Source: Treponemataceae bacterium (lineage in GTDB: Bacteria; Spirochaetota; Spirochaetia; Treponematales; Rectinemataceae). From it: a stretch of DNA of 64,000 nt. Positions 1-64,000 of this stretch are shown piece by piece (positions within the stretch are counted from its first letter, which is position 1; every line of letters starts with the position of its first letter). The DNA lies in NCBI GenBank assembly GCA_963667725.2, contig CAXXHO010000003.1:1984001-2048000 (forward strand), read 5' to 3'. The translations under genes and the position numbers were made by a program. The notes under the pieces are model-generated. The model was not told the origin of the DNA. It did not search any database and saw only the letters and a program-made list of their open reading frames with translations.

Positions 1-660
1 GTCGAAGATGGCCAGGTCGTTCTTGCGATAGCTGTGGGGCTTTTCGAGAATCTGCTTGACTTGGCTGTCGTGGAGGACGCCCGGTTCCTCGCCGGCGAGG
101 AGGGCGGCCGCCACTTCCCTGTTCTGGTAGAGGAATTTTTCCGGACTTTCCGCCGGGCAGTCCAGGATGCAGAAGGCGGTATAGGTTTCCCTGTCGAAGA
201 CCCAGTTTTCCTTGAGTCCCGTCACGGCGTCTTTTATGGCGTTCACCACCATCTGGAAACTCGAATCGGCGAACTGGTCCAAAGATTCAGACCCGCTCAC
301 GTCGCTCACCGCGAGGTTTGCGTTGGAGGCGAGATTCTTGAAGGTCGAATGCGTCCTGTAGCGCACGACGAGGGTGAGGGCGCCATCGTCATAGATTTTC
401 GCTACTGCCGTGAACTTTTCGAAGCATTTGGCGTCGCATTCTTCCGTGCTCAGCGTGAGGACGAGAGGCTTGGGCAGGGTGAGCGACGATGGCGTATCCC
501 TGCGTTTGCCGAATCCTATGTCAGGATAGGCCGGTATCTTCGAAGCGGCTTTCTTGAGATCGACCGAACGGCCTATGTCGTAGACATAGAGATGGACGAT
601 TTCGATCGGCAGCACCAGATCCTCATCAGCCGGTGCAAGATTCTCATCTTGATCGCTCAT
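1..660 (-). CDS. Conserved hypothetical protein, RMD1/DUF155-like; 5' part only, runs off the window start
   Basis: Not in the ORF track. Manual translation from ATG 660 gives MSDQDENLAPADEDLVLPIEIVHLYVYDIGRSVDLKKA...LLAGEEPGVLHDSQVKQILEKPHSYRKNDLAIFD, open to base 1. ATGA overlap with the PASTA gene stop at 657-660. Confidence 0.7.
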   Translation of the reverse strand, partial: MSDQDENLAPADEDLVLPIEIVHLYVYDIGRSVDLKKAASKIPAYPDIGFGKRRDTPSSLTLPKPLVLTLSTEECDAKCFEKFTAVAKIYDDGALTLVVRYRTHSTFKNLASNANLAVSDVSGSESLDQFADSSFQMVVNAIKDAVTGLKENWVFDRETYTAFCILDCPAESPEKFLYQNREVAAALLAGEEPGVLHDSQVKQILEKPHSYRKNDLAIFD

Positions 661-1691
661 TGGTTCTTTACCTCCGTTTTCGCGATCTCGCGATCGAGAA
701 CCGAAAGTACGAAGCTACTGCCGGCGGGAACCGAGAAAGGCACGCTGAAATTTCCGCCCGGATGTTTGAGCGAGGCGACGAGAACACGTTGCCCCGAGGG
801 CTTTATGGCCTCAAGCTTGACAGGCACGAGATAGGGGTACTCGGGAAGTGTGTAGACATAGATTCCGTTGACGATATCCTGGGCGGACGCGGGCGAAGAG
901 AGGACGACCTTGATCCGGTCGCTCACCTTGATCTCGGCGTCGGCCTTGGGCTGCTGTTCCACCACCTTGTTCTGGGCTTCGCCCGCTTTGGCTTGGCGCA
1001 TGGAAAAATCCACGGTCAATGTCGTCTTCTCCGCGGCGGCGACCGCAGCGGACATGGAAAGTCCCATGAAGTCGGGAACCTTGGCCTTGAGGCTTTCCGG
1101 CCCCTTGCTGACGACGAGCTCGAGAACGGTGGGTCCCGAGATCTGTTCGCCGGGCAGGGGTTTCTGCTCCAGGATGGTTCCGGCCGCCGATTCGTCGAAG
1201 CGGTAAATGGGCGGATCGCGCACGGTCACGAGAGGCTTGGAGGAGGAAAATAGCGACTGAAGCTGGAGCTTCATCGTCTCGAGGTCCTGGCCGATATAAT
1301 TTTCGATCTTGTCGAGCACGGCGCCTCTGCTGACGATCAGGTTGATTCTTCTTCCCGCCTTTACGATGCTCCCCGATCGGGGCGACTGTTCTAGGATGGT
1401 ATTCTTGTCCAGGGGATTGTCGGTGAAACGGAGGGTAAGCCTTGGATATAGTTCCCTCTCCTGAAGCTTGACGAGAGCGTCGGCCAGCTCCATATCCCTC
1501 ACGTCCGGAACCAAGACTTTTTCCGGTCCCTTCAATACGGCGAAGAAAACGATGATGGTGGCAAGGAGCAGCGCGACGCAGAGCAGCGCGGCATAGAGAG
1601 AGAAAGCCCTTTTCTGTTCCCTGGTCAAGGTGGAAAAATCAAAGCGCGGCAGCGCGAATTTTCTTCTAGGTTTCTTTTCGTTCTTTTCCAT
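657..1691 (-). CDS. PASTA-domain membrane protein
   Basis: N-terminal TM helix followed by repeated PASTA motifs (VLVPDVRDM...ILEQSP..G..V, VPDFMGLS...VVEQQP). Follows def-fmt. Confidence 0.9.
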   Translation of the reverse strand: MEKNEKKPRRKFALPRFDFSTLTREQKRAFSLYAALLCVALLLATIIVFFAVLKGPEKVLVPDVRDMELADALVKLQERELYPRLTLRFTDNPLDKNTILEQSPRSGSIVKAGRRINLIVSRGAVLDKIENYIGQDLETMKLQLQSLFSSSKPLVTVRDPPIYRFDESAAGTILEQKPLPGEQISGPTVLELVVSKGPESLKAKVPDFMGLSMSAAVAAAEKTTLTVDFSMRQAKAGEAQNKVVEQQPKADAEIKVSDRIKVVLSSPASAQDIVNGIYVYTLPEYPYLVPVKLEAIKPSGQRVLVASLKHPGGNFSVPFSVPAGSSFVLSVLDREIAKTEVKNQ

Positions 1692-1693
1692 TT

Positions 1694-2680
1694 CTAAAAA
1701 TTATCCTTAGTTTGTGGCGGCTGGCTGAACCGAAGGCCAGCCAGGTTCCGAATTCCGTTGGCGAAGTCTTTGTATGGCAAGGCTTTGCGCGTCGAAAACT
1801 GAAGGCGTCGTAGGGCTACCCACCCCTCGCCCGTCCTCACCATGATACCTCTGGCCTTATCCATTCCGATTATAGTGCCGGCGGTTACATTGGGCAATGC
1901 TTCGCCAGCCGGCTGGAATTCGCCTTCAGCGAAGGCTCTAGCCTCGAGAAGATTGAGGCGCTGCCCCTCCAGATAGGTATAGGCGCCCGGCCAGGGGTCG
2001 AAGGCGCGGATGCGGGCGTCGATGTCGGCGGAAGGCAGGTTCCAGTCGATGAGCCCGTCTTCCTTGGCGATTTTCCTGCAGTAGGTCGGCCTTCCCGCCT
2101 GGGCGACAGCCGAGGCTTCCCCAGCCTCCATGGCTTCAAGGACATCCAGGGCGAGACGCGCTCCGATAGCCGCGCACAGTTCAGAGAGCGTCCCCGCCGT
2201 TTCCCTTCCGGTTAGGGTGATCTTTTCCACGGCGAAGAGATCGCCCGAATCCATTTCCTGGGCCAGTCCCTGGATGGATACGCCGGTTTCCTCGTCTTTG
2301 TCGAGAATGGCCTGCTGGATCGGCGAGCTGCCTCGGTGTCTCGGAAGAAGGCTGGGGTGAATATTGATGCCGCCTCGGGGAAAAAGCGAGAGAAATTTAG
2401 GGCCGAAAATTTTCCCGTAGGCGAAGACCACGAGAATATCGGGATTCAAGGCGGCCACGGCCTCTCTTGCCTCAGAGCCTAGCTTCTCGAAGGCGAGAAT
2501 GGGAATATCATGGCCGAGGCTTTCGCGAGCCGCCGCCGCTACGGCGGTGGGAAGCACTTCCTTGCCCCTTCCCTGAGCCGACTCGGGGTTCGTAAGGATA
2601 CCGACGATCCGATGTCGCTCGGCTATACCCAGGAGCGTGGGCACGGCAATGGCTGGGCTTCCCGCGAACAGTACCTTCAT
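1694..2680 (-). CDS. fmt: Methionyl-tRNA formyltransferase
   Basis: MKVLFAGSP, VVFAYGKI, INIHPSLLPRHRGSSPIQ, IRAFDPWPGA motifs; adjacent to def. Confidence 0.97.
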   Translation of the reverse strand: MKVLFAGSPAIAVPTLLGIAERHRIVGILTNPESAQGRGKEVLPTAVAAAARESLGHDIPILAFEKLGSEAREAVAALNPDILVVFAYGKIFGPKFLSLFPRGGINIHPSLLPRHRGSSPIQQAILDKDEETGVSIQGLAQEMDSGDLFAVEKITLTGRETAGTLSELCAAIGARLALDVLEAMEAGEASAVAQAGRPTYCRKIAKEDGLIDWNLPSADIDARIRAFDPWPGAYTYLEGQRLNLLEARAFAEGEFQPAGEALPNVTAGTIIGMDKARGIMVRTGEGWVALRRLQFSTRKALPYKDFANGIRNLAGLRFSQPPQTKDNF

Positions 2681-2701
2681 GATTCCCCCCGATTGTCGGA
2701 C

Positions 2702-3190
2702 CTACATCTTGATCATTCGTTTGTAATGCTGAAGGGCTCTCTCCTTCTTGAAAGGCGTGATCCTCTCTATGAACAGCTTGCCCTGGAGATGGTCATATTC
2801 ATGGAGAATCACCCTGGCCAGGAGGCCGTCGGCTTCCACCGTAAAGGGTCTTCCTTTTTCATTGAAAGCCTGTATGCGCAGGGCGCTCGAACGCTTCACC
2901 ACGAAATAGAGCCCCGGAAAGGAAAGGCAGCCTTCCTCGTACTCGACCAGGTCGGGGCTTGTCATGACGATTTCCGGATTTATGAAGATCCGTTTCTTGT
3001 CATCGTCGACGTTGGTTACGAATATGCGTTTCGAAAGACCTACCTGGGGAGCGGCCAGGCCGATCCCATGGTCTCTTCTCATTACTTCGAACATTTCTTC
3101 ACAGAGCGCGGCAAGATTCTCGTCGAACTCAGTGACGGGCTCGGTCGGCTTTTCCAGTATCGGATCGCCGTAGGTAACTACTTCAAGCAT
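2702..3190 (-). CDS. def: Peptide deformylase
   Basis: GIGLAAPQVG, EGCLS and HEYDHLQG motifs. Confidence 0.98.
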   Translation of the reverse strand: MLEVVTYGDPILEKPTEPVTEFDENLAALCEEMFEVMRRDHGIGLAAPQVGLSKRIFVTNVDDDKKRIFINPEIVMTSPDLVEYEEGCLSFPGLYFVVKRSSALRIQAFNEKGRPFTVEADGLLARVILHEYDHLQGKLFIERITPFKKERALQHYKRMIKM

Positions 3191-3267
3191 AGATAGAACT
3201 CCAAATCTTTATATGCCTATAAGGTAAGGGCTTTGGGCCTCAGGGTCAAAGCCCGCATCTCATATGA

Positions 3268-3759
3268 TCACTTGAGCGGGGGAATTTCGAACCTGTCCCC
3301 GATATTCAGGCCGGCTCTCGCGAACCAACCCTGGGGCACCTCGATGGCATAGCGCACGCTCCGCTCCGAGGGCCTAGGATCCAGGGAAAAAGGCGTCAAG
3401 TCCAGGATCTGGAGAATGCTGCCGTCCTTGCCCAAGAAGCCCAGGGAGAGCGGCAGGGAGGTGTTTTTCATCCAGAAACTCACCTTCTGGTCGGATTCAA
3501 AGACGAAAAGCATGCCCTTGCCGTCGGCAAGGGTTTTCCTGAACATGAGGCCGCGGTTTCTCTCCATCTCGGTATCAGCCACTTCCGCGATCAGCTCTAC
3601 GTCGCCTGCTTTGAGCGTAACCGTTTCCAGCGCGGGGTTGGGCTTGTTCGGATCTTGAGCGGACTGCGCCGTGCAGGAAACAGCCATCGCGGCAGCCATG
3701 GCTATCGCGGCCAACGTCGAGAATAGCCTATGTTTTCGGCTTATTTCCATAAAGCGCAT
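3268..3759 (-). CDS. DUF192 family lipoprotein
   Basis: AEVADT..ER.RGLMFR...GMLFVF...FWMKNT..PL motifs; lipobox-like AVSC. Start placed at ATG 3759 after an AAGGAG SD. Confidence 0.9.
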   Translation of the reverse strand: MRFMEISRKHRLFSTLAAIAMAAAMAVSCTAQSAQDPNKPNPALETVTLKAGDVELIAEVADTEMERNRGLMFRKTLADGKGMLFVFESDQKVSFWMKNTSLPLSLGFLGKDGSILQILDLTPFSLDPRPSERSVRYAIEVPQGWFARAGLNIGDRFEIPPLK

Positions 3760-3806
3760 CGATTCTCTCCTTACCGGAACGGGCATAGCATACCTCGATT
3801 TCGCAT

Positions 3807-3837
3807 AAAAAAAAAGGCCGTCCAATGGACGACCTTT
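3807..3837 (-). terminator. Intrinsic terminator downstream of rpsU
   Basis: Minus strand AAAGGTCGTCC-ATT-GGACGGCCTTT followed by a T run. Confidence 0.8.
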
Positions 3838-3909
3838 CGTTTTTACAGATTCGATAGGGGAAAATCCCCCGCTCCGTGCCGATAAATTTGAGCCTATCGG
3901 CGAGAGTTT

Positions 3910-4131
3910 TTAGTATCCACCCTTGGAGTCGTGGGTCTTCCTGGTTTTCTTCATGAGTTTTCTGGCCAGGGCTTTCTGTTTGCGGTTTTTGATTGTGGAA
4001 GGTTTCTCGAAGTATTCCCGCTTTTTCCATTCGCGAATGATGCCCTCTTTTTCGACCATGCGCTTAAAGCGCTTAATCGCTTTCTCTAGGGGCTCGCCAT
4101 CTTCAACTACGATTTGCCGGATAGTAATCAC
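3910..4131 (-). CDS. rpsU: 30S ribosomal protein S21 (start uncertain: GTG 4131 or ATC 4122)
   Basis: [33 protein letters not shown] is the S21 signature. Confidence 0.97.
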
Positions 4132-5183
4132 CTCCCTTCTGCCGGAGGCTTGATTTTACTGGAATCGGCATCTTTGTCAAGAGGAGGGCGCGAAAGGAGG
4201 GAACGAGAAAGCCAGTAATATGGGTTCACGGAAACGTCGCCGACGCGAATTTCCCAATGCAGATGGGGTCCCGTGGATAGTCCCGTGGAGCCGACGCGTC
4301 CGATCGGTTCGCCCCCGCCCACCATATCCCCTTCGGCCGCATCGATGGCGGAAAGGTGCATGTAGAGGGAAAAGAGGCCCGGCAGATGCTCGAGGACGAG
4401 GGTGTTGCCTGTCACGATGCGAAGTCCGGCGAAAACGACTCTGCCTGGGGCGCAGGCGAGCACTTCGCTCCCCGTCGGGGCGCCCAGATCGATGCCGCCA
4501 TGAATCGTCGAATCGCCGCCCCCGCCATCGTAGATATAGCGGCGCTCGTCGCCGAATCCGGCAGTCTCGCGCCAGGCGACGGAAAGGGGTTTCACCATGG
4601 GACCCATGGCAAAAAGGGCGGTCGGATCCCTGGAGTCGAATATTTCCGCGAAGACCTTCGATTCTGCCGTCTTGGCCGGATCGGGCTTCGCGCGGATCGC
4701 CGTATTCGCCTTGTCCAGGGGGATGTCTTCCTTCATGAACTTTTTCGCCTCTATGACGAAATCGGCGCTGACTTCCGCTTTATCCCGCGGATCGGATCCC
4801 GCGGCATTTCCATCGAGAATAGCGGAGACGTGGAGGCTTCCGGGACCGGGGGCGGCTTTTATCGGCACGGCCAGAAGAAAGCCGTAAAGATAGCCCTCGC
4901 CTTCCGATGGCATGAAAAAGGACTCGGCCGAGGAAAGATTCTTTCCGTCTGAGCTTTTTAGTAACGCGGAGGCTGAAATGACGGGACGGTCGCTCGCCAT
5001 CCAGCAGAGGAAAGGATCGCCGGGCGCGATGTTGCCGGGCATGTGGATTGTCTGGGCCGCCGCGGGCAGGATCGAGACGAAAAGGGCCAAAAAGAGGATG
5101 AGGGAGGGACGGTTCGAGGCTGCCGCGCGGCAGGCCGGAGATTTTTTTTCGCGGGTTCCATACGGTCCCAGATACCCTTTCAC
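4128..5183 (-). CDS. M23 family metallopeptidase
   Basis: HGGIDL, YMHL and [16 protein letters not shown] motifs; signal peptide. Start tentatively GTG 5183. Confidence 0.92.
4153..4180 (-). promoter_or_regulatory. Sigma70-type promoter for rpsU inside the 3' end of the M23 gene
   Basis: Minus strand TTGACA-16 nt-TAAAAT, followed by SD GGAGGTGA. Confidence 0.7.
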
Positions 5184-5240
5184 ATCGATACTATATACTT
5201 TATACTGCAATCAATTGTAATCACCATTCAGGAGATTCTG

Positions 5241-6623
5241 ATGCTTTTTTCGATCGGCAATCTTATCACCCTCGTCATCGTGCTGGTTTTATTCGTCATT
5301 TACCACCGGCTTACCGCCAATAACAGATCCCTCGAGAAGGTAAAGCGACTCTCCGAGAAACTCCAGAACGATCTCGGCGACTACGTCGGAACGAGAGCCG
5401 AAGAGCTGAAACACTATGGCATCGATCTCGACGTTCAGCAGAAAGCCGCCAAGATAGCCCTAGAAAAGCTGCAGGCCGCCCAGTCCGCGGTGACCGAAAA
5501 GGCCGAGGCCATGGGCGCGATCGCCGACCGCTTCAAGGAATATGACGAGGTCCTCGCGAAACTCATGGAGATGACAGCCCGCGTGGATGAGAACCTCTCG
5601 CGCATTCATGAGGACGAGACCTTCGCCGAAGGCGTCAACAGGAAGCTCGACCTGGCCAAGAAAAGCCTGACGGCCATAGAACGCGAACTGCCCCTTTTGA
5701 GGGAAAGTTTCGCCCAGGATGCCCAGCGCACCATCGAGACCTTCAGGGATTCCATACTCAATGAACTTCAGGACGGGCTCGCCAACACGGCCGCCGAACT
5801 CAACGCGGCGCGCGATGAGGCGATGGCCGCCTTCTCCCAGGCTCAGACCGCCCGGGCTCTCGTGGACGAAGAGCTGGAAAAGGCCCTTGTCACCGCGAAG
5901 GAAAGAGCCTCCTCGGTCGAAGACGAGGCTTTCGCGACACTTACCAATTCTTTCGATCAAAGATTAAGGGACTTGAGCCAGTCCACCGATGCCCAGCTGT
6001 CCCAGCTGGGGAAAGACACGGCCCAGCACGTGGGCGAACTGCGGTCGGCCATCGGCGAATTCAAGGAGAACTGGCGCAACGAGGCTCAGGCCATGCTCTC
6101 GGACATGACAGCCAAGCTCGGCGAGGCCGAGGATATTTTCGCGAAAAAGGCTACCGAGATCGCCGAGCTCCTGGATAAGTCTTCGGAACAGGCTAAAAAA
6201 GCCGAATCGGACTTCATCCTCGTCGCGGCAAAGAATAAAAAGGATGTCGACGCGACGTTGAATGAAATCAAGGCTCTCGAAGATTCCCTGAGGGCTTCGA
6301 TGGAGACGACGAAGACCAGGATAGAGGAAGAATTCGCGGGGTTCGGCCAGGCATTCGAAGATCACCGGACTCGTTTCGAGGAGAACTTCGCCGCCGAAAC
6401 CTCGGCGCTGGGAGGCTCTCTGGTGAAGCTGGGCAAGGATATAGAAACGCTGAAAGCTTCGGCCTATGACAGCACGGAACGGAAGCTCGAAGGCTTCGAG
6501 GATGAACTCCTCTCCGAACTCTCCGACAGGAAGAGCGAGGTCTTCAAGCAGCTGGATGTCTGGCTCAGCGAAATGGAAAAGACCATATCGGGCATAGCCG
6601 AGGAGAAAAATCCCGAAGCCTAG
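5241..6623 (+). CDS. Membrane-anchored long coiled-coil protein, spirochaete SpiroCoCo-like N-terminus
   Basis: [36 protein letters not shown], then heptad-rich helical sequence. AGGAG SD before ATG 5241. Confidence 0.75.
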
Positions 6624-7324
6624 CGGATGATGCCCTTCAGCGCGGTTTCAACCATCGCGCTGAAAGAAGTCTGCCTTTCCTCCGAACTCGTCACCTCTCC
6701 GGTCAGCAGATGATCGGACACCGTCAAAATCGCCAGAGCCTGGACGTCATATTTGGCCGCGAGCGTGTAAAGCTCGGCGGTTTCCATCTCCACGCCGACG
6801 ATGCCGAATTTAGCCCACAACTTCCACTGTTCCGGATTTTCAGAATAGAAGGAATCGGAGGAGAGGACGGGCCCCACGAAGGGGGAATAGCCCGACTCGC
6901 GCGCGGCCTCGTAAGCGTTCATGAGGAGAGGGAAGGACGCGGTCGGGGCATAATCCATGCCGTTGAAACGCACCTTGTTGACGGCGGAATCGGTCGAAGC
7001 GCTCATGGCGAGGATGGTGTCGCGGATTTTGATCTCTTTGCGCATGGCGCCGCAGGTGCCGACCCGGATGAGCTTCTTGACGCCGTAATCCCTGATGAGT
7101 TCGTTGACATATATGGAAAGGCTAGGCATGCCCATACCCGTACCCATCACGGATACTCGCACCCCCTGATATGTCCCCGTAAATCCGAACATATTGCGTA
7201 CTTCATTGAAGCGTTCGGCTCCCTCAAGAAAATTCTCCGCGATGAATTTTGCCCTCAGCGGGTCTCCCGGGAGAAGTATGCGATCGGCGATCTGCCCTGG
7301 TTTCGCGGCGATATGAATGCTCAT
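6620..7324 (-). CDS. deoD: Purine nucleoside phosphorylase, DeoD type
   Basis: [38 protein letters not shown] motifs. Confidence 0.97.
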
Positions 7325-7452
7325 GCTATCCTTCCTTATACGTCCACTTTATGGTAGGATAGTAACTATAATATAGAAGAATTTGCAAGTGAGTGAAGGA
7401 ATAAGGAAATCGCAGGGCTCGGCCTGCGATTTTGCAGGCCAAGGAGAAAGAC

Positions 7453-8232
7453 TTGAATCCATACGAAATTCTGTTCGAAGACGACGATATTCTCGTCGCG
7501 AATAAATTGTCCCCGCTGCCAGTCCTCCAGGACAAATCCGGCGACGAGGATCTTCAGTCCCTCATCAAGAAAGACCATCCCGAAGGTAACACCTTCCTGG
7601 AAGCCGCCCACAGAATCGACAGAAGGACTTCGGGAATCGTTGTCTTCGCCAAAAACACGGGAGCCCTGAGAAAACTCGAAGAAGCCTTCAGGGACAGGGA
7701 AGTACACAAAACATACGTAGCCTGCCTCGAAAAGGAACCGCTTCCACCCGAAGGCCAGCTGAAACACATGATCGTCACCGATCCGAAACGCAATCTCTCC
7801 ATAGCCAGGCCAATCGAGACGACTCCGGGCGCCAGGGCTGCTTCCGCCAGGAAGGCGAGTCCCGCCATAAAAGATAGTCCCGCCATGAAAGGGCAGAGCG
7901 CCGTCTATGCCGAGCTCACTTATAAACTTCTCATGAAAACCGAACGCTACTTTTTCGTGGAAGCCAAGCCCATTACGGGCAGACACCATCAGATTCGCGC
8001 CCAATTCGCGGCCATGGGCTGGCCGATCAAGGGCGACCTCAAATATGGCGCGAGAAGAAGCTCCCAATCGGGCAGAATCATGCTCCATGGCTGGCGCATT
8101 GAGTTCGAACATCCGCGCACCGGCGAAGCCCTTTCCTATACGGCGGCGCTTCCGACCGATGAGACATTGTGGAACGTTTTCGCCGATTTTACCGCATCAC
8201 CCGAAAAAACCGCGGGGAATTCTATCGACTGA
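7453..8232 (+). CDS. RluA family RNA pseudouridine synthase
   Basis: HRIDRRTSG catalytic motif, TGRHHQIR, PIKGDLKYG. TTG start after AAGGAG. Confidence 0.93.
   Translation: MNPYEILFEDDDILVANKLSPLPVLQDKSGDEDLQSLIKKDHPEGNTFLEAAHRIDRRTSGIVVFAKNTGALRKLEEAFRDREVHKTYVACLEKEPLPPEGQLKHMIVTDPKRNLSIARPIETTPGARAASARKASPAIKDSPAMKGQSAVYAELTYKLLMKTERYFFVEAKPITGRHHQIRAQFAAMGWPIKGDLKYGARRSSQSGRIMLHGWRIEFEHPRTGEALSYTAALPTDETLWNVFADFTASPEKTAGNSID
7840..7893 (+). repeat. Degenerate 18-bp tandem repeat x3, in frame within the RluA gene
   Basis: GCTTCCGCCAGGAAGGCG / AGTCCCGCCATAAAAGAT / AGTCCCGCCATGAAAGGG, encoding ASARKA SPAIKD SPAMKG. Confidence 0.7.
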
Positions 8233-8279
8233 TATCTTTCGATTCGGACAGGGCATAGGCGAGGACAGGCTGCGCCTGA

Positions 8280-9053
8280 TCAAAAAACCGACTTCACGCC
8301 CTGGCTCATGGCCGGCACCTTGAAGTTGACCATCGACCACTGAATGAAGGCGGGGTTGCCCTCCCCCGCTGGTTCCATATCCAGCTGCGAGATGCCGCAG
8401 TTGGACGTCGGCATCAGGGGCAGCCAGCTTTTCGCGCCGAAGGTGGATCGGATCAGCCACTGAATGACACCGCCATGCGATACGCATACGATGGTTTTCG
8501 CTCCCCGCTCAGCCAATTCCCTCATCTTCACCCAGGAGGCGACAGCCCTGGAATACATGCTTCGCGAATGTTCGGCGCCGGGCACCGCGTCCCAGCTGCC
8601 GTACTGGAATTTTTTGTATACTTCGGGATGCTCCAGGCGCGCGGCTTCAATATTCACGCCGGTGAATAACCCCACATCCACCTCGACAAGAGAGGGAAGA
8701 AAAATCGGTTCGCCCAATCCGCAGGCTTTGGCGATGATGGAAGCTGTGGTCGAGGCGCGTTTCTGCGGGCTCGAGACGATGGCGTCGATCGGCTTTTCGG
8801 CCAGCCACGCACCCGCCGTCCCGGCCTGCTCCAAGCCCTTCGAGTCCAGCGGGTAGTCGAGCCGGCCCTGGAACGTAAAGCTCGCGTTTCCTTCGGTCTG
8901 GCCATGCCGAATTATATAGAAGGTCGTCGCGTGCCGAAGGGAGGCGAAAAAATTCCCGTCCACGATGATATCGGAAAAGGCGGCGGGATCGCTCCCGCCG
9001 CCTTCCCATGAAGTACTGTCGTCCCAGCCGGACAACTCGATCCGCGGATACAT
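8280..9053 (-). CDS. Histidine phosphatase (phosphoglycerate mutase-like) family protein
   Basis: IIRHGQT, SSPQKRA and VSHGG motifs. True start is ATG 9053, overlapping the permease TAA; the longer ORF-track N-terminus is a shadow frame. Confidence 0.92.
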   Translation of the reverse strand: MYPRIELSGWDDSTSWEGGGSDPAAFSDIIVDGNFFASLRHATTFYIIRHGQTEGNASFTFQGRLDYPLDSKGLEQAGTAGAWLAEKPIDAIVSSPQKRASTTASIIAKACGLGEPIFLPSLVEVDVGLFTGVNIEAARLEHPEVYKKFQYGSWDAVPGAEHSRSMYSRAVASWVKMRELAERGAKTIVCVSHGGVIQWLIRSTFGAKSWLPLMPTSNCGISQLDMEPAGEGNPAFIQWSMVNFKVPAMSQGVKSVF

Positions 9054-10714
9054 TACGATGCTATGAAGGTATCGCTGCCGCGGTTGAAATACTTGGTGAC
9101 GATGAACATCGACACGCCCGTCACCACGAGGAGGATGGTCGACATGGCGCTCGCCGTCCCGAAGTAGCCATCGGCGACGGAGAGATAAACCTTGATCGGC
9201 ATCGTCATCGTCTTGCCTACGTAGAGGAGGATCGAAGCGGAGAGCTCGTTCATCGAGGTGACCCAGCTCATGATGGCGCCTGAAATTATGCCCGATTTCA
9301 TCAAGGGGAGCGTGATCGTCCGGAAGGTGCGTCCTGGAGAGGAGCCCAGGTTGATGCCGGCTTCCTCCAGGGCTGGGTCGATCTGCTTCAGGATGGAAGC
9401 GGCCGATCGCACCGAATAGGGGAGTCGCCTGATGAAATAGGTCAGGATGATGATGGTAGCCGTGCCCGCGAGATACAGCGGCTTCCTGTTGAACGCCACG
9501 ATGAAGCCGATGCCGAGCACCGTTCCAGGCACGATATAGGGAATCATGAGGAGAGGATCGAGGATCCTGACGGCCATGTTCCGCTTGCGGGCGATGACGA
9601 AGCCGATCAGGGTTCCCACAAAGGCGATAAGGATAACCGCGACGAAGGAATACACGAAGCTGTTGATCACCGTCTTGCCGACGTCGTAGAAAATCTGCCT
9701 GTAGCTGTCGAGCCCGAAGCCGGGTTTGAAGACGGGTCCTGAGGTATTCCTGAAGGAGTAGAACACGATGACGCCCAGCGGGAGGGTCGAGAATCCCACG
9801 ATGAAATAGCACACGAGGTGGGCCAGGAAGGATTTGATGCCCTTCAGGCTTTTCTGTATCGGGCGGTTGACGAGCATGCTCGCGTACTTGCGGCGCGAGG
9901 ATGCCCAGGTCTGGAGCACGATGACGACGGCGGCGCACATCATGAGGATTATGGAAACCGTCGAGGCCATGCCCGGGCTCTCCCCTACTTCGCTCGTGAA
10001 CATGTTGTAGGCCAGGGTCGGCAGGACTAGGTAGTTTCCGCCGATGATCATGGGGGTGCCGAAGTTCGACAGGGACATCATGAAGACGATGAGGGCTCCT
10101 CCCGTGAGCGAAGGCAGGACAAGCGGGATGGTGACCGAGAAGAATGTCTTGAAGGAGCGTGCCCCCAGGTTTTCCGACGCTTCCTCAAGCGATCGGTCTA
10201 TGGTCATGAGGGAGCCCGCGAGCATCAGGGAGATGAAGGGATAATACTGGAGCGAATCGGCGAGGATGATGCCGATGGGCCCGTATATCTGGGGCAGGTT
10301 GATGCCGATGGAGACGAAAATATTCCTCAGGAAACCGTTTCGTCCCATCATGGTGATCCATGAGTAGGCGCCGATGAAGGTCGGCGACAGGAGGGCGAGA
10401 ACGGAGAGCGTGTTGAGGAGATTCGAGCCCCTGATCTTGTACCTCGTGGTGAAGAAGGCCAGAGGGATGCCCAGCAGGGCCGAGAAGAAGGTGGTGACGA
10501 GGGCGATGAACATGGAATGGCCGAAAGCCCTCATGTAGTATGCCCTGCCGAAGAATTCCTTCCAATTTGAAAGCGACGCCGCTCCCGATTCCTTGTCCAC
10601 AAAACTGTATCTGAAGACATCGAAGAGAGGATAGATGAGGAAGATGACGACGATCGCGAAGCCCGCGAAGGTGATGAGAGACCAGATGTCGGCTTTTTTC
10701 TTACCGAGACTCAT
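9053..10714 (-). CDS. ABC transporter permease, FbpB/AfuB type (two TM modules)
   Basis: Two EAA loops (SLEEASENLGA, ALEEAGINLGSS); start MSLGKKK at 10714. Confidence 0.93.
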   Translation of the reverse strand: MSLGKKKADIWSLITFAGFAIVVIFLIYPLFDVFRYSFVDKESGAASLSNWKEFFGRAYYMRAFGHSMFIALVTTFFSALLGIPLAFFTTRYKIRGSNLLNTLSVLALLSPTFIGAYSWITMMGRNGFLRNIFVSIGINLPQIYGPIGIILADSLQYYPFISLMLAGSLMTIDRSLEEASENLGARSFKTFFSVTIPLVLPSLTGGALIVFMMSLSNFGTPMIIGGNYLVLPTLAYNMFTSEVGESPGMASTVSIILMMCAAVVIVLQTWASSRRKYASMLVNRPIQKSLKGIKSFLAHLVCYFIVGFSTLPLGVIVFYSFRNTSGPVFKPGFGLDSYRQIFYDVGKTVINSFVYSFVAVILIAFVGTLIGFVIARKRNMAVRILDPLLMIPYIVPGTVLGIGFIVAFNRKPLYLAGTATIIILTYFIRRLPYSVRSAASILKQIDPALEEAGINLGSSPGRTFRTITLPLMKSGIISGAIMSWVTSMNELSASILLYVGKTMTMPIKVYLSVADGYFGTASAMSTILLVVTGVSMFIVTKYFNRGSDTFIAS

Positions 10715-11811
10715 CAAAGCCCCCTCGCATCCAGGCGGCGCCCCGATTTCTTGTCGAAGATGAGACAAGCTTCCGTCGGAATCGCGAACTCGACCGTTTC
10801 GCCGATGGCGGGTATGTCGGCCTTCTTCGGCCTGTGGCGCTCGATGACGATGCTCTGGCCCAGGAGATCCAACTCCATGCTCGCCACGGTGCCCAGGAAG
10901 GAGGTAGCCTTCAGGACGCCCGCGAGGCGGTTCGCGTTCGCGTCGCTCGTCGTCTCGACGATATCTTCGGGACGGAAGGCGAGGACGGCCTCGACGCAGC
11001 CTTCGGTGCCGGCCGCGGGCACGGCAAAGACGATGGAACCAGCGGTCGCCTTGCGCATGCCGCCGGGAAGGTTCTCGCCGAGCCGTACATCCAGGGCATT
11101 GATCTTGCCGACGAAGGTGGCGACGAAGAGGTTGACCGGATCCTTGTAGATGTCCCAGGGCATGCCCACCTGCTGGATCTTGCCGAAATTGACGACGGCG
11201 ATTCGGTCGGAAATGACGAGGGCTTCCTCCTGATCGTGGGTGACGTAGACCGCCGTGATGCCCAAAGCCTTCTGCACGGCGCGGATCTCGTCGCGCATCT
11301 CCACGCGGAGCTTGGCGTCCAGGTTGGAAAGGGGTTCGTCGAAGAGAAGGACGCGGGGCTCGATGGCCATGGCGCGGGCTAGTCCCACGCGCTGCTGCTG
11401 GCCGCCCGAGAGCTTGTCGGGCGTTCGCGCCTCGTAGCCGGAGAGATGGACGCTTTTAAGGGCGGCGGCCACCTTCGTCTCGATTTCCTTGGCGGGAAGC
11501 TTGCGGACCTTGAGGCCATAGGCCACATTCTCGAACACTGTCATATGGGGGAAAACGGCATAGTTCTGGAATACCATGCCGGTATTGCGCTTGTATGCCG
11601 GAACATCGTTGATGAGTTCGTCCCCGAGCCAGATATCGCCCTTGTCCTGGCGGTAAAAGCCCGCGATCGTCCTCAGAAGGGTAGTCTTGCCGCAGCCCGA
11701 GGGCCCGAGAAGGGTGAAGAATTCCCCTTCCTTGATCTCAAGATTGATATCCGAAAGGGCGAGAAGGTCGCCGAATCGCTTTTCCACGCCGGAAATTTTT
11801 ATAGAAGTCAT
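10714..11811 (-). CDS. ABC transporter ATP-binding protein, FbpC/PotA type
   Basis: GPSGCGKTT, LSGGQQQR and DEPLSNLD motifs; C-terminal TOBE-like domain. Confidence 0.95.
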   Translation of the reverse strand: MTSIKISGVEKRFGDLLALSDINLEIKEGEFFTLLGPSGCGKTTLLRTIAGFYRQDKGDIWLGDELINDVPAYKRNTGMVFQNYAVFPHMTVFENVAYGLKVRKLPAKEIETKVAAALKSVHLSGYEARTPDKLSGGQQQRVGLARAMAIEPRVLLFDEPLSNLDAKLRVEMRDEIRAVQKALGITAVYVTHDQEEALVISDRIAVVNFGKIQQVGMPWDIYKDPVNLFVATFVGKINALDVRLGENLPGGMRKATAGSIVFAVPAAGTEGCVEAVLAFRPEDIVETTSDANANRLAGVLKATSFLGTVASMELDLLGQSIVIERHRPKKADIPAIGETVEFAIPTEACLIFDKKSGRRLDARGL

Positions 11812-11860
11812 CGAAAACCTCATAAATGAAGGATATGTGTATCTATCTATATATTATGGG

Positions 11861-11895
11861 AAAAGCCTGGGAAATTTACAAGTCTCCCAGGCTTT
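11861..11895 (-). terminator. Stem-loop after binding-protein copy 1 (terminator or mRNA stabiliser)
   Basis: AAAGCCTGGGA ... TCCCAGGCTTT inverted repeat. Confidence 0.7.
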
Positions 11896-11908
11896 GACAG
11901 GAATGCGG

Positions 11909-12880
11909 CTAGAGGCCGAGGTCCATCTTGATTTCGGTGAATTTCTTGACGAATTCGGTCTTGCTCTTGGCGGCCCAGCCGAAGTCATAGGGAATGCCCT
12001 TGATCTCGGTCATGGCGGGCAGTCCCTTCGGGCTCGCCACGTCGGTGCGTACCGGCCTGCGCTTCATCGCGTTCACCAGGTACTCCTGTACCGGCTTGGA
12101 CAGGCACCAGTCGGTGAAGATCTTCGCGTTCGCGAGATTCGGCGCTCCCTTGAGAATCGCCATGCCGTCAGGCGCCGCTACCGTGCCGTCCGTCGGGTAG
12201 ACGATCGCCACCGGGCCGCCGCCTTCAACATACCTGAAGGCGTTGTCTTCCAGGGTGAGACCCACCGCCTGCTCGCCATCGTTGACGAACTTGGGAACGG
12301 CGCCGGAAGAGGTGGAAATCACCATGTTCTTCATGATGCCCTTATACACGTCCCAGCCCTTGTCGCCATAGATGGCGATCACGTTGGCCAGCTGCATGTA
12401 GGCCGAGCCGGACTTGTCGGCGGGAGCCGAGGAGATGAGCTTCTTGAAGCGAGCGTCGGTCAGGTCCGTCCACTTCTGGGGATACTGGGCCGGCTTGAGC
12501 ATCTTCGTGTTGACGACGAAGACGTTCATGATGCCGGTGTAGGGAAGCCAGTTGGTGCCGACCTTGTAGACGGGAACGATCTTGTCCCAATCCTTGGGGA
12601 TATAGGACTGAAGGATCTGGTTCTCGGCTTCCAGCTGCTCGCCGCCGATGGACCAGATGATATCGGCCTGGGGATTGGCCGCTTCGGCCTTCGCCCTCTT
12701 GATGACATCGCCAGAGGCGAGCTTGACGTAATTGACCTTGATCCCGGTTTCCTTCTCGAACATCGGAACCAGGGCGTTGATGATGGATTCCTCGTGGGCG
12801 GTGTAGACCACCACTTCGCCGGCTCCGAATGCGGAAGCCGCGGCGAGAACACAGAACAGCGCCAGTAAAAGACGTTTCAT
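11909..12880 (-). CDS. ABC substrate-binding protein, FbpA/AfuA family (copy 1)
   Basis: Signal peptide; VVVYTA, EAANPQADIIW, PADKSGSA, YPTDGT...DGMAILKGAPN motifs. Confidence 0.92.
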   Translation of the reverse strand: MKRLLLALFCVLAAASAFGAGEVVVYTAHEESIINALVPMFEKETGIKVNYVKLASGDVIKRAKAEAANPQADIIWSIGGEQLEAENQILQSYIPKDWDKIVPVYKVGTNWLPYTGIMNVFVVNTKMLKPAQYPQKWTDLTDARFKKLISSAPADKSGSAYMQLANVIAIYGDKGWDVYKGIMKNMVISTSSGAVPKFVNDGEQAVGLTLEDNAFRYVEGGGPVAIVYPTDGTVAAPDGMAILKGAPNLANAKIFTDWCLSKPVQEYLVNAMKRRPVRTDVASPKGLPAMTEIKGIPYDFGWAAKSKTEFVKKFTEIKMDLGL

Positions 12881-12972
12881 AGAACCTCCCTATATGAATT
12901 GAGGCCAGCATGGTTTGATATCACGCTGGACCTGAAAGCCAGGGACGCGAGCGCCTCTGGCTTATTGACGTT

Positions 12973-14454
12973 TTATTTCGCCACGACAAATATTCCGTTG
13001 CCGTCCGATCGCTCTTTTCCGTAATCGGTAGCGCCCCAGCCGGCCGTGAAAGTCGCGGAGGGAGTGTTATAGACCGTATAGGTTCCATCGACGCCGGTTC
13101 CCGTGATCATCGTCGAGGATCTACCTCCATCCATATTGATCGCCTCTACGGCGCCGAGATCCAGAGCGAACTGGGCAAGCTCAGGTATCGTGGCGCCGGC
13201 GCTGATACCGGTTTGCCTGCCGTCCACGACCATGAAAAAGTAGCTGCCGTCGGCCCTATACCCAATTGCGGTGCGAGGATTATCGCCGTACCAGGAAGAG
13301 TACTCTTCATAGGCGCTATAGTCGGTAGTCGCGAGCGTACTCACGAGCGTTCCGTCGGCTTTCGCGAGCGACCCGCCCTGGACAAGGAGAGGTCCGCCGT
13401 CAGGCCGGCCGCCGCCGACGCTTTCCACCACATCGGCCCATTCGGCATCGACAGTAACGCTGATCCTGATCGTATCGCCGACGGCGAGATCGGAGAGAGC
13501 CGTCACCCCGTCGCCAGAGGAACCGGAAAGAACCATTGTTCCCGCCGCCAGGGGGGCATCGCCGGCGGTGGAGATGTCGGTGACCGTTCCGTTGATCACG
13601 CCATTGGATCTCACCGTGTCGCTTGTGCTGAACGTCACGTCGATGCCGTTGGCGACCGTCTTGGTCGAGGCTGCATAATCGGGCGTATAGAGCACTATCG
13701 TGTTATCCAAGCGTTCCCTTTTTAGATTGGCGGGGTTCGTATTCGCCGCGAGGATATCGGCGCGAGGCTGGTTCAGGATGCTGATGACCGTGTCGTCATG
13801 ATCCTGAGCGGCCCCGGTAAAGGAATCGAAGGCCATCGTTACGTTCGGCTGGCTAATCACCGGACTGCTGTCAGCCTTGATTCCGAATGCCCAGCCCTTG
13901 TGTTTGGTATAGGTATTCGCGCCGCTTGTATAGGTCCCCTCAACGCCGAATTCGCCCGTCGTAAGCCATCGTCCTTCGGACATCGTATAGCCGCCAACGC
14001 CGCCGGTCACTTCGATAATGTCGAAAAAATCGGCGTTGATGCCGCCTAGAACGGTAAGGTTGGTCGTCGTGTCGATGGTGTTGGCCATCTGAGCGACGGT
14101 CGCCAAACCGTTGACATAGCCGTTCGGCCTCCCGACCCTGAGCGTCATGTTGGCGTTCTTGCTCGGATCCACGTCAATAACGTAGAGCTTGTTCAGCTTG
14201 GAATCCGCCGTCTTCGTGAGTGAATACTTAGACTGCGTCACGCCATCGGCGAGCACGGCCCCGGACTTTCCGTCCTCGGTGTAGGTGTATTCGCTGAAGT
14301 TATAGTACTTGACCTCGGTGACCGTCGTCGTCGTCGTCGTCGCTGTCGGCGGGTTGATGAACGAAAACAGATCGGCGCAGCTCGTGAGTCCCAACAGGGC
14401 CACGAGCGTCAGGACGGCGATCGCCTGCCAAACCCCTTTCCCTTCACGTTTCAT
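12973..14454 (-). CDS. Phosphodiester glycosidase (NAGPA/DUF2233) family lipoprotein
   Basis: GGINADFF, NPRTAIG, VVDGRQ and AINMDGGRSS motifs; lipobox LTSC and a poly-Thr linker. Confidence 0.85.
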   Translation of the reverse strand: MKREGKGVWQAIAVLTLVALLGLTSCADLFSFINPPTATTTTTTVTEVKYYNFSEYTYTEDGKSGAVLADGVTQSKYSLTKTADSKLNKLYVIDVDPSKNANMTLRVGRPNGYVNGLATVAQMANTIDTTTNLTVLGGINADFFDIIEVTGGVGGYTMSEGRWLTTGEFGVEGTYTSGANTYTKHKGWAFGIKADSSPVISQPNVTMAFDSFTGAAQDHDDTVISILNQPRADILAANTNPANLKRERLDNTIVLYTPDYAASTKTVANGIDVTFSTSDTVRSNGVINGTVTDISTAGDAPLAAGTMVLSGSSGDGVTALSDLAVGDTIRISVTVDAEWADVVESVGGGRPDGGPLLVQGGSLAKADGTLVSTLATTDYSAYEEYSSWYGDNPRTAIGYRADGSYFFMVVDGRQTGISAGATIPELAQFALDLGAVEAINMDGGRSSTMITGTGVDGTYTVYNTPSATFTAGWGATDYGKERSDGNGIFVVAK

Positions 14455-14590
14455 AGAAACCTCCTTATTCTTCCGGAGCCAGCGCACTGTTCGATGCGCC
14501 TCCTCCTCGGCCCTGGGGCGGCATGCCTACGCAGCCGGTCGCCAAAAGCCTTCCATCTTTTATCCAGCCGATTCGGCAGGCCCACAACAT

Positions 14591-14620
14591 GACGATTCTG
14601 ACAAAATGTGGACAATTCTG
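14591..14620. promoter_or_regulatory. Direct repeat, candidate binding site for the AraC-type response regulator
   Basis: GACGATTCTG and GACAATTCTG at 20-bp period, in the divergent intergenic region. Confidence 0.45.
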
Positions 14621-14741
14621 CGTTTCTCCCGCTCCTGGCGGGATTCCGGCCATTAAATGATTTGCATGGGCTGACGGAGGGGATTATGATGTTCACCGAC
14701 ATGAGGTATCGCCGCGAAATTGGCCGAAGAAGATTCCGATC

Positions 14742-16544
14742 ATGAAATTCCGAAAAGGGTCTTTCTTCGGCAGACTTCTCACCGCCTTCTTCCTGGGAGG
14801 GTTTATCCCCTTCCTCTGCCTCTCCATGCTTTTTGTTTTCATGACGAGGCGAGTGCTCGAGCGAACCTATGGAGATCGAGCGGCCGAGGCGGTGGAGATG
14901 TCGGCCCAAATGTTCCGTTCCCTGCTCTCCGATACAGCCAAGACCGCCCACGCGCTCGCGGCGGAACCGGCGGTGATAGCGTATTGCCAAGGAACATCGA
15001 GAGATTCAGCGATCATATCCGATGTCAACAGACTTCTGGCATCGGTAACCGGCGGCTCAGGCATCCTGCCCTACGTGATTCCCGCCGATGGAGCGGCCCC
15101 GCTATTCCGTACCGCACTCCCCGAAGAGTATGTCCTGTCGAGCCACGGAGGATGGGGCATCCTCGGGGAACTATCGCGCAGCCTCGACCCTGAATCCACG
15201 CTGTATTTCGCTCAGCCCCATCCTCTCGGAGAAAGACTTGTCCCGATCGCCATCGGCACTATCGTAGAGGGCAAAGACGGGAAGATAGGATACCTCATTT
15301 TCGATATAGAGCATAAACTTATCGAGGAGAAAGTGGGGCTCGCGGCCAAATCGGGAGGAGCGCTGACGGAACTCATCTTCATCGACAGGACGGACTGTGT
15401 CATCTACGATATGGCAGACTCGCGCAAGGAAGCCTCATTCTTCGACCCTGAGTCCGTCGCGCAGAAGCAGTATTTCGCGCCGAGAAAGACGGTAGCCATG
15501 GGCATCGACGCGCTGGGGTTTTTCCCGAGAAAAGCAGTGCAGGATTATGCCCAACGCATAATCGCCATGGCTTTAGGCGTCGCGTCAGTCAGCGCCTTCA
15601 TCTTTTTCGCCGTCGCGCTCTGGCTCGCGAAAACCACATCGCGCCCTATCCACCTTCTCACGCTCACCATGAAGGATGTCGCGAATGGAAGGCTGGATGT
15701 ATCATGCCCAGAGGTGGCGAAAGCGAGCAAGGATGACGAAGTAGCCACGCTCATCCTCCAGTTCAACAAGATGATAGCGCGCGTGAACGAGTTGGTGGAC
15801 AGCAAGGTCGAACAGGAGCGCAACCAGCGTTTTGCCGAACTGAAGGCTCTCCAAGCCCAGATAAATCCCCATTTCATCTACAACACCCTCAACTCGATAC
15901 GCTCAGTCGCCAAGCTCAAGGGCGACAGCGAGCTGGCCTACATCTCGACGAGCCTCGCCCGTATCCTGCGCGAGGGTTCGGGGTCGGGCTCCAATTACTG
16001 TAGCCTCGGACACAGCATAAATCTGGCGAAGGACTATTTCGCGATCGAGGACTGGCGCTGGCCGGGACGGTTCAGGCTGGAGCTGTCCATCGAACCGGCT
16101 CTCCTCGAAGCGAAGATACCCCGCCTCATCGTGCAACCCCTCGTCGAGAACGCTCTCTCGCACGGTCTCGAGGGAAAGTCGGGCCACGGAACCTTGAAGA
16201 TAGAGGCGAAGCTCGACGGCGGGGATCTCTCCATCGTAATCGCTGACGATGGGATAGGCATCGATGGGGAAAAACTCGCGTCTATAAAGAAAAACCTCGC
16301 CAAGGCCGAACAGGGCGCCCTGGACTTTTCGGTCGATCTGGCGCAGGAGAGTCCCGCCGCCCTGAAAACGATCAGCGAGCGAAACGGAGGCAGCGGGATA
16401 GGTCTCCTCAACACTCACCGCCGACTGTGCCTTATCTATGGCAAAGGCTACGGCTTGACCATCCTCTCCGCCGCCGGAGCGGGCACGACCGTGACGCTTC
16501 GCCTCCCCTATTCCCCCGAAGGAGGGGAGCCTTGCTCAAGGTAA
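14742..16544 (+). CDS. Sensor histidine kinase, YesM/LytS family with HAMP domain
   Basis: Two TM helices, HAMP, ALQAQINPHFIYNTLN, QPLVENA..HG, DDGIG, GIGL motifs. Confidence 0.95.
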   Translation: MKFRKGSFFGRLLTAFFLGGFIPFLCLSMLFVFMTRRVLERTYGDRAAEAVEMSAQMFRSLLSDTAKTAHALAAEPAVIAYCQGTSRDSAIISDVNRLLASVTGGSGILPYVIPADGAAPLFRTALPEEYVLSSHGGWGILGELSRSLDPESTLYFAQPHPLGERLVPIAIGTIVEGKDGKIGYLIFDIEHKLIEEKVGLAAKSGGALTELIFIDRTDCVIYDMADSRKEASFFDPESVAQKQYFAPRKTVAMGIDALGFFPRKAVQDYAQRIIAMALGVASVSAFIFFAVALWLAKTTSRPIHLLTLTMKDVANGRLDVSCPEVAKASKDDEVATLILQFNKMIARVNELVDSKVEQERNQRFAELKALQAQINPHFIYNTLNSIRSVAKLKGDSELAYISTSLARILREGSGSGSNYCSLGHSINLAKDYFAIEDWRWPGRFRLELSIEPALLEAKIPRLIVQPLVENALSHGLEGKSGHGTLKIEAKLDGGDLSIVIADDGIGIDGEKLASIKKNLAKAEQGALDFSVDLAQESPAALKTISERNGGSGIGLLNTHRRLCLIYGKGYGLTILSAAGAGTTVTLRLPYSPEGGEPCSR

Positions 16545-17350
16545 TCGTCCTGGAGGACGAACCGGCCGCCCGACGCGAGCTCGTCCTTCTCACTCCCTGG
16601 GATAAGTATGGGATGGTCTGCGCGGGCGAGGCCGCCGACGGCGCCGAAGGCCTCGCCCTCGTTGAGGCTAAAGCCCCTGACATCATCGTCACCGACATAC
16701 GAATGCCTGGGATGGACGGCCTCTCCTTCATCGAGACGCTGGTCAAGAACGCGGCCGAGAAGGCCGCGGCAGCCCCGGAAGTCATCATTCTCTCCGGCTA
16801 CTCGGAGTTCGAGTACGCGCGACGCGCCATGCGATTCGGTGTCGACGAGTACCTCCTGAAACCTGTCGAGGATGACGCGCTGGAAGCGTCGCTCCTTAGA
16901 AAAGCCGCAAAAATACGAGCCCGTTCCCCGCACCACAAGGCGGAACTTCTATTCTTCGCCGAAAGCGAGCGGAAACAGTTCGATGAGGAATGCCTGAGCT
17001 ATGTGGACGAAGCGATCCGTATCATCGGCGAACGCTATATTCAGGGAATTTCGATCGAGGAAGCGGCGGGAGAACTGGGGCTCTCGGCAGGGCACTTGAG
17101 CAGGATATTCAAAAGGGGAACCGGCTACACCTTTGTAGACTACCTCACCCACGTGCGCATAAAGCGGGCAATGGAACTTCTGAGGGATCCAGGGGTCAAG
17201 GTGTATGAAGCAGCCGATCTGGTCGGCTACCTGGACGCCCGCTATTTTGCCCAGGTGTTCAAGAAAATCGCGGGCGTAACGCCGCGCGAGTTCAAGGATG
17301 GAATCGTGAGTATTCCTGCGTCCAGCGAGAAAGGATTTGAGTTCGTTTAG
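16532..17350 (+). CDS. Response regulator, YesN family (REC + AraC HTH)
   Basis: PDIIVTDIRMPGMDG, YLLKPV, C-terminal AraC HTH. TTG start after GGAGG. Confidence 0.94.
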   Translation: MLKVIVLEDEPAARRELVLLTPWDKYGMVCAGEAADGAEGLALVEAKAPDIIVTDIRMPGMDGLSFIETLVKNAAEKAAAAPEVIILSGYSEFEYARRAMRFGVDEYLLKPVEDDALEASLLRKAAKIRARSPHHKAELLFFAESERKQFDEECLSYVDEAIRIIGERYIQGISIEEAAGELGLSAGHLSRIFKRGTGYTFVDYLTHVRIKRAMELLRDPGVKVYEAADLVGYLDARYFAQVFKKIAGVTPREFKDGIVSIPASSEKGFEFV

Positions 17351-18350
17351 CCGCGGACTCGGCTATCGGATAGTCGATGATGTTCAGGTCGGCCAGGCCA
17401 GTCTGGTAAGAGGGAATATCCGTGCGTACGCTACGCCTGAACCATTTGCTCATCAAGATTGACTGAACGTCTCGCCCCAACACAAAGTCGATGAACCGCT
17501 TCGCCTCATCAGGATGGGGCGCGTCTTTGAGGAGGGCAATTCCATCGGGCACGGCGCTTGTTCCCTCGGTCGGGTAGCAGAAATCTATATCTTTTCCCGC
17601 CATCTTCAGCGAAAGGGCGGAATTCTCGAAGGTAACGCCCGCATAAAAGGCGCCCTCGGAGACCGATTTGTATACGGCCGTCGAGCTTGCTATCAAGCCC
17701 ACTGTACCGAGCTGGGACATGAATCGGCGGACAAAAGGCCATCCCTCCCCTTCGGGAGCTCCTGGCTCAGCCATCGTTTGAAGTATGGTGACCAGGCTTG
17801 TAAACCCCGAGCCCGTGGTGACAGGATTGGCGAAGAGCAGATGATCGCGGAAATATGGATCGAGAAGCCTTGACCAGGAGTTGGGAATAAAGTCGCGGGA
17901 AACGAGCTTTGTGTTATAGATGATGACTATAGGCAAGACTGAAAAAGGCGACCAGAGCCGATGGGAAGAAATATAGTCGCTCTCGATAGCCCCTTGCTCT
18001 GAACTTGTGTACTCCTGGAAAAGATCGGTTATCGTCTCAAGAGACTCTATTCCGCCTCCCCAGAAAAGATCGGCCTTCTGCGTATTGGTGGGATTTCGAA
18101 GCTTGGCGATGAGATTGCCTGTGCCGCCGGTGACGACTTCGACCTTGATTCCCGTGCGTTGCCTGAATTCCCGCACTATGTACTCGGTCATATCGACTGG
18201 GTGAGGGGAAAAGATGACAAGTTCAGAGGAATCATCCAGACTGTCGTTTTTCGCCGGCAACACAAGGAGGAAGACAGCGGCCGCGACCGAGAGTGCGAGC
18301 AGCGAAACCACGGCGCCTAGCAAGCGCGTTTTTCTATTGATGGACAGCAT
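17292..18350 (-). CDS. Membrane-anchored extracellular solute-binding protein, FbpA/AfuA/HptA-like
   Basis: IFSPHP, ADLFWGGG, NPVTTGSG, YPTEGTSAVPDGIAL motifs; N-terminal hydrophobic anchor. Confidence 0.88.
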   Translation of the reverse strand: MLSINRKTRLLGAVVSLLALSVAAAVFLLVLPAKNDSLDDSSELVIFSPHPVDMTEYIVREFRQRTGIKVEVVTGGTGNLIAKLRNPTNTQKADLFWGGGIESLETITDLFQEYTSSEQGAIESDYISSHRLWSPFSVLPIVIIYNTKLVSRDFIPNSWSRLLDPYFRDHLLFANPVTTGSGFTSLVTILQTMAEPGAPEGEGWPFVRRFMSQLGTVGLIASSTAVYKSVSEGAFYAGVTFENSALSLKMAGKDIDFCYPTEGTSAVPDGIALLKDAPHPDEAKRFIDFVLGRDVQSILMSKWFRRSVRTDIPSYQTGLADLNIIDYPIAESAAKRTQILSRWTQEYSRFHP

Positions 18351-18383
18351 TGCCGATACAGTATAGCCCCGTTTTCCCAGTAT

Positions 18384-18415
18384 AAAAAAGCCCGAAGACA
18401 GAAGGTCTTCGGGCT
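18384..18415 (-). terminator. Intrinsic terminator after binding-protein copy 2
   Basis: Minus strand AGCCCGAAGAC-CTTCT-GTCTTCGGGC followed by a T run. Confidence 0.8.
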
Positions 18416-18436
18416 AATCGCGCGGAAAATGAAGTT

Positions 18437-19340
18437 TTAGAGGCCGAGGTCCATCTTGATTTCGGTGAATTTCTTGACGAATTCGGTCTTGCTCTTGGCG
18501 GCCCAACCGAAGTCATAGGGAATGCCCTTGATCTCGGTCATGGCGGGCAGACCTTTCGGGCTCGCCACGTCGGTGCGCACCGGCCTGCGTTTCATCGCGT
18601 TCACCAGGTACTCCTGAACCGGCTTCGACAGGCACCAGTCGGTGAAGATCTTCGCGTTCGCGAGATTCGGCGCTCCCTTGAGAATCGCCATGCCGTCGGG
18701 CGCCGCTACCGTGCCGTCCATCGGATAGACGATGGCCACCGGGCCGCCGCCTTCAACATACCTGAAGGCGTTGTCTTCCAGGGTGAGACCCACCGCCTGC
18801 TCGCCGTCGTTGACGAACTTGGGAACGGCGCCGGAAGAGGTAGAGATCACCATGTTCTTCATGATGCCCTTATAGACGTCCCAGCCCTTGTCGCCGTAGA
18901 TGGCGATGACGTTGGCCAGCTGCATGTAGGCCGAGCCGGACTTGTCGGCGGGAGCCGAGGAGATGAGCTTCTTGAAGCGAGCGTCGGTCAGGTCCGTCCA
19001 CTTCTGGGGATACTGGGCAGGCTTGAGCATCTTCGTGTTGACGACGAAGACGTTCATGATGCCGGTGTAGGGAAGCCAGTTGGTGCCGACCTTGTAGACG
19101 GGAACGATCTTGTCCCAATCCTTGGGGATATAGGACTGAAGGATCTGGTTCTCGGCTTCCAGCTGCTCGCCGCCGATGGACCAGATGATATCGGCCTGGG
19201 GATTGGCCGCTTCGGCCTTCGCCCTCTTGATGACATCACCAGAGGCGAGCTTGACGTAATTGACCTTGATCCCGGTTTCCTTCTCGAACATCGGAACCAG
19301 GGCGTTGATGATGGATTCCTCATGGGCCGTGTAGACCACT
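18437..19340. repeat. ~0.9 kb near-identical direct repeat of 11909-12812
   Basis: Base-by-base comparison shows only scattered, almost all synonymous mismatches. Confidence 0.95.
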
Positions 19341-19411
19341 ACCTCGTTGGAAGCCGCGAAGGCGGAAAAAGCCAGAAGGGCGCAGAGCGCCACGAGAACG
19401 AATCTCTTCAT
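18437..19411 (-). CDS. ABC substrate-binding protein, FbpA/AfuA family (copy 2)
   Basis: From EVVVYTA onward the protein is identical to 11909-12880 except YPTDG to YPMDG; different signal peptide. Confidence 0.92.
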   Translation of the reverse strand: MKRFVLVALCALLAFSAFAASNEVVVYTAHEESIINALVPMFEKETGIKVNYVKLASGDVIKRAKAEAANPQADIIWSIGGEQLEAENQILQSYIPKDWDKIVPVYKVGTNWLPYTGIMNVFVVNTKMLKPAQYPQKWTDLTDARFKKLISSAPADKSGSAYMQLANVIAIYGDKGWDVYKGIMKNMVISTSSGAVPKFVNDGEQAVGLTLEDNAFRYVEGGGPVAIVYPMDGTVAAPDGMAILKGAPNLANAKIFTDWCLSKPVQEYLVNAMKRRPVRTDVASPKGLPAMTEIKGIPYDFGWAAKSKTEFVKKFTEIKMDLGL

Positions 19412-19474
19412 AGAAACCTCCATAACATTGGATCATGTGGCGCCGATGAGGGCGCCGCTAAAAACCTTGCACTT

Positions 19475-20083
19475 CTATTTTAACATATTTTCCATGATAT
19501 GGGAGAGATTATGCTCATTTTTATCATAACAAAATGAGCCGAAGCCGAGCGACGAGGCCGCGTCGCAGTATGCGCGCACATCGTCGATGTAGAGACAGTC
19601 GCCAGCCTTTAGTCCCGAGTACTCGAGAAGCTTCATCCAGATCCGGGGATCGGGCTTCATGAAGCCTACTTTATAGGAAAGTATATGGAGCTCGGGAACA
19701 GAGGCCAGAATTTCGTTGTTGAATATCATGCGGGCGTGGAGCCAGGAAGTGTTCGAGAGGACAAAGGTTCTGGCGCCGAGTTCCCTTGCCCTGACGAGAG
19801 CGGCCTCTCCGTCGGGATTGGGGAGGATGATCTTCAGGTAATCCTCGACGAAACGCTCGAAGCCGTAGCCGGGATTGAGGCCCGTAATTTCTCCGATCCG
19901 CCTGAAGTAGGCGCGCGAATCCAGGACTCCGGTTTCATGTTCATGTTCGAGGCTTCCATCCCAGACCGCGCGATCGAATTCCTCGGCCGAAAGACAAGAA
20001 TGGACCGACGCGGCGCGGGCGAAGGCCATCCTGTCCAGCCCGCAGAGGACATTGCCAAAATCGAAAACTACGGCTTTATACAT
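19475..20083 (-). CDS. HAD family phosphatase (YihX-like)
   Basis: VVFDFGNVL, LSNT, KPDPRI and YIDD motifs. Confidence 0.9.
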   Translation of the reverse strand: MYKAVVFDFGNVLCGLDRMAFARAASVHSCLSAEEFDRAVWDGSLEHEHETGVLDSRAYFRRIGEITGLNPGYGFERFVEDYLKIILPNPDGEAALVRARELGARTFVLSNTSWLHARMIFNNEILASVPELHILSYKVGFMKPDPRIWMKLLEYSGLKAGDCLYIDDVRAYCDAASSLGFGSFCYDKNEHNLSHIMENMLK

Positions 20084-20186
20084 CGCTTCCCCTTTTAAAT
20101 AAACCGGGCAAGGCGGCGGCATGGGCGCCTCAGCTTTTTCGGTTCGGCCCATTCCATAGGGCCGCTTTTTCATCGTACTATAAGGC

Positions 20187-20450
20187 ATGTCGGAAGAACA
20201 ACCGAACAACCCCCTCCACGGACTCACGCTGGAGTACATTCTCACCCGCCTCGTCGAGCACTACGGATGGGAAAGCCTGGCCAGGCGCATCACCATCCGC
20301 TGCTTCGAACTGGATCCGAGCATCAAATCCAGCTTGATTTTCCTGCGCCGGACGCCCTGGGCGCGCGAAAAGGTCGAGCGCCTCTACATTAGGACGCGGT
20401 TCAGGAAGCCTACGGGCGGAACCGAGCCCCCGAAAACGAAGACTCCGTGA
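20187..20450 (+). CDS. VF530/DUF2132 family protein
   Basis: [12 protein letters not shown]...YGWESL...[20 protein letters not shown] signature. Confidence 0.92.
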
Positions 20451-21726
20451 ACATGGCGTCGAGCGACGCCAGATAAGCCTCCCTTGAAAACGACGGAACG
20501 AATTCTTCCTTTATAGAAGCGGCCTTGGCGCCGCCATTCTCCGCTAGCGCGAACGCGGCGCGAAGAAGAATCCCCGCTGGCGCGAGATAGGCCCGCTCCG
20601 GACTGGAGGGGGCGAAATCGGCGCCGTGGATGGTTCCGCTGAACCCCGAAAAGCCCAGCTGACAGGTGGGAACGAGGCTGGCGACATCCCCGATATCGTC
20701 CGAAGCGAAGGAACTGTCCCCGAAATCGATGCTGCCTCTTTCAAGAACCGCGAGGGCGGCCTCGCCCAGAACTTTGCCCATGGCCGGGGATGGATGGAAG
20801 GCCTGATATCCGGGCGTGTTCCTGATTCTCACCGAGGCGCCCATGGCGAGGGCTCCCGCGCAGAAGGCCCTGTCCACCTTTTCCGCCACGGCGACGATCG
20901 CGTCGTGGGAGGCTCCCCTGATATAGGTTTCGAGGAGGGCGCGGGAGGGCACCGAATTGATGGTGGTTCCGCCCTCGCTGAGGATGGGGTGGACGCGGAT
21001 GTGGTCGGAATCGACGAAGGTTTCGCGCTGCGCGTGGATGGCGTGGAGAGCGATCGTCGCCGCGCCGAGGGCGTTGATGCCGTCTTCCGGATGGGCACCG
21101 GCGTGAGCCGCCTGGCCGATGAACTCGGCACGCTTGGCCATGAAGCCGTTGAGGGTGCCGTTGACCGTGGCCTGGCGTTCGGCAGAGTCGGACATGGAAT
21201 GATACTTGAGGACGACGCTCGCGTCCTCAAAAACGCCGAGGCGGATAAGTTCCTGCTTGCCCGAGAGATAGCGCAAGACGCCTTTTTCGCGGAGCGCCAT
21301 CCTGCGGTCAAGATCGACGTATTCCTCGGCGGGGGCGCCGACGAAGAGAATGCGCGCCTTTTCACGCTCCGGCAGTCCCGCGGCCGCCAGGGCCTTGAAG
21401 GCAGCCAGCATCACGGCCATCTGGGCATGGTGGCCGCAGGAGTGCGCCACGCCGCCCGGCGCCCCCTGGGTGAGCAGGGCGTCCATATCGGCGAGGAACA
21501 CGATGGCGGGGGCGCCGGGCGGCCCCAGTTCAGCCCTGATTCCCGTGAGGGCCAGATCCCTTGTCACCCGCGCGCCCGTTGCCTCCAGCTCGCCCGCGAG
21601 GATATCGGCCGTTTTATGCTCGAAAAAGCCGAGTTCCGGCGTCGTCCGCAGCTTTTCGGCCAGGCCGAAGAGCCATTCCTTATCGCTTTCAAGGCGCCGA
21701 AGCGCCGTTTCAAGGATTTCTTTCAT
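20410..21726 (-). CDS. M20 family amidohydrolase
   Basis: [33 protein letters not shown] and SDDIGDV motifs. Confidence 0.9.
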
Positions 21727-21921
21727 GAAAATATAATACCCGCCGGGAAATGCCTCAACAAGGATCCAGAACCCTTTTCGCGGCCGCGAATGCCGCAAAT
21801 CCAAGCCCTCCGGCCGTGTTTCGTCGAAAAACCGGGAGTCCACGCCTTTACTGAAAAGCGTTATAATGGTATTCAGATAGTTAACAATTTCGACTAAACC
21901 GTCGAAACAAGGAGACTTTGC

Positions 21922-23004
21922 ATGAAAAAGATCATTCTAGTTCTTAGCATCGTACTTGCCTGCGCGATGGCTTTGCCAGTCGCGGCTGCGGGCCCGGCGA
22001 AAGCGGACATATTCCTTCTCATCTCCGGATCGCTCGGCGACAAGGGATTCAACGATTCCGCCAAAGCCGGTCTCGACATGATCAAGGCCAAGTTCGGCGA
22101 CCGCGTAACCACCAAATACACCGAACTCGGATCGGACGCTGCCAAGTACTCTCCCGCCCTGGAAGACGCCGGCGCCGAAGGCTACGAAGTCGTCCTCTGC
22201 TCCAACAACTTCAACAACGCTGTCATGGAAGTCGCCGCCAGGTATCCCAAGACCCTCTACATCATGTACGACGGCTGGACCAAGGACGACATCGCCAACG
22301 TCTACTCCGTGCAGTTCAAGAACTCCGAAGCCGGATACCTCGCCGGAGCCCTCGCTGGCCTCATGACCAGTACTAAGGGCAATGCCCAGATCAACGCCGA
22401 GAACGTCATCGGCTTCATCGGCGGACGCGACATCACCGGCATCAACGACTTTTTCGTCGGCTACATCGCCGGCGCCCAGAAAGTCTCTCCCTCCGTCAAG
22501 ATCATCTACAACTACGTCAACTCCTTCACCGACACCGCCAAGGCCAAGGACCAGGCTTTGATCCAGATCAGGACCTACAAAGCCGACGTGATCTACCATG
22601 CCGCCGGACGCGCCGGCCTCGGACTCTTCGACGCGGCTGCCGAAACCGGCAAGTACGCCATCGGCGTCGATACCGACCAGGCTTCGCTCTTCGGCAGCGA
22701 ACCCGCCAAGGCAGCCCAGATTCTCACCTCCACGATGAAGCGCGTCGACCTCACCCTCTTCCAGGCGGTAAGCCGCTTCATGGACGGCGAGAAGCTCGGC
22801 GGACAGAAAGTGTACATCGGCGCCGCTGAAGGCGCGATCGCTTATTCCGGCTTCAACAAGGCTATTCCCGCCGCCGTCCAGAAGGACCTCGAAAAGGTCC
22901 AGGCCGAGATCAAGGCCGGTTCCGTAAAGATTCCCTCCGCCTTCACGATGAGCGCGGACCAGATCAACGCGATGCGCGACGCCGTGAACGCGGCCAAGAA
23001 CTGA
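21922..23004 (+). CDS. BMP/PnrA family ABC substrate-binding protein (nucleoside-type)
   Basis: LGDKGFNDSA, EAGYLAG, ADVIYHAAG, AIGVDTDQ, TSTMKRVD motifs. Confidence 0.93.
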   Translation: MKKIILVLSIVLACAMALPVAAAGPAKADIFLLISGSLGDKGFNDSAKAGLDMIKAKFGDRVTTKYTELGSDAAKYSPALEDAGAEGYEVVLCSNNFNNAVMEVAARYPKTLYIMYDGWTKDDIANVYSVQFKNSEAGYLAGALAGLMTSTKGNAQINAENVIGFIGGRDITGINDFFVGYIAGAQKVSPSVKIIYNYVNSFTDTAKAKDQALIQIRTYKADVIYHAAGRAGLGLFDAAAETGKYAIGVDTDQASLFGSEPAKAAQILTSTMKRVDLTLFQAVSRFMDGEKLGGQKVYIGAAEGAIAYSGFNKAIPAAVQKDLEKVQAEIKAGSVKIPSAFTMSADQINAMRDAVNAAKN

Positions 23005-23037
23005 TTAAATCCCGCAAAGCTGTTTGCACATGAACGG

Positions 23038-23071
23038 TGCCCACGCCTCTTGCGAGGAGTGGGCATTTTTC
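23038..23071 (+). terminator. Stem-loop/terminator after the BMP gene
   Basis: TGCCCACGCCTC-TTGC-GAGGAGTGGGCA-TTTTT. Confidence 0.65.
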
Positions 23072-23111
23072 TAATTTATCCCGGCAACCGCGGGTTTCGA
23101 AGGAGGCGGCG

Positions 23112-24671
23112 GTGGATTTCATACTGAAAACGGAAGGCCTTAGCAAGGTGTATCCCAACGGCACCCTGGCCAACAAACAAGTGAGTTTCGGCGTGGCTCC
23201 CGGCGAGATCCTCGGCCTCGTGGGCGAAAACGGAGCGGGTAAATCCACGCTCATGAAAGTACTGTACGGCGAGGAGAGTCCATCCTCGGGCAAGCTATTC
23301 CTGGAAGGGAAACCTGTATCCTTCGCTTCCTCTCAGGAAGCCATCAAGGCGGGGATCGGCATGGTGCACCAGCATTTCATGCTCGTGCCCAGTCTTTCGC
23401 TCGCCGAAAACCTGGTGCTCGGACAGGAACCGCACAAGGGAAGATCCAACATCTTCGATCTCGACAAGGCGGTCGCGATCACCGAGGAGTTGGCCGAGAA
23501 ATACAACTTCAAGATTTTCGCCCGCGCCCGCGTGGTTGACGTTTCGGTCTCCATGAGGCAGAAGCTCGAGATCCTGAAAGCCCTGTATCGCGGCGCCAAG
23601 ATTCTCATCCTGGACGAACCCACCGCGGTGCTCACGCCGCAGGAAACGGACGAACTCTTCGTCGAACTCGAGCAACTCCGGAAACATGGACACACCATCA
23701 TCTTCATCAGCCATAAGCTCAATGAAATATTCAAGCTTTGCGACAGAGTGAGCGTGATGCGCGACGGCCGCATGATCGGAACCCACAAGGTTTCCGAAGT
23801 GGACAGCCAGACGATTTCCAACGAGATGGTGGGACGTGAAGTCCTTCTGACGGTCGAGAAAAAGAAGGCCAAGCCCGGCGAAAAGGTCCTCACCGCCAAA
23901 GACCTCTCCTATATCGACGATTTCGGCATCACCGCCGTCGACCACCTCTCCTTCGCGCTGCGGAAGGGTGAAATCCTGGGCGTCGTGGGCGTGGACGGCA
24001 ACGGACAGTCAGAGCTTGTGCGCATCCTCACGGGATCGACGAAGACGCTTTCGGGCTCGGTTGTCGTCCTCGGCCAGGACGTCACCAATAAAAGGCCGGG
24101 AGAGATCAGAAAGGCGGGCCTTGCCCATATCGCCGAAGACAGAATGACGGTGGGTACGGCGCAGCCGGCCAGCATCGAAGACAACCTCCTGGCCGACCGA
24201 TACCTCTCCCCCGAATTCACGGGCGGCGCCGGCTTCCTCAAAACGGAAGCCATATCGAAGGCGGCGGCCGAAATCGTCTCTTCCTTCGACATTCGCTGCA
24301 ATTCCCCAGGTCAGCTGGTGGCCAGCCTCTCCGGCGGCAACATGCAGAAAGTGGTCATCGGAAGGGAGTTCACCGCGAAGGCGGAAATCCTCGTGATCGC
24401 CCAGCCGACGCGCGGCGTCGATGTCGGCGCCATCGAGTTCATCCATAAAAGAATCATAACGATGCGCGACGCGGGCAAGGCCATTCTTCTCGTCTCGTCG
24501 GATCTGCAGGAAGTGATGTCCCTCTCGGACAGCCTCGTGGTCATGAATTCCGGCAAGATCGTCGCCTATTTCGAGGACTCCTTGGCGACGACCGACAAGG
24601 AACTCGGACTGTATATGCTCGGGCTGAAGAGACAGAGCCCTGAAGAAATCGGGAGAGTGCTCCATGAATAG
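23112..24671 (+). CDS. Sugar/nucleoside ABC transporter ATP-binding protein (double NBD, NupO/YufO-like)
   Basis: GENGAGKST, GMVHQHFML, LSGGNMQK, QPTRGVDVGA. GTG start after AGGAGG. Confidence 0.94.
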   Translation: MDFILKTEGLSKVYPNGTLANKQVSFGVAPGEILGLVGENGAGKSTLMKVLYGEESPSSGKLFLEGKPVSFASSQEAIKAGIGMVHQHFMLVPSLSLAENLVLGQEPHKGRSNIFDLDKAVAITEELAEKYNFKIFARARVVDVSVSMRQKLEILKALYRGAKILILDEPTAVLTPQETDELFVELEQLRKHGHTIIFISHKLNEIFKLCDRVSVMRDGRMIGTHKVSEVDSQTISNEMVGREVLLTVEKKKAKPGEKVLTAKDLSYIDDFGITAVDHLSFALRKGEILGVVGVDGNGQSELVRILTGSTKTLSGSVVVLGQDVTNKRPGEIRKAGLAHIAEDRMTVGTAQPASIEDNLLADRYLSPEFTGGAGFLKTEAISKAAAEIVSSFDIRCNSPGQLVASLSGGNMQKVVIGREFTAKAEILVIAQPTRGVDVGAIEFIHKRIITMRDAGKAILLVSSDLQEVMSLSDSLVVMNSGKIVAYFEDSLATTDKELGLYMLGLKRQSPEEIGRVLHE

Positions 24672-25809
24672 CAAAAAAACGAAAAGACCGGGATTTTTCG
24701 GTTCGATACGTCTTTTCTTCACCGACAGGGACAAGCTCGAGCCAGCCCTCATCACCATTCTTGCCGGCGCTTTCTCCATACTGATGGGCGTGGGGCTCAT
24801 CTTCATCGTCAGCAAGGATCCCGTCACATCGACGAAGAATTTCCTTCTCGGGCCGGTTTTAAGGACTTATAACTTCTATTACCTCATGATCGCCATGGTG
24901 CCCATCACCTTCACGGGCCTGGCTATGTGCATCATCTATAAACTGAGGTATATGAGCCTGATCGTCGACTCGAGCTTCTACATCGGCGCTGTCGTCGCCA
25001 CGGCCATCGGCGTCAAGCTCAGCCTTCCGCCAGGGATTCATCCCGCGGTGGCGATGATAGCCGCCGGGCTCGTCGGAGGCCTCATCGGCCTTCTGCCCGC
25101 CATCCTCAAGATAAAGTGGAGGGCCAACGAGCTTGTCTCCTCACTGATGTTCAACTACATCTTCTACTTTATTGGAAGCTTCATCATCCTCTACTATCTG
25201 CGCGACAGGGACCAGACGATTCTCGCATCCCTGCCCTTCCAGAAGAGCTTCAACCTTCCCAAGCTCGTCGAGAACACGCAGCTGCACGCCGGTTTCATCA
25301 TCGCCGCGGTCTTCGTCGTCATCGTGTCGATTTTCCTGTTCCGGACGCGCTGGGGTTTCGAGATCAGGATAGCCGGCGCGAATCCTAAATTCGCGGCCTA
25401 CGCTGGCATTCCCGTGGCGACAGTCGCCCTCTATGCCCACTTTGTCGCGGGCTTCATCGGCGGCCTCGGCGGCGCCGTGGAAATGTCAGGGCTCTACAGG
25501 GCCTTCATCTGGCAGATGAATCCGTCCTATGCCATGGATGGCGTCATCGTCGCGATGCTCGCGCGAAAGAACCCGAAATTCGTGCCCCTCTCGGCGTTTT
25601 TCCTCGCCTACCTGAGGGTGGGCGCCGACTTCATGTCCAGGCGCGGCGACGTGGCTTTCGAGTTCATAACACTCCTCCAGGGCATGATCATCCTCATCCT
25701 CGCCTCGGATAAAATCCTTAACTACTTCAAGGCGCGCAGACTGCGCAGGAATGCCCTTCTCGCCGAATCTTCGGCTAACGCCGCGGCGGCGCAAGGAGGC
25801 CAGGCATGA
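24664..25809 (+). CDS. Nucleoside-type ABC transporter permease 1
   Basis: Multi-TM; GFEIRIAGANPKFAAYAGI and DGVIVAMLARKNP motifs. Confidence 0.9.
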   Translation: MNSKKTKRPGFFGSIRLFFTDRDKLEPALITILAGAFSILMGVGLIFIVSKDPVTSTKNFLLGPVLRTYNFYYLMIAMVPITFTGLAMCIIYKLRYMSLIVDSSFYIGAVVATAIGVKLSLPPGIHPAVAMIAAGLVGGLIGLLPAILKIKWRANELVSSLMFNYIFYFIGSFIILYYLRDRDQTILASLPFQKSFNLPKLVENTQLHAGFIIAAVFVVIVSIFLFRTRWGFEIRIAGANPKFAAYAGIPVATVALYAHFVAGFIGGLGGAVEMSGLYRAFIWQMNPSYAMDGVIVAMLARKNPKFVPLSAFFLAYLRVGADFMSRRGDVAFEFITLLQGMIILILASDKILNYFKARRLRRNALLAESSANAAAAQGGQA

Positions 25810-26813
25810 TCGAATTCATCGTAAACGTATTTACCTCGGCCAATTATTGGTTCATCGTGCTGCGTTCCACGGCGCCGATTCTCCTCGTCACCCTGGGCGC
25901 CGTTATCACTGAATCCGCGGGCATCAAAAATATGGCGCTCGAAGGATCAATGCTCTGGGCAGCCCTTGTCGGCGTCATCGTCAGCTCCTGGACGGGCAGC
26001 GCCTGGCTGGGCCTCCTCGGGGGCATCCTCGCCGCGGTGGCCATCGCCCTTACCCTGGGGCTCTTCGCCCTCAAGCTGGACGCCAACGCCGTGCTCTGCG
26101 GCGTCGCCCTCAACCTCTTCTCGACGGGCGGAACGGTATTCGTCCTCTTCTCCCTCACGGGAGACAAGGGAATTTCCTCTTCGCTGGCGAGTAAAACCCT
26201 CCCCTTCATCAAGATTCCATTCATCCAGGATATTCCCTGGCTGGGTAAGGTGATATCGGGACAGAACGTGGTCATCTGGCTCGCGATAGCGGCCGTGGTC
26301 GTCGTCCATTTCATCATGAACAAAGCCACAATTGGACGGAGAATCAAGGCGACCGGCGAAAATGTGGAAGCGGCCAAGGCGGCGGGCATCGACCCCGATC
26401 ATATCAAGTTCTTTACCCTCATCGTCTCGGGCGTCCTCGCGGGCATCGCCGGATGCTTCCTCAGCATGGGATACACCTCCAACTTCACCTCCGGAATAGC
26501 GGCAGGCCGCGGCTATGTGGCCAACGCCGCCCAGGTCGTCGCGGGCGGTACCGCCGTGGGAGCGATCTTCGCATCCCTGATCTTCGGCCTCACCGACGCC
26601 ATGGCCACCTACCTGCAGAACGTCGGCCTGCCGCCCGAACTCATCCAGGCCCTGCCTTATTTCGTGACCATTCTCGGCTTCATCGTCGTTACCCTGATCC
26701 GCGACAGGCGCGAGTCCATCCGCAAGAAGAAGCTCTTCGAGGGCAAGCTGCCGAAAGGCGGGCTGAAGCCCGTCATGACGGGCTCGGACGCGGGCGGAGC
26801 GACGCCGGTATGA
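25806..26813 (+). CDS. Nucleoside-type ABC transporter permease 2
   Basis: ESAGIKNMALEG, IKATGENVEAAKAAGI, AGRGY and ALPY motifs. Confidence 0.9.
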   Translation: MIEFIVNVFTSANYWFIVLRSTAPILLVTLGAVITESAGIKNMALEGSMLWAALVGVIVSSWTGSAWLGLLGGILAAVAIALTLGLFALKLDANAVLCGVALNLFSTGGTVFVLFSLTGDKGISSSLASKTLPFIKIPFIQDIPWLGKVISGQNVVIWLAIAAVVVVHFIMNKATIGRRIKATGENVEAAKAAGIDPDHIKFFTLIVSGVLAGIAGCFLSMGYTSNFTSGIAAGRGYVANAAQVVAGGTAVGAIFASLIFGLTDAMATYLQNVGLPPELIQALPYFVTILGFIVVTLIRDRRESIRKKKLFEGKLPKGGLKPVMTGSDAGGATPV

Positions 26814-28213
26814 GCGGTCCAGCCGCCCCGGGCGCCCTCGCCGATTTCATCGTCGAGGGCGCCGTCATCCTCTGCCTGGATCCCGAATGGCGAATCTTCG
26901 AACCAGGCTACCTCGCGGTGCGCGACGGCCGGATCAGCGCCGTCGGCCCCGCCGAAGAGGGCGCGGCCATCCAGGCCAAGCGGCGCGTCGACGCCGCGGG
27001 CAAGCTTCTCATGCCAGGCTTCGTCAACACCCACACCCACGTTCCCATGTCGGCCTTCCGCGGCGCCTGCGAAGACGTCAAGGACAGGTTGATCCGCTTC
27101 CTCTTCCCCCTCGAGCGCGACCTCGTGCGGCCGGAGCTCGTCTACTGGTCGACGCTCTACTGCCTCACCGAGATGGCGCGATCGGGCACCACCACCTTCG
27201 CGGACATGTACTATTTCGAGGATGAAGTCGCCAAGGCGACGAAAAAAGCCGGCATGCGCGCCCTCCTCGGGGAGACCGTGCTCGGCCAGGCCGCGCCCGA
27301 CGCAGCCCAGGCCTACGGCGGCATCGACTACGCGAAGGACTTCATCGCCGAATGGAAGAAAGACGGGCTCATCGATCCCTGCTTCGCCCCGCACGCTCCC
27401 TACACCGTGGATCGCGCCCACCTGGAACTGCTGCGCGACGAGGCCGAGCGCCTCGACACCGACATCATGATCCACGTGGCCGAGATGGATTTCGAGAACA
27501 GGCAGTTTTCGGAGAGCCACGGTTCGGTGCTGCGCTATCTCGATTCGATAGAAGGCCTTCTCTCCCCGCGCTTCCTCGCGGCCCACATGCTCTACGTGGA
27601 CGATGAGGACATTGCTCTCGCGGCGAAGCGCGGCATGCGCGTCGCCCACTGCCCGGCCTCGAACGCCAAATCGGGCCGCCTCATCTGCCCGGCCTGGCGC
27701 CTCGCGAAGGCCGGCGTCCCCCTGGGTCTCGCCACTGACGGCCCCCTGTCCGGAAACGGCATGGACATGGAAGGCGTGCTGGGTCTCTTCCCTAAAATGC
27801 AGAAGGTGAGGGAAGGCAGGCGCGAGATAGTGAGCGCCAGGGAAGCCCTGCGCGCCGCCACGTTGGGCGGCGCCGAAGCTCTCCATTTATCCGACAGGAT
27901 CGGATCGCTCGAAGAGGGTAAGCGCGCCGACTTCGTCATTGTCGACCTGAACGACTTCAACATGCAGCCGGTCTACGATTGGTATTCGACGGTCGTCTAC
28001 GCGATGAGACCGCACAACGTCGAGTCCGTCTTCGTGGAGGGCAGACAGATCGTGGAGGGGCGCAGGATGACGGGCTTCGACCAGGATGAGGCGATGGCGG
28101 AAATGATGAAGATAAAGGGCAACTGTTCGGCCTTCATCGCCGATATCGCCGCGAGGCTTGCCGACTCCGTCAAAGATCCATCGTCGATCGGTACGGCCTG
28201 GCGTTCGCCTTGA
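26810..28213 (+). CDS. Metal-dependent amidohydrolase, MtaD/AtzA (deaminase) family
   Basis: MPGFVNTHTH, SGTTTFADMY, APHAPYT, IHVAE, HCPASNAK, LATDG. ATGA overlap with the permease. Confidence 0.9.
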   Translation: MSGPAAPGALADFIVEGAVILCLDPEWRIFEPGYLAVRDGRISAVGPAEEGAAIQAKRRVDAAGKLLMPGFVNTHTHVPMSAFRGACEDVKDRLIRFLFPLERDLVRPELVYWSTLYCLTEMARSGTTTFADMYYFEDEVAKATKKAGMRALLGETVLGQAAPDAAQAYGGIDYAKDFIAEWKKDGLIDPCFAPHAPYTVDRAHLELLRDEAERLDTDIMIHVAEMDFENRQFSESHGSVLRYLDSIEGLLSPRFLAAHMLYVDDEDIALAAKRGMRVAHCPASNAKSGRLICPAWRLAKAGVPLGLATDGPLSGNGMDMEGVLGLFPKMQKVREGRREIVSAREALRAATLGGAEALHLSDRIGSLEEGKRADFVIVDLNDFNMQPVYDWYSTVVYAMRPHNVESVFVEGRQIVEGRRMTGFDQDEAMAEMMKIKGNCSAFIADIAARLADSVKDPSSIGTAWRSP

Positions 28214-29614
28214 ACTCGGCCTTGGCTGCGGTGAGGATTTCCGGCTCGGTGACGAGCCCGAAGCCCGCGAGCGCCATGCAGGAGCCCGCCCAGCGCATGG
28301 CCTTGAAGGCCCATGTAGAACCGGAGGCCGCGCAGGACTGCCAGGTGTGGGCGCCGATGCCGAGAGGCCAGGTGGCCGCGTTCATCTGCCCCACCGGGAC
28401 GACATAGGACACGTCGCCCGTATCGAGAGAACCGCCTATCCTTTTCCCTTCACCAAAATCGCCCAACGTTCTGTGGATGGGCGATTTCAGTAAATCGAGC
28501 GGGGCGCCGATCGGCGCGAGGGTCGCTTTCCTGTCGTCTTTTCCACGGTCGCCTGGAGGCTTTTCGCGAAGGCGAGTTCCTCGGGCGTAGGCACGGGCAG
28601 GGGCAGGCTACCCATCGCCCTGTACAGAAGATCCTGGATGGCGTAGTTCGGCCTGTAATCGCACTTTCCGGCTTTTATCTCCGACGTGAAACTCGTCTCC
28701 GTCATGAGGGCCGCGCCCTGCGCCGCCTTCATTATGCGCTTCATGACGAGGGGAACGATATCGGCCGTCGGGGCGCGAACATAGAGAAAGGTCGCGGCGT
28801 GCGCCGGCACGATGTTGGGCCTGTCGCCGCCGTCGCTGATCACGTAGTGCAGAAGGATGCCGGGGCTGAGATGCTCGCGCATGAATTCGAGCGAAAAATT
28901 GAAGAGCTGGACGGCGTCGAGGGCCGATCTTCCCGCCTGAGGCGCCATGCCGGCGTGGCTCGCCCTGCCTTTGAAGGAAAAGACGAGGCTCAGGTTGGCG
29001 CTCGAGGTATAGCGGTGCGGCGTGTTCACGTCGGCGCCGTGCCAGGTCATGATGGCGTCGGCGTCGCTGAAGCGGCCGGCCTTCACCATGGGAATGCGCC
29101 CGAGCGATTCCTCGGCCGGGCAGCCGTAATATCTGACTCTTCCGGGGATGCCCCGCGCTTCGAGAATGTGGGCGAGGGTCTCGGCGGCGGCGAGAGAGCC
29201 AGCTCCGAGAAGATTGTGCCCGCAGGCGTGCCCCGGGGCTCCCTCGTTCGCGGGCTTTTTTTCGATGCCGCAGACCTGGGACATGCCAGGCAGCGCGTCA
29301 TATTCGCCCATGAAGGCGATGATGGGTCCCCCCGAACCGCGTTCGGCGACGAAGGAATGCTTCATCTCGGGGTACTCGGTCACCGAGAAGCCTTTGGAGG
29401 CGAGGCGCTTTTCATAGATGGCCGAAGAGCGCTCCTCGTGGAAGGCGACTTCGGGATGTTCCCAGATGTCGCGCGAGATCGCGTCGTATTCGGCGCCGTG
29501 GCGCGCGACGAATTCGGCTATTTCCGCGGCCGCGGACATTGTTGCGGACGGGACCGCGGCCAAGGCCGGCGCCGCGATCGTTTGAGCGTTCTGGAGAGCA
29601 TTGATCTTCTTCAT
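28170..29614 (-). pseudogene. AbgB-like M20 amidohydrolase split by a single-base frameshift (pseudogene or sequencing error)
   Basis: N-part 28487-29614 has IWEHPE, GEYDALPG, GHACGHNLLG, GCPAEE, GRSALDA. C-part in another frame has GGSLDTGDVSYVVP...AHTWQ. Adding one A near 28540 joins them. Confidence 0.85.
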
Positions 29615-29639
29615 CGTACAACCTTTGGGTATCGAGAGT

Positions 29640-30470
29640 TCAGAGACCGGCCTTAGCCTTCACGCGACTGCGTCCATCCTTGGCGAACTGGAAACCCGCG
29701 TTGAGTTCCAGTGCCTTTCCGTAGATTTCATAGGCGCGTTTGTACTGGCCAAGTATTTCCTTCACGGCGCCCAGCCTGTACCACCAGTAGTACATGTTCT
29801 TTTCCATCGTGACGGCTGTTGAAAAGGCTATGTCGGCGTGTTCGTACTTCTTGAGCCTCATGTAGCATTCGCCCACGTAATAATAGGCGCTGGACATTCT
29901 TTCCTCGCGCTCGGGGGCCCGCGCGAAATAATCCGCGAAATATTGAAGCGCTTCCTCGTTGCGGTCGAGGAAGTAGAGCGATTCGGCCAAAGTCTCCATA
30001 ATCCTGAAATCCTGGACGGTCTGGAGCGCCTTCTGGCCTATGGTCACGACTTCCTTGTGGCGATCCAAGCGAAAAAGGTTCCAGCACTGGAGGCTGATAA
30101 AGTCAGGGTTGGCGGAGTCTGAGGGAAGGAGTTTCTCGATCATAGCGAGCGAGGAGGAGAAAACCTTGTCCGCTTCGGCTTCCCTGCCGGCCATCTGGAG
30201 CTGGCGTCCTCGCTGATAAAGTTGGGTCGCCGTCTGGTAGGAGGAGCCAGAGGGCGCCGGCTTCGGCGCGGCTGCTGGGTTTGGCGCCGCCGCTGGAGCC
30301 ACCGGCTTCGGCGCTGCCGTGATTGTGGTCGTAGTCGCGCTCGTGACGTTCGCTTCGGGCACTTCCTGCCTGCCTTGGCCATAGGAGGCGGTGACGGCCG
30401 CGAAGGCCAGGACCAGGCAGACCAGCGTGGATTTAGGCGGCAATGCGCGCCGCCGCCTTCGAGTAACCAT
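29640..30470 (-). CDS. Exported tetratricopeptide repeat protein
   Basis: Arg-rich N-terminus plus hydrophobic signal, Ala/Pro linker, TPR motifs (AYYYVGECY, WWYRLGAVKE..G.Y..A...Y.KALELN). Confidence 0.88.
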   Translation of the reverse strand: MVTRRRRRALPPKSTLVCLVLAFAAVTASYGQGRQEVPEANVTSATTTTITAAPKPVAPAAAPNPAAAPKPAPSGSSYQTATQLYQRGRQLQMAGREAEADKVFSSSLAMIEKLLPSDSANPDFISLQCWNLFRLDRHKEVVTIGQKALQTVQDFRIMETLAESLYFLDRNEEALQYFADYFARAPEREERMSSAYYYVGECYMRLKKYEHADIAFSTAVTMEKNMYYWWYRLGAVKEILGQYKRAYEIYGKALELNAGFQFAKDGRSRVKAKAGL

Positions 30471-30529
30471 TATTGCAAAACCTCATTGATTGCCGCGGCA
30501 GCTCGCCGCCGCGCTCTTTTCCCAATCAT
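30470..30529 (-). CDS. Putative 19-aa mini-ORF MIGKRARRRAAAAINEVLQ
   Basis: ATG overlaps the upstream mini-ORF TGA (ATGA); TAA overlaps the TPR ATG (TAATG); GAGGT SD-like motif 6 nt upstream. Confidence 0.5.
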   Translation of the reverse strand: MIGKRARRRAAAAINEVLQ

Positions 30530-30579
30530 TGTAGTACCTCGTTAATAGCCGCAGCTCGCCGCCGCCTTCGAGTTGCCAT
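30526..30579 (-). CDS. Putative 17-aa mini-ORF MATRRRRRAAAINEVLQ
   Basis: ATG overlaps the nfnB TAA (TAATG); TGA overlaps the next ATG. Confidence 0.5.
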   Translation of the reverse strand: MATRRRRRAAAINEVLQ

Positions 30580-32060
30580 TATTGTAAAACTTCATTTATT
30601 GCGGCGGCGGCGCGTCTCCCCTCGCCCATGGCGAGAATGACGGTGGCCGCCCCAAGCACGATGTCGCCGCCCGCGTAGACGCGGTCGATGCTCGTCTTCT
30701 GTTTTTCGTCGACGAGGATATGGCCCCGCCTATCCACCTTGAGTTCGGGCGTCGTCCTGGATATGAGGGGGTTGGATTCGTTGCCCACGGCCACGATCAC
30801 GGTGTCGAAGGGAACGACCGTCTCGCTTCCGCGTATGGCCACGGGGCTGCGCCTTCCCGATGCATCAGCCTCGCCTAGTTCGAAGGCCGTCACTTCCAGG
30901 CCGATGACCCTTCCGTTCTGGTCGCCGAGGACCCTCGCCGGGCTGCGCAGGAAATCGAAGATGATGCCCTCTTCCATGGCGTGGATCACTTCCTCGCCTC
31001 TGGCCGGCATTTCTTCCCTCGTCCGGCGGTAGAGGATATGGACTTCCTCGGCGCCCAGCCTCATGGCCATGCGCGCCGAGTCCATGGCGACGTTGCCGCC
31101 GCCGAGGACGGCCACCCTCCTTGAAGGATAGAGAGGCGTCGCGGCTTCTCCTTTCCTGTAGGCTTTCATGAGGTTGGTCCGGGTGAGGTATTCGTTGGCG
31201 CTGAAGACGCCGACGAGGTTTTCGCCGGGTATGTCCATGAATTTGGGCAGGCCCGCGCCGGTGCCGATGAAGGCGGCGCTGAAGCCGTCCTCCGTGAGGA
31301 GGGCCGAGAGTTTGCGGGTCCGGCCGACGAGGTAGCTCATCTCGAAGCTCACGCCCATGGATTCGAGGACGCCCGCCTCCGAGGCGACGAGAGCCTTGGG
31401 CAGCCTGAATTCCGGAATTCCGTACACCATGACGCCGCCGGCCTTGTGGAAGGCTTCGAAGACGACGACCTCGTGTCCCTGTCTTCTCACGTCCACGGCG
31501 CAGGTGAGTCCGGCGGGGCCGGCGCCCACGATGGCCACTTTCTTGCCGGTCGAGGCAGCGGCGGGAGGCGGCGCGAGGAGGCCTGAGTTCCGCTCGTAAT
31601 CGGCCACGAATCGTTCGATCCTGCCGATCTGGACGCCTTTTTCGACGCTCTTGAGCGCCTTGCCGAGAGTACAGGGCAGCTGGCACTGCTTTTCCTGGGG
31701 ACAGACTCTTCCGCAGATCGAGGGCAGGAGGTTCGTGCGCTTGATCACCGAAGCCGCTCCAGCGAAGTCCCCTTCCCTGACCTTCCCTATGAATCCGGGA
31801 ATGTCGACGCGGACGGGGCAGCCGGCGACGCAGGGCGCGTTCTTGCACTGGAGGCAGCGTTCCGCCTCCACCATGGCCTGATCAGGCGAATAGCCCGTGG
31901 CCACCTCGTCCATGTTGCTCCGACGCAGGTCCGGGTTCTGGTTGGGCATCTCCTGCACGGGAATCGCCATCCTGTCCCTGGGCGTCAGCGTCATCGATCG
32001 GATCCTGTCGAGTTCGAGTCTCGCGTTATTCTCGTTGTATATGGTGTCCATGTGGCTCAT
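30579..32060 (-). CDS. nfnB: NADH-dependent reduced ferredoxin:NADP+ oxidoreductase large subunit (often annotated as homotetrameric glutamate synthase gltA)
   Basis: EAERCLQCKNAPCVAGCPV, CGRVCPQEKQC, GAGPAG, YGIPEFRLPK, GGGNVAMD, GGDIVLGAATVILAMGEGR. Start MSHMDT overlaps the nfnA stop. Confidence 0.85.
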   Translation of the reverse strand: MSHMDTIYNENNARLELDRIRSMTLTPRDRMAIPVQEMPNQNPDLRRSNMDEVATGYSPDQAMVEAERCLQCKNAPCVAGCPVRVDIPGFIGKVREGDFAGAASVIKRTNLLPSICGRVCPQEKQCQLPCTLGKALKSVEKGVQIGRIERFVADYERNSGLLAPPPAAASTGKKVAIVGAGPAGLTCAVDVRRQGHEVVVFEAFHKAGGVMVYGIPEFRLPKALVASEAGVLESMGVSFEMSYLVGRTRKLSALLTEDGFSAAFIGTGAGLPKFMDIPGENLVGVFSANEYLTRTNLMKAYRKGEAATPLYPSRRVAVLGGGNVAMDSARMAMRLGAEEVHILYRRTREEMPARGEEVIHAMEEGIIFDFLRSPARVLGDQNGRVIGLEVTAFELGEADASGRRSPVAIRGSETVVPFDTVIVAVGNESNPLISRTTPELKVDRRGHILVDEKQKTSIDRVYAGGDIVLGAATVILAMGEGRRAAAAINEVLQ

Positions 32061-32956
32061 TTCGCGGCCTTCCCTGCAGTCCCCGCCGCGCCGGTGTTTT
32101 TCGCTTCGAGGTTTTCTATCGACATTTCCAGGTGGCATCGGTCGTGATCCGCCTGCTCGAGGCTTTTGTAGGCGCCCAGCCTCGTCATCATCTGCGCCCA
32201 GTCCACCTCGTGCGCGTCGAATTCGGGGCCGTCGACGCAGACGAATTTCGTCTGCCCGCCCACCGATACCCTGCATCCGCCGCACATGCCCGTGCCGTCG
32301 ATCATTATTGTGTTGAGGGAAGCGAGGGTTTTAATGCCGAAGGGTTTGGTCGTCGCGGCGCAGAATTTCATCATGACGGGCGGTCCCACCGTCACGACGA
32401 TGTCGGGCGGAGGTGTCCGGCCGCAGAGTTCGCCGAGCGGTTCGGTGACGAGGGCTTTTCTTCCCGCCGTCCCGTCGTCCGTGACGACGATATTCTCGTC
32501 GGCCAGCGCGTTCATCTCGTCCTGCATGATGAGAAGCTCGGCGGTGCGGGCTCCCGAAATAACCGTGACCCTGTTGCCAGCGGCTTTCAGCGCCTTGACG
32601 ATGGGGTGCAGGGGGGCGAGGCCTATGCCGCCTCCCACGCAGACCGCCCAGCCAAATTTTTCTATATGAGTGGGATTGCCCAGAGGGCCGAGAAGGACGA
32701 CGCCGTCGCCCGGTTCCTTGAGCGCGAGCTTGTGCGTGCTCGCGCCGACGGTCTGAAAAATTATCGTCACGGATCCGGCTTCCGGATTCGCGTCGGCTAT
32801 CGTGAGGGGTATCCGTTCGGCGTAGTTCTCGTCGCACTGGACGATGACGAACTGGCCGGCTTTGCGCTCCCTGGCCACGAGGGGCGCCTCTATTTCCATC
32901 CTGTATACTTCATCGGAAAGCTTTCGTTTGGAGAGTATTTTGTGTTCACCGTGCAT
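32057..32956 (-). CDS. nfnA: NfnA-type FAD/2Fe-2S small subunit (sulfide/dihydroorotate dehydrogenase-like)
   Basis: AGQFVIV, ERIPLTIAD, GPLGNP, GGGIG, SLNTIMIDGTGMCGGCRV, VCVDGPEF motifs. Confidence 0.87.
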   Translation of the reverse strand: MHGEHKILSKRKLSDEVYRMEIEAPLVARERKAGQFVIVQCDENYAERIPLTIADANPEAGSVTIIFQTVGASTHKLALKEPGDGVVLLGPLGNPTHIEKFGWAVCVGGGIGLAPLHPIVKALKAAGNRVTVISGARTAELLIMQDEMNALADENIVVTDDGTAGRKALVTEPLGELCGRTPPPDIVVTVGPPVMMKFCAATTKPFGIKTLASLNTIMIDGTGMCGGCRVSVGGQTKFVCVDGPEFDAHEVDWAQMMTRLGAYKSLEQADHDRCHLEMSIENLEAKNTGAAGTAGKAAK

Positions 32957-33048
32957 TGGCGTCCCTTTTGCGGATCGTGCCCGCGTTGACGATTATTTTC
33001 AGTATGACATTTCTTCGACGATAGTTGAAGAGGCGCCGGCGCATTTCA

Positions 33049-33855
33049 TCACGAGATGAGGGCATCCTCAGGCCAGGTGCCCTTTACCCTCGAGAGCGGA
33101 GCCACCCTGCAGCGAGCCCCCAGGATGCTTCCCGGATTCAGGACGCTATTGCATCCCACCTCGCAGGCATCGCCGAGCAGCGCGCCGAACTTTTCCAGAC
33201 CCGTATCGAGAAGGGTTGGCCTTTCCCGGGCATCGGCGCCGCCTAGGCCTATGGCTGCCTGGCCTGTGACTGCCTGCCCCTCTGCCGCTTCCTTGCCGAG
33301 AAGGGCGGCCCTCACGTGACGCTTATCCAGCCGCACGTTGGAGAGTATGACGCCCGCGCCGATATGAGCCTTTACGCCCAGGATGGAGTCGCCCACATAG
33401 TTGAAATGCGGCGCCTGCGCCCCTTCGAGCATGACGCAGCGCTTGAATTCGCAGGCATGGCCGAGCACGGCGCCGTCGGCCGCGAGCACGGTCCCGCGCA
33501 AATAGGCGCCCTGCCGTATTTCGCAGCGATCGCCGATCCAGGCCGGTCCTCTTATGTAGGCGCCCGTCTCGATGACGCAGTCGGCGCCGATGTGCACGCT
33601 GCCTTCGATGTGAACGCCCTGTTCAATGCGCGTCCGCGGGCCTATCCGGAGATCGCCCGTTATCAGCGGGTTGTCCATCGCCGAAGCTTCGCTGCCGGCG
33701 AAGGGATCCTCGGACAGAAGCATGTCGAGATAGGCATCGAGGGCGGAAAGCGCCTCCCAGGGCAGATCGAGATAGGCGAATAGCCTCGCGTGGGCGGTCG
33801 CCGACGGATCGAAGAGGGCCGGCAATCCCTCCCATCGTTTCATGATCTGGCTCAT
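33049..33855 (-). CDS. Left-handed beta-helix acyltransferase, similar to the GlmU C-terminal domain
   Basis: Hexapeptide repeats; APHFNYVGDSILG, GAGVILSN, KFGALLGD..EVGCNSVLNPG motifs. Confidence 0.85.
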   Translation of the reverse strand: MSQIMKRWEGLPALFDPSATAHARLFAYLDLPWEALSALDAYLDMLLSEDPFAGSEASAMDNPLITGDLRIGPRTRIEQGVHIEGSVHIGADCVIETGAYIRGPAWIGDRCEIRQGAYLRGTVLAADGAVLGHACEFKRCVMLEGAQAPHFNYVGDSILGVKAHIGAGVILSNVRLDKRHVRAALLGKEAAEGQAVTGQAAIGLGGADARERPTLLDTGLEKFGALLGDACEVGCNSVLNPGSILGARCRVAPLSRVKGTWPEDALIS

Positions 33856-34790
33856 CGCGGTTTCCTCCCCTCTTTTCCGTATTCGTTCCACAATGGCTCG
33901 GAGTATTCCCCGCGCCCGGTACGCTCGGCTATAGCCTTCCTGGCATCCAGAATATCATCGGGATTGGTGAGGCCGAAATACTCCTCGGTCACAGGCAGAG
34001 CCATGACCTTTGCCGCGCCTTCATCCATCATGCCGCCGATCACCGTGGGCAGGTAGAATTCGGACCGGCCCCAGTGGGCGGGATCGGAGAGAAACTCCGA
34101 AAAAAGCCGCTCGGCGGCGGAGAATACGGCGGGGGTCAGCCCCCAGAGATTCATCGATATGGGCAGTTCGGGCGAAAGAGCCTCCGCCGATCCATCGGAC
34201 TGGATGGAATAGATAGTCCCCGACCTGATCTCGACTTTGGTATGCTCCACTATTTTTTTCAGCCAGCCCTCGGCATCGATGGCGCAGATGGCCCTGGAGA
34301 CCGATCCGGAGCCCGGGACGACGTTGCCCAGCCTGTATCCCGCAAGGCAGAATCGCGTCGGAGCGCTTCCGGAAAGGAAGCCATGGACGGCCTTAAAGCC
34401 CTGTTTGCCGTAGAAGTCGTCGGCGTTTATCACGGCGAAAGGGCCGTCTTCGAGCAAAGGGCGGGCGCAGAGTAGGGCGTGGCCGGTGCCCCAGGGTTTT
34501 GTCCTTCCATTCCGGGATAAATCGGCCCCGAACTTTTCGGGAATCGCCGTATCGGGCGACTGGAAGGCCAATTCCACGGGCAGGGTCCGCGGCAGGCGCG
34601 AGAGCACATGGGTCCTAAAATCCTGTTCAATATCCTTCCTGATAAGGAAAACGACGCTGTCGAAGCCTGCCTCAAGCGCGTTGTAGACGTTATATTCAAG
34701 CAGGGTTTCTCCCGCGGAGCCGATCGCCGCCAATTGCTTCACGCCGCCGAAACGGGAACCCAGTCCCGCCGCGAGAATCGCTAATTTCAT
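33852..34790 (-). CDS. Sugar-phosphate nucleotidyltransferase family protein
   Basis: ILAAGLGSRFGGVKQ, KPWGTGHA, INADDFYG, SMNLWG, EFYLP motifs. Confidence 0.88.
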   Translation of the reverse strand: MKLAILAAGLGSRFGGVKQLAAIGSAGETLLEYNVYNALEAGFDSVVFLIRKDIEQDFRTHVLSRLPRTLPVELAFQSPDTAIPEKFGADLSRNGRTKPWGTGHALLCARPLLEDGPFAVINADDFYGKQGFKAVHGFLSGSAPTRFCLAGYRLGNVVPGSGSVSRAICAIDAEGWLKKIVEHTKVEIRSGTIYSIQSDGSAEALSPELPISMNLWGLTPAVFSAAERLFSEFLSDPAHWGRSEFYLPTVIGGMMDEGAAKVMALPVTEEYFGLTNPDDILDARKAIAERTGRGEYSEPLWNEYGKEGRKPR

Positions 34791-34896
34791 ACCTCCACTA
34801 TAGTCAGGGCGTTTCGTTGGTCAATCACCACAGCGCAGAATTTGAAAGGCTCTTCGCTCGCCGGCGACAATTTGTCAGCGAGTCCTGTACTGTCTA

Positions 34897-34925
34897 TTGA
34901 AAATTTCAGGAATTCATTGTACGCT
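34897..34925 (+). promoter_or_regulatory. Sigma70-type promoter for nifJ
   Basis: TTGAAA-17 nt-TACGCT, about 140 nt upstream of the ATG. Confidence 0.55.
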
Positions 34926-35062
34926 AATGGGGCTTTTCAGGCGGATCTCCGCATTGCAGCATCACAGTCTCCACATTCTTCTTTTTACAGCGAGCGGTGC
35001 CCACATGGGGTGCTCTTGACCCGAAAAGCCCATTAATCCCCATCCCCAAATAAGGAACTACA

Positions 35063-38000
35063 ATGGCTGATTCCAAGAACATGGTGATGATCGACGGAAA
35101 CGCCGCGGCAGCTTATGTGGCACATGCCTGCTCCGAAGTGATCGCGATCTACCCCATCACTCCATCCTCACCTATGGGAGAACTCGCCGACGAGTTTTCC
35201 GCCATGGGCAGAAAGAACCTCTGGGGGACCATACCGCAAGTCACGGAAATGCAGTCCGAAGCCGGAGCGGCCGGAGCGGTGCACGGAGCCCTGACGGCGG
35301 GAGCGCTTTCCACCACCTTCACCGCTTCGCAAGGTCTCCTCCTCATGATCCCCAACATGTACAAGATCGCCGGCGAGGCGATCTCCACCGTCTTCCATAT
35401 CGCCGCGCGCGCCGTAGCCGCTCAGGCCCTCTCCATTTTCGGAGACCACCAGGACGTCATGGCGGCCCGCCAGACGGGATGGGCCCTCCTCGCCTCCAAC
35501 AACGTCCAGGAAGTGATGGACTTCGCCCTCATCGCCCACGCCGCCACCCTCAAGACCAGGGTGCCCTTCGTCCATTTCTTTGACGGCTTCAGGACTTCCC
35601 ACGAAGTGCAGAAGGTCGAGGAACTCACCACAGCGACGATGAAGAAAATGATCTCCGAAGACCTTGTCCGCGCGCACCGCGCCCGCGGTCTCACGCCCGA
35701 GACGCCCTTCATCCGCGGCACCAGCCAGAACCCCGACGTCTACTTCGCGGGACGCGAAGCCGTCAACAAGTTCTATGACGCCACGCCTGGAATCGTCGAA
35801 GAGACCATGAAGGAATTCGAGAAACTCACCGGACGCGGCTACAAGCTCTTCGATTATGTCGGAGCGCCCGACGCCGACCGCATCGCCATCGTCATGGGTT
35901 CCGGAGCGGACACCGTCGAGGAGACCGTCAACTATCTCGTGGCCCACGGCGAGAAAGTCGGCGCGATCAAGGTGCACCTCTTCCGCCCCTTCTCCGTCGA
36001 AAGCTTCATCTCCGCGATTCCCGCCACCGTCAAGTCCATCGCCGTCCTCGACAGGACCAAGGAGCCGGGCGCCATCGGCGAACCGCTCTACGAAGACGTC
36101 CGCACGGCCATCGGCGAAGCCATGGGCGCCGGAAAATCCAACTTCAAGAGCTGGCCCACCGTCGTCGGCGGCAGATACGGCCTCGGTTCCTTCGAGTTCA
36201 CCCCGGCCATGGCCAAGGCTGTCTTCGACAACCTCAAGGCGAAAGAGCCCAAGAACCACTTCACGATCGGCATCAACGACGACGTGACCTTCACCAGCAT
36301 CGCCTATGACGAGGAATTCACCCTCGACGACGACGGCGTGAAGGAATGCCTCTTCTACGGCCTCGGTTCCGACGGCACGGTCGGCGCCAACAAGAACTCC
36401 ATCAAGATCATCGGCGACGAAACCCCGAACTCGGCCCAGGGCTACTTCTTCTACGATTCGAAGAAGGCCGGAAGCTATACGATCAGCCACCTGCGCTTCG
36501 GCCCCAAGGCTATCAAGAAGCCCTACCTGATCAACCAGGCCGGCTTTATCGCCTGCCATAAGTTCGCCTTCGTCGAGAAGCTGGACATGCTCGCCAACGC
36601 CAAGAAGGGCGGCATATTCCTCCTCAACAGCCCCTTCCCCGCCGACAAGGTCTGGGATGAGCTCCCCGTCGAGGTCCAGCAGCGCATCATAGACAAGCAG
36701 CTGCGTTTCTACGTGATCGACGGCGTGGCCATCGCCGAGGCCTCGGGCATGGGCGGCCGCATCAACACCATCATGCAGACAGCATTCTTCAAGATCTCCG
36801 GCGTATTGCCCGAGGAAGAAGCAGTCGCCATGATCAAGAAGTACACCGAGAAGACCTACCACAGAAAAGGCGCCGATATCGTCCAGAAGAACCTCGTCGC
36901 TATCGACATGGCCCTCAACGCCACGCACAAGGTTCAGGTCGGCAAGGCGAATTCGACCAAGCACATGCTCGCTCCGGTTCCCGCCTACGCCCCGAAGTTC
37001 GTCAAGGAAACCCTCGGCGAGATGATCGCCATGCGCGGCGAAAAACTCCCCGTGTCCAAGCTCCCCGACGACGGCACCTTCCCCACCGGAACGACCAAGT
37101 ACGAGAAGCGCAACATCGCCGAGAAGATTCCCGTATGGAATTCCGATATCTGCATCCAGTGCGGCAACTGCACCATGGTCTGCCCCCACGCCGTCATCAG
37201 GCTCAAGGCTTACGAGCCCAAGTACGCCGAGGGAGCTCCCGCCACCTTCAAGAGCGTCGACGCCAAGGGCAAGGAACTCGCCGGGCTCAAGGCTACCCTC
37301 CAGGTCGCTCCCGAGGACTGCACCGGCTGCGGCGCCTGCGTGAACATCTGCCCGGTCAACGACAAGGTCAATGAAGGACGCAAGGCCATCAATCTCGAGG
37401 CGCAAGCGCCCCTGCGCGAGCCCGAAGCGGCCAACTGGGACTTCTTCATGGCCATTCCCGACACGCCCGCCAAGTATCTCAACCTCGCGTTCCCCAAGGG
37501 CATCGCGATGAAGCGACCCCTCTTCGAGTTCTCGGGCGCCTGCGCGGGCTGCGGCGAAACCCCCTATCTCAAGCTTATGAGCCAGCTCTTCGGCGACCGC
37601 GCCCTCTGCGCCAACGCCACGGGCTGCTCCTCCATCTACGGCGGCAACCTCCCCACGACGCCCTACACCACCCGCCCCGACGGAAAAGGCCCGGCGTGGT
37701 CCAACAGCCTCTTCGAGGACGCGGCCGAGTTCGGCATGGGCATGAGGCTCACCACCGAAAAGAAGACCGAATACGCGCGCGAACTCCTCGCCGCGGCCAA
37801 GGGCAAGGGCGTTTCCGCCGAGCTCGCCGACAAGCTCCTCGCCAATACGATGGACAGCGACGAAGCCATCGAAGCGCAGCGCGCCTCGATTGAGGAACTC
37901 AAGGCGGCCATCGCCGGCGTCAAGGCCGAATGGGCCAAGGAACTCACCAACGTAGCGGGCGCCCTGATCAAGAAATCGCAGTGGATCATCGGCGGCGACG

Positions 38001-38623
38001 GATGGGCTTACGACATCGGATTCGGCGGACTGGATCACGTGATCGCCTCGGGCAAGAACCTCAACATCCTGGTGCTTGACACCGAAGTCTATTCCAATAC
38101 CGGCGGCCAGGCATCCAAGTCCACGCCCGTCGGCGCCATCGCCAAGTTCGCCACCGCGGGCAAGGAAACGATGAAGAAAGACCTCGGCATGATCGCCATG
38201 AGCTATGGCTACGTCTATGTGGCCCAGATCGCCATGGGAAGCAATATGGCCCAGACAATCAAGGCCTTCAGGGAAGCCGAGAGCTACAACGGCCCATCGA
38301 TCATCATCGCGTATTCGCACTGCATCAACCAGGGAATCAACATGACGAAGGGCATGAACCAGCAGAAAGCGGCCGTGGATTCCGGCGTCTGGCCCCTCTA
38401 CCGCTACGACCCGAGACTCAAGGCCGAGGGCAAGAATCCCTTCCAGCTCGATTCCAAGGAACCGGACTTCTCCAAGCTCGAAAGCTACATGTACGCCGAA
38501 GTGAGATTCAAGTCTCTGAGGGAAGCCAATCCCGAAAGAGCCGCGACCCTCCTGGCCAAGCAGCGCTCCCTCATAGAGCGCCGCTACAAGGAATACAGGT
38601 ACATAGCCGACAGGACCTTCTAA
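35063..38623 (+). CDS. nifJ: Pyruvate:ferredoxin (flavodoxin) oxidoreductase
   Basis: IYPITPSS, EMQSEAGAAGAVHG, GLGSDGTVGANKNSIKIIG, two CxxCxxCxxxCP clusters, GGDGWAYDIG motifs; 1186 aa. Confidence 0.98.
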   Translation: MADSKNMVMIDGNAAAAYVAHACSEVIAIYPITPSSPMGELADEFSAMGRKNLWGTIPQVTEMQSEAGAAGAVHGALTAGALSTTFTASQGLLLMIPNMYKIAGEAISTVFHIAARAVAAQALSIFGDHQDVMAARQTGWALLASNNVQEVMDFALIAHAATLKTRVPFVHFFDGFRTSHEVQKVEELTTATMKKMISEDLVRAHRARGLTPETPFIRGTSQNPDVYFAGREAVNKFYDATPGIVEETMKEFEKLTGRGYKLFDYVGAPDADRIAIVMGSGADTVEETVNYLVAHGEKVGAIKVHLFRPFSVESFISAIPATVKSIAVLDRTKEPGAIGEPLYEDVRTAIGEAMGAGKSNFKSWPTVVGGRYGLGSFEFTPAMAKAVFDNLKAKEPKNHFTIGINDDVTFTSIAYDEEFTLDDDGVKECLFYGLGSDGTVGANKNSIKIIGDETPNSAQGYFFYDSKKAGSYTISHLRFGPKAIKKPYLINQAGFIACHKFAFVEKLDMLANAKKGGIFLLNSPFPADKVWDELPVEVQQRIIDKQLRFYVIDGVAIAEASGMGGRINTIMQTAFFKISGVLPEEEAVAMIKKYTEKTYHRKGADIVQKNLVAIDMALNATHKVQVGKANSTKHMLAPVPAYAPKFVKETLGEMIAMRGEKLPVSKLPDDGTFPTGTTKYEKRNIAEKIPVWNSDICIQCGNCTMVCPHAVIRLKAYEPKYAEGAPATFKSVDAKGKELAGLKATLQVAPEDCTGCGACVNICPVNDKVNEGRKAINLEAQAPLREPEAANWDFFMAIPDTPAKYLNLAFPKGIAMKRPLFEFSGACAGCGETPYLKLMSQLFGDRALCANATGCSSIYGGNLPTTPYTTRPDGKGPAWSNSLFEDAAEFGMGMRLTTEKKTEYARELLAAAKGKGVSAELADKLLANTMDSDEAIEAQRASIEELKAAIAGVKAEWAKELTNVAGALIKKSQWIIGGDGWAYDIGFGGLDHVIASGKNLNILVLDTEVYSNTGGQASKSTPVGAIAKFATAGKETMKKDLGMIAMSYGYVYVAQIAMGSNMAQTIKAFREAESYNGPSIIIAYSHCINQGINMTKGMNQQKAAVDSGVWPLYRYDPRLKAEGKNPFQLDSKEPDFSKLESYMYAEVRFKSLREANPERAATLLAKQRSLIERRYKEYRYIADRTF

Positions 38624-38642
38624 GATCCTGAGGCTTCGCGAC

Positions 38643-38675
38643 AAAAAAGGGTGACCCCGAGGTCACCCTTTTTTT
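38643..38675 (+). terminator. Intrinsic (bidirectional-type) terminator after nifJ
   Basis: AAAAAAGGGTGACC-CCGA-GGTCACCCTTTTTTT. Confidence 0.92.
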
Positions 38676-38762
38676 ATGCGCCCGCGCTTCGCTTTTCTTT
38701 ATTAGGTTTTATGAATATATTAAAATAGTAAGATTTCCCGGCCACGAATGTGGGAGGTTGCT

Positions 38763-39032
38763 ATGGTCAATAAAAACGTCATTTCCATGCATATTCCAAA
38801 TCCAGGCCATTCCACGGGGGATGCGGTTCCCCGCTGCATCGATACGAGCGATCTGCTCGAGCTGAACCTGGAATCCGACCGAAGGCTCCTTGTGACGAAC
38901 GGCTCGCTGTGGGTCACCATACAGAATGACCACAAAGACTATATTCTCGGAGCGCACAGAGCCATGAACATACCTAACCGCAAGCTCGTCCTCGTGGAGG
39001 CGACGGAACCGACCTGTTTCCAGGTGGACTGA
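38763..39032 (+). CDS. DUF2917 family small protein
   Basis: LLVTNGSLWVTIQNDHKDYIL motif; GGAGG SD before ATG 38763. Confidence 0.7.
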   Translation: MVNKNVISMHIPNPGHSTGDAVPRCIDTSDLLELNLESDRRLLVTNGSLWVTIQNDHKDYILGAHRAMNIPNRKLVLVEATEPTCFQVD

Positions 39033-39081
39033 GGAGAGGGATTGACCGCAGGCCGCCGCTCCGTTATTTTTAGCCTACTCT

Positions 39082-39447
39082 ATGAAAAAAATAGCGGCAT
39101 ATAAGTTTACCGTCATTTCAGCTGTCCTTATCCTTGTGGCCCTTCTCCTTCCTTCTTCCAATTTTTCCTCGATGCCGAAGTTTTTCGGAATAGACAAGAT
39201 CGCCCATTTCTTCCTCTTTCTTCTCTTCACCCTTTCCTACACCCTCGAGTTCAGGCATTACAACAGGAGACTCCCCGGCATCCTCCACTCCGTCATCTTC
39301 GTCCTCATCTTCATCGTGACATCGGAGCTGCTGCAGCTGCTCACGAGCTCAAGGCACTTTGAATTCCTGGATATGGCATTCGACGCGGGGGGAGCCGCCG
39401 CGGCATTCCTGGCGACGAGGCTGGGAACGGGATCGCGGAAGGCTTAG
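39082..39447 (+). CDS. VanZ family membrane protein
   Basis: DKIAHFFLF, ELLQ..TSSR.FEFLDMAFD..G motifs. Confidence 0.88.
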   Translation: MKKIAAYKFTVISAVLILVALLLPSSNFSSMPKFFGIDKIAHFFLFLLFTLSYTLEFRHYNRRLPGILHSVIFVLIFIVTSELLQLLTSSRHFEFLDMAFDAGGAAAAFLATRLGTGSRKA

Positions 39448-39473
39448 CGAATATAGGCAGGCGCATAAAAGCA

Positions 39474-39500
39474 GCGGCGTTTCCGAAGAAACGCCGCTTT
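39474..39500 (+). terminator. Stem-loop after the VanZ gene
   Basis: AGCGGCGTTTC-CGAA-GAAACGCCGCT followed by TT. Confidence 0.65.
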
Positions 39501-39678
39501 CGTAACACCTTCCTTTCGCCTGAAATTTATATTTTTTTTACATCACATTATTACCTATGAAACATAGACATGCTCATGTTTCATCTATATCATTACCAGC
39601 GGCAGAGGGTTTTGCAAGCGAAAATCAATACAAACCTTGTAGACAATTGTCTACTGCCGATTTTTCGGGTTAGTCTGT

Positions 39679-40464
39679 ATGAAAGCCGACCAAGCTTTTT
39701 CCAAAAGGGCGACCATGAAAAAGCCGAACGTTGAAAGTCTCTCGCATCCCTCACTGTTCCGGAAAACGGGCTTGCTCTTTTCTGGCATTACGGGAATATA
39801 TCTGCTTTTCCAGGCCGCGTTGGCGATATTCGAGAAAAGTCCGCTTAGCTCGGTGAGTCCCGGACAACCCTTCCTGATCTTCCTGGGCGTCTGTTTCGTT
39901 CTTTTCGTGCTCAGCGCCCTGAAGCCATCGCTGAATTGGCTTCAGCCCCTCATCTTTCTCGTGATGACGCCCCTGCCCATGTTTCAGCACAGCTACTCGA
40001 TGTTCAGTCTGGGGAGCTTCATCGCGGCAGAAATCCTTCTCTATCGCCTCGGCTTTTTCGAGCATAAAAAATTGGCCAAGTTTCTGGTCTCGATAGCGTA
40101 TTTCTATACCTGCGAAATACTGATAGGCGTTTCCTCCGGGGCGCGGTTCATGGAAGTCGTGGCGCCCATCGCCTACATGACCGCCTTCCTGGCCTTTCTC
40201 ATGATCGTGTACGGGAGCAACTGGATCGTCTACCTCAACGCGCCGAAGCCGATTCTCTCCCTCTCGGCCATGAAAATCACGAAAAGGGAAGCCGAGTACC
40301 TCAAGGCCCTGCTCGCGGGCCGCTCGATCAAGGAAATAGCGATAGACGGCGGCGTCAAGGAATCCACGGTCAGGAATACCCTCGCCCGTGTCTATAGAAA
40401 ATTCGACGTGCAGGACAAGTCGACGCTCATGGCGAAATGCGAAAACTATTCCATAGTGGATTGA
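39679..40464 (+). CDS. Membrane-bound LuxR-type HTH regulator
   Basis: About 5-6 TM helices, then ITKREAEYLKALLAGRSIKEIA...ESTVRNTLARVYRKFDV. Confidence 0.85.
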   Translation: MKADQAFSKRATMKKPNVESLSHPSLFRKTGLLFSGITGIYLLFQAALAIFEKSPLSSVSPGQPFLIFLGVCFVLFVLSALKPSLNWLQPLIFLVMTPLPMFQHSYSMFSLGSFIAAEILLYRLGFFEHKKLAKFLVSIAYFYTCEILIGVSSGARFMEVVAPIAYMTAFLAFLMIVYGSNWIVYLNAPKPILSLSAMKITKREAEYLKALLAGRSIKEIAIDGGVKESTVRNTLARVYRKFDVQDKSTLMAKCENYSIVD

Positions 40465-40529
40465 GAGCGCGCCCTTCCTATTGTATCTTTAGCCCAGATT
40501 CCTTATTTTAATCTCCAACAGAGGTTTAC

Positions 40530-41381
40530 ATGCACAGTTTCACCCTCGGTCCCGGCGAACTGGCCGGACATAATGCCGATACGATCTTGCCGGCTTCGGC
40601 GAAAGCCGCCGACAGTTTCGCCACCTTATTCACCATCATCGCGAGGCTGCGCGCCCAGGACGGCTGCCCCTGGGACCGCGAACAGTCACCTTCATCCATC
40701 CGGAACAACATCGTCGAGGAGGCCTATGAACTCGTCGAGGCCATCAACGAAAAAGATCCGGCCCATATCCGCGAGGAGTCGGGCGACCTTTTCATGCTCG
40801 CCACCATGGTGGCTTACATGTTCGAGCAGGAAAAGAGCTTTTCCGTGGCCGAGGCGCTGGATTCCGTATCGGAAAAGCTCGTCCGAAGGCATCCCCACGT
40901 CTTCGGCGAGTCCGACGCGGGGACGCCCGAGGCCGTGGTCGAGCAGTGGAACAGGATCAAGGAAACGAAGGAAGGACGCCGCAAGAAAGATTCCCTTCTC
41001 GACGAGGTGCCCCGCCATCTGCCCCCCCTCGAGCGTGCCTTCAAGATACAGAAAAAAGCCTCCAAAGCCGGCTTCGACTGGACGCGCCTCGACTCGGTCT
41101 GGGACAAGGTGGAAGAGGAGCTCAGGGAATCCAGGGAAGCCTTCGACGCGAAGGACGCGGAAGAACTCGAGGCCGAGATCGGAGACCTGCTCTATTCAGT
41201 CATCAATCTCTCTCGCTTCAACGGGATAGACCCGGCCATCGCCCTCCAGCGCACGAACGACAAGTTCGCCCTGCGCTTCAGGCATGTCGAGAAGCGCATG
41301 AAAGAGGAAAACCTGCCCATGGACCGCGAGCATATGGAAAAAATGGACTTTTTCTGGGAAGAAGCGAAGGAAGGACGATGA
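40530..41381 (+). CDS. mazG: Nucleoside triphosphate pyrophosphohydrolase
   Basis: GCPWDREQ, EEAYE, EKLVRRHPHVFG, GFDW, EIGDLL motifs. Confidence 0.96.
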   Translation: MHSFTLGPGELAGHNADTILPASAKAADSFATLFTIIARLRAQDGCPWDREQSPSSIRNNIVEEAYELVEAINEKDPAHIREESGDLFMLATMVAYMFEQEKSFSVAEALDSVSEKLVRRHPHVFGESDAGTPEAVVEQWNRIKETKEGRRKKDSLLDEVPRHLPPLERAFKIQKKASKAGFDWTRLDSVWDKVEEELRESREAFDAKDAEELEAEIGDLLYSVINLSRFNGIDPAIALQRTNDKFALRFRHVEKRMKEENLPMDREHMEKMDFFWEEAKEGR

Positions 41382-41418
41382 TCAGGCAGCCCTCGTGGCG
41401 AAGGGAAAGCTCAAGGCC

Positions 41419-42780
41419 ATGAAAGATCTGACGAAAGGCAACGAAACCAGACAGCTCATCGACTTCGCCATCCCCATGCTCCTGGGCAATATATTCCAGC
41501 AGTTCTACAACATGGTGGACAGCTTCGTGGTGGGCCGCTTCCTCGGCACCACGGCCTTGGCCGCCGTGGGCACGGCCTTTCCCATAATTTTCTTCATGAT
41601 TGCCCTGATATTGGGCGTGACGATGGGCTCTTCGGTCCTCATCTCGCAGTTTTTCGGCGCCAAAGACGAAAGCAGCCTCAAGAAAGTCATCTCCACCAGC
41701 TATATTTTCCTTTTCGTCGCCGGGCTTGGGCTAACTGTCTTCGGCGTCCTCTCGACGGACTTCATCCTCAGGCTTCTCGCCGTGCCCGACGAGATAATGC
41801 CCGAGGCATCGGCCTACCTGCGGATTACCTTCATCGGCATGCTCGCCATCTTCGGCTACAACGCCGTGGCGGCCATGCTCAGGGGCCTCGGGGACTCGAA
41901 GACTCCGCTCTATGTCCTCATCGCCTCGACCCTCATCAACATCGTCCTCGATCTCGTCTTCGTCATCGTCTTCAAATGGGGCGTGGCGGGCGCAGCCTGG
42001 GCGACCATCATCTCGCAGGCGATCTCGTTCGTTGGGGCCCTCGTCATCCTGGACAGGCGGAACCAGTACGCCAGGCTGGACTTCGCGAACCTGAGGTGGG
42101 ACAAGGCTATCTTCGCGCAGATTCTCAGGATCGGCCTGCCCACGGGCATCCAGCAGACCCTGGTCTCCGTCGGCATGATGGTGCTGTCCAGGATCGTCAA
42201 CGAATTCGGCCCCAACGCGATGGCCGCCTACACGGCGGCTTCCCGCATCGACTCCTTCGCCATGATGCCCGCGATGAATCTCTCTCAGGCGGTGACCACC
42301 TTCGCTGGCCAGAACATCGGCGCGGGGAAGACGGAGCGGGTGCGCCGCGGGCATCTTTCGGCGATCGCCGTCAACACGGCCATCTCGCTCGCGATGACAC
42401 TCTGCGTAGTCTTGTTCGGCCGCCCGCTGATGGGGATTTTTTCGACCGACCCGGCCGTTGTCGCGATAGGAGCCGAGTACCTTCTCATCGTGGGTATTTT
42501 CTACGCGGTCTTCGGGATAATGTTCATCAACAACGGCGTCATGAGGGGAGCCGGCGACGTGTTCATCCCGATGATCAGCAGCCTCCTCGCGCTCTGGATC
42601 GTCAGGGTGCCCTGCGCCCTCCTCTTCACGAGAGTCTTCCACATGGGCACCGACGGCATCTGGTGGTCCATTCCCGCCGGATGGGCGGTGGGCTTCGTTT
42701 TTTCTTCCTGGTATTATCTTTCGGGACGCTGGAAAAACAAGAGCATCGTAAAGCGAGGCCTTCCGATTTCGGAGGAATGA
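41419..42780 (+). CDS. MATE family efflux transporter
   Basis: MKDLTKG...FAIPMLLGNIFQQFYNMVDS, LRGLGDSKTPL, GQNIGAG motifs. Confidence 0.95.
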   Translation: MKDLTKGNETRQLIDFAIPMLLGNIFQQFYNMVDSFVVGRFLGTTALAAVGTAFPIIFFMIALILGVTMGSSVLISQFFGAKDESSLKKVISTSYIFLFVAGLGLTVFGVLSTDFILRLLAVPDEIMPEASAYLRITFIGMLAIFGYNAVAAMLRGLGDSKTPLYVLIASTLINIVLDLVFVIVFKWGVAGAAWATIISQAISFVGALVILDRRNQYARLDFANLRWDKAIFAQILRIGLPTGIQQTLVSVGMMVLSRIVNEFGPNAMAAYTAASRIDSFAMMPAMNLSQAVTTFAGQNIGAGKTERVRRGHLSAIAVNTAISLAMTLCVVLFGRPLMGIFSTDPAVVAIGAEYLLIVGIFYAVFGIMFINNGVMRGAGDVFIPMISSLLALWIVRVPCALLFTRVFHMGTDGIWWSIPAGWAVGFVFSSWYYLSGRWKNKSIVKRGLPISEE

Positions 42781-42838
42781 AGCCCGCGCGGGGCCGCGAT
42801 CAATTCCCTCGACGTTCAATACATATTATACTGAATCC

Positions 42839-45064
42839 ATGGCAGCACCTCTGTCGCCTAACCGGCTTAGATCCGCCAGGCATAGCTTCAATATATTCAA
42901 CTTCCTCAATTCATTTTCGTTCGTGTTCGTATCGGGTTCCTTCATCACCCTTTTCGCCATCCGCATGGGAGCGTCCAACGCCATTGTCGGCATCCTGAAC
43001 GCCATCGCCTATTCCACTTTTTTCATGATGCCCATCGGCAAACGCCTCGTCCATAAAAAACCCATCGTATGGATTTTCGGCTGGGCCTGGGTAGCGCGCT
43101 ATACGGCCCTTGTGCCCATACTTTTCGCCCCGATCTTCGCCGCGCGGGGGCACAAAGGCGCGGCCATCGGCCTCCTCATCGCCGGAGCCGCGGGTTTTTC
43201 CTTCTTCAGGGGAGTGGCTCTCATCGGCAACAACCCCGTCGTAGGATTCCTCGCTTCAGGCGGCGGCGAGAAACCCCGCTCAGACCGCGGCGAGTACATG
43301 GTCTCCAATTCCATCATCAATTCCCTGGCTAGCATGATAGGCGGTCTTCTCGTCTCGCTCTTCCTCGGCGAGCAGGCCAATCCCTGGGTATACGCGTTGG
43401 GCGTGGGCATCGGCATAGCGACAGGATACGCCGGATGCATACTGCTCCTTCAGACGCCGGAACCCACCGACTATTCACCGGAAAAGTCCAGTTCGCTCAT
43501 GGAAACCGCCAGGGAGGCCATAAAGGAAGAGCCTTTCCGGCGCTTCATCATCATCTTCATGGCCTTGGCCTTCGTTTCGGGCATGGGCAGGTCCTTCCTG
43601 CCCGTCTACGCTAAGGAAGTCTTCGCCCAGGGCGACGACGCCGTCATGCTCTATGCCCTCATGGCGAGCATCGGGTCGGTCGTGATGGGACTCATAAGCA
43701 GGCTGGTCGTCGACAGGCTGGGTTCCAAGCCACTGTTCATAATCTTCTCCGCCATCGGGCTCTTCAGCTTCATCCCGATCGCCATGCTGCCCGGCGGCGC
43801 TTTCATCGCCTCCAGCACGGTCACGGCCCTCTTTCTGGCCTTCATCCACTTTGTCGCCAATTTCGGTTTCGCCGGAGAGGAGAATTCCGCGCAAACCTAC
43901 TATTTCACCCTCGTTCCCAAGGAAAAAACCCTCGACCTCTCGGTGGTCTATTATTTTGCCTATGGCCTGGGGGGAGCGATCGGCTCAGGCGTGGGCGGTC
44001 TCATTCTGGATGGGTTCATCGCGCTGGGCCTGAACGCGCCGGGTTCGTACCGCCTGCTCTACGCCCTTCTGTGCGTCATTCTCGTCGTCGCTCTCTTTTC
44101 TATGCAGAAGCTGAAGCGTCTGGGATCGAGAAGCGTCAGCCAGTCCCTCGGCGTCATGCTCTCGCCTCGCGACCTGAAGGCCTTCGATCTTCTGGCAAGG
44201 TTGGACCGCAGCGAGAATCCCAACCAGGAGATAAAGCTTATCCAGGAGCTGGGCCACTCCATGTCCATGCTTTCCCAGGATGAGCTGATCGACTATCTCC
44301 GTTCGCCGCGCTTCGAGGTGCGGATGGAAGCCCTTCTCGCCTTCGAAACCATGCCGCATCTTTCGCCCAAGGTTATCCGCTCCCTCATGAGGGAAGCGGA
44401 AACGCACACCTTCACGACTTCCTATGTCGCCGCCAGGATACTGGGCAAAAGTCAGAGCCCCGACGCCATACCCACGCTCCGCAAAGCGATGGAAGCCGAA
44501 GACTATATGCTCCAGGGAACGGCGATGATCGCGCTGGCCAGAATCGGCGACGTCGACTCCATCCCCCTCATCGAATCCATTCTGACGAGGACCAGGAACC
44601 CGCGCGTGAAGATCTCGGCCGTCGTAGCCCTGGAGCTGATGCAGTCCAGGGCTTCCCTGCCCGTCCTCGTGTCGAGCCTGAGCAGGGACGACCCGCCGGC
44701 CTTCGTCTCCGACGAGATAATACTGGCCATGGCCAGCATCATGGGCATCATGAAGGAATTCTATCCGCTCTACTCGATGTTTATAGAGGATGAGGCTCAG
44801 GGATTGGCCCTCCTGGAATCCACGGCACGGGATATCATCGTCGACGAAAGGACGATGAAAGAATGGAAGGAAGGGGTAACGAGGATTTTCGATCCCGTGG
44901 AACCGGACGGAAGGAAGATCGCCGCATTTATCGTCAGGACAGGAAATGATCCCCGGACGGAAGTCGTGCTCGGGGAGGCTATGCTCGAACCTCAGCTATG
45001 CTACGGCGGGGGAAGGTTTCTCGCGGCCGCCTATCCTCTCTTCGTCAAGCATAGGGGGCCCTGA
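42839..45064 (+). CDS. MFS transporter fused to a C-terminal HEAT-repeat domain
   Basis: About 12 TM helices (VDRLGSKP motif), then HEAT-like repeats (VRMEALLA, AARILGK, ALARIGD). Confidence 0.82.
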   Translation: MAAPLSPNRLRSARHSFNIFNFLNSFSFVFVSGSFITLFAIRMGASNAIVGILNAIAYSTFFMMPIGKRLVHKKPIVWIFGWAWVARYTALVPILFAPIFAARGHKGAAIGLLIAGAAGFSFFRGVALIGNNPVVGFLASGGGEKPRSDRGEYMVSNSIINSLASMIGGLLVSLFLGEQANPWVYALGVGIGIATGYAGCILLLQTPEPTDYSPEKSSSLMETAREAIKEEPFRRFIIIFMALAFVSGMGRSFLPVYAKEVFAQGDDAVMLYALMASIGSVVMGLISRLVVDRLGSKPLFIIFSAIGLFSFIPIAMLPGGAFIASSTVTALFLAFIHFVANFGFAGEENSAQTYYFTLVPKEKTLDLSVVYYFAYGLGGAIGSGVGGLILDGFIALGLNAPGSYRLLYALLCVILVVALFSMQKLKRLGSRSVSQSLGVMLSPRDLKAFDLLARLDRSENPNQEIKLIQELGHSMSMLSQDELIDYLRSPRFEVRMEALLAFETMPHLSPKVIRSLMREAETHTFTTSYVAARILGKSQSPDAIPTLRKAMEAEDYMLQGTAMIALARIGDVDSIPLIESILTRTRNPRVKISAVVALELMQSRASLPVLVSSLSRDDPPAFVSDEIILAMASIMGIMKEFYPLYSMFIEDEAQGLALLESTARDIIVDERTMKEWKEGVTRIFDPVEPDGRKIAAFIVRTGNDPRTEVVLGEAMLEPQLCYGGGRFLAAAYPLFVKHRGP

Positions 45065-45079
45065 GACCGATAAGGGAAA

Positions 45080-45373
45080 TCAGGCGAGCTCTATGGCTCG
45101 CTTTTCGGGATCGGGATTCTGTTTGTAGAAAATCGCCGTATTGCCGATAATCCGCACGAGTTCGCTCTTGGTCGAGACGGCCAGTTCGGCCGCTATCGTC
45201 TTCTTCTCTTCCTTGAAATCCATGAATTTCACTTTGATGAGTTCGTGCTGCGCGAGGAGCGCGGCAAGTTGCTGGACAAAGGCCGCGGTGGGTCCGCCTT
45301 TGCCGAGATGGGTTACAACCGCGTCCGTGGACGCCATTCCGGCGAGATAGCTTCGTTGCTTGGTGCTCAACAT
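45080..45373 (-). CDS. yhbY: YhbY family RNA-binding protein (CRM domain)
   Basis: MLSTKQRSYL, LGKGG, HELIKVK, IIGNTAIFYK motifs. Confidence 0.92.
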   Translation of the reverse strand: MLSTKQRSYLAGMASTDAVVTHLGKGGPTAAFVQQLAALLAQHELIKVKFMDFKEEKKTIAAELAVSTKSELVRIIGNTAIFYKQNPDPEKRAIELA

Positions 45374-45388
45374 ATGGGTTCCTCCATG

Positions 45389-45982
45389 TCAGAAAGGCAG
45401 GGAAAGAAGCAGGGAGCCGAGTATCTTCACCAAGGCGCCGCCCGCCGCCCTGAAAAGGATCAGGACGAGGAAGCCGGTGATGAGGCCCTGCAGGTAATCG
45501 ATGGCCTTGTTGCGATATATGACTTTATTGATGCGATAGAGTATGGGATTGAGGATGGCGTCCACGACTACCCATACGGGATGGAGGCTGTTCCAGCGGG
45601 CGACGAATACGATGGTTCTGACGAGGGCGCAGGCGGACACGAAGGAAAGGACAAAGGAGAGGGCTGACCAGCCGGCGCCGAGGATGAGACTGAGAAAGAA
45701 GCCAAAAGTGATTTTGCCCGAGAAGGCGATGGTGGTGAACATGTTGTTGGCCACGGAAAGAACGGCCAGAGCCGCGATGGGGCTAAAATCGAATCGTTCC
45801 GTCCTGAACAGCTTTATTCCCGAAAACACCCTCAGGAAGGGATCGACGATGGAAGCGAGCAGGTCTCCCGCCCTTCCCATATTCAGGCCTGGCGCCCAGG
45901 CCATGAAGACGCGCAGCGCGCAGAGAAGCATATACAGGGAGGTTACCGCTCCCAAAATTTTCGCGATGATGCTGAGAAGCAT
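45389..45982 (-). CDS. YggT family membrane protein
   Basis: IVDPFLR, FDFSPIAA; two YGGT-like halves. Confidence 0.85.
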   Translation of the reverse strand: MLLSIIAKILGAVTSLYMLLCALRVFMAWAPGLNMGRAGDLLASIVDPFLRVFSGIKLFRTERFDFSPIAALAVLSVANNMFTTIAFSGKITFGFFLSLILGAGWSALSFVLSFVSACALVRTIVFVARWNSLHPVWVVVDAILNPILYRINKVIYRNKAIDYLQGLITGFLVLILFRAAGGALVKILGSLLLSLPF

Positions 45983-46119
45983 TGAGCAAGCCTCCGAAAA
46001 AAGTGTCGGCCGCGATCATTCCGCGCCGCGGGAAAATTCCCGCCCAAGGCGGAAACAGTTTCGTTAAAAGATATACACAATCCCGCATTTGAGCAACTGT
46101 TTCAAAACGCTCCGAAGCA

Positions 46120-46128
46120 TGGTAGAAT
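46120..46128 (+). promoter_or_regulatory. Extended -10 element for the DUF72 gene
   Basis: TGgTAGAAT about 20 nt upstream of ATG 46148. Confidence 0.45.
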
Positions 46129-46147
46129 CGGTCAAGGGAGAGGCTGA

Positions 46148-46945
46148 ATGGAAGGGAACCGCTTCTACATCGGCACATGCGGCTATTCCTACGAAGACTG
46201 GCGCGAAGTGTTCTATCCCAAGGACCTGCGCCAGACGGAATTCCTGCGCTTCTACTCCCTCGTGTTTCCCTTCGTCGAACTGGACTTCTCCTGGTACGCG
46301 ATGCCCAAGCCGGAGAATCTCGAAGCCATGGCCAGGCAGACCAATCCCGACTTTCTTTTTTCGCTCAAGGCGCATAAAAGCCTGACCCATGAGATCGGCG
46401 AAGAATGGCAGAAGAGCGCCGATCAGTTCGCGACGGCGGTGAATGTCCTGGCATCGCAGGGGAGGCTCGCCTCCATCCTCATTCAGCTTCCCTTCCGCTT
46501 CTCCTATACGGCGGACAACAGAAGATATCTGGGCGAGCTGTGTTCGGCGCTTTCGGCTTTTCCCCTTGTCGTCGAATTCAGGAACGAGGTCTGGTACCAG
46601 CAGAGAGTTTTCGATGAACTCGCGAAAAGAAACATAACGCTCGCGATGCTGGACAGGCCCGATCTTCCGGGGCTTCCCCCCGAATCGCAGATTCACACCT
46701 CAAGCACGGCCTATTATCGTCTTCATGGAAGAAACGCCGATCAGTGGTGGAATGGAAACGCCACCTCCCGCTACGACTACGACTACTCGGCCCAGGAGCT
46801 CAAGGAAAGAGCCCGTTCGCTCATCGCCATCGCGCAGAAATCGGAACAGGTTTTCGTCGCTTTCAACAATCACGCGAGAGGGAACGCGGTAAAGAACGCC
46901 CGTGCCCTGATCGCCCTCATTAAGGAACTTTTCATTCAGGCATGA
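46148..46945 (+). CDS. DUF72 (YecE) family protein
   Basis: IGTCGYSYEDW..FYP, FSLKAHKSLTH, VEFR, YYRLHGRN, YDYDYS, FNNH..G.A..NA motifs. Confidence 0.93.
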   Translation: MEGNRFYIGTCGYSYEDWREVFYPKDLRQTEFLRFYSLVFPFVELDFSWYAMPKPENLEAMARQTNPDFLFSLKAHKSLTHEIGEEWQKSADQFATAVNVLASQGRLASILIQLPFRFSYTADNRRYLGELCSALSAFPLVVEFRNEVWYQQRVFDELAKRNITLAMLDRPDLPGLPPESQIHTSSTAYYRLHGRNADQWWNGNATSRYDYDYSAQELKERARSLIAIAQKSEQVFVAFNNHARGNAVKNARALIALIKELFIQA

Positions 46946-47330
46946 GTTGGGGTGTGTTCAGGCATTTGTCGAAGCTTTCGCGCGATCCGAGATTCTCCTT
47001 GCGAAAAATCAGGCAGCCTTCCATGCCGAGCACCATGAGGACGACGCGGTCCAGCGCTTCGGAATTCAGCGAAAGGAGGTTCCAGAGACAATCCCTGCCC
47101 CTTTCTTCCTCTATGGTCCTGACGATGAGCTCCAGGTAGCCGCCTTCGTGAAGGACGGCGGAGATCCATCCCGTTTTCTTGACGAATTCGGCGGTGTTCG
47201 TCGCGCCAGAAGCGATGGCTGGATGGGAAGATATCCAGGAGCTGTGGAAACCCGGAATTTTGATGACCCTGCCGTCGGGCAGGATCCACGAAGCCCCATG
47301 GACCAGGTCGTAAAGTTTGGTGGGAGCCAT
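46932..47330 (-). CDS. Hypothetical protein (132 aa)
   Basis: Typical codon usage; coupled by TGATG to the upstream pseudouridine synthase gene. Confidence 0.7.
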   Translation of the reverse strand: MAPTKLYDLVHGASWILPDGRVIKIPGFHSSWISSHPAIASGATNTAEFVKKTGWISAVLHEGGYLELIVRTIEEERGRDCLWNLLSLNSEALDRVVLMVLGMEGCLIFRKENLGSRESFDKCLNTPQLMPE

Positions 47331-48073
47331 CAGCGCGCCTCTCTTGTTTTGATATCGATCATCGGGGAATCATTGGATATCGCTAGAGTGTCGGATATGG
47401 CCGGGGCGTCGGGGCAGCGCCCGAGAAAATCGGAAAAATGCGGAGGAAGGGAGGAGAGCAGCGGCGGGTATCCCGGAATCTCCAATCTGCATGCCCAAAG
47501 GAGAAGATGCTTTACGCCCATTGTCTTTTTCAGTTGCCTGTTCAGGGAGAAATTGCCATACTTGTCGTCGCCGAGGATGGGATGCCCGTGCATGGCTGTA
47601 TGCCGCCTGATCTGATGAGTGCGCCCGCTGCCCAATTCCAGTTCAAGCAGGGAATAGGCGGGCGCCGCGTTTGCCTCGGTACCGGGCGCCGCGGCAGCCT
47701 GCGTCACGCCGAATCGAGCGAGGCAGGCATAGCGGGTCAGTGCGCTCAGGTTTTTCCCTCCGATGGAGAGGTCGTCGGCATAGCTTCCCCTGTCGCGGGA
47801 GGGAGATCCAAAACAGATGGCGCGATAGAATTTGCCGATGCTTCGTTCGCCGAGAAGAATCGACCAGCGCGCGGCCGCGGAAGCGTTCTTGGCCAGCATC
47901 ATGCAGCCGGCGGTTTCCTTATCCAGGCGGTGGAGGGGAAAAGGGCTGAAACCCAGCTTGCTTTCCACGACTGAAATCACCGAACTTCCGACGCGTTCGC
48001 CCGGCTGAGCCGGCAGTCCGGCGGGTTTGTCGACAATGAGGATTTCGTCATTCTCGAAAAGGATTGGGATCAT
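47330..48073 (-). CDS. RluA family RNA pseudouridine synthase (second)
   Basis: DKPAGL, HRLDKETAG, GRTHQIR, PILGDDKYG motifs; start MIPILFE. Confidence 0.93.
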   Translation of the reverse strand: MIPILFENDEILIVDKPAGLPAQPGERVGSSVISVVESKLGFSPFPLHRLDKETAGCMMLAKNASAAARWSILLGERSIGKFYRAICFGSPSRDRGSYADDLSIGGKNLSALTRYACLARFGVTQAAAAPGTEANAAPAYSLLELELGSGRTHQIRRHTAMHGHPILGDDKYGNFSLNRQLKKTMGVKHLLLWACRLEIPGYPPLLSSLPPHFSDFLGRCPDAPAISDTLAISNDSPMIDIKTREAR

Positions 48074-48275
48074 CAACGACAAGCGTACCGGAGATGCCGG
48101 GCAATTTGCAAGCGTATAACCTATAATCGATCGGGTATTCGGCGTCGCTGGGGACAAGAAGGAAAAGCGGGGCCTGCTGATAGTATCCATAGAACAGTAT
48201 TTTGCTTATATTACTGTATAGTACTGTATTGCGCATTTAATCCGGTTTCATTACATTTTAAAACAAGAGGCTTAG

Positions 48276-50414
48276 ATGAAAACACGTCGTTTTATCTTGT
48301 TGTTCGTGCTGCTGTTCGCCGCCGGGGCTTTGGCCTGGGCGGGAGAGGCGAAAGAGGCTGACCTGACATCGCAGATGACCATCCTCGTGCTTCAGCTCGC
48401 CATTCTGATATTCGCGGTGAGGGGAGGCGGGGCCCTCGCCCAGCTGCTCAAGCTCCCCTCGGTTATAGGGGAACTCCTGGCCGGCGTCCTCATAGGACCC
48501 TACGCCCTCGGAGCCCTTCCCCTGCCGGGCTTCATCGATGGGCTCTTCCCGCTTACGTCGGGATTCGCCATCAGTCCCGTGCTCTATGCCTTTTCCACGG
48601 TAGCGTCAATTATCCTGCTCTTCTCGTCAGGCCTCGAGACGGACATGGACATGCTCATTCATTACTCTCTCGCCGGCAGCGTCGTCGGCCTGGGCGGCGT
48701 CATCGCCTCCTTCGGACTAGGCGCCGGCGTTGGAGCCCTTCTCCTTCACCAATCCTTTTTCTCGCCGGCGGCCATGTTCCTCGGCATAATGAGCACAGCC
48801 ACCTCGGTGGGCATCACCGCGAGGATACTCTCCGACAGGAAAAAGATGGATTCGCCCGAGGGCGTGACGATTCTCGCGGCTGCTGTCTTCGACGACGTAC
48901 TCGGCATCGTATGCCTGGCCGTCGTGATGGGCATCGTCGCGGCCATGACGGGCCACGCGGAGGAAGGACTGTCCACGATGAGCATCGTGGGCATAGCTCT
49001 CAAGGCCTTCGGGATCTGGCTGGGATTCACGGCGCTCGGCCTTGTGTTCGGGAAAAAGATTTCCGCATTCCTTAAAAAACTGGGAGGCGAGGCCACGTAT
49101 TCGGTCCTCGCCTTGGGTATTGCCCTTCTGCTCGCCGGCTTCTTCGAAATGCAGGGTCTCGCGATGATCATCGGCGCCTACATCGTCGGCATCAGCCTAT
49201 CGAAGACTGACATCGCCTATCTCATACAGGACAAGACGAAGCCGCTCTACGATTTCTTCGTCCCCATATTCTTCGCCATCATGGGCATGCTTGTCGATGT
49301 CAGGCAGATCCTCAACCCCACCGTCCTTATATTCGGACTAGCCTACACGGTGGCCGCCGTTCTCGCGAAGGTCCTCGGCTGCGGCCTTCCCGCCCTCTTC
49401 CTCGGCTTCAACATGAGGGGCTCGCTGCGCATTGGCATCGGCATGGTGCCCCGCGGCGAAGTGGCGCTCATCGTCGCCGGTATAGGCCTTTCGGGCGGCA
49501 TCCTCGATCCCTCGATTTTCGGGGTGGCCATCCTCATGATCATGGTCACGAGCATAGCGGCGCCGCCTCTGTTCAGCGCGAGCATCTCCAGCGGAGGAGC
49601 CGGAACGCGCAAGCCAGCCAAGGGCGCGAAAACCGAATCCATCAGCATCCAGCTTCCCGGCAATGAAATCACCGAGTTGGTATCCTCTACCTTTCTCAGG
49701 GACCTGCAGCGAGAGGGCTTCTTTGTCCAGCTCATGAGCATCAGGGACGAAATCAGCCACATCCGCAAGGGCGATGTCGCCATATCCCTCGTGACGAACA
49801 GGAACGAAATAACCCTCGAAACGGCGCCCGAGGACATGTCCTTCGCCAAGGCGGCCCTCTACGAAACCCTCGTGAAGCTGGACGCTAATTTCGACAAGCT
49901 CAAGGAAATCTACGACCCGGAAAAATTCCGCACCGACATCCATGTCGAATCCGGGCGCAAGGACACGACGTTCAGACGCCTTCTCAACCCCCGCTGCGTG
50001 ACATCGTCGCTCAAGGGGACTACCAAACAGGAAGTGATCGAGGAATTGATAGGAATGCTGGATAAAGCGGGCTATATCAAGGACAGGAACATGATCCTTA
50101 AGGATATCATGGAGCGCGAAGCCAGGATGAGCACCGGCATGGAACATGGCATAGCCCTACCCCATGCGAGGACCTATGGCATCACGACGCAGACCTTGGC
50201 CATCGGAATCCACAAGGAAGGCATCGATTTCGGCACTATAGACGGCACGCCGGGCAGAATCATCGCCCTGATCGCCAGCCCCGCCGACGACGAGGCGCCG
50301 CACATGCAGATTCTGGCCAGCCTGGGCGCTGTATTGGGCGACGACGACACGAGGCGTCGCCTCATCGCCACCGAAACCGACCAGGAAGTCTTCGAGATAC
50401 TGACCGCCGGCTGA
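48276..50414 (+). CDS. CPA2 cation:proton antiporter fused to a PTS EIIA domain
   Basis: PSVIGELLAGVLIGP, ATSVGIT, AAVFDDVLG, GMVPRGEVA; C-terminal RE..MSTG....IALPHAR (EIIA Fru/Ntr type). Confidence 0.92.
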   Translation: MKTRRFILLFVLLFAAGALAWAGEAKEADLTSQMTILVLQLAILIFAVRGGGALAQLLKLPSVIGELLAGVLIGPYALGALPLPGFIDGLFPLTSGFAISPVLYAFSTVASIILLFSSGLETDMDMLIHYSLAGSVVGLGGVIASFGLGAGVGALLLHQSFFSPAAMFLGIMSTATSVGITARILSDRKKMDSPEGVTILAAAVFDDVLGIVCLAVVMGIVAAMTGHAEEGLSTMSIVGIALKAFGIWLGFTALGLVFGKKISAFLKKLGGEATYSVLALGIALLLAGFFEMQGLAMIIGAYIVGISLSKTDIAYLIQDKTKPLYDFFVPIFFAIMGMLVDVRQILNPTVLIFGLAYTVAAVLAKVLGCGLPALFLGFNMRGSLRIGIGMVPRGEVALIVAGIGLSGGILDPSIFGVAILMIMVTSIAAPPLFSASISSGGAGTRKPAKGAKTESISIQLPGNEITELVSSTFLRDLQREGFFVQLMSIRDEISHIRKGDVAISLVTNRNEITLETAPEDMSFAKAALYETLVKLDANFDKLKEIYDPEKFRTDIHVESGRKDTTFRRLLNPRCVTSSLKGTTKQEVIEELIGMLDKAGYIKDRNMILKDIMEREARMSTGMEHGIALPHARTYGITTQTLAIGIHKEGIDFGTIDGTPGRIIALIASPADDEAPHMQILASLGAVLGDDDTRRRLIATETDQEVFEILTAG

Positions 50415-50418
50415 AATT

Positions 50419-51282
50419 CTATTTCGAAGTCGCCAGATAGACCCCCGCTATCGCCGCTGCCCCTCCCGCCAGCTGGAGGGGGGCGAGCCGTTCGCCCAGG
50501 ATCAAGAATGAGGCAATGACGGAAACGACGGGGACGAGGTTGACGAAAACGCTCGAGCGGCTCGTCCCCAGCTCGTCCAGGACGATGACATAAAGCCAAT
50601 AGCCGATCGCCGAGGCGAGGACGCCGAGAAAGAGCACATTCATCACCACGGGGAATGAAAGCCGCAGATCGCTCGGTCCTTCCGCGAAGACAAAGGGAAC
50701 GCAGCCCACCATCCCGAAAAATATCTGCCAGAAGGTGATCGAAAGAAGCGAGTATTTTCCGGCTATCGGCTTGGTGATGAAGGTGTAGGCTACCCAGGAC
50801 ACGGCGGCCCCGATCATGAAAAAGTATCCATCGGGCGAAGATCGCGCCGCTTCGGAACGGATCACGATCAGGGCGACGCCCACGAAAGACAGCACTATAC
50901 CGGCCGACACGGCAAAAGTGATCTTCCTGCGGAAAAACACCATGTCGACAAGCAGGGTAAGGATGGGAATCGTGCCCACGATGATGGATGATTCGGAGGC
51001 CGAGAGCCTCATGATCCCGTTGTTTTCGAAAAAGAAATAGAGCGAGATGCCCACGAAGCCGCTGGCGGCGATCAGCGGAATATCCTTCCAGCGTATGGTG
51101 AGCGTCGTTTTCGTCATCCAGGCTATCGGCGGCAGCAGGAGCGTGGCGATGACGAAGCGCAGGAGGGCCAGGGTCATCGGCCTAACCTCGTCGACGATCA
51201 CTTTCGTCGACAGAAAAGTCAAACCCCAGATGACGGCCACGGCGACGCCGGCTAGAGGGGCAAGAGAGCTTTTTTTCTTCAT
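50419..51282 (-). CDS. DMT/EamA family transporter
   Basis: IWGLTF, LALLRF, NLVPVVSV...ILGE; 10 TM pattern. Confidence 0.92.
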   Translation of the reverse strand: MKKKSSLAPLAGVAVAVIWGLTFLSTKVIVDEVRPMTLALLRFVIATLLLPPIAWMTKTTLTIRWKDIPLIAASGFVGISLYFFFENNGIMRLSASESSIIVGTIPILTLLVDMVFFRRKITFAVSAGIVLSFVGVALIVIRSEAARSSPDGYFFMIGAAVSWVAYTFITKPIAGKYSLLSITFWQIFFGMVGCVPFVFAEGPSDLRLSFPVVMNVLFLGVLASAIGYWLYVIVLDELGTSRSSVFVNLVPVVSVIASFLILGERLAPLQLAGGAAAIAGVYLATSK

Positions 51283-51362
51283 TGCGCTACTGTATACCCT
51301 TGAGAACAGGGTCTGTCCATACCTCAATCAAACGATCCATCCTGTCCGCGTCGACGCTTTCA

Positions 51363-51371
51363 TGCTATAAT
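51363..51371 (+). promoter_or_regulatory. Extended -10 promoter of hutH, leaderless architecture
   Basis: TGcTATAAT 6 nt before ATG 51378; no SD. Confidence 0.65.
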
Positions 51372-51377
51372 TTTCGT

Positions 51378-52976
51378 ATGGATGAAGTACGACTGGACGG
51401 CTGTTCCCTCACCCTCGATCAACTCGTGGCGATCTCCCGCGGCGGCGCGAACGTGCGCCTCGACGAAGACGCGATAGTCCGGATGCAGGCATCGCGGGCT
51501 GTCGTGGAGCGCTGCGTCGAAGAACAGCTCGTGCGCTACGGCATCACCACCGGATTCGGTAAATTCTGCAATGTGGTCATATCCAAAGAAGACAATACGA
51601 TTCTCCAGAAAAACCTGATCATGAGCCATGCCTGCGGCCAGGGACAGCCCCTGCCCAAAGAGGCCGTGAGGGCGATGATGACGCTCAGGGCCAATGCCCT
51701 GGCCGTCGGCAATTCAGGCATAAGGCCCAAGGTGGTACAGCACCTCATCGACATGATCAATGCCGACATCGTTCCCGTGGTGCCTGAAAAGGGCTCGCTC
51801 GGCGCTTCGGGCGACCTTGCGCCCCTCGCCCACATGGCCCTCGTCATCATCGGCATGGGCGAGGCCTTCTACAAAGGCGAACGCATGCCCGGCCTCAAGG
51901 CGCTGGCCCTCGGCGGCCTCCACCCTGTAAGTCTCGAAGCCAAGGAAGGCTTGGCGCTGATAAACGGCACCCAGGCCATGACGGCCGTGGGCGCGCTCGC
52001 CGTCTACGACGCCGTCAATCTATATAAAACCGCTTCCATCGCGTCGGCGCTCAGTTTCCAGGCCCTTAGGGGCATCATCGACGCCTTCGACCCACGCATC
52101 CATGAACTGAGACGCCAGATCGGGCAGAAAACCTGCGCCGCTGACATGAGGCGCCTCGTCGAAGCATCGGCCCTGACCACGAGGCAGGGCGAACAGCGCG
52201 TCCAGGATGCCTATGTCCTGCGCTGCATACCGCAGGTCCACGGCGCCAGCCTCGACGCCATCGGCTACGTGCGAAACATTATCGAGAACGAACTCAACGC
52301 TGTCACCGACAACCCGCTCATTTTCCCCAACGTGGACAAGGGTCCCGAAAAATCGGCCCCGGGCGCGGGAAAGGGTCAGGGCGCGGAGGCGGGTGATCCC
52401 GGCAACATCATCTCCGGCGGCAACTTCCACGGCCAGCCCATCGCCCTCGCCATGGATTTCCTCGCCATCGCCTGCGCCGAACTGGCCAACATCGGCGAGC
52501 GGCGGATCGAGCGTCTCGTCAATCCGGCGCTCTCCGAGGGCTTGCCCGCCTTTCTCACGACATCGGGCGGCATCAATTCCGGTTTCATGATAGTCCAGTA
52601 CGCAGCGGCCGCCCTCGTATCGGAAAACAAGGTCCTCGCCCACCCCGCCAGCGTCGACTCCATTCCCTCCAGCGCCAACCAGGAAGACCATGTCTCGATG
52701 GGGACGATAGCCGCTCGCAAGGCTGACGCCATTGTGGAGAACGCCCAGCGCGTGATAGCCATGGAACTGGCGGCGGCCTGTCAGGCCCTCGACCTGCGCG
52801 CCATCCAGATGGGCATCCCGACGATAGAGCCCCGGCTCTCTCCCAAGACTGCCGGCGCCTACGCCGTGATCCGCTCCGTGGTCTCGCGCCTCGACGGCGA
52901 CAGAGTGATGTACCCCGACCTCGACGCGATCTATACCCTTGTCGCCGACGGCATCATCGCCGAGTGCTTCGATTAG
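51378..52976 (+). CDS. hutH: Histidine ammonia-lyase
   Basis: YGITTGFG, GSLGASGDLAPLAH (MIO-forming ASG), KEGLALINGTQ, QDAY, DNPLIF, SGGNFHGQP, NQEDHVSMG motifs. Confidence 0.97.
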   Translation: MDEVRLDGCSLTLDQLVAISRGGANVRLDEDAIVRMQASRAVVERCVEEQLVRYGITTGFGKFCNVVISKEDNTILQKNLIMSHACGQGQPLPKEAVRAMMTLRANALAVGNSGIRPKVVQHLIDMINADIVPVVPEKGSLGASGDLAPLAHMALVIIGMGEAFYKGERMPGLKALALGGLHPVSLEAKEGLALINGTQAMTAVGALAVYDAVNLYKTASIASALSFQALRGIIDAFDPRIHELRRQIGQKTCAADMRRLVEASALTTRQGEQRVQDAYVLRCIPQVHGASLDAIGYVRNIIENELNAVTDNPLIFPNVDKGPEKSAPGAGKGQGAEAGDPGNIISGGNFHGQPIALAMDFLAIACAELANIGERRIERLVNPALSEGLPAFLTTSGGINSGFMIVQYAAAALVSENKVLAHPASVDSIPSSANQEDHVSMGTIAARKADAIVENAQRVIAMELAAACQALDLRAIQMGIPTIEPRLSPKTAGAYAVIRSVVSRLDGDRVMYPDLDAIYTLVADGIIAECFD

Positions 52977-53072
52977 CCTTCCCTTTCCCATCAATTTTGA
53001 AAAGCCTCACCAGTAGCACTAAATTTTGATATACGTTATTCTTTTTGCACTCTTGCCTTCGGGAGGATCAAA

Positions 53073-56000
53073 GTGGCAGTGAAACGGGATTTCGGACTAC
53101 GCCTCAACAGGCTTTCGCCGCAGGAACGGGGAAAACTTATTTCCTATATAAATATCAAGCTTTCCAGCCTCGGGCTTCCGGTCTATTCCAAGGAAGGCAC
53201 GGGTTTCGTGGAACTGGCCTCTGACATGCTTGAAAGCTTCAGGCAGAAGGATAAGCTGCTGGCCGGCTACCTTTCCCCCGTGGACAGGAGGATTCAGGAC
53301 TTTCTGGATTCCTACCTGGGAGATCTGGGAATGGCCAGGATTCCGACCCTGCCTTCCATGACCCTCGTCCTGGACCGCTACGGCATGTCGAGGGAGATAT
53401 CCCTCCCCCCCGGCGGGCACAAGCATGTATCGCCCACGTTGACCTCCTATCGCGTGCGCAACGGCGTGCTCCACAACCCAACCAACGATAAACGCACCAC
53501 TGAAGGCGTCTTCCATATCGCGGAAGGCGGTCTGCCCATTCCGCCCGACAAGAAGGCCGTTCCCAAGATAGTCTTCGCCCGCCTCCTCGAAGCGGCCTTC
53601 AACCCGCCGGCCGAAATGTTGGAACTTCCCTTTACCGCCGATGAAAGCGAAAAGGCCAGGACGATGATTTCTCTGCTGATGCGCCCCGTTGTCCGGCCCG
53701 AAGTCCATGGCTACTGCGAAGAACGCTCGATGGAAGTGCGTTTTTTCGCGCCCGGCTCCCTGGCCGCCAGCCTCGATTTCGTCGAGAGCATTTTCGGCAA
53801 TTCAGGCGACCCACTGATCCCCGACAACGACGCCGCCCTCGACCCCATGCGCTGGAGCGGAACCACGGGCTGCGTCATCCTCGCCACCCACCTCACTACC
53901 CTCCTGAAGAAGGATCTCGGATTACCCCATTACGACAAAGCCACCGAACGCCAGAAGCGCGACGGCATGTGCTGGAACGAACCGACGGAACGATACAACG
54001 ACGGCAAACCCTTCAAGATCTGCGCCCGCGACGCCAGGGGCGTGATCGTATCCATAATCGCCGACAATTACTTCGGCTATTCCAAAAAGGAAATCAAGGC
54101 GCATATCTCCTACTCGGCCAACCTCCTGGGCCTCGCCGAAGAGGAACACGCCGGCGGAGCCCTGGTTTTCCCCTCCTATAATCATGGTACCCGCTTCGTC
54201 CCCGACACCAACCTCAACTCCCGCGGCCACAACATCCAGAACGTATTCGATCTCATGAGGGGGAGGATAGAGGAAAAGCCCGAAGGCTATGCCGTCGACC
54301 TCACCTATCCCAATATCGTCTATGTTCCCGAGAACGCCTACATATCCCTTGAGGACCAGAAGGCCCACTGGACCTGGGAAGGCAAGGAACAATCCCTGCG
54401 AATCCTTCCCGGCGAAGTGTACGTCCACCCGACAGGCTATCGAGTCCACATGGAACGCCATCCCGGTTCGGGCGCCTGGAGGCTTATCGGCACGACGGCG
54501 GAAGGCCTGCTCTGCCACAAACCCTGCACGGTGTCGGGAGGGGGAAAATCGGAGATCGCCAAGTCGATAACCGACGCCATAACCTATTCGCCCATCACCA
54601 TCGCCGATTTCCACGAAGACATGAAAGCGGTGAAGGCCATCATCGAAAAGGATTACGGCAACAGGTTCAAGGACGAAAACGAAAATCACGGCAAGGATTC
54701 CCGGCAGATTTTCTCGCCGCAACGCTCCCTTGGCTCGGTGATAAAGCTGCTCTCGCCCTCGCCTCTCTACAAGGACGAATACAACGCCTGGCTGAAATCC
54801 CTTCCCGAACGGATCAAGAGCCTCGTTTTCCTCGTCAAGCGATTCTATACCCCCGATTGGGGCGACGACTGGATGTCGCATTTTTCCGTCGACGTCGTCA
54901 ACGGCACCACCGGCAACATCCTGAAATTCGAGGACAGGCCGGTGCTCGGCTCATACCTGCGCGTCGGAAGGGACCCCCATGGCCTGCGCAGGACGTTCAA
55001 GCTGCGCCAGGATTACATGCCTGCCGAAAAGAGACAGTGGGAGGACGATATCACCGCTTCCGTGGTCGTGCCCACCAAGGCGCTGAAAAATCTTCCCGCC
55101 TGGGCGGAACGCTATTCCAGCCTGAAGTTCTGCCGGAACGCGGAAGCCCGTTTCTTCCAAAGACCGGACGATGCCGTCATCCGCGGCTACGACAAGCAGG
55201 CCGAGAAGGATATGTCGCGCCAGGACAATTTCATAAGCAATTTCGAGCCGCTGACCAGGGCTCACGCCGCGCGGTTCATCGAAAAGACGGTCCAGTTCTC
55301 CGAATACACCGACGCGATGCGCTTCTTCATCGAAGCGGCGGAGGCTGATCCGCATTTCGAATACTTCGTGGCTTCGGACAACCCAAGGCTTGTAAACGGC
55401 TCTCCTTCCAAGAATCCGCGCTATCTCCAGCTGGATCCGAACTATACGAATCCCCAGGCCCGCTATCTAGCCGATCTGGGACCGAGGCTCTACCGCAGAG
55501 TGGAAGCCGACAAGCCCCTCCTTCATCCGGTGGGCGCCGTGCTTCCTGGCCGCAGGAACAATCCCGCCGATCCCAAGGCCGGCATCAGGCCGCTCGCCGT
55601 CTATGGCCCCATCCATTACCAGGACTTGCCCGAGCTTTTCATGGATTTCGTCTGCTCGCTCACGGGAAAAAGCCCCTCCACGACGGGAGCGGGAAGCGAG
55701 GGAGCGCTCACGAAAGGCCCCTTCAATCCCCTCGTGCCCACGACCGACCTCAACAACGCCCTGCTGGCCTTCATCCTGACGGGATACGCGGGCTTCACGA
55801 CGGCCGCCGGCTACATAGGCCGACAGTACAGGGTGGATCACGACATTTCCCTCCTCATACCCGAGCTTTGGGCGCGCCTTTCCCCCGAAGAGCGTGATCC
55901 CGACTTCCTCAAGGAACATGGCTATCTCGAAAGAGTGGAGGACTTCGGCTACGAAGACAGAATGGTACCAGCGTCGCGCCTGGGGTGGAGAATCACCCCG

Positions 56001-56528
56001 CTTTTCGCGGCCACTTACCTGGGAAGGCTCTTCGATACGCCGGCTTCGGTTTTCCCCGAGGAAATGCTGCGCCCCGAACTGCAGTCCCTTCCCGAATTCG
56101 TGGATGGCATCGAGAATATCGCCGAGGCGATGGAAAAATCCGCCAAAGCCTATCTGGAAGACGGATCCATAGAAGCCGCCATCCCGCCTCTCAAGGCGGT
56201 GCTTTCGGTGATGGCGACAGGCTCCATCGATGGCAAGAGCATTCACGATCCCGAGGTGCGGCGTCTTTTCGACAGGGACTATGTCCTTGCCTCTGACTGG
56301 TATAAAAAGAGGCTCGTCGACTACAGGGGGCAGGAAGTCGCCTATATCGAAAAATCCATCGTCTATATTCGCAACTACCTCGCGGAAAAGGCCGAGCCGA
56401 AGAGCCTCTCCGCCCGGCGCGCCCAAGTGGAACTGACAAAGGCCAAAGAGCGCCTGGAGCAGCTTATGACGAAGGATTATCTGGAATTCGTAAGCGGATC
56501 CATCGGCAAGGACGGGCTGTTCGTCTGA
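53073..56528 (+). CDS. Probable PPi-dependent phosphoenolpyruvate carboxykinase (PEP carboxytransphosphorylase)
   Basis: 1151 aa. Motifs NGVLHNP..DKRTTEGVFH, IIADNYFGYSKKEIK, CHKPCTVSGGGKSEI, GKSPSTTGAGSEGALTKGPFN match, as I recall them, the Entamoeba/Propionibacterium PPi-PEPCK family. Confidence 0.82.
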   Translation: MAVKRDFGLRLNRLSPQERGKLISYINIKLSSLGLPVYSKEGTGFVELASDMLESFRQKDKLLAGYLSPVDRRIQDFLDSYLGDLGMARIPTLPSMTLVLDRYGMSREISLPPGGHKHVSPTLTSYRVRNGVLHNPTNDKRTTEGVFHIAEGGLPIPPDKKAVPKIVFARLLEAAFNPPAEMLELPFTADESEKARTMISLLMRPVVRPEVHGYCEERSMEVRFFAPGSLAASLDFVESIFGNSGDPLIPDNDAALDPMRWSGTTGCVILATHLTTLLKKDLGLPHYDKATERQKRDGMCWNEPTERYNDGKPFKICARDARGVIVSIIADNYFGYSKKEIKAHISYSANLLGLAEEEHAGGALVFPSYNHGTRFVPDTNLNSRGHNIQNVFDLMRGRIEEKPEGYAVDLTYPNIVYVPENAYISLEDQKAHWTWEGKEQSLRILPGEVYVHPTGYRVHMERHPGSGAWRLIGTTAEGLLCHKPCTVSGGGKSEIAKSITDAITYSPITIADFHEDMKAVKAIIEKDYGNRFKDENENHGKDSRQIFSPQRSLGSVIKLLSPSPLYKDEYNAWLKSLPERIKSLVFLVKRFYTPDWGDDWMSHFSVDVVNGTTGNILKFEDRPVLGSYLRVGRDPHGLRRTFKLRQDYMPAEKRQWEDDITASVVVPTKALKNLPAWAERYSSLKFCRNAEARFFQRPDDAVIRGYDKQAEKDMSRQDNFISNFEPLTRAHAARFIEKTVQFSEYTDAMRFFIEAAEADPHFEYFVASDNPRLVNGSPSKNPRYLQLDPNYTNPQARYLADLGPRLYRRVEADKPLLHPVGAVLPGRRNNPADPKAGIRPLAVYGPIHYQDLPELFMDFVCSLTGKSPSTTGAGSEGALTKGPFNPLVPTTDLNNALLAFILTGYAGFTTAAGYIGRQYRVDHDISLLIPELWARLSPEERDPDFLKEHGYLERVEDFGYEDRMVPASRLGWRITPLFAATYLGRLFDTPASVFPEEMLRPELQSLPEFVDGIENIAEAMEKSAKAYLEDGSIEAAIPPLKAVLSVMATGSIDGKSIHDPEVRRLFDRDYVLASDWYKKRLVDYRGQEVAYIEKSIVYIRNYLAEKAEPKSLSARRAQVELTKAKERLEQLMTKDYLEFVSGSIGKDGLFV

Positions 56529-56532
56529 GGCG

Positions 56533-57855
56533 ATGGATCGCGTCCACGAGGCTGGGAGGCTTGAGCGAATGAATGGCACTTTAGTTGTCGTGAATATCGG
56601 CGAACTGACAACCCCCCTCGGCGGTCGGGCCAGGCGCGGCGCCGAAATGGGCATGCTCCATGTGGTAAAGAACGCCATAATCGTCGCCGAAGAAGGAAAA
56701 ATCCTCTATGCAGGCTCGAGGAACAGCCCCGAAGGCGAGACAGCTCTCGCCAGGGCGCGCTCCGGAAACGCATCGTGGATGGACGCGAAGGGCCGCGCCT
56801 GCGTCCCCGGCTTCGTCGACAGCCATACGCACTTCATCTTCGGCGGATTCCGCGCCGATGAGTTCTTCTGGCGCGCTGAAGGTTTACCCTATATGGAGAT
56901 TCACCGGCGGGGAGGCGGAATCCGCCGGACCATGGACGCGACGCGCGGCTCCTCCCTCGAAGACCTGCTCGCCCTCGGCAATGCGCGCCTCGAAACGATG
57001 CTAGGCCTGGGCGTGACGACGGTCGAAGGCAAATCGGGCTACGGCCTCGACCGCGACACCGAGATCCGCCAACTGGAAGCCATGGCCGCCCTCGATCGGA
57101 CCCAGCCCGTCGACATCGTCCCCACGTACATGGGAGCGCATTCGATCCCCCCCGAGTTCGCGGGGCGGCCGTCCGACTACATCGACTTCGTCATAGAGAA
57201 AGTGCTGCCCGAGGTGGGAAGCCGCGGGCTCGCCGCATTCGCCGACGTTTTTTGCGAGGAAGGAGTCTTCGGCATCGAGGATTCGCGGCGCTACCTATTA
57301 GCCGCGCGCGCCGCCGGCCTCGGCCTCAAGCTGCACGCCGACGAGATAGTGCGCATAGGGGGCGCCGGCCTCGCCGCCGAACTCGGGGCCGCGAGCGCCG
57401 ACCATCTGCTCAAGGCCTCCAGGGAGGATCTCGCCGCCATGGGCGCGGCCGGCGTCATCGCCACCTGCCTCCCCCTCACCGCCTTCACCCTGCGGGAACC
57501 CTACGCTGACGCCCGCGCCATGATAGATTCAGGCCTCGCCCTCGCCCTCGCCTCCGACCTCAATCCGGGCTCATGTTACAGCCAGTCCATTCCGCTGATC
57601 TTCGCCCTCGCGACGCTCTATATGAAGCTCAGTTTCGCGGAAACGCTCACCGCCCTCACCCTCAACGGCGCCGCGGCCCTCGGCCTGGCTGAGACTCGCG
57701 GATCCATCGAGCCAGGCAAGGCGGCGGACTTTCTCCTCCTGGACGCCCCGACTGCCGAACACCTCGCCTACCACGTGGGCATGAATCTGGTCGCGCGGAC
57801 GATCAAAGACGGGGAAATCGCGAGTCATCGAGCCTTCTTCCTCGAAAAAACATAG
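56533..57855 (+). CDS. hutI: Imidazolonepropionase (start may be ATG 56569)
   Basis: PGFVDSHTH, GVTTVEGKSGYGL, DVFCEEGVF, KLHADE, SADHL, ASDLNPGS motifs. Confidence 0.96.
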   Translation: MDRVHEAGRLERMNGTLVVVNIGELTTPLGGRARRGAEMGMLHVVKNAIIVAEEGKILYAGSRNSPEGETALARARSGNASWMDAKGRACVPGFVDSHTHFIFGGFRADEFFWRAEGLPYMEIHRRGGGIRRTMDATRGSSLEDLLALGNARLETMLGLGVTTVEGKSGYGLDRDTEIRQLEAMAALDRTQPVDIVPTYMGAHSIPPEFAGRPSDYIDFVIEKVLPEVGSRGLAAFADVFCEEGVFGIEDSRRYLLAARAAGLGLKLHADEIVRIGGAGLAAELGAASADHLLKASREDLAAMGAAGVIATCLPLTAFTLREPYADARAMIDSGLALALASDLNPGSCYSQSIPLIFALATLYMKLSFAETLTALTLNGAAALGLAETRGSIEPGKAADFLLLDAPTAEHLAYHVGMNLVARTIKDGEIASHRAFFLEKT

Positions 57856-58715
57856 AGGCATACCGCGATCAGCACCCCCGCGAAGGCGACGATGAGGGCG
57901 GAAGAAGGCCTTTCGCCGAAGACCACGACGCCGAGAAAAAGCTGGGAAGTCGGAGAAACATATTGTATGAATCCCATCCTCTGGAGCGTGATGGAATTCG
58001 CCGCTTTCGCGAAGAAAAGCAGGGGCACGGCGGTGATGACGCCGGCGACCGTCAGGAGCAGGGTTATATAGACTCCCGAGTTCCAGTATGAGCCAGCTCC
58101 CGCCCTGTGCCTGGCGATCAGGAATACCAAGGCGAAGGGAAGGGCTATGAGCGTTTCAACGGTAAGGCCGAGCAGGGGCTCGAACCCCAGACGCTTTTTC
58201 ATCGCCCCGTAGAGAGCGAAACTCAGGCCCAGCAAGATGCTCACCCAAGGCACCGACCCATAGGCGATGGCCGCTCCCACTATCCCAGCTGTCGCTATCA
58301 GCACGGCTGCCCTCGTCCAGCGATCCGTTTCCTCCCTGAACAAGAGAGCGCCCAGGATGACGGAGAGCAGAGGATTTATATAGTAGCCAAGAGCTGATTC
58401 CATGACCCTGCCCGAATTGATGGCCCATATGTACAGGCCCCAGTTCGCGGTAACCATGGCCGAAGCCCCAAAGGCCATCAGCAATTTTTTTCTATTCTTG
58501 AAGAGCCCCAGGATTTCGGGGAGACGGCCTTTGGCGGCTATGAGCAGCAGGCAGAATATCGCGGCCCAAAAAATCCTGTGCATCAGGATCTGCAGAGGTT
58601 CCACCGAGGACAGCTGTTTCCAGAAAAGAGGGAAAAGCCCCCACATGCCGTAGGCCGCGAAGGCGGCCAGCGTGCCTCCGCGCGATGCCCTGGCGTTTTT
58701 TTCGTTCATTTGCAT
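57825..58715 (-). CDS. rarD: RarD family EamA transporter
   Basis: AYGMWGLFPLFWK, ANWGLYIWA, ALGYYINPL, GFIQYVSPT motifs. Confidence 0.92.
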   Translation of the reverse strand: MQMNEKNARASRGGTLAAFAAYGMWGLFPLFWKQLSSVEPLQILMHRIFWAAIFCLLLIAAKGRLPEILGLFKNRKKLLMAFGASAMVTANWGLYIWAINSGRVMESALGYYINPLLSVILGALLFREETDRWTRAAVLIATAGIVGAAIAYGSVPWVSILLGLSFALYGAMKKRLGFEPLLGLTVETLIALPFALVFLIARHRAGAGSYWNSGVYITLLLTVAGVITAVPLLFFAKAANSITLQRMGFIQYVSPTSQLFLGVVVFGERPSSALIVAFAGVLIAVCLYVFSRKKAR

Positions 58716-58948
58716 GGCTGCATAATAATGCCCAAATGACGATTCAGTCGAGCCTTGCATGCGATATGTCAATTATTTTGCCAGATGAAACGAAAGATGT
58801 AAAAAATAAAGCGGGATTATATCATCCAACGAATATTCTGTCAAATTTTTTTGAATAAAGATTGACTTCATCGCCGAGGTAGGTTTCTATCAATAAGTAC
58901 AGACCGGCAAAGGAGCCGCATGGCGGCCCATAGTTTCAAGGAGGCAAC

Positions 58949-60070
58949 ATGAAACGTTTTGCTCTCGTACTTGCTCTCATCGCGCTGGCAGCGTCCGCCG
59001 CCATGGCACAGGACATCAAGATCGGAGGAGTGGGTCCCGTGACCGGCGATGCCGCGACGTTCGGCGTTTCCACGAAGAATGGCATAGTCATGGCCGTCGA
59101 GGAGTGGAACGCGAAAGGCGGCATATTCGGCGGAAGAAAAGCCAAGCTTATCTTCGAAGATGACAAAGGCGACCCGGCAGAAGGCGCCACGGTCTACACC
59201 AAGCTCATCCAGCAGGACAACGTCGTCGCCATCATCGGAACGGTCATGTCGAAGGTTACCCTTGCCGGAGCGCCGATCGCTCAGGCTGCCGGCGTACCGA
59301 TGATCAGCCCGACTTCCACGAACGAGAAAGTCACCCTCGTCGGCGACTACATCTTCCGCGCCTGCTTCATCGATCCCTTCCAGGGAACGGTAGGAGCGAG
59401 TTTCGCCTTCAAGGACCTCAAAGCCAAGAAAGCGGCGGCGATCTTCGATCTTGGCAACGATTATACGAAAGGCCTTGCCGAAAACTTCAAGGCTACCTTC
59501 GAGAAACTGGCCGGAAAAAATTCGGTGGTCGCCTATGAGGGACACCCCTCCGGCGCCACGGATTTCAAAGCCCAGCTGACCAAGATCGTCATGGCCAAGC
59601 CCGATGTCATCTATGTTCCCGATTACTACAATGACGTCGGCCTCATAGCCAAGCAGGCCAGGGAACTCGGATTCAAGGGCCCGATGGTCGGCGGCGACGG
59701 ATGGGATTCGCCCGAACTCGTCAAGATCGGCGGAACGGCCGTGGAGAATGGATTCTTCACCAACCACTATTCCCCCGCGGACAAGCGCCCTATAGTCCAG
59801 GATTTCGTCAAGAAGTACACAGCCAAATTCGGAGCCGAGCCCGACGCTCTGGCCGCTCTCGCCTATGACGCGGCATACATCATGCTCGACGCCATAAAGC
59901 GCGCCGGTTCGACCAAGGGAACCGCGATTCGCGACGCTCTGGTCAAGACTTCGCTCGACACGGTTTCCGGCAAGGTTACCTTCGACGCGAACAGGAACCC
60001 GATCAAATCGGCCGTCATCATTGAGATGAAGGACGGGAAACAGGTTTACAAGACCACCGTCAATCCTTGA
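58949..60070 (+). CDS. livK: Branched-chain amino acid ABC substrate-binding protein
   Basis: IKIGGVGPVTG, DDKGDP, ISPTST, FRACFIDPFQG, TDFKAQLTKI motifs. Confidence 0.9.
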   Translation: MKRFALVLALIALAASAAMAQDIKIGGVGPVTGDAATFGVSTKNGIVMAVEEWNAKGGIFGGRKAKLIFEDDKGDPAEGATVYTKLIQQDNVVAIIGTVMSKVTLAGAPIAQAAGVPMISPTSTNEKVTLVGDYIFRACFIDPFQGTVGASFAFKDLKAKKAAAIFDLGNDYTKGLAENFKATFEKLAGKNSVVAYEGHPSGATDFKAQLTKIVMAKPDVIYVPDYYNDVGLIAKQARELGFKGPMVGGDGWDSPELVKIGGTAVENGFFTNHYSPADKRPIVQDFVKKYTAKFGAEPDALAALAYDAAYIMLDAIKRAGSTKGTAIRDALVKTSLDTVSGKVTFDANRNPIKSAVIIEMKDGKQVYKTTVNP

Positions 60071-60081
60071 CGGAATCAAGT

Positions 60082-60116
60082 GCCGGCCGGGGCTTCGCCC
60101 TCGCCGGCGGCTTTTT
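60082..60116 (+). terminator. Stem-loop with U tract after the binding-protein gene
   Basis: GCCGGCCGGGGCTTCGCCCTCGCCGGCGGCTTTTTT; a second hairpin lies at 60123-60153. Confidence 0.55.
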
Positions 60117-60248
60117 TCTCTAGGCCGCCTGTCCCGCTCTGGACAGAGCGGCCTCATCCATATTTAATGGGTAAGGTCTTATAGGGCAAATTCAGAAAAA
60201 AACGCCGGAGGATCCAGAAAATCCATCGCGCGGAAAGGGACAACCAGA

Positions 60249-61160
60249 ATGGGATCGATCTTCAACGCCCAACAAATCGTTAATGGCCTGCAAGTAGGCT
60301 CGATCTACGCGCTTATCGCCTTGGGCTATACGATGGTCTATGGCATCGTGAGGCTCATCAACTTCGCGCACGGCGATTTCTATATGATCGGGGCATACGC
60401 TTCGTACGGGGCATTTTTCCTGTTCAACGCGTTTTTCGCCGGCAAGACAGGAATACTCGCCTTCATCGTCCTCGTGGCTTCCATGCTCGCGGGCGGCCTG
60501 ATAGCGATGCTCGCCAACCGTCTCGCGTACAGGCCGCTGCGCTACAAGCCTAAGCTCTCCTCCCTCATCACCGCCATCGGCGTCTCCATGTTCCTCGAGT
60601 ATTTCTTCTCCGCCCTTCCCATGATCGGCCCTTCCTACCGATCCTTTCCCGACATACTGCCGAGGGTGGAGATCAACCTGGGCATCGCCACGATATCCAA
60701 TTATGTCATCATCGATATCGCCGTCGCCGCCGTCCTCATGGTGGGGCTCACCATCCTCGTCCGCTACTCCGTCCTCGGAAAGGCGATGCGCGCCGTCTCC
60801 CAGGACAAGGACGCCGCACGACTGATGGGCATCGACATCGAAAAAGTCATCGGCTATACCTTTATGATAGGCGGAGCCTTCGCCGGCGTCGCGGGGCTTC
60901 TGGCCGGGATGACCTATCCCAGGATTTTCCCCTACATGGGCATCCAGCCAGGCCTCAAGGCCTTCATCGCGGCCGTTCTCGGCGGCATAGGCAGCATACC
61001 TGGAGCAGTGCTCGGGGCTTATATCATGGGTCTTGCCGAAACCTTCGCCTCGGCCTACAACTCCCTCATCGGCGAGGGAATCGCTTTCGCGATTCTCATC
61101 CTCGTCCTTCTCATCAGGCCCAGAGGCCTACTCGGCGAAAAGACCGCCGACAAGATTTAG
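60249..61160 (+). CDS. livH: Branched-chain amino acid ABC permease
   Basis: GSIYALIALGYTMVYGI..LINFAHGD, GLKAFIAAVLGGIG motifs. Confidence 0.95.
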   Translation: MGSIFNAQQIVNGLQVGSIYALIALGYTMVYGIVRLINFAHGDFYMIGAYASYGAFFLFNAFFAGKTGILAFIVLVASMLAGGLIAMLANRLAYRPLRYKPKLSSLITAIGVSMFLEYFFSALPMIGPSYRSFPDILPRVEINLGIATISNYVIIDIAVAAVLMVGLTILVRYSVLGKAMRAVSQDKDAARLMGIDIEKVIGYTFMIGGAFAGVAGLLAGMTYPRIFPYMGIQPGLKAFIAAVLGGIGSIPGAVLGAYIMGLAETFASAYNSLIGEGIAFAILILVLLIRPRGLLGEKTADKI

Positions 61161-61169
61161 GAGCGCGCG

Positions 61170-62171
61170 ATGCCAAATCTCAAGACGATAAAACTGCCAA
61201 AACTGCTCATATTCGCGGCCGTTCTCTATGCCGCGATAGAAATTCTATATAAGACCGACCTGATGAACGGCTATATCCTCCATATCATAAATCAGTCGCT
61301 CATCTACGTGATTCTCGCGGTCAGCCTCAACCTCATCAACGGCATCACGGGCCAGTTCTCCCTCGGGCACATGGGATTCGCCGGCGTGGGCGCCTATGTA
61401 TCGGGTACTTTGACGACCCTCATTTTCAAGCTCAGCCCCTCGGCCCCGGGCGGGATGCTGGTCTTCATCGCGAGCATCGTCGCGGGAGGCATAGCCGCCG
61501 CCATCATCGGTTTTCTCATCGGCTTCCCCTCGCTCAGGCTCAAGGGCGACTATCTGGCCATCGTCACCCTCGGTTTCGGCGAGATCATCAGGACGGTCTT
61601 CAATAACATAGACTATGTCGGCGGGCCGCGCGGCCTCCTCGGCATCCCGAAATTTTCCAACTTCACCGTTATCTTCGTCGCCGCCTTCCTGACCATCGTC
61701 ATCATACGCAATCTCATCGAGTCCTCGCATGGAAGGGCCATGCTCTCCATACGAGAGAACGAGCTGGCCGCCGAACTCGTCGGCATCGATACCACGAAGT
61801 ACAAGGTTCTCGCCTTTAGCATCGGCGCTTTCTTCGCCGGAATCGCGGGCGGCCTCTTCGCCCATCTCCTCCAGCTCGCGCACCCCACGCAGTTCGGCTT
61901 CATCAAATCGGTGGAAGTGTTGATAATGATCTATGCCGGCGGCGTGGGCTCCATCACCGGTTCCACGGTCGCCGCCTTCGCCCTCACCTTCCTTTCCGAA
62001 GGCCTCAGGCTCGGCATCCGCTTCGTGGCGGACACCACCGGCCTTCCGATCGGCGGCGAATGGAGAATGGTCATCTACTCGCTGCTGCTCATCTTCATAA
62101 TGCTCTTCAGAACCGAAGGACTCATGGGAACGAAGGAATCCCGCCTAATCAAAATCGGGGAGGCCGACTGA
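61170..62171 (+). CDS. livM: Branched-chain amino acid ABC permease
   Basis: GQFSLGH, LRLKGDYLAIVTLGFGEIIR motifs. Confidence 0.95.
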   Translation: MPNLKTIKLPKLLIFAAVLYAAIEILYKTDLMNGYILHIINQSLIYVILAVSLNLINGITGQFSLGHMGFAGVGAYVSGTLTTLIFKLSPSAPGGMLVFIASIVAGGIAAAIIGFLIGFPSLRLKGDYLAIVTLGFGEIIRTVFNNIDYVGGPRGLLGIPKFSNFTVIFVAAFLTIVIIRNLIESSHGRAMLSIRENELAAELVGIDTTKYKVLAFSIGAFFAGIAGGLFAHLLQLAHPTQFGFIKSVEVLIMIYAGGVGSITGSTVAAFALTFLSEGLRLGIRFVADTTGLPIGGEWRMVIYSLLLIFIMLFRTEGLMGTKESRLIKIGEAD

Positions 62172-62941
62172 TGTCCGCCCAGCTCAGCATCCAGGGAATG
62201 ACACACTACTTCGGCGGACTGCGCGCCGTATCCAATTTCAGCTTCGACGTCCCCCAGGGAGCCATTTACGGTCTCATAGGCCCCAACGGCTCGGGAAAGA
62301 CGACGACATTCAACCTCATCACCGGCATCTACAACCCCACCGAAGGCAAGGTCCTCTTCGAAGGCAAGGATATCACCGGGATGAAGCCCTACAAAATAGT
62401 GCGCAGCGGCATAGCGAGAACTTTCCAGAACCTCAGGATATTCTCGAATCTCACCGCTCTCGACAATATTCGGATTGCCCGGCACTATACGACGAAATCG
62501 GGAATAGCCTCCTCGATTCTCCGCCTTCCTTCCTTCATGAACGAGGAGAAGACGGTAAAGCGAGAATCGGCCGCTCTCCTCGACTTGATGCACCTCTCAA
62601 GCAGGGCAAACGAGGAGGCCAAGAACCTCCCCTATGGCGAACTTCGCCGGCTGGAGATCGCGCGCGCCCTCGCCACCAAGCCCAAGCTGATCCTCCTGGA
62701 CGAACCGGCCGCGGGCATGAATCCCAAGGAAGTAGAGGAGCTCATGAGCCTCATCGTCCGGATCCGCGATGAGTTCAAGGTCACGATCTTTCTCATCGAA
62801 CATCATATGAAGGTCGTCATGGGAATCTGCGAATACATCAAGGTCATCGATTTCGGCGAAACCATAGCCGAAGGCATTCCCGATCTCGTCGGCAAGGACC
62901 CAAAAGTCCTGGAAGCCTATCTCGGAAAGAGGGGCGCGTAA
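62171..62941 (+). CDS. livG: Branched-chain amino acid ABC ATP-binding protein
   Basis: FGGLRAV, GPNGSGKTT, ARTFQN, LPYG, DEPAAGMN motifs; TGATG coupling to livM. Confidence 0.95.
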   Translation: MSAQLSIQGMTHYFGGLRAVSNFSFDVPQGAIYGLIGPNGSGKTTTFNLITGIYNPTEGKVLFEGKDITGMKPYKIVRSGIARTFQNLRIFSNLTALDNIRIARHYTTKSGIASSILRLPSFMNEEKTVKRESAALLDLMHLSSRANEEAKNLPYGELRRLEIARALATKPKLILLDEPAAGMNPKEVEELMSLIVRIRDEFKVTIFLIEHHMKVVMGICEYIKVIDFGETIAEGIPDLVGKDPKVLEAYLGKRGA

Positions 62942-63645
62942 TGCTTGTCGTTAAAAACCTCAAAGTGAACTACGGTAAGATAGAAGCGATAAAGGATGTA
63001 TCCTTCGAAGTCCCCGACGGAAAGATCGTCACCCTCATCGGCGCCAACGGCGCGGGCAAGACCACCACCCTCCGCGCCCTCTCCGGTCTGGAGAAATGTT
63101 CGGGCGGAAGCATCCTCTTCGACGGCAAGGAAATCGCCAACGTGGACGCCCATAAGCTCGTCCCCTTGGGGATCAGCCATGTCCCCGAAGGCCGTAAGAT
63201 ATTCCCCACCCTGACGGTTCGCGAAAACCTCGAGCTGGCCGGATGGACGATCAAGGACAAGAAGCTCGTAAAGCAGCGCATGGAGGAAGTTTTCGAAATA
63301 TTCCCGCGCGTAAAGGAAAGGGCCGGCCAGCTGGGCGGGACGCTTTCCGGCGGCGAGCAGCAGATGCTGGCGGTAGGCAGGGCTCTCGTGACGGGAGGGA
63401 AGCTTCTTCTCCTGGATGAACCTTCAATGGGTCTGGCTCCCGTCCTCGTCGACGAAATCTTCGAGCAGATCGTTGCCATCAACAAGCGGGGCACCACCAT
63501 ACTGCTGGTGGAGCAGAACGCCGCGGAAGCCCTCGACATAGCCGATTTCGCCTATGTCCTGGAAGTCGGCTACACGACGATCAGCGGCTCGGCCAAGGAT
63601 ATCGCCGCCGATCCGCGCGTCAGGGAAGCGTATCTGGGAGTATAA
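62941..63645 (+). CDS. livF: Branched-chain amino acid ABC ATP-binding protein
   Basis: GANGAGKTT, VPEGRKIF, LSGGEQQMLA, DEPSMGLAP, VEQNA motifs. Confidence 0.96.
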   Translation: MLVVKNLKVNYGKIEAIKDVSFEVPDGKIVTLIGANGAGKTTTLRALSGLEKCSGGSILFDGKEIANVDAHKLVPLGISHVPEGRKIFPTLTVRENLELAGWTIKDKKLVKQRMEEVFEIFPRVKERAGQLGGTLSGGEQQMLAVGRALVTGGKLLLLDEPSMGLAPVLVDEIFEQIVAINKRGTTILLVEQNAAEALDIADFAYVLEVGYTTISGSAKDIAADPRVREAYLGV

Positions 63646-63693
63646 AAAGCAGACAGGATCACAGGATCGCGATGATCGACAGGAAAAAGATAT

Positions 63694-63745
63694 AGCTAAA
63701 GAAAGAGGAGAAGATCTAGTTCTCCTCCTTCTTTAGCTTTTTTTT
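63694..63745 (+). terminator. Intrinsic terminator after the liv operon
   Basis: AGCTAAAGAAAGAGGAGAA ... TTCTCCTCCTTCTTTAGCT followed by a T run. Confidence 0.8.
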
Positions 63746-63926
63746 CCTTTTTTCCCGACTAAACCTGACAAGGATTCAGGACGAAAAAGCGGCCCGATAC
63801 CCCTGCCGGTTTCTATCCAAAAGGACGATATTTTTCTTGCGGAACAAGCCGATTGGTGCTAAATTCTCTTGAACGATAATCCCATTATTATCGATTCAAA
63901 AAGCATTATTAGGGGGAAAAAGACTC

Positions 63927-64000
63927 ATGAAGCGTTCAAGAATTTTAGCCGCAGCGCTAATGGCGCTACTGCTGGTCCTTTCGGCATGCACGAATGCGCC
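63927..64000 (+). CDS. Lipoprotein, 5' fragment truncated by the window end
   Basis: MKRSRILAAALMALLLVLSACTNA with lipobox LSAC; AGGGGG SD-like motif upstream. Confidence 0.7.
   Translation, partial: MKRSRILAAALMALLLVLSACTNA

What the first reader, a model, noticed from the sequence alone, without database searches (positions are those of the whole stretch)
30445..30630. Translationally chained micro-ORFs that re-encode the NfnB C-terminal peptide with synonymous codons
Seen (minus strand): nfnB ends ...GRRAAAAINEVLQ* with codons ATA AAT GAA GTT TTA CAA TAA. Its TAA overlaps the ATG of MATRRRRRAAAINEVLQ* (30579-30526; ATT AAC GAG GTA CTA CAA TGA). That TGA overlaps the ATG of MIGKRARRRAAAAINEVLQ* (30529-30470; ATC AAT GAG GTT TTG CAA TAA). 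That TAA overlaps the ATG of the TPR gene, which begins MVTRRRRRA. Across AAAINEVLQ* the three copies differ at many bases, yet every difference is synonymous, and every stop/start overlap is kept (TAATG, ATGA, TAATG). The Arg runs use CGA/AGG/CGG codons, and the Glu-Val codons supply GAGGT SD motifs. Both ORFs are too short for the ORF track. Inference: a duplicated gene junction decaying neutrally should not preserve the peptide so cleanly, so these ORFs are probably translated and under selection. Possible roles are a ribosome re-initiation relay, possibly Arg-sensitive, linking nfnAB to the TPR gene, or free peptides mimicking the NfnB C-terminal helix (TPR domains are known to bind C-terminal peptides, although this one looks exported). 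I know of no description of this arrangement.
Basis: partly seen in the sequence, partly recalled or inferred. Interest (0 to 1): 0.85.

Follow-up and report, generated by a model that had tools for sequence, protein, structure and literature searches.

The report
Duplicated gene junction forming relay mini-ORFs
In a spirochaete, the overlap between the end of one gene and the start of the next has been copied in tandem, leaving two tiny reading frames that probably just pass ribosomes along; relatives gain and lose these copies, and the peptides themselves do not look important.

Summary
Coordinates and overlaps are exact, it is the only such junction in the genome, and two independent assemblies carry all three copies. 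Each mini-ORF is a chimera of a TPR-gene start and an nfnB end. It arose by tandem duplication of the coupled stop/start junction; Arg-Arg-Ala codons shared by both genes give in-frame microhomology. Copy number is 0-2: 7 of 15 junctions in the close clade carry copies, across three genera, and a strain about 98.5% identical lacks both. The synonymous-only pattern does not show a functional peptide. In that strain the second copy's tail is the real nfnB end, so tails cycle through nfnB. Another lineage's copies drift almost neutrally in amino acids (pN/pS about 0.8, against 0.07 for nfnB) while keeping frame, overlaps, the Shine-Dalgarno (SD) motif and a hairpin. Best reading: a dispensable ribosome relay kept intact so the TPR gene stays coupled. 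It works like mycobacterial MIRU repeats but is not one. Translation is not shown. This scan has noted the same kind of relay on other DNA (23 notes).

The parts
32057..32956 (-). nfnA-like small subunit gene (299 aa)
   Evidence: Pfam DHODB_Fe-S_bind and NAD_binding_1; NCBIfam PRK06222 over its cut-off
30579..32048 (-). nfnB-like large subunit gene (489 aa); its last codons are the first copy of the repeat
   Evidence: Best solved relatives are 4ylf_B/4yry (E 2e-150) and NfnI subunit alpha 5jca_L (E 6e-139); Fer4_20 + Pyr_redox_2
30603..30612 (-). Ala-codon arm in nfnB (CGCCGCCGCC), complementary to the Arg-codon arm of the next ORF
   Evidence: 10-bp perfect stem
30526..30579 (-). mini-ORF 1, 17 aa: TPR-type start fused to an nfnB-type end; TAATG overlap upstream, ATGA downstream
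   Evidence: orthologue in G001/L002
30557..30566 (-). Arg-codon arm of mini-ORF 1 (GGCGGCGGCG); with 30612-30603 it brackets the mini-ORF 1 start in a loop of about 35 nt
30536..30540 (-). GAGGT Shine-Dalgarno-like motif for mini-ORF 2, 6 nt before its ATG
   Evidence: sequence; two 16S-like 3' ends in the genome read GATCACCTCCTTT
30470..30529 (-). mini-ORF 2, 19 aa; its head type is shared by 7 junctions in three genera; ATGA overlap upstream, TAATG downstream
30494..30513 (-). local hairpin between the Arg and Ala codons of mini-ORF 2 (8 bp, 4-nt loop)
   Evidence: 6-8 bp in 7 of 7 carriers
30480..30484 (-). GAGGT Shine-Dalgarno-like motif for the TPR gene, 9 nt before its ATG
   Evidence: invariant in 7 of 7 last mini-ORFs
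30495..30603 (.). 109-bp block (two units, 53 + 56 nt) absent from a strain about 98.5% identical; the joint lies at a 5-nt microhomology and keeps nfnB in frame with the same end peptide
   Evidence: contig of run X6; frame check
30435..30458 (-). hairpin in the first codons of the TPR gene
29640..30470 (-). TPR-repeat protein gene (276 aa) with an Arg-rich N-terminus followed by a hydrophobic stretch (signal-peptide-like; read by eye)
   Evidence: Pfam TPR_1, TPR_2, TPR_8, TPR_12; a relative in 65 of 69 family genomes

Best explanation
The array is an expanding and contracting tandem duplication of the translationally coupled nfnB-stop/TPR-start junction. Origin (inferred from sequence): nfnB ends R-R-A and the TPR gene begins R-R-A with similar codons, giving 7-nt direct microhomologies in the same reading frame. 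Slippage or unequal exchange between them copies a 50-56 nt unit that is automatically an in-frame mini-ORF with SD, stop and start in place. Function (inferred): ribosomes finishing nfnB re-initiate on mini-ORF 1, then mini-ORF 2, then the TPR gene. Selection removes only copies that break this relay, so frame, overlaps, SD and the GC-rich arm persist while amino acids can drift. The perfect peptide match in this genome arises because the tails take turns as the true nfnB end and exchange short tracts with it. The copies are dispensable.
For: Shown: in-frame 7-nt microhomologies GAAGGCG (unit 50) and GGCGCGC (unit 56) in copy-free sisters L003 and L064, and in-frame matches in 5 of 6 copy-free junctions tested. 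Shown: copy number 2 (L001, L002), 1 (L004, L006, L065, L068, L069) and 0 in 8 others of a 15-junction clade, with copy-free L003, L064 and L005 nested among or beside carriers. Shown: a contig with 16 differences over 1080 aligned nt skips exactly both units, so its nfnB ends with this genome's mini-ORF 2 tail. Shown: amino-acid drift in the lineage whose tails carry an extra codon. L004/L069 has 3 synonymous changes in 15.8 sites and 6 non-synonymous in 38.2; L006/L068 has 1 in 15.2 and 2 in 41.8; nfnB in L004/L069 has pS 0.21 and pN 0.014. Shown: all 9 mini-ORFs keep start, stop and both overlaps although nfnB pS between carriers reaches 0.46; the length differences are whole codons. Shown: the 12-nt block GCGCGGCGGCGA is invariant in 7 of 7 including third positions, whereas 36 of 77 four-fold sites in nfnB are invariant. 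Known: coupling at -1/-4 overlaps with an SD inside the upstream gene (PMC6728339, passages); short ORFs that only deliver a ribosome (PMC12548453 section 11).
Against: No translation or expression data; no run on record as RNA was listed. The last GAGGT is the TPR gene's own SD and would be kept without any relay. Starts and stops are partly shared with nfnB and TPR codons, and in-frame indels are expected in GCC/GCG triplet runs, so frame conservation is moderate evidence. Mini-ORF 1 lacks GAGGT here. Within the lineage of this genome the tails still show a synonymous excess: mini-ORF 1 L001/L002 has 4 synonymous to 1 non-synonymous change, and the L001/L065 tail 3 to 0. One pair set that mixes tail types gave pN/pS 0.13-0.35 (p 8e-5 to 0.004); the like-with-like set gave 0.46 (p 0.085-0.12). 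So weak selection on the peptide is not excluded. Predicted opening energies of the three starts (7.8, 2.6, 8.8 kcal/mol) lie below the genome median of 11.6 for coupled starts (200 of 469 sampled), so de novo initiation at the TPR gene may not need a relay. The 109-bp joint rests on one contig, not on raw reads.
Confidence: 0.66

Rival explanations
1. Neutral scar with no relay: same origin (slippage, or out-of-register allele replacement from a relative), but the mini-ORFs are not needed for TPR translation, which starts de novo at its own SD. Conservation reflects the SD, shared start/stop bases and repair of the quasi-palindrome at DNA level.
For: Frequent clean loss. Starts are not predicted to be unusually occluded. 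Invariance of the Arg block is only modestly unlikely (0.47 per site, about 0.05 for four sites). Mosaic differences between strains in nfnB suggest recombination.
Against: No frame-breaking indel, premature stop or lost overlap in 9 of 9 mini-ORFs at nfnB pS up to 0.46. The hairpin is kept while loop bases change. An independent degenerate array in another genus (L052) is also chained by GTGA overlaps for its two ORFs.
Confidence: 0.17
2. Selected rheostat or switch: each unit has an Arg arm that can pair with the upstream Ala arm or with its own Ala arm, so copy number or ribosome dwell on the Arg run tunes TPR output relative to NfnAB, possibly in response to a signal.
For: A perfect 9-14 bp stem between nfnB Ala codons and the next ORF's Arg codons in 21 of 22 junctions of two related clades, in 0 of 22 others, and in 4 of 469 coupled junctions of this genome. 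One clade-level compensatory change (within-clade stems 10.2-10.4 bp, cross-clade 7.6-7.8). The mini-ORF 2 head is retained across three genera.
Against: The stem exists equally in copy-free relatives. A fixed-register pair count gave no covariation support (37% paired, 408 of 500 shuffles as high; the register I chose was off and registers slide by 3 between lineages). Synonymous recoding of the nfnB arm matched the observed stem with p 0.05-0.33 in 6 of 7 loci tested. The whole-region fold is unremarkable (z -1.37). Arg codons are not rare. Template switching could also perfect an inverted repeat (own knowledge).
Confidence: 0.11
3. Functional micro-peptides that mimic the NfnB C-terminal helix and bind NfnAB or the TPR protein.
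For: AAAINEVLQ is exact in both copies here, and nearly so in L002, L004 and L065.
Against: I to L/M, N to S, A to D/T and Q to R changes in orthologues; pN/pS about 0.8 in one lineage; decay to TNKGLQ/TNKALQ in L052; absence in a near-identical strain. The TPR protein looks exported while the peptides have no hydrophobic segment.
Confidence: 0.06

Closest known systems
Mycobacterial interspersed repetitive units (MIRUs; Supply et al. 1997, seen only as cited in PMC12548453 section 11; senX3-regX3 copy variation in PMC4213456 passages)
   Same: Short units of similar size (53-77 bp at senX3-regX3) between operon genes. They hold an ORF coupled to the downstream gene by a stop/start overlap and vary in tandem copy number between strains.
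   Different: MIRUs are described as a repeated family that appears mobile and inserts at start codons. This unit occurs at one locus only and is built from the two flanking genes, so its tail can become the true end of nfnB.
Translational coupling by termination-reinitiation at -4/-1 overlaps (Huber et al. 2019, PMC6728339; start of abstract; passages)
   Same: ATGA and -1 overlaps with an SD inside the upstream ORF. The paper also describes coupling through pairing of the upstream ORF with the downstream start region.
   Different: Here the junction is triplicated, and two of the upstream ORFs are 17-19 codon by-products.
Ribosome-delivering short ORFs and synthetic two-cistron designs (PMC12548453 section 11; PMC13255528, search listing only)
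   Same: A short ORF whose role is to bring a ribosome to the next start, with the peptide irrelevant.
   Different: Internal to an operon, natural, and derived by duplication of the junction.
Duplicated gene 3' ends at integration sites, such as icd/icdC at E. coli e14 (recalled; no call)
   Same: A second copy of a gene's 3' end that differs at synonymous sites because it alternates as the real gene end.
   Different: No integrase or element lies between the copies here (ORF list); the units are directly adjacent.

Membership tests
MIRU | Internal ORF coupled to the downstream gene by stop/start overlap | tested here: met
   TAATG, ATGA, TAATG
MIRU | Variable tandem copy number between strains | tested here: met
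   0, 1 or 2 copies
MIRU | Interspersed at many loci as one sequence family | tested here: not met
   Only one locus in the genome, judged by the encoded peptide and by stop-region identity
MIRU | Unit independent of the flanking genes (inserted element) | tested here: not met
   Unit is a chimera of TPR start and nfnB end
MIRU | Sequence homology to mycobacterial MIRUs | not tested
   No MIRU sequence was fetched
Termination-reinitiation coupled ORFs | -4 or -1 overlap | tested here: met
   all 9 mini-ORFs
Termination-reinitiation coupled ORFs | SD within the upstream ORF | tested here: met
   GAGGT before mini-ORF 2 and TPR; GAAGT only before mini-ORF 1
Termination-reinitiation coupled ORFs | Downstream translation depends on upstream translation | not testable with these tools
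   Needs reporters or ribosome profiling
Coupling by RNA unfolding | Structure that occludes the downstream start | tested here: inconclusive
   A conserved stem brackets the start and the TPR opening energy falls from 8.8 to 2.2 kcal/mol when upstream RNA is held unpaired, but values are not above background
Amino-acid-sensing leader peptide (attenuator) | Control codons specific to the leader and rare or regulatory, in a relevant pathway | tested here: not met
   The Arg run is part of the TPR N-terminus in copy-free relatives; codons are common and cognate tRNAs present
Amino-acid-sensing leader peptide (attenuator) | Terminator or promoter tied to the leader on the sense strand | tested here: not met
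   No sense-strand terminator-like site at the array and no promoter-like site in 29400-31000
Functional small protein | Purifying selection on amino acids among orthologues | tested here: inconclusive
   pN/pS about 0.8 in one lineage; 0.46 overall, p 0.085; synonymous excess near this genome is confounded by exchange with nfnB

The most novel reading that the evidence does not exclude
The array is a positively selected translational rheostat. Alternating Ala-arm/Arg-arm hairpins and coupled mini-ORFs set TPR output per NfnAB ribosome according to copy number or ribosome dwell, and the spare tails act as a reservoir of interchangeable nfnB 3' ends. It would be a regulatory cascade built entirely from a gene junction and kept across three genera.
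Probability: 0.12. Interest if true: 0.75.

Novelty: new variant of a known kind. Interest (0 to 1): 0.4.

Why it matters
It gives a natural 0/1/2-copy series, including near-identical strains, for testing how much translational coupling survives passage through short spacer ORFs. It shows a concrete way for small ORFs to be born fully equipped (SD, start, stop, frame) from existing gene ends. It is also a caution for small-protein screens: a synonymous-only pattern in a micro-ORF can come from swapping with the parent gene's end rather than from a useful peptide.

Tried and rejected
Assembly artefact: rejected. The longest exact repeat between units is 17 nt, too short to confuse a 31-mer assembly (word length as in the run index; inference). 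Genome-wide repeat family: rejected. Integrative element between the copies: none seen. Raw reads X21: 0 laid, so no test; X8 does not cover the junction; no RNA holder was listed, and X6 is RNA only by guess, so it says nothing on expression. Formal covariation count in one fixed register: no support, and the register was badly chosen; I did not repeat it. Duplex-energy ranks of cognate against non-cognate arms were mixed. A pattern search for the doubled end hit 4 of 401 genomes of the order (G000, G001, G025, G067), all in this family; it misses degenerate copies such as G020. Rare-codon Arg sensing: rejected. TatC is present, so a twin-arginine reading of the TPR signal is possible but untested. 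The BRE repeat paper (PMC3110155, passages) showed nothing on coupled ORFs in the passages seen. Peptide co-folding was not run because the peptides are shorter than the tool asks for. Literature searches listed no paper describing mini-ORF chains made by duplicating a gene junction; the library lacks most subscription journals, and no supplements were opened.

Full report
Observation. The three copies, their codons and the TAATG/ATGA/TAATG overlaps are as described. The flanking genes are an nfnA-like and an nfnB-like gene and a TPR gene. Named relatives are labelled Rectinemataceae, Treponemataceae, Treponema, Spirochaetaceae or Spirochaetia. The feature is unique in the genome. It is also present in two other assemblies: contig L062, 98.9% identical over 2473 nt, and a 540-nt contig from another study.

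Comparative set. I examined 73 loci: 30 from a 61-genome DNA search, 30 from a 69-genome family search with the TPR protein, and 13 from a metagenome pattern that requires the nfnB end and a GC motif but not a mini-ORF. After dropping duplicates and loci without an adjacent TPR gene, 46 junctions remained. Seven carry this type of mini-ORF: L001 and L002 have two, and L004, L006, L065, L068 and L069 have one. An eighth (L052, another genus) has a separate, decayed two-ORF chain that ends shortly before a TPR start with its own SD. A tree of 34 of the 46 junctions, built from flanking nfnB and TPR DNA, places all seven carriers in one clade of 15 (support 0.96). Copy-free L003 and L064 are nested between L002 and L001 (0.997, 0.95), and copy-free L005 groups with carriers L065, L004 and L069.

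Anatomy and origin. Each unit runs from inside the nfnB end through the stop/start overlap into the Arg run of the next ORF. In copy-free sisters, the nfnB end and the TPR start share 7-nt direct matches in the same frame, which would give units of 50 or 56 nt; the units here are 53 and 56 nt. One of these matches, GGCGCGC, is part of a palindrome, so the inverted complement between nfnB Ala codons and TPR Arg codons also supplies the direct match. A duplication through it yields an in-frame chimera with SD and both overlaps, without any further change. The event itself is inferred.

Why the peptide looks conserved. A contig from run X6, with 16 differences over 1080 aligned bases, skips window 30495-30603 at a 5-nt microhomology. 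The joint is in frame and leaves nfnB ending with this genome's mini-ORF 2 tail and the same peptide. Whether that strain lost the block or this genome gained it, the tail has served as the true nfnB end. Codons are also shared between copies within a genome in a mosaic way: in L002 the nfnB end and mini-ORF 1 share GAG GTG CTG CAA, and both mini-ORFs share ATC AAC. In the lineage whose tails have an extra codon before the stop, amino acids drift: 4 synonymous changes in 31 sites against 8 non-synonymous in 80 over two pairs, while nfnB in the same pairs has pN/pS 0.07 and 0. Against this, copies close to this genome still lean synonymous (4:1 and 3:0), and a pair set mixing tail types is significant. 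I read that as exchange with nfnB, but the numbers are small.

What is conserved. All 9 mini-ORFs keep start, stop and overlaps; the lengths differ by whole codons; GAG GT in the tails is invariant. The block GCGCGGCGGCGA is invariant in the 7 orthologous heads and forms a 6-8 bp hairpin in each, with changes falling mostly in or next to the loop. A perfect 9-14 bp stem between the nfnB Ala codons and the next ORF's Arg codons is present in 21 of 22 junctions of two related clades and in 0 of 22 others (L066 and L067 left out as near-duplicates). The genome background is 4 of 469. There is one clade-level compensatory change, but a formal pair count did not support covariation, synonymous recoding often reaches the same stem, and the starts are not predicted to be more closed than usual. 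The stem therefore predates the mini-ORFs and its role is open.

Mechanism. Most likely (0.66), ribosomes terminate on nfnB, re-initiate through the two spacer ORFs and reach the TPR gene; copies survive only if they keep that path open, and they are dispensable. Shown: anatomy, chimeric origin, copy-number variation, tail interchange and amino-acid drift in one lineage. Inferred: translation, re-initiation and selection on the relay. Rivals are a neutral scar (0.17), a tuned switch (0.11) and a functional peptide (0.06).

Comparison and novelty. It works like a MIRU array (PMC12548453 section 11 read whole; PMC4213456 two passages; Supply 1997 not seen) but fails two defining tests: it is not interspersed, and it is not independent of its neighbours. 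Five literature searches listed no description of junction-derived chains. This scan's own notes report the same kind of relay in at least 22 other genomes (unchecked AI notes, 8 of 23 shown), and none for this sequence. My reading was recorded before I saw them. What this locus adds is retention across three genera, a conserved stem, and direct evidence that spare gene ends swap with the real one. Verdict: a real feature, a new variant of a known kind, interest 0.4.

Noticed in passing
window 28170-29614 (minus strand): The M20 amidohydrolase gene downstream of the TPR gene is split into 375-aa and 98-aa ORFs; in two same-genus genomes it is one open frame of about 500 codons, and one aligns with a single 1-nt gap. 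Real frameshift or assembly error not decided.
   Followed up: partly
L052 (G067), just after the nfnB stop: Independent, decayed duplications of the nfnB end giving two GTGA-chained mini-ORFs (ending TNKGLQ* and TNKALQQRVH*) before a TPR start with its own SD.
   Followed up: partly
L044 (G029), TPR start: Short in-frame tandem duplication at the TPR N-terminus (MRRISG-MMRISG), so this junction is duplication-prone in other genera too.
   Followed up: no
window 30494-30523 (plus strand): The mini-ORF 2 hairpin plus a T-rich tail reads as a terminator-like site on the antisense strand; 2 sites were found against 1.7 expected, so it may be chance. A similar A-rich head plus hairpin occurs at TPR starts of genus g20.
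   Followed up: no
G000:C3:1260765-1261406: TatC is present; several TPR starts look twin-arginine-like (RRRFSL, RRRLL), judged from a recalled motif.
   Followed up: no
G000 genome-wide: 50 of 503 coupled long-ORF ends lead through short bridging ORFs to another long ORF; only the present one shows a junction duplication, and no chance control was run.
   Followed up: partly
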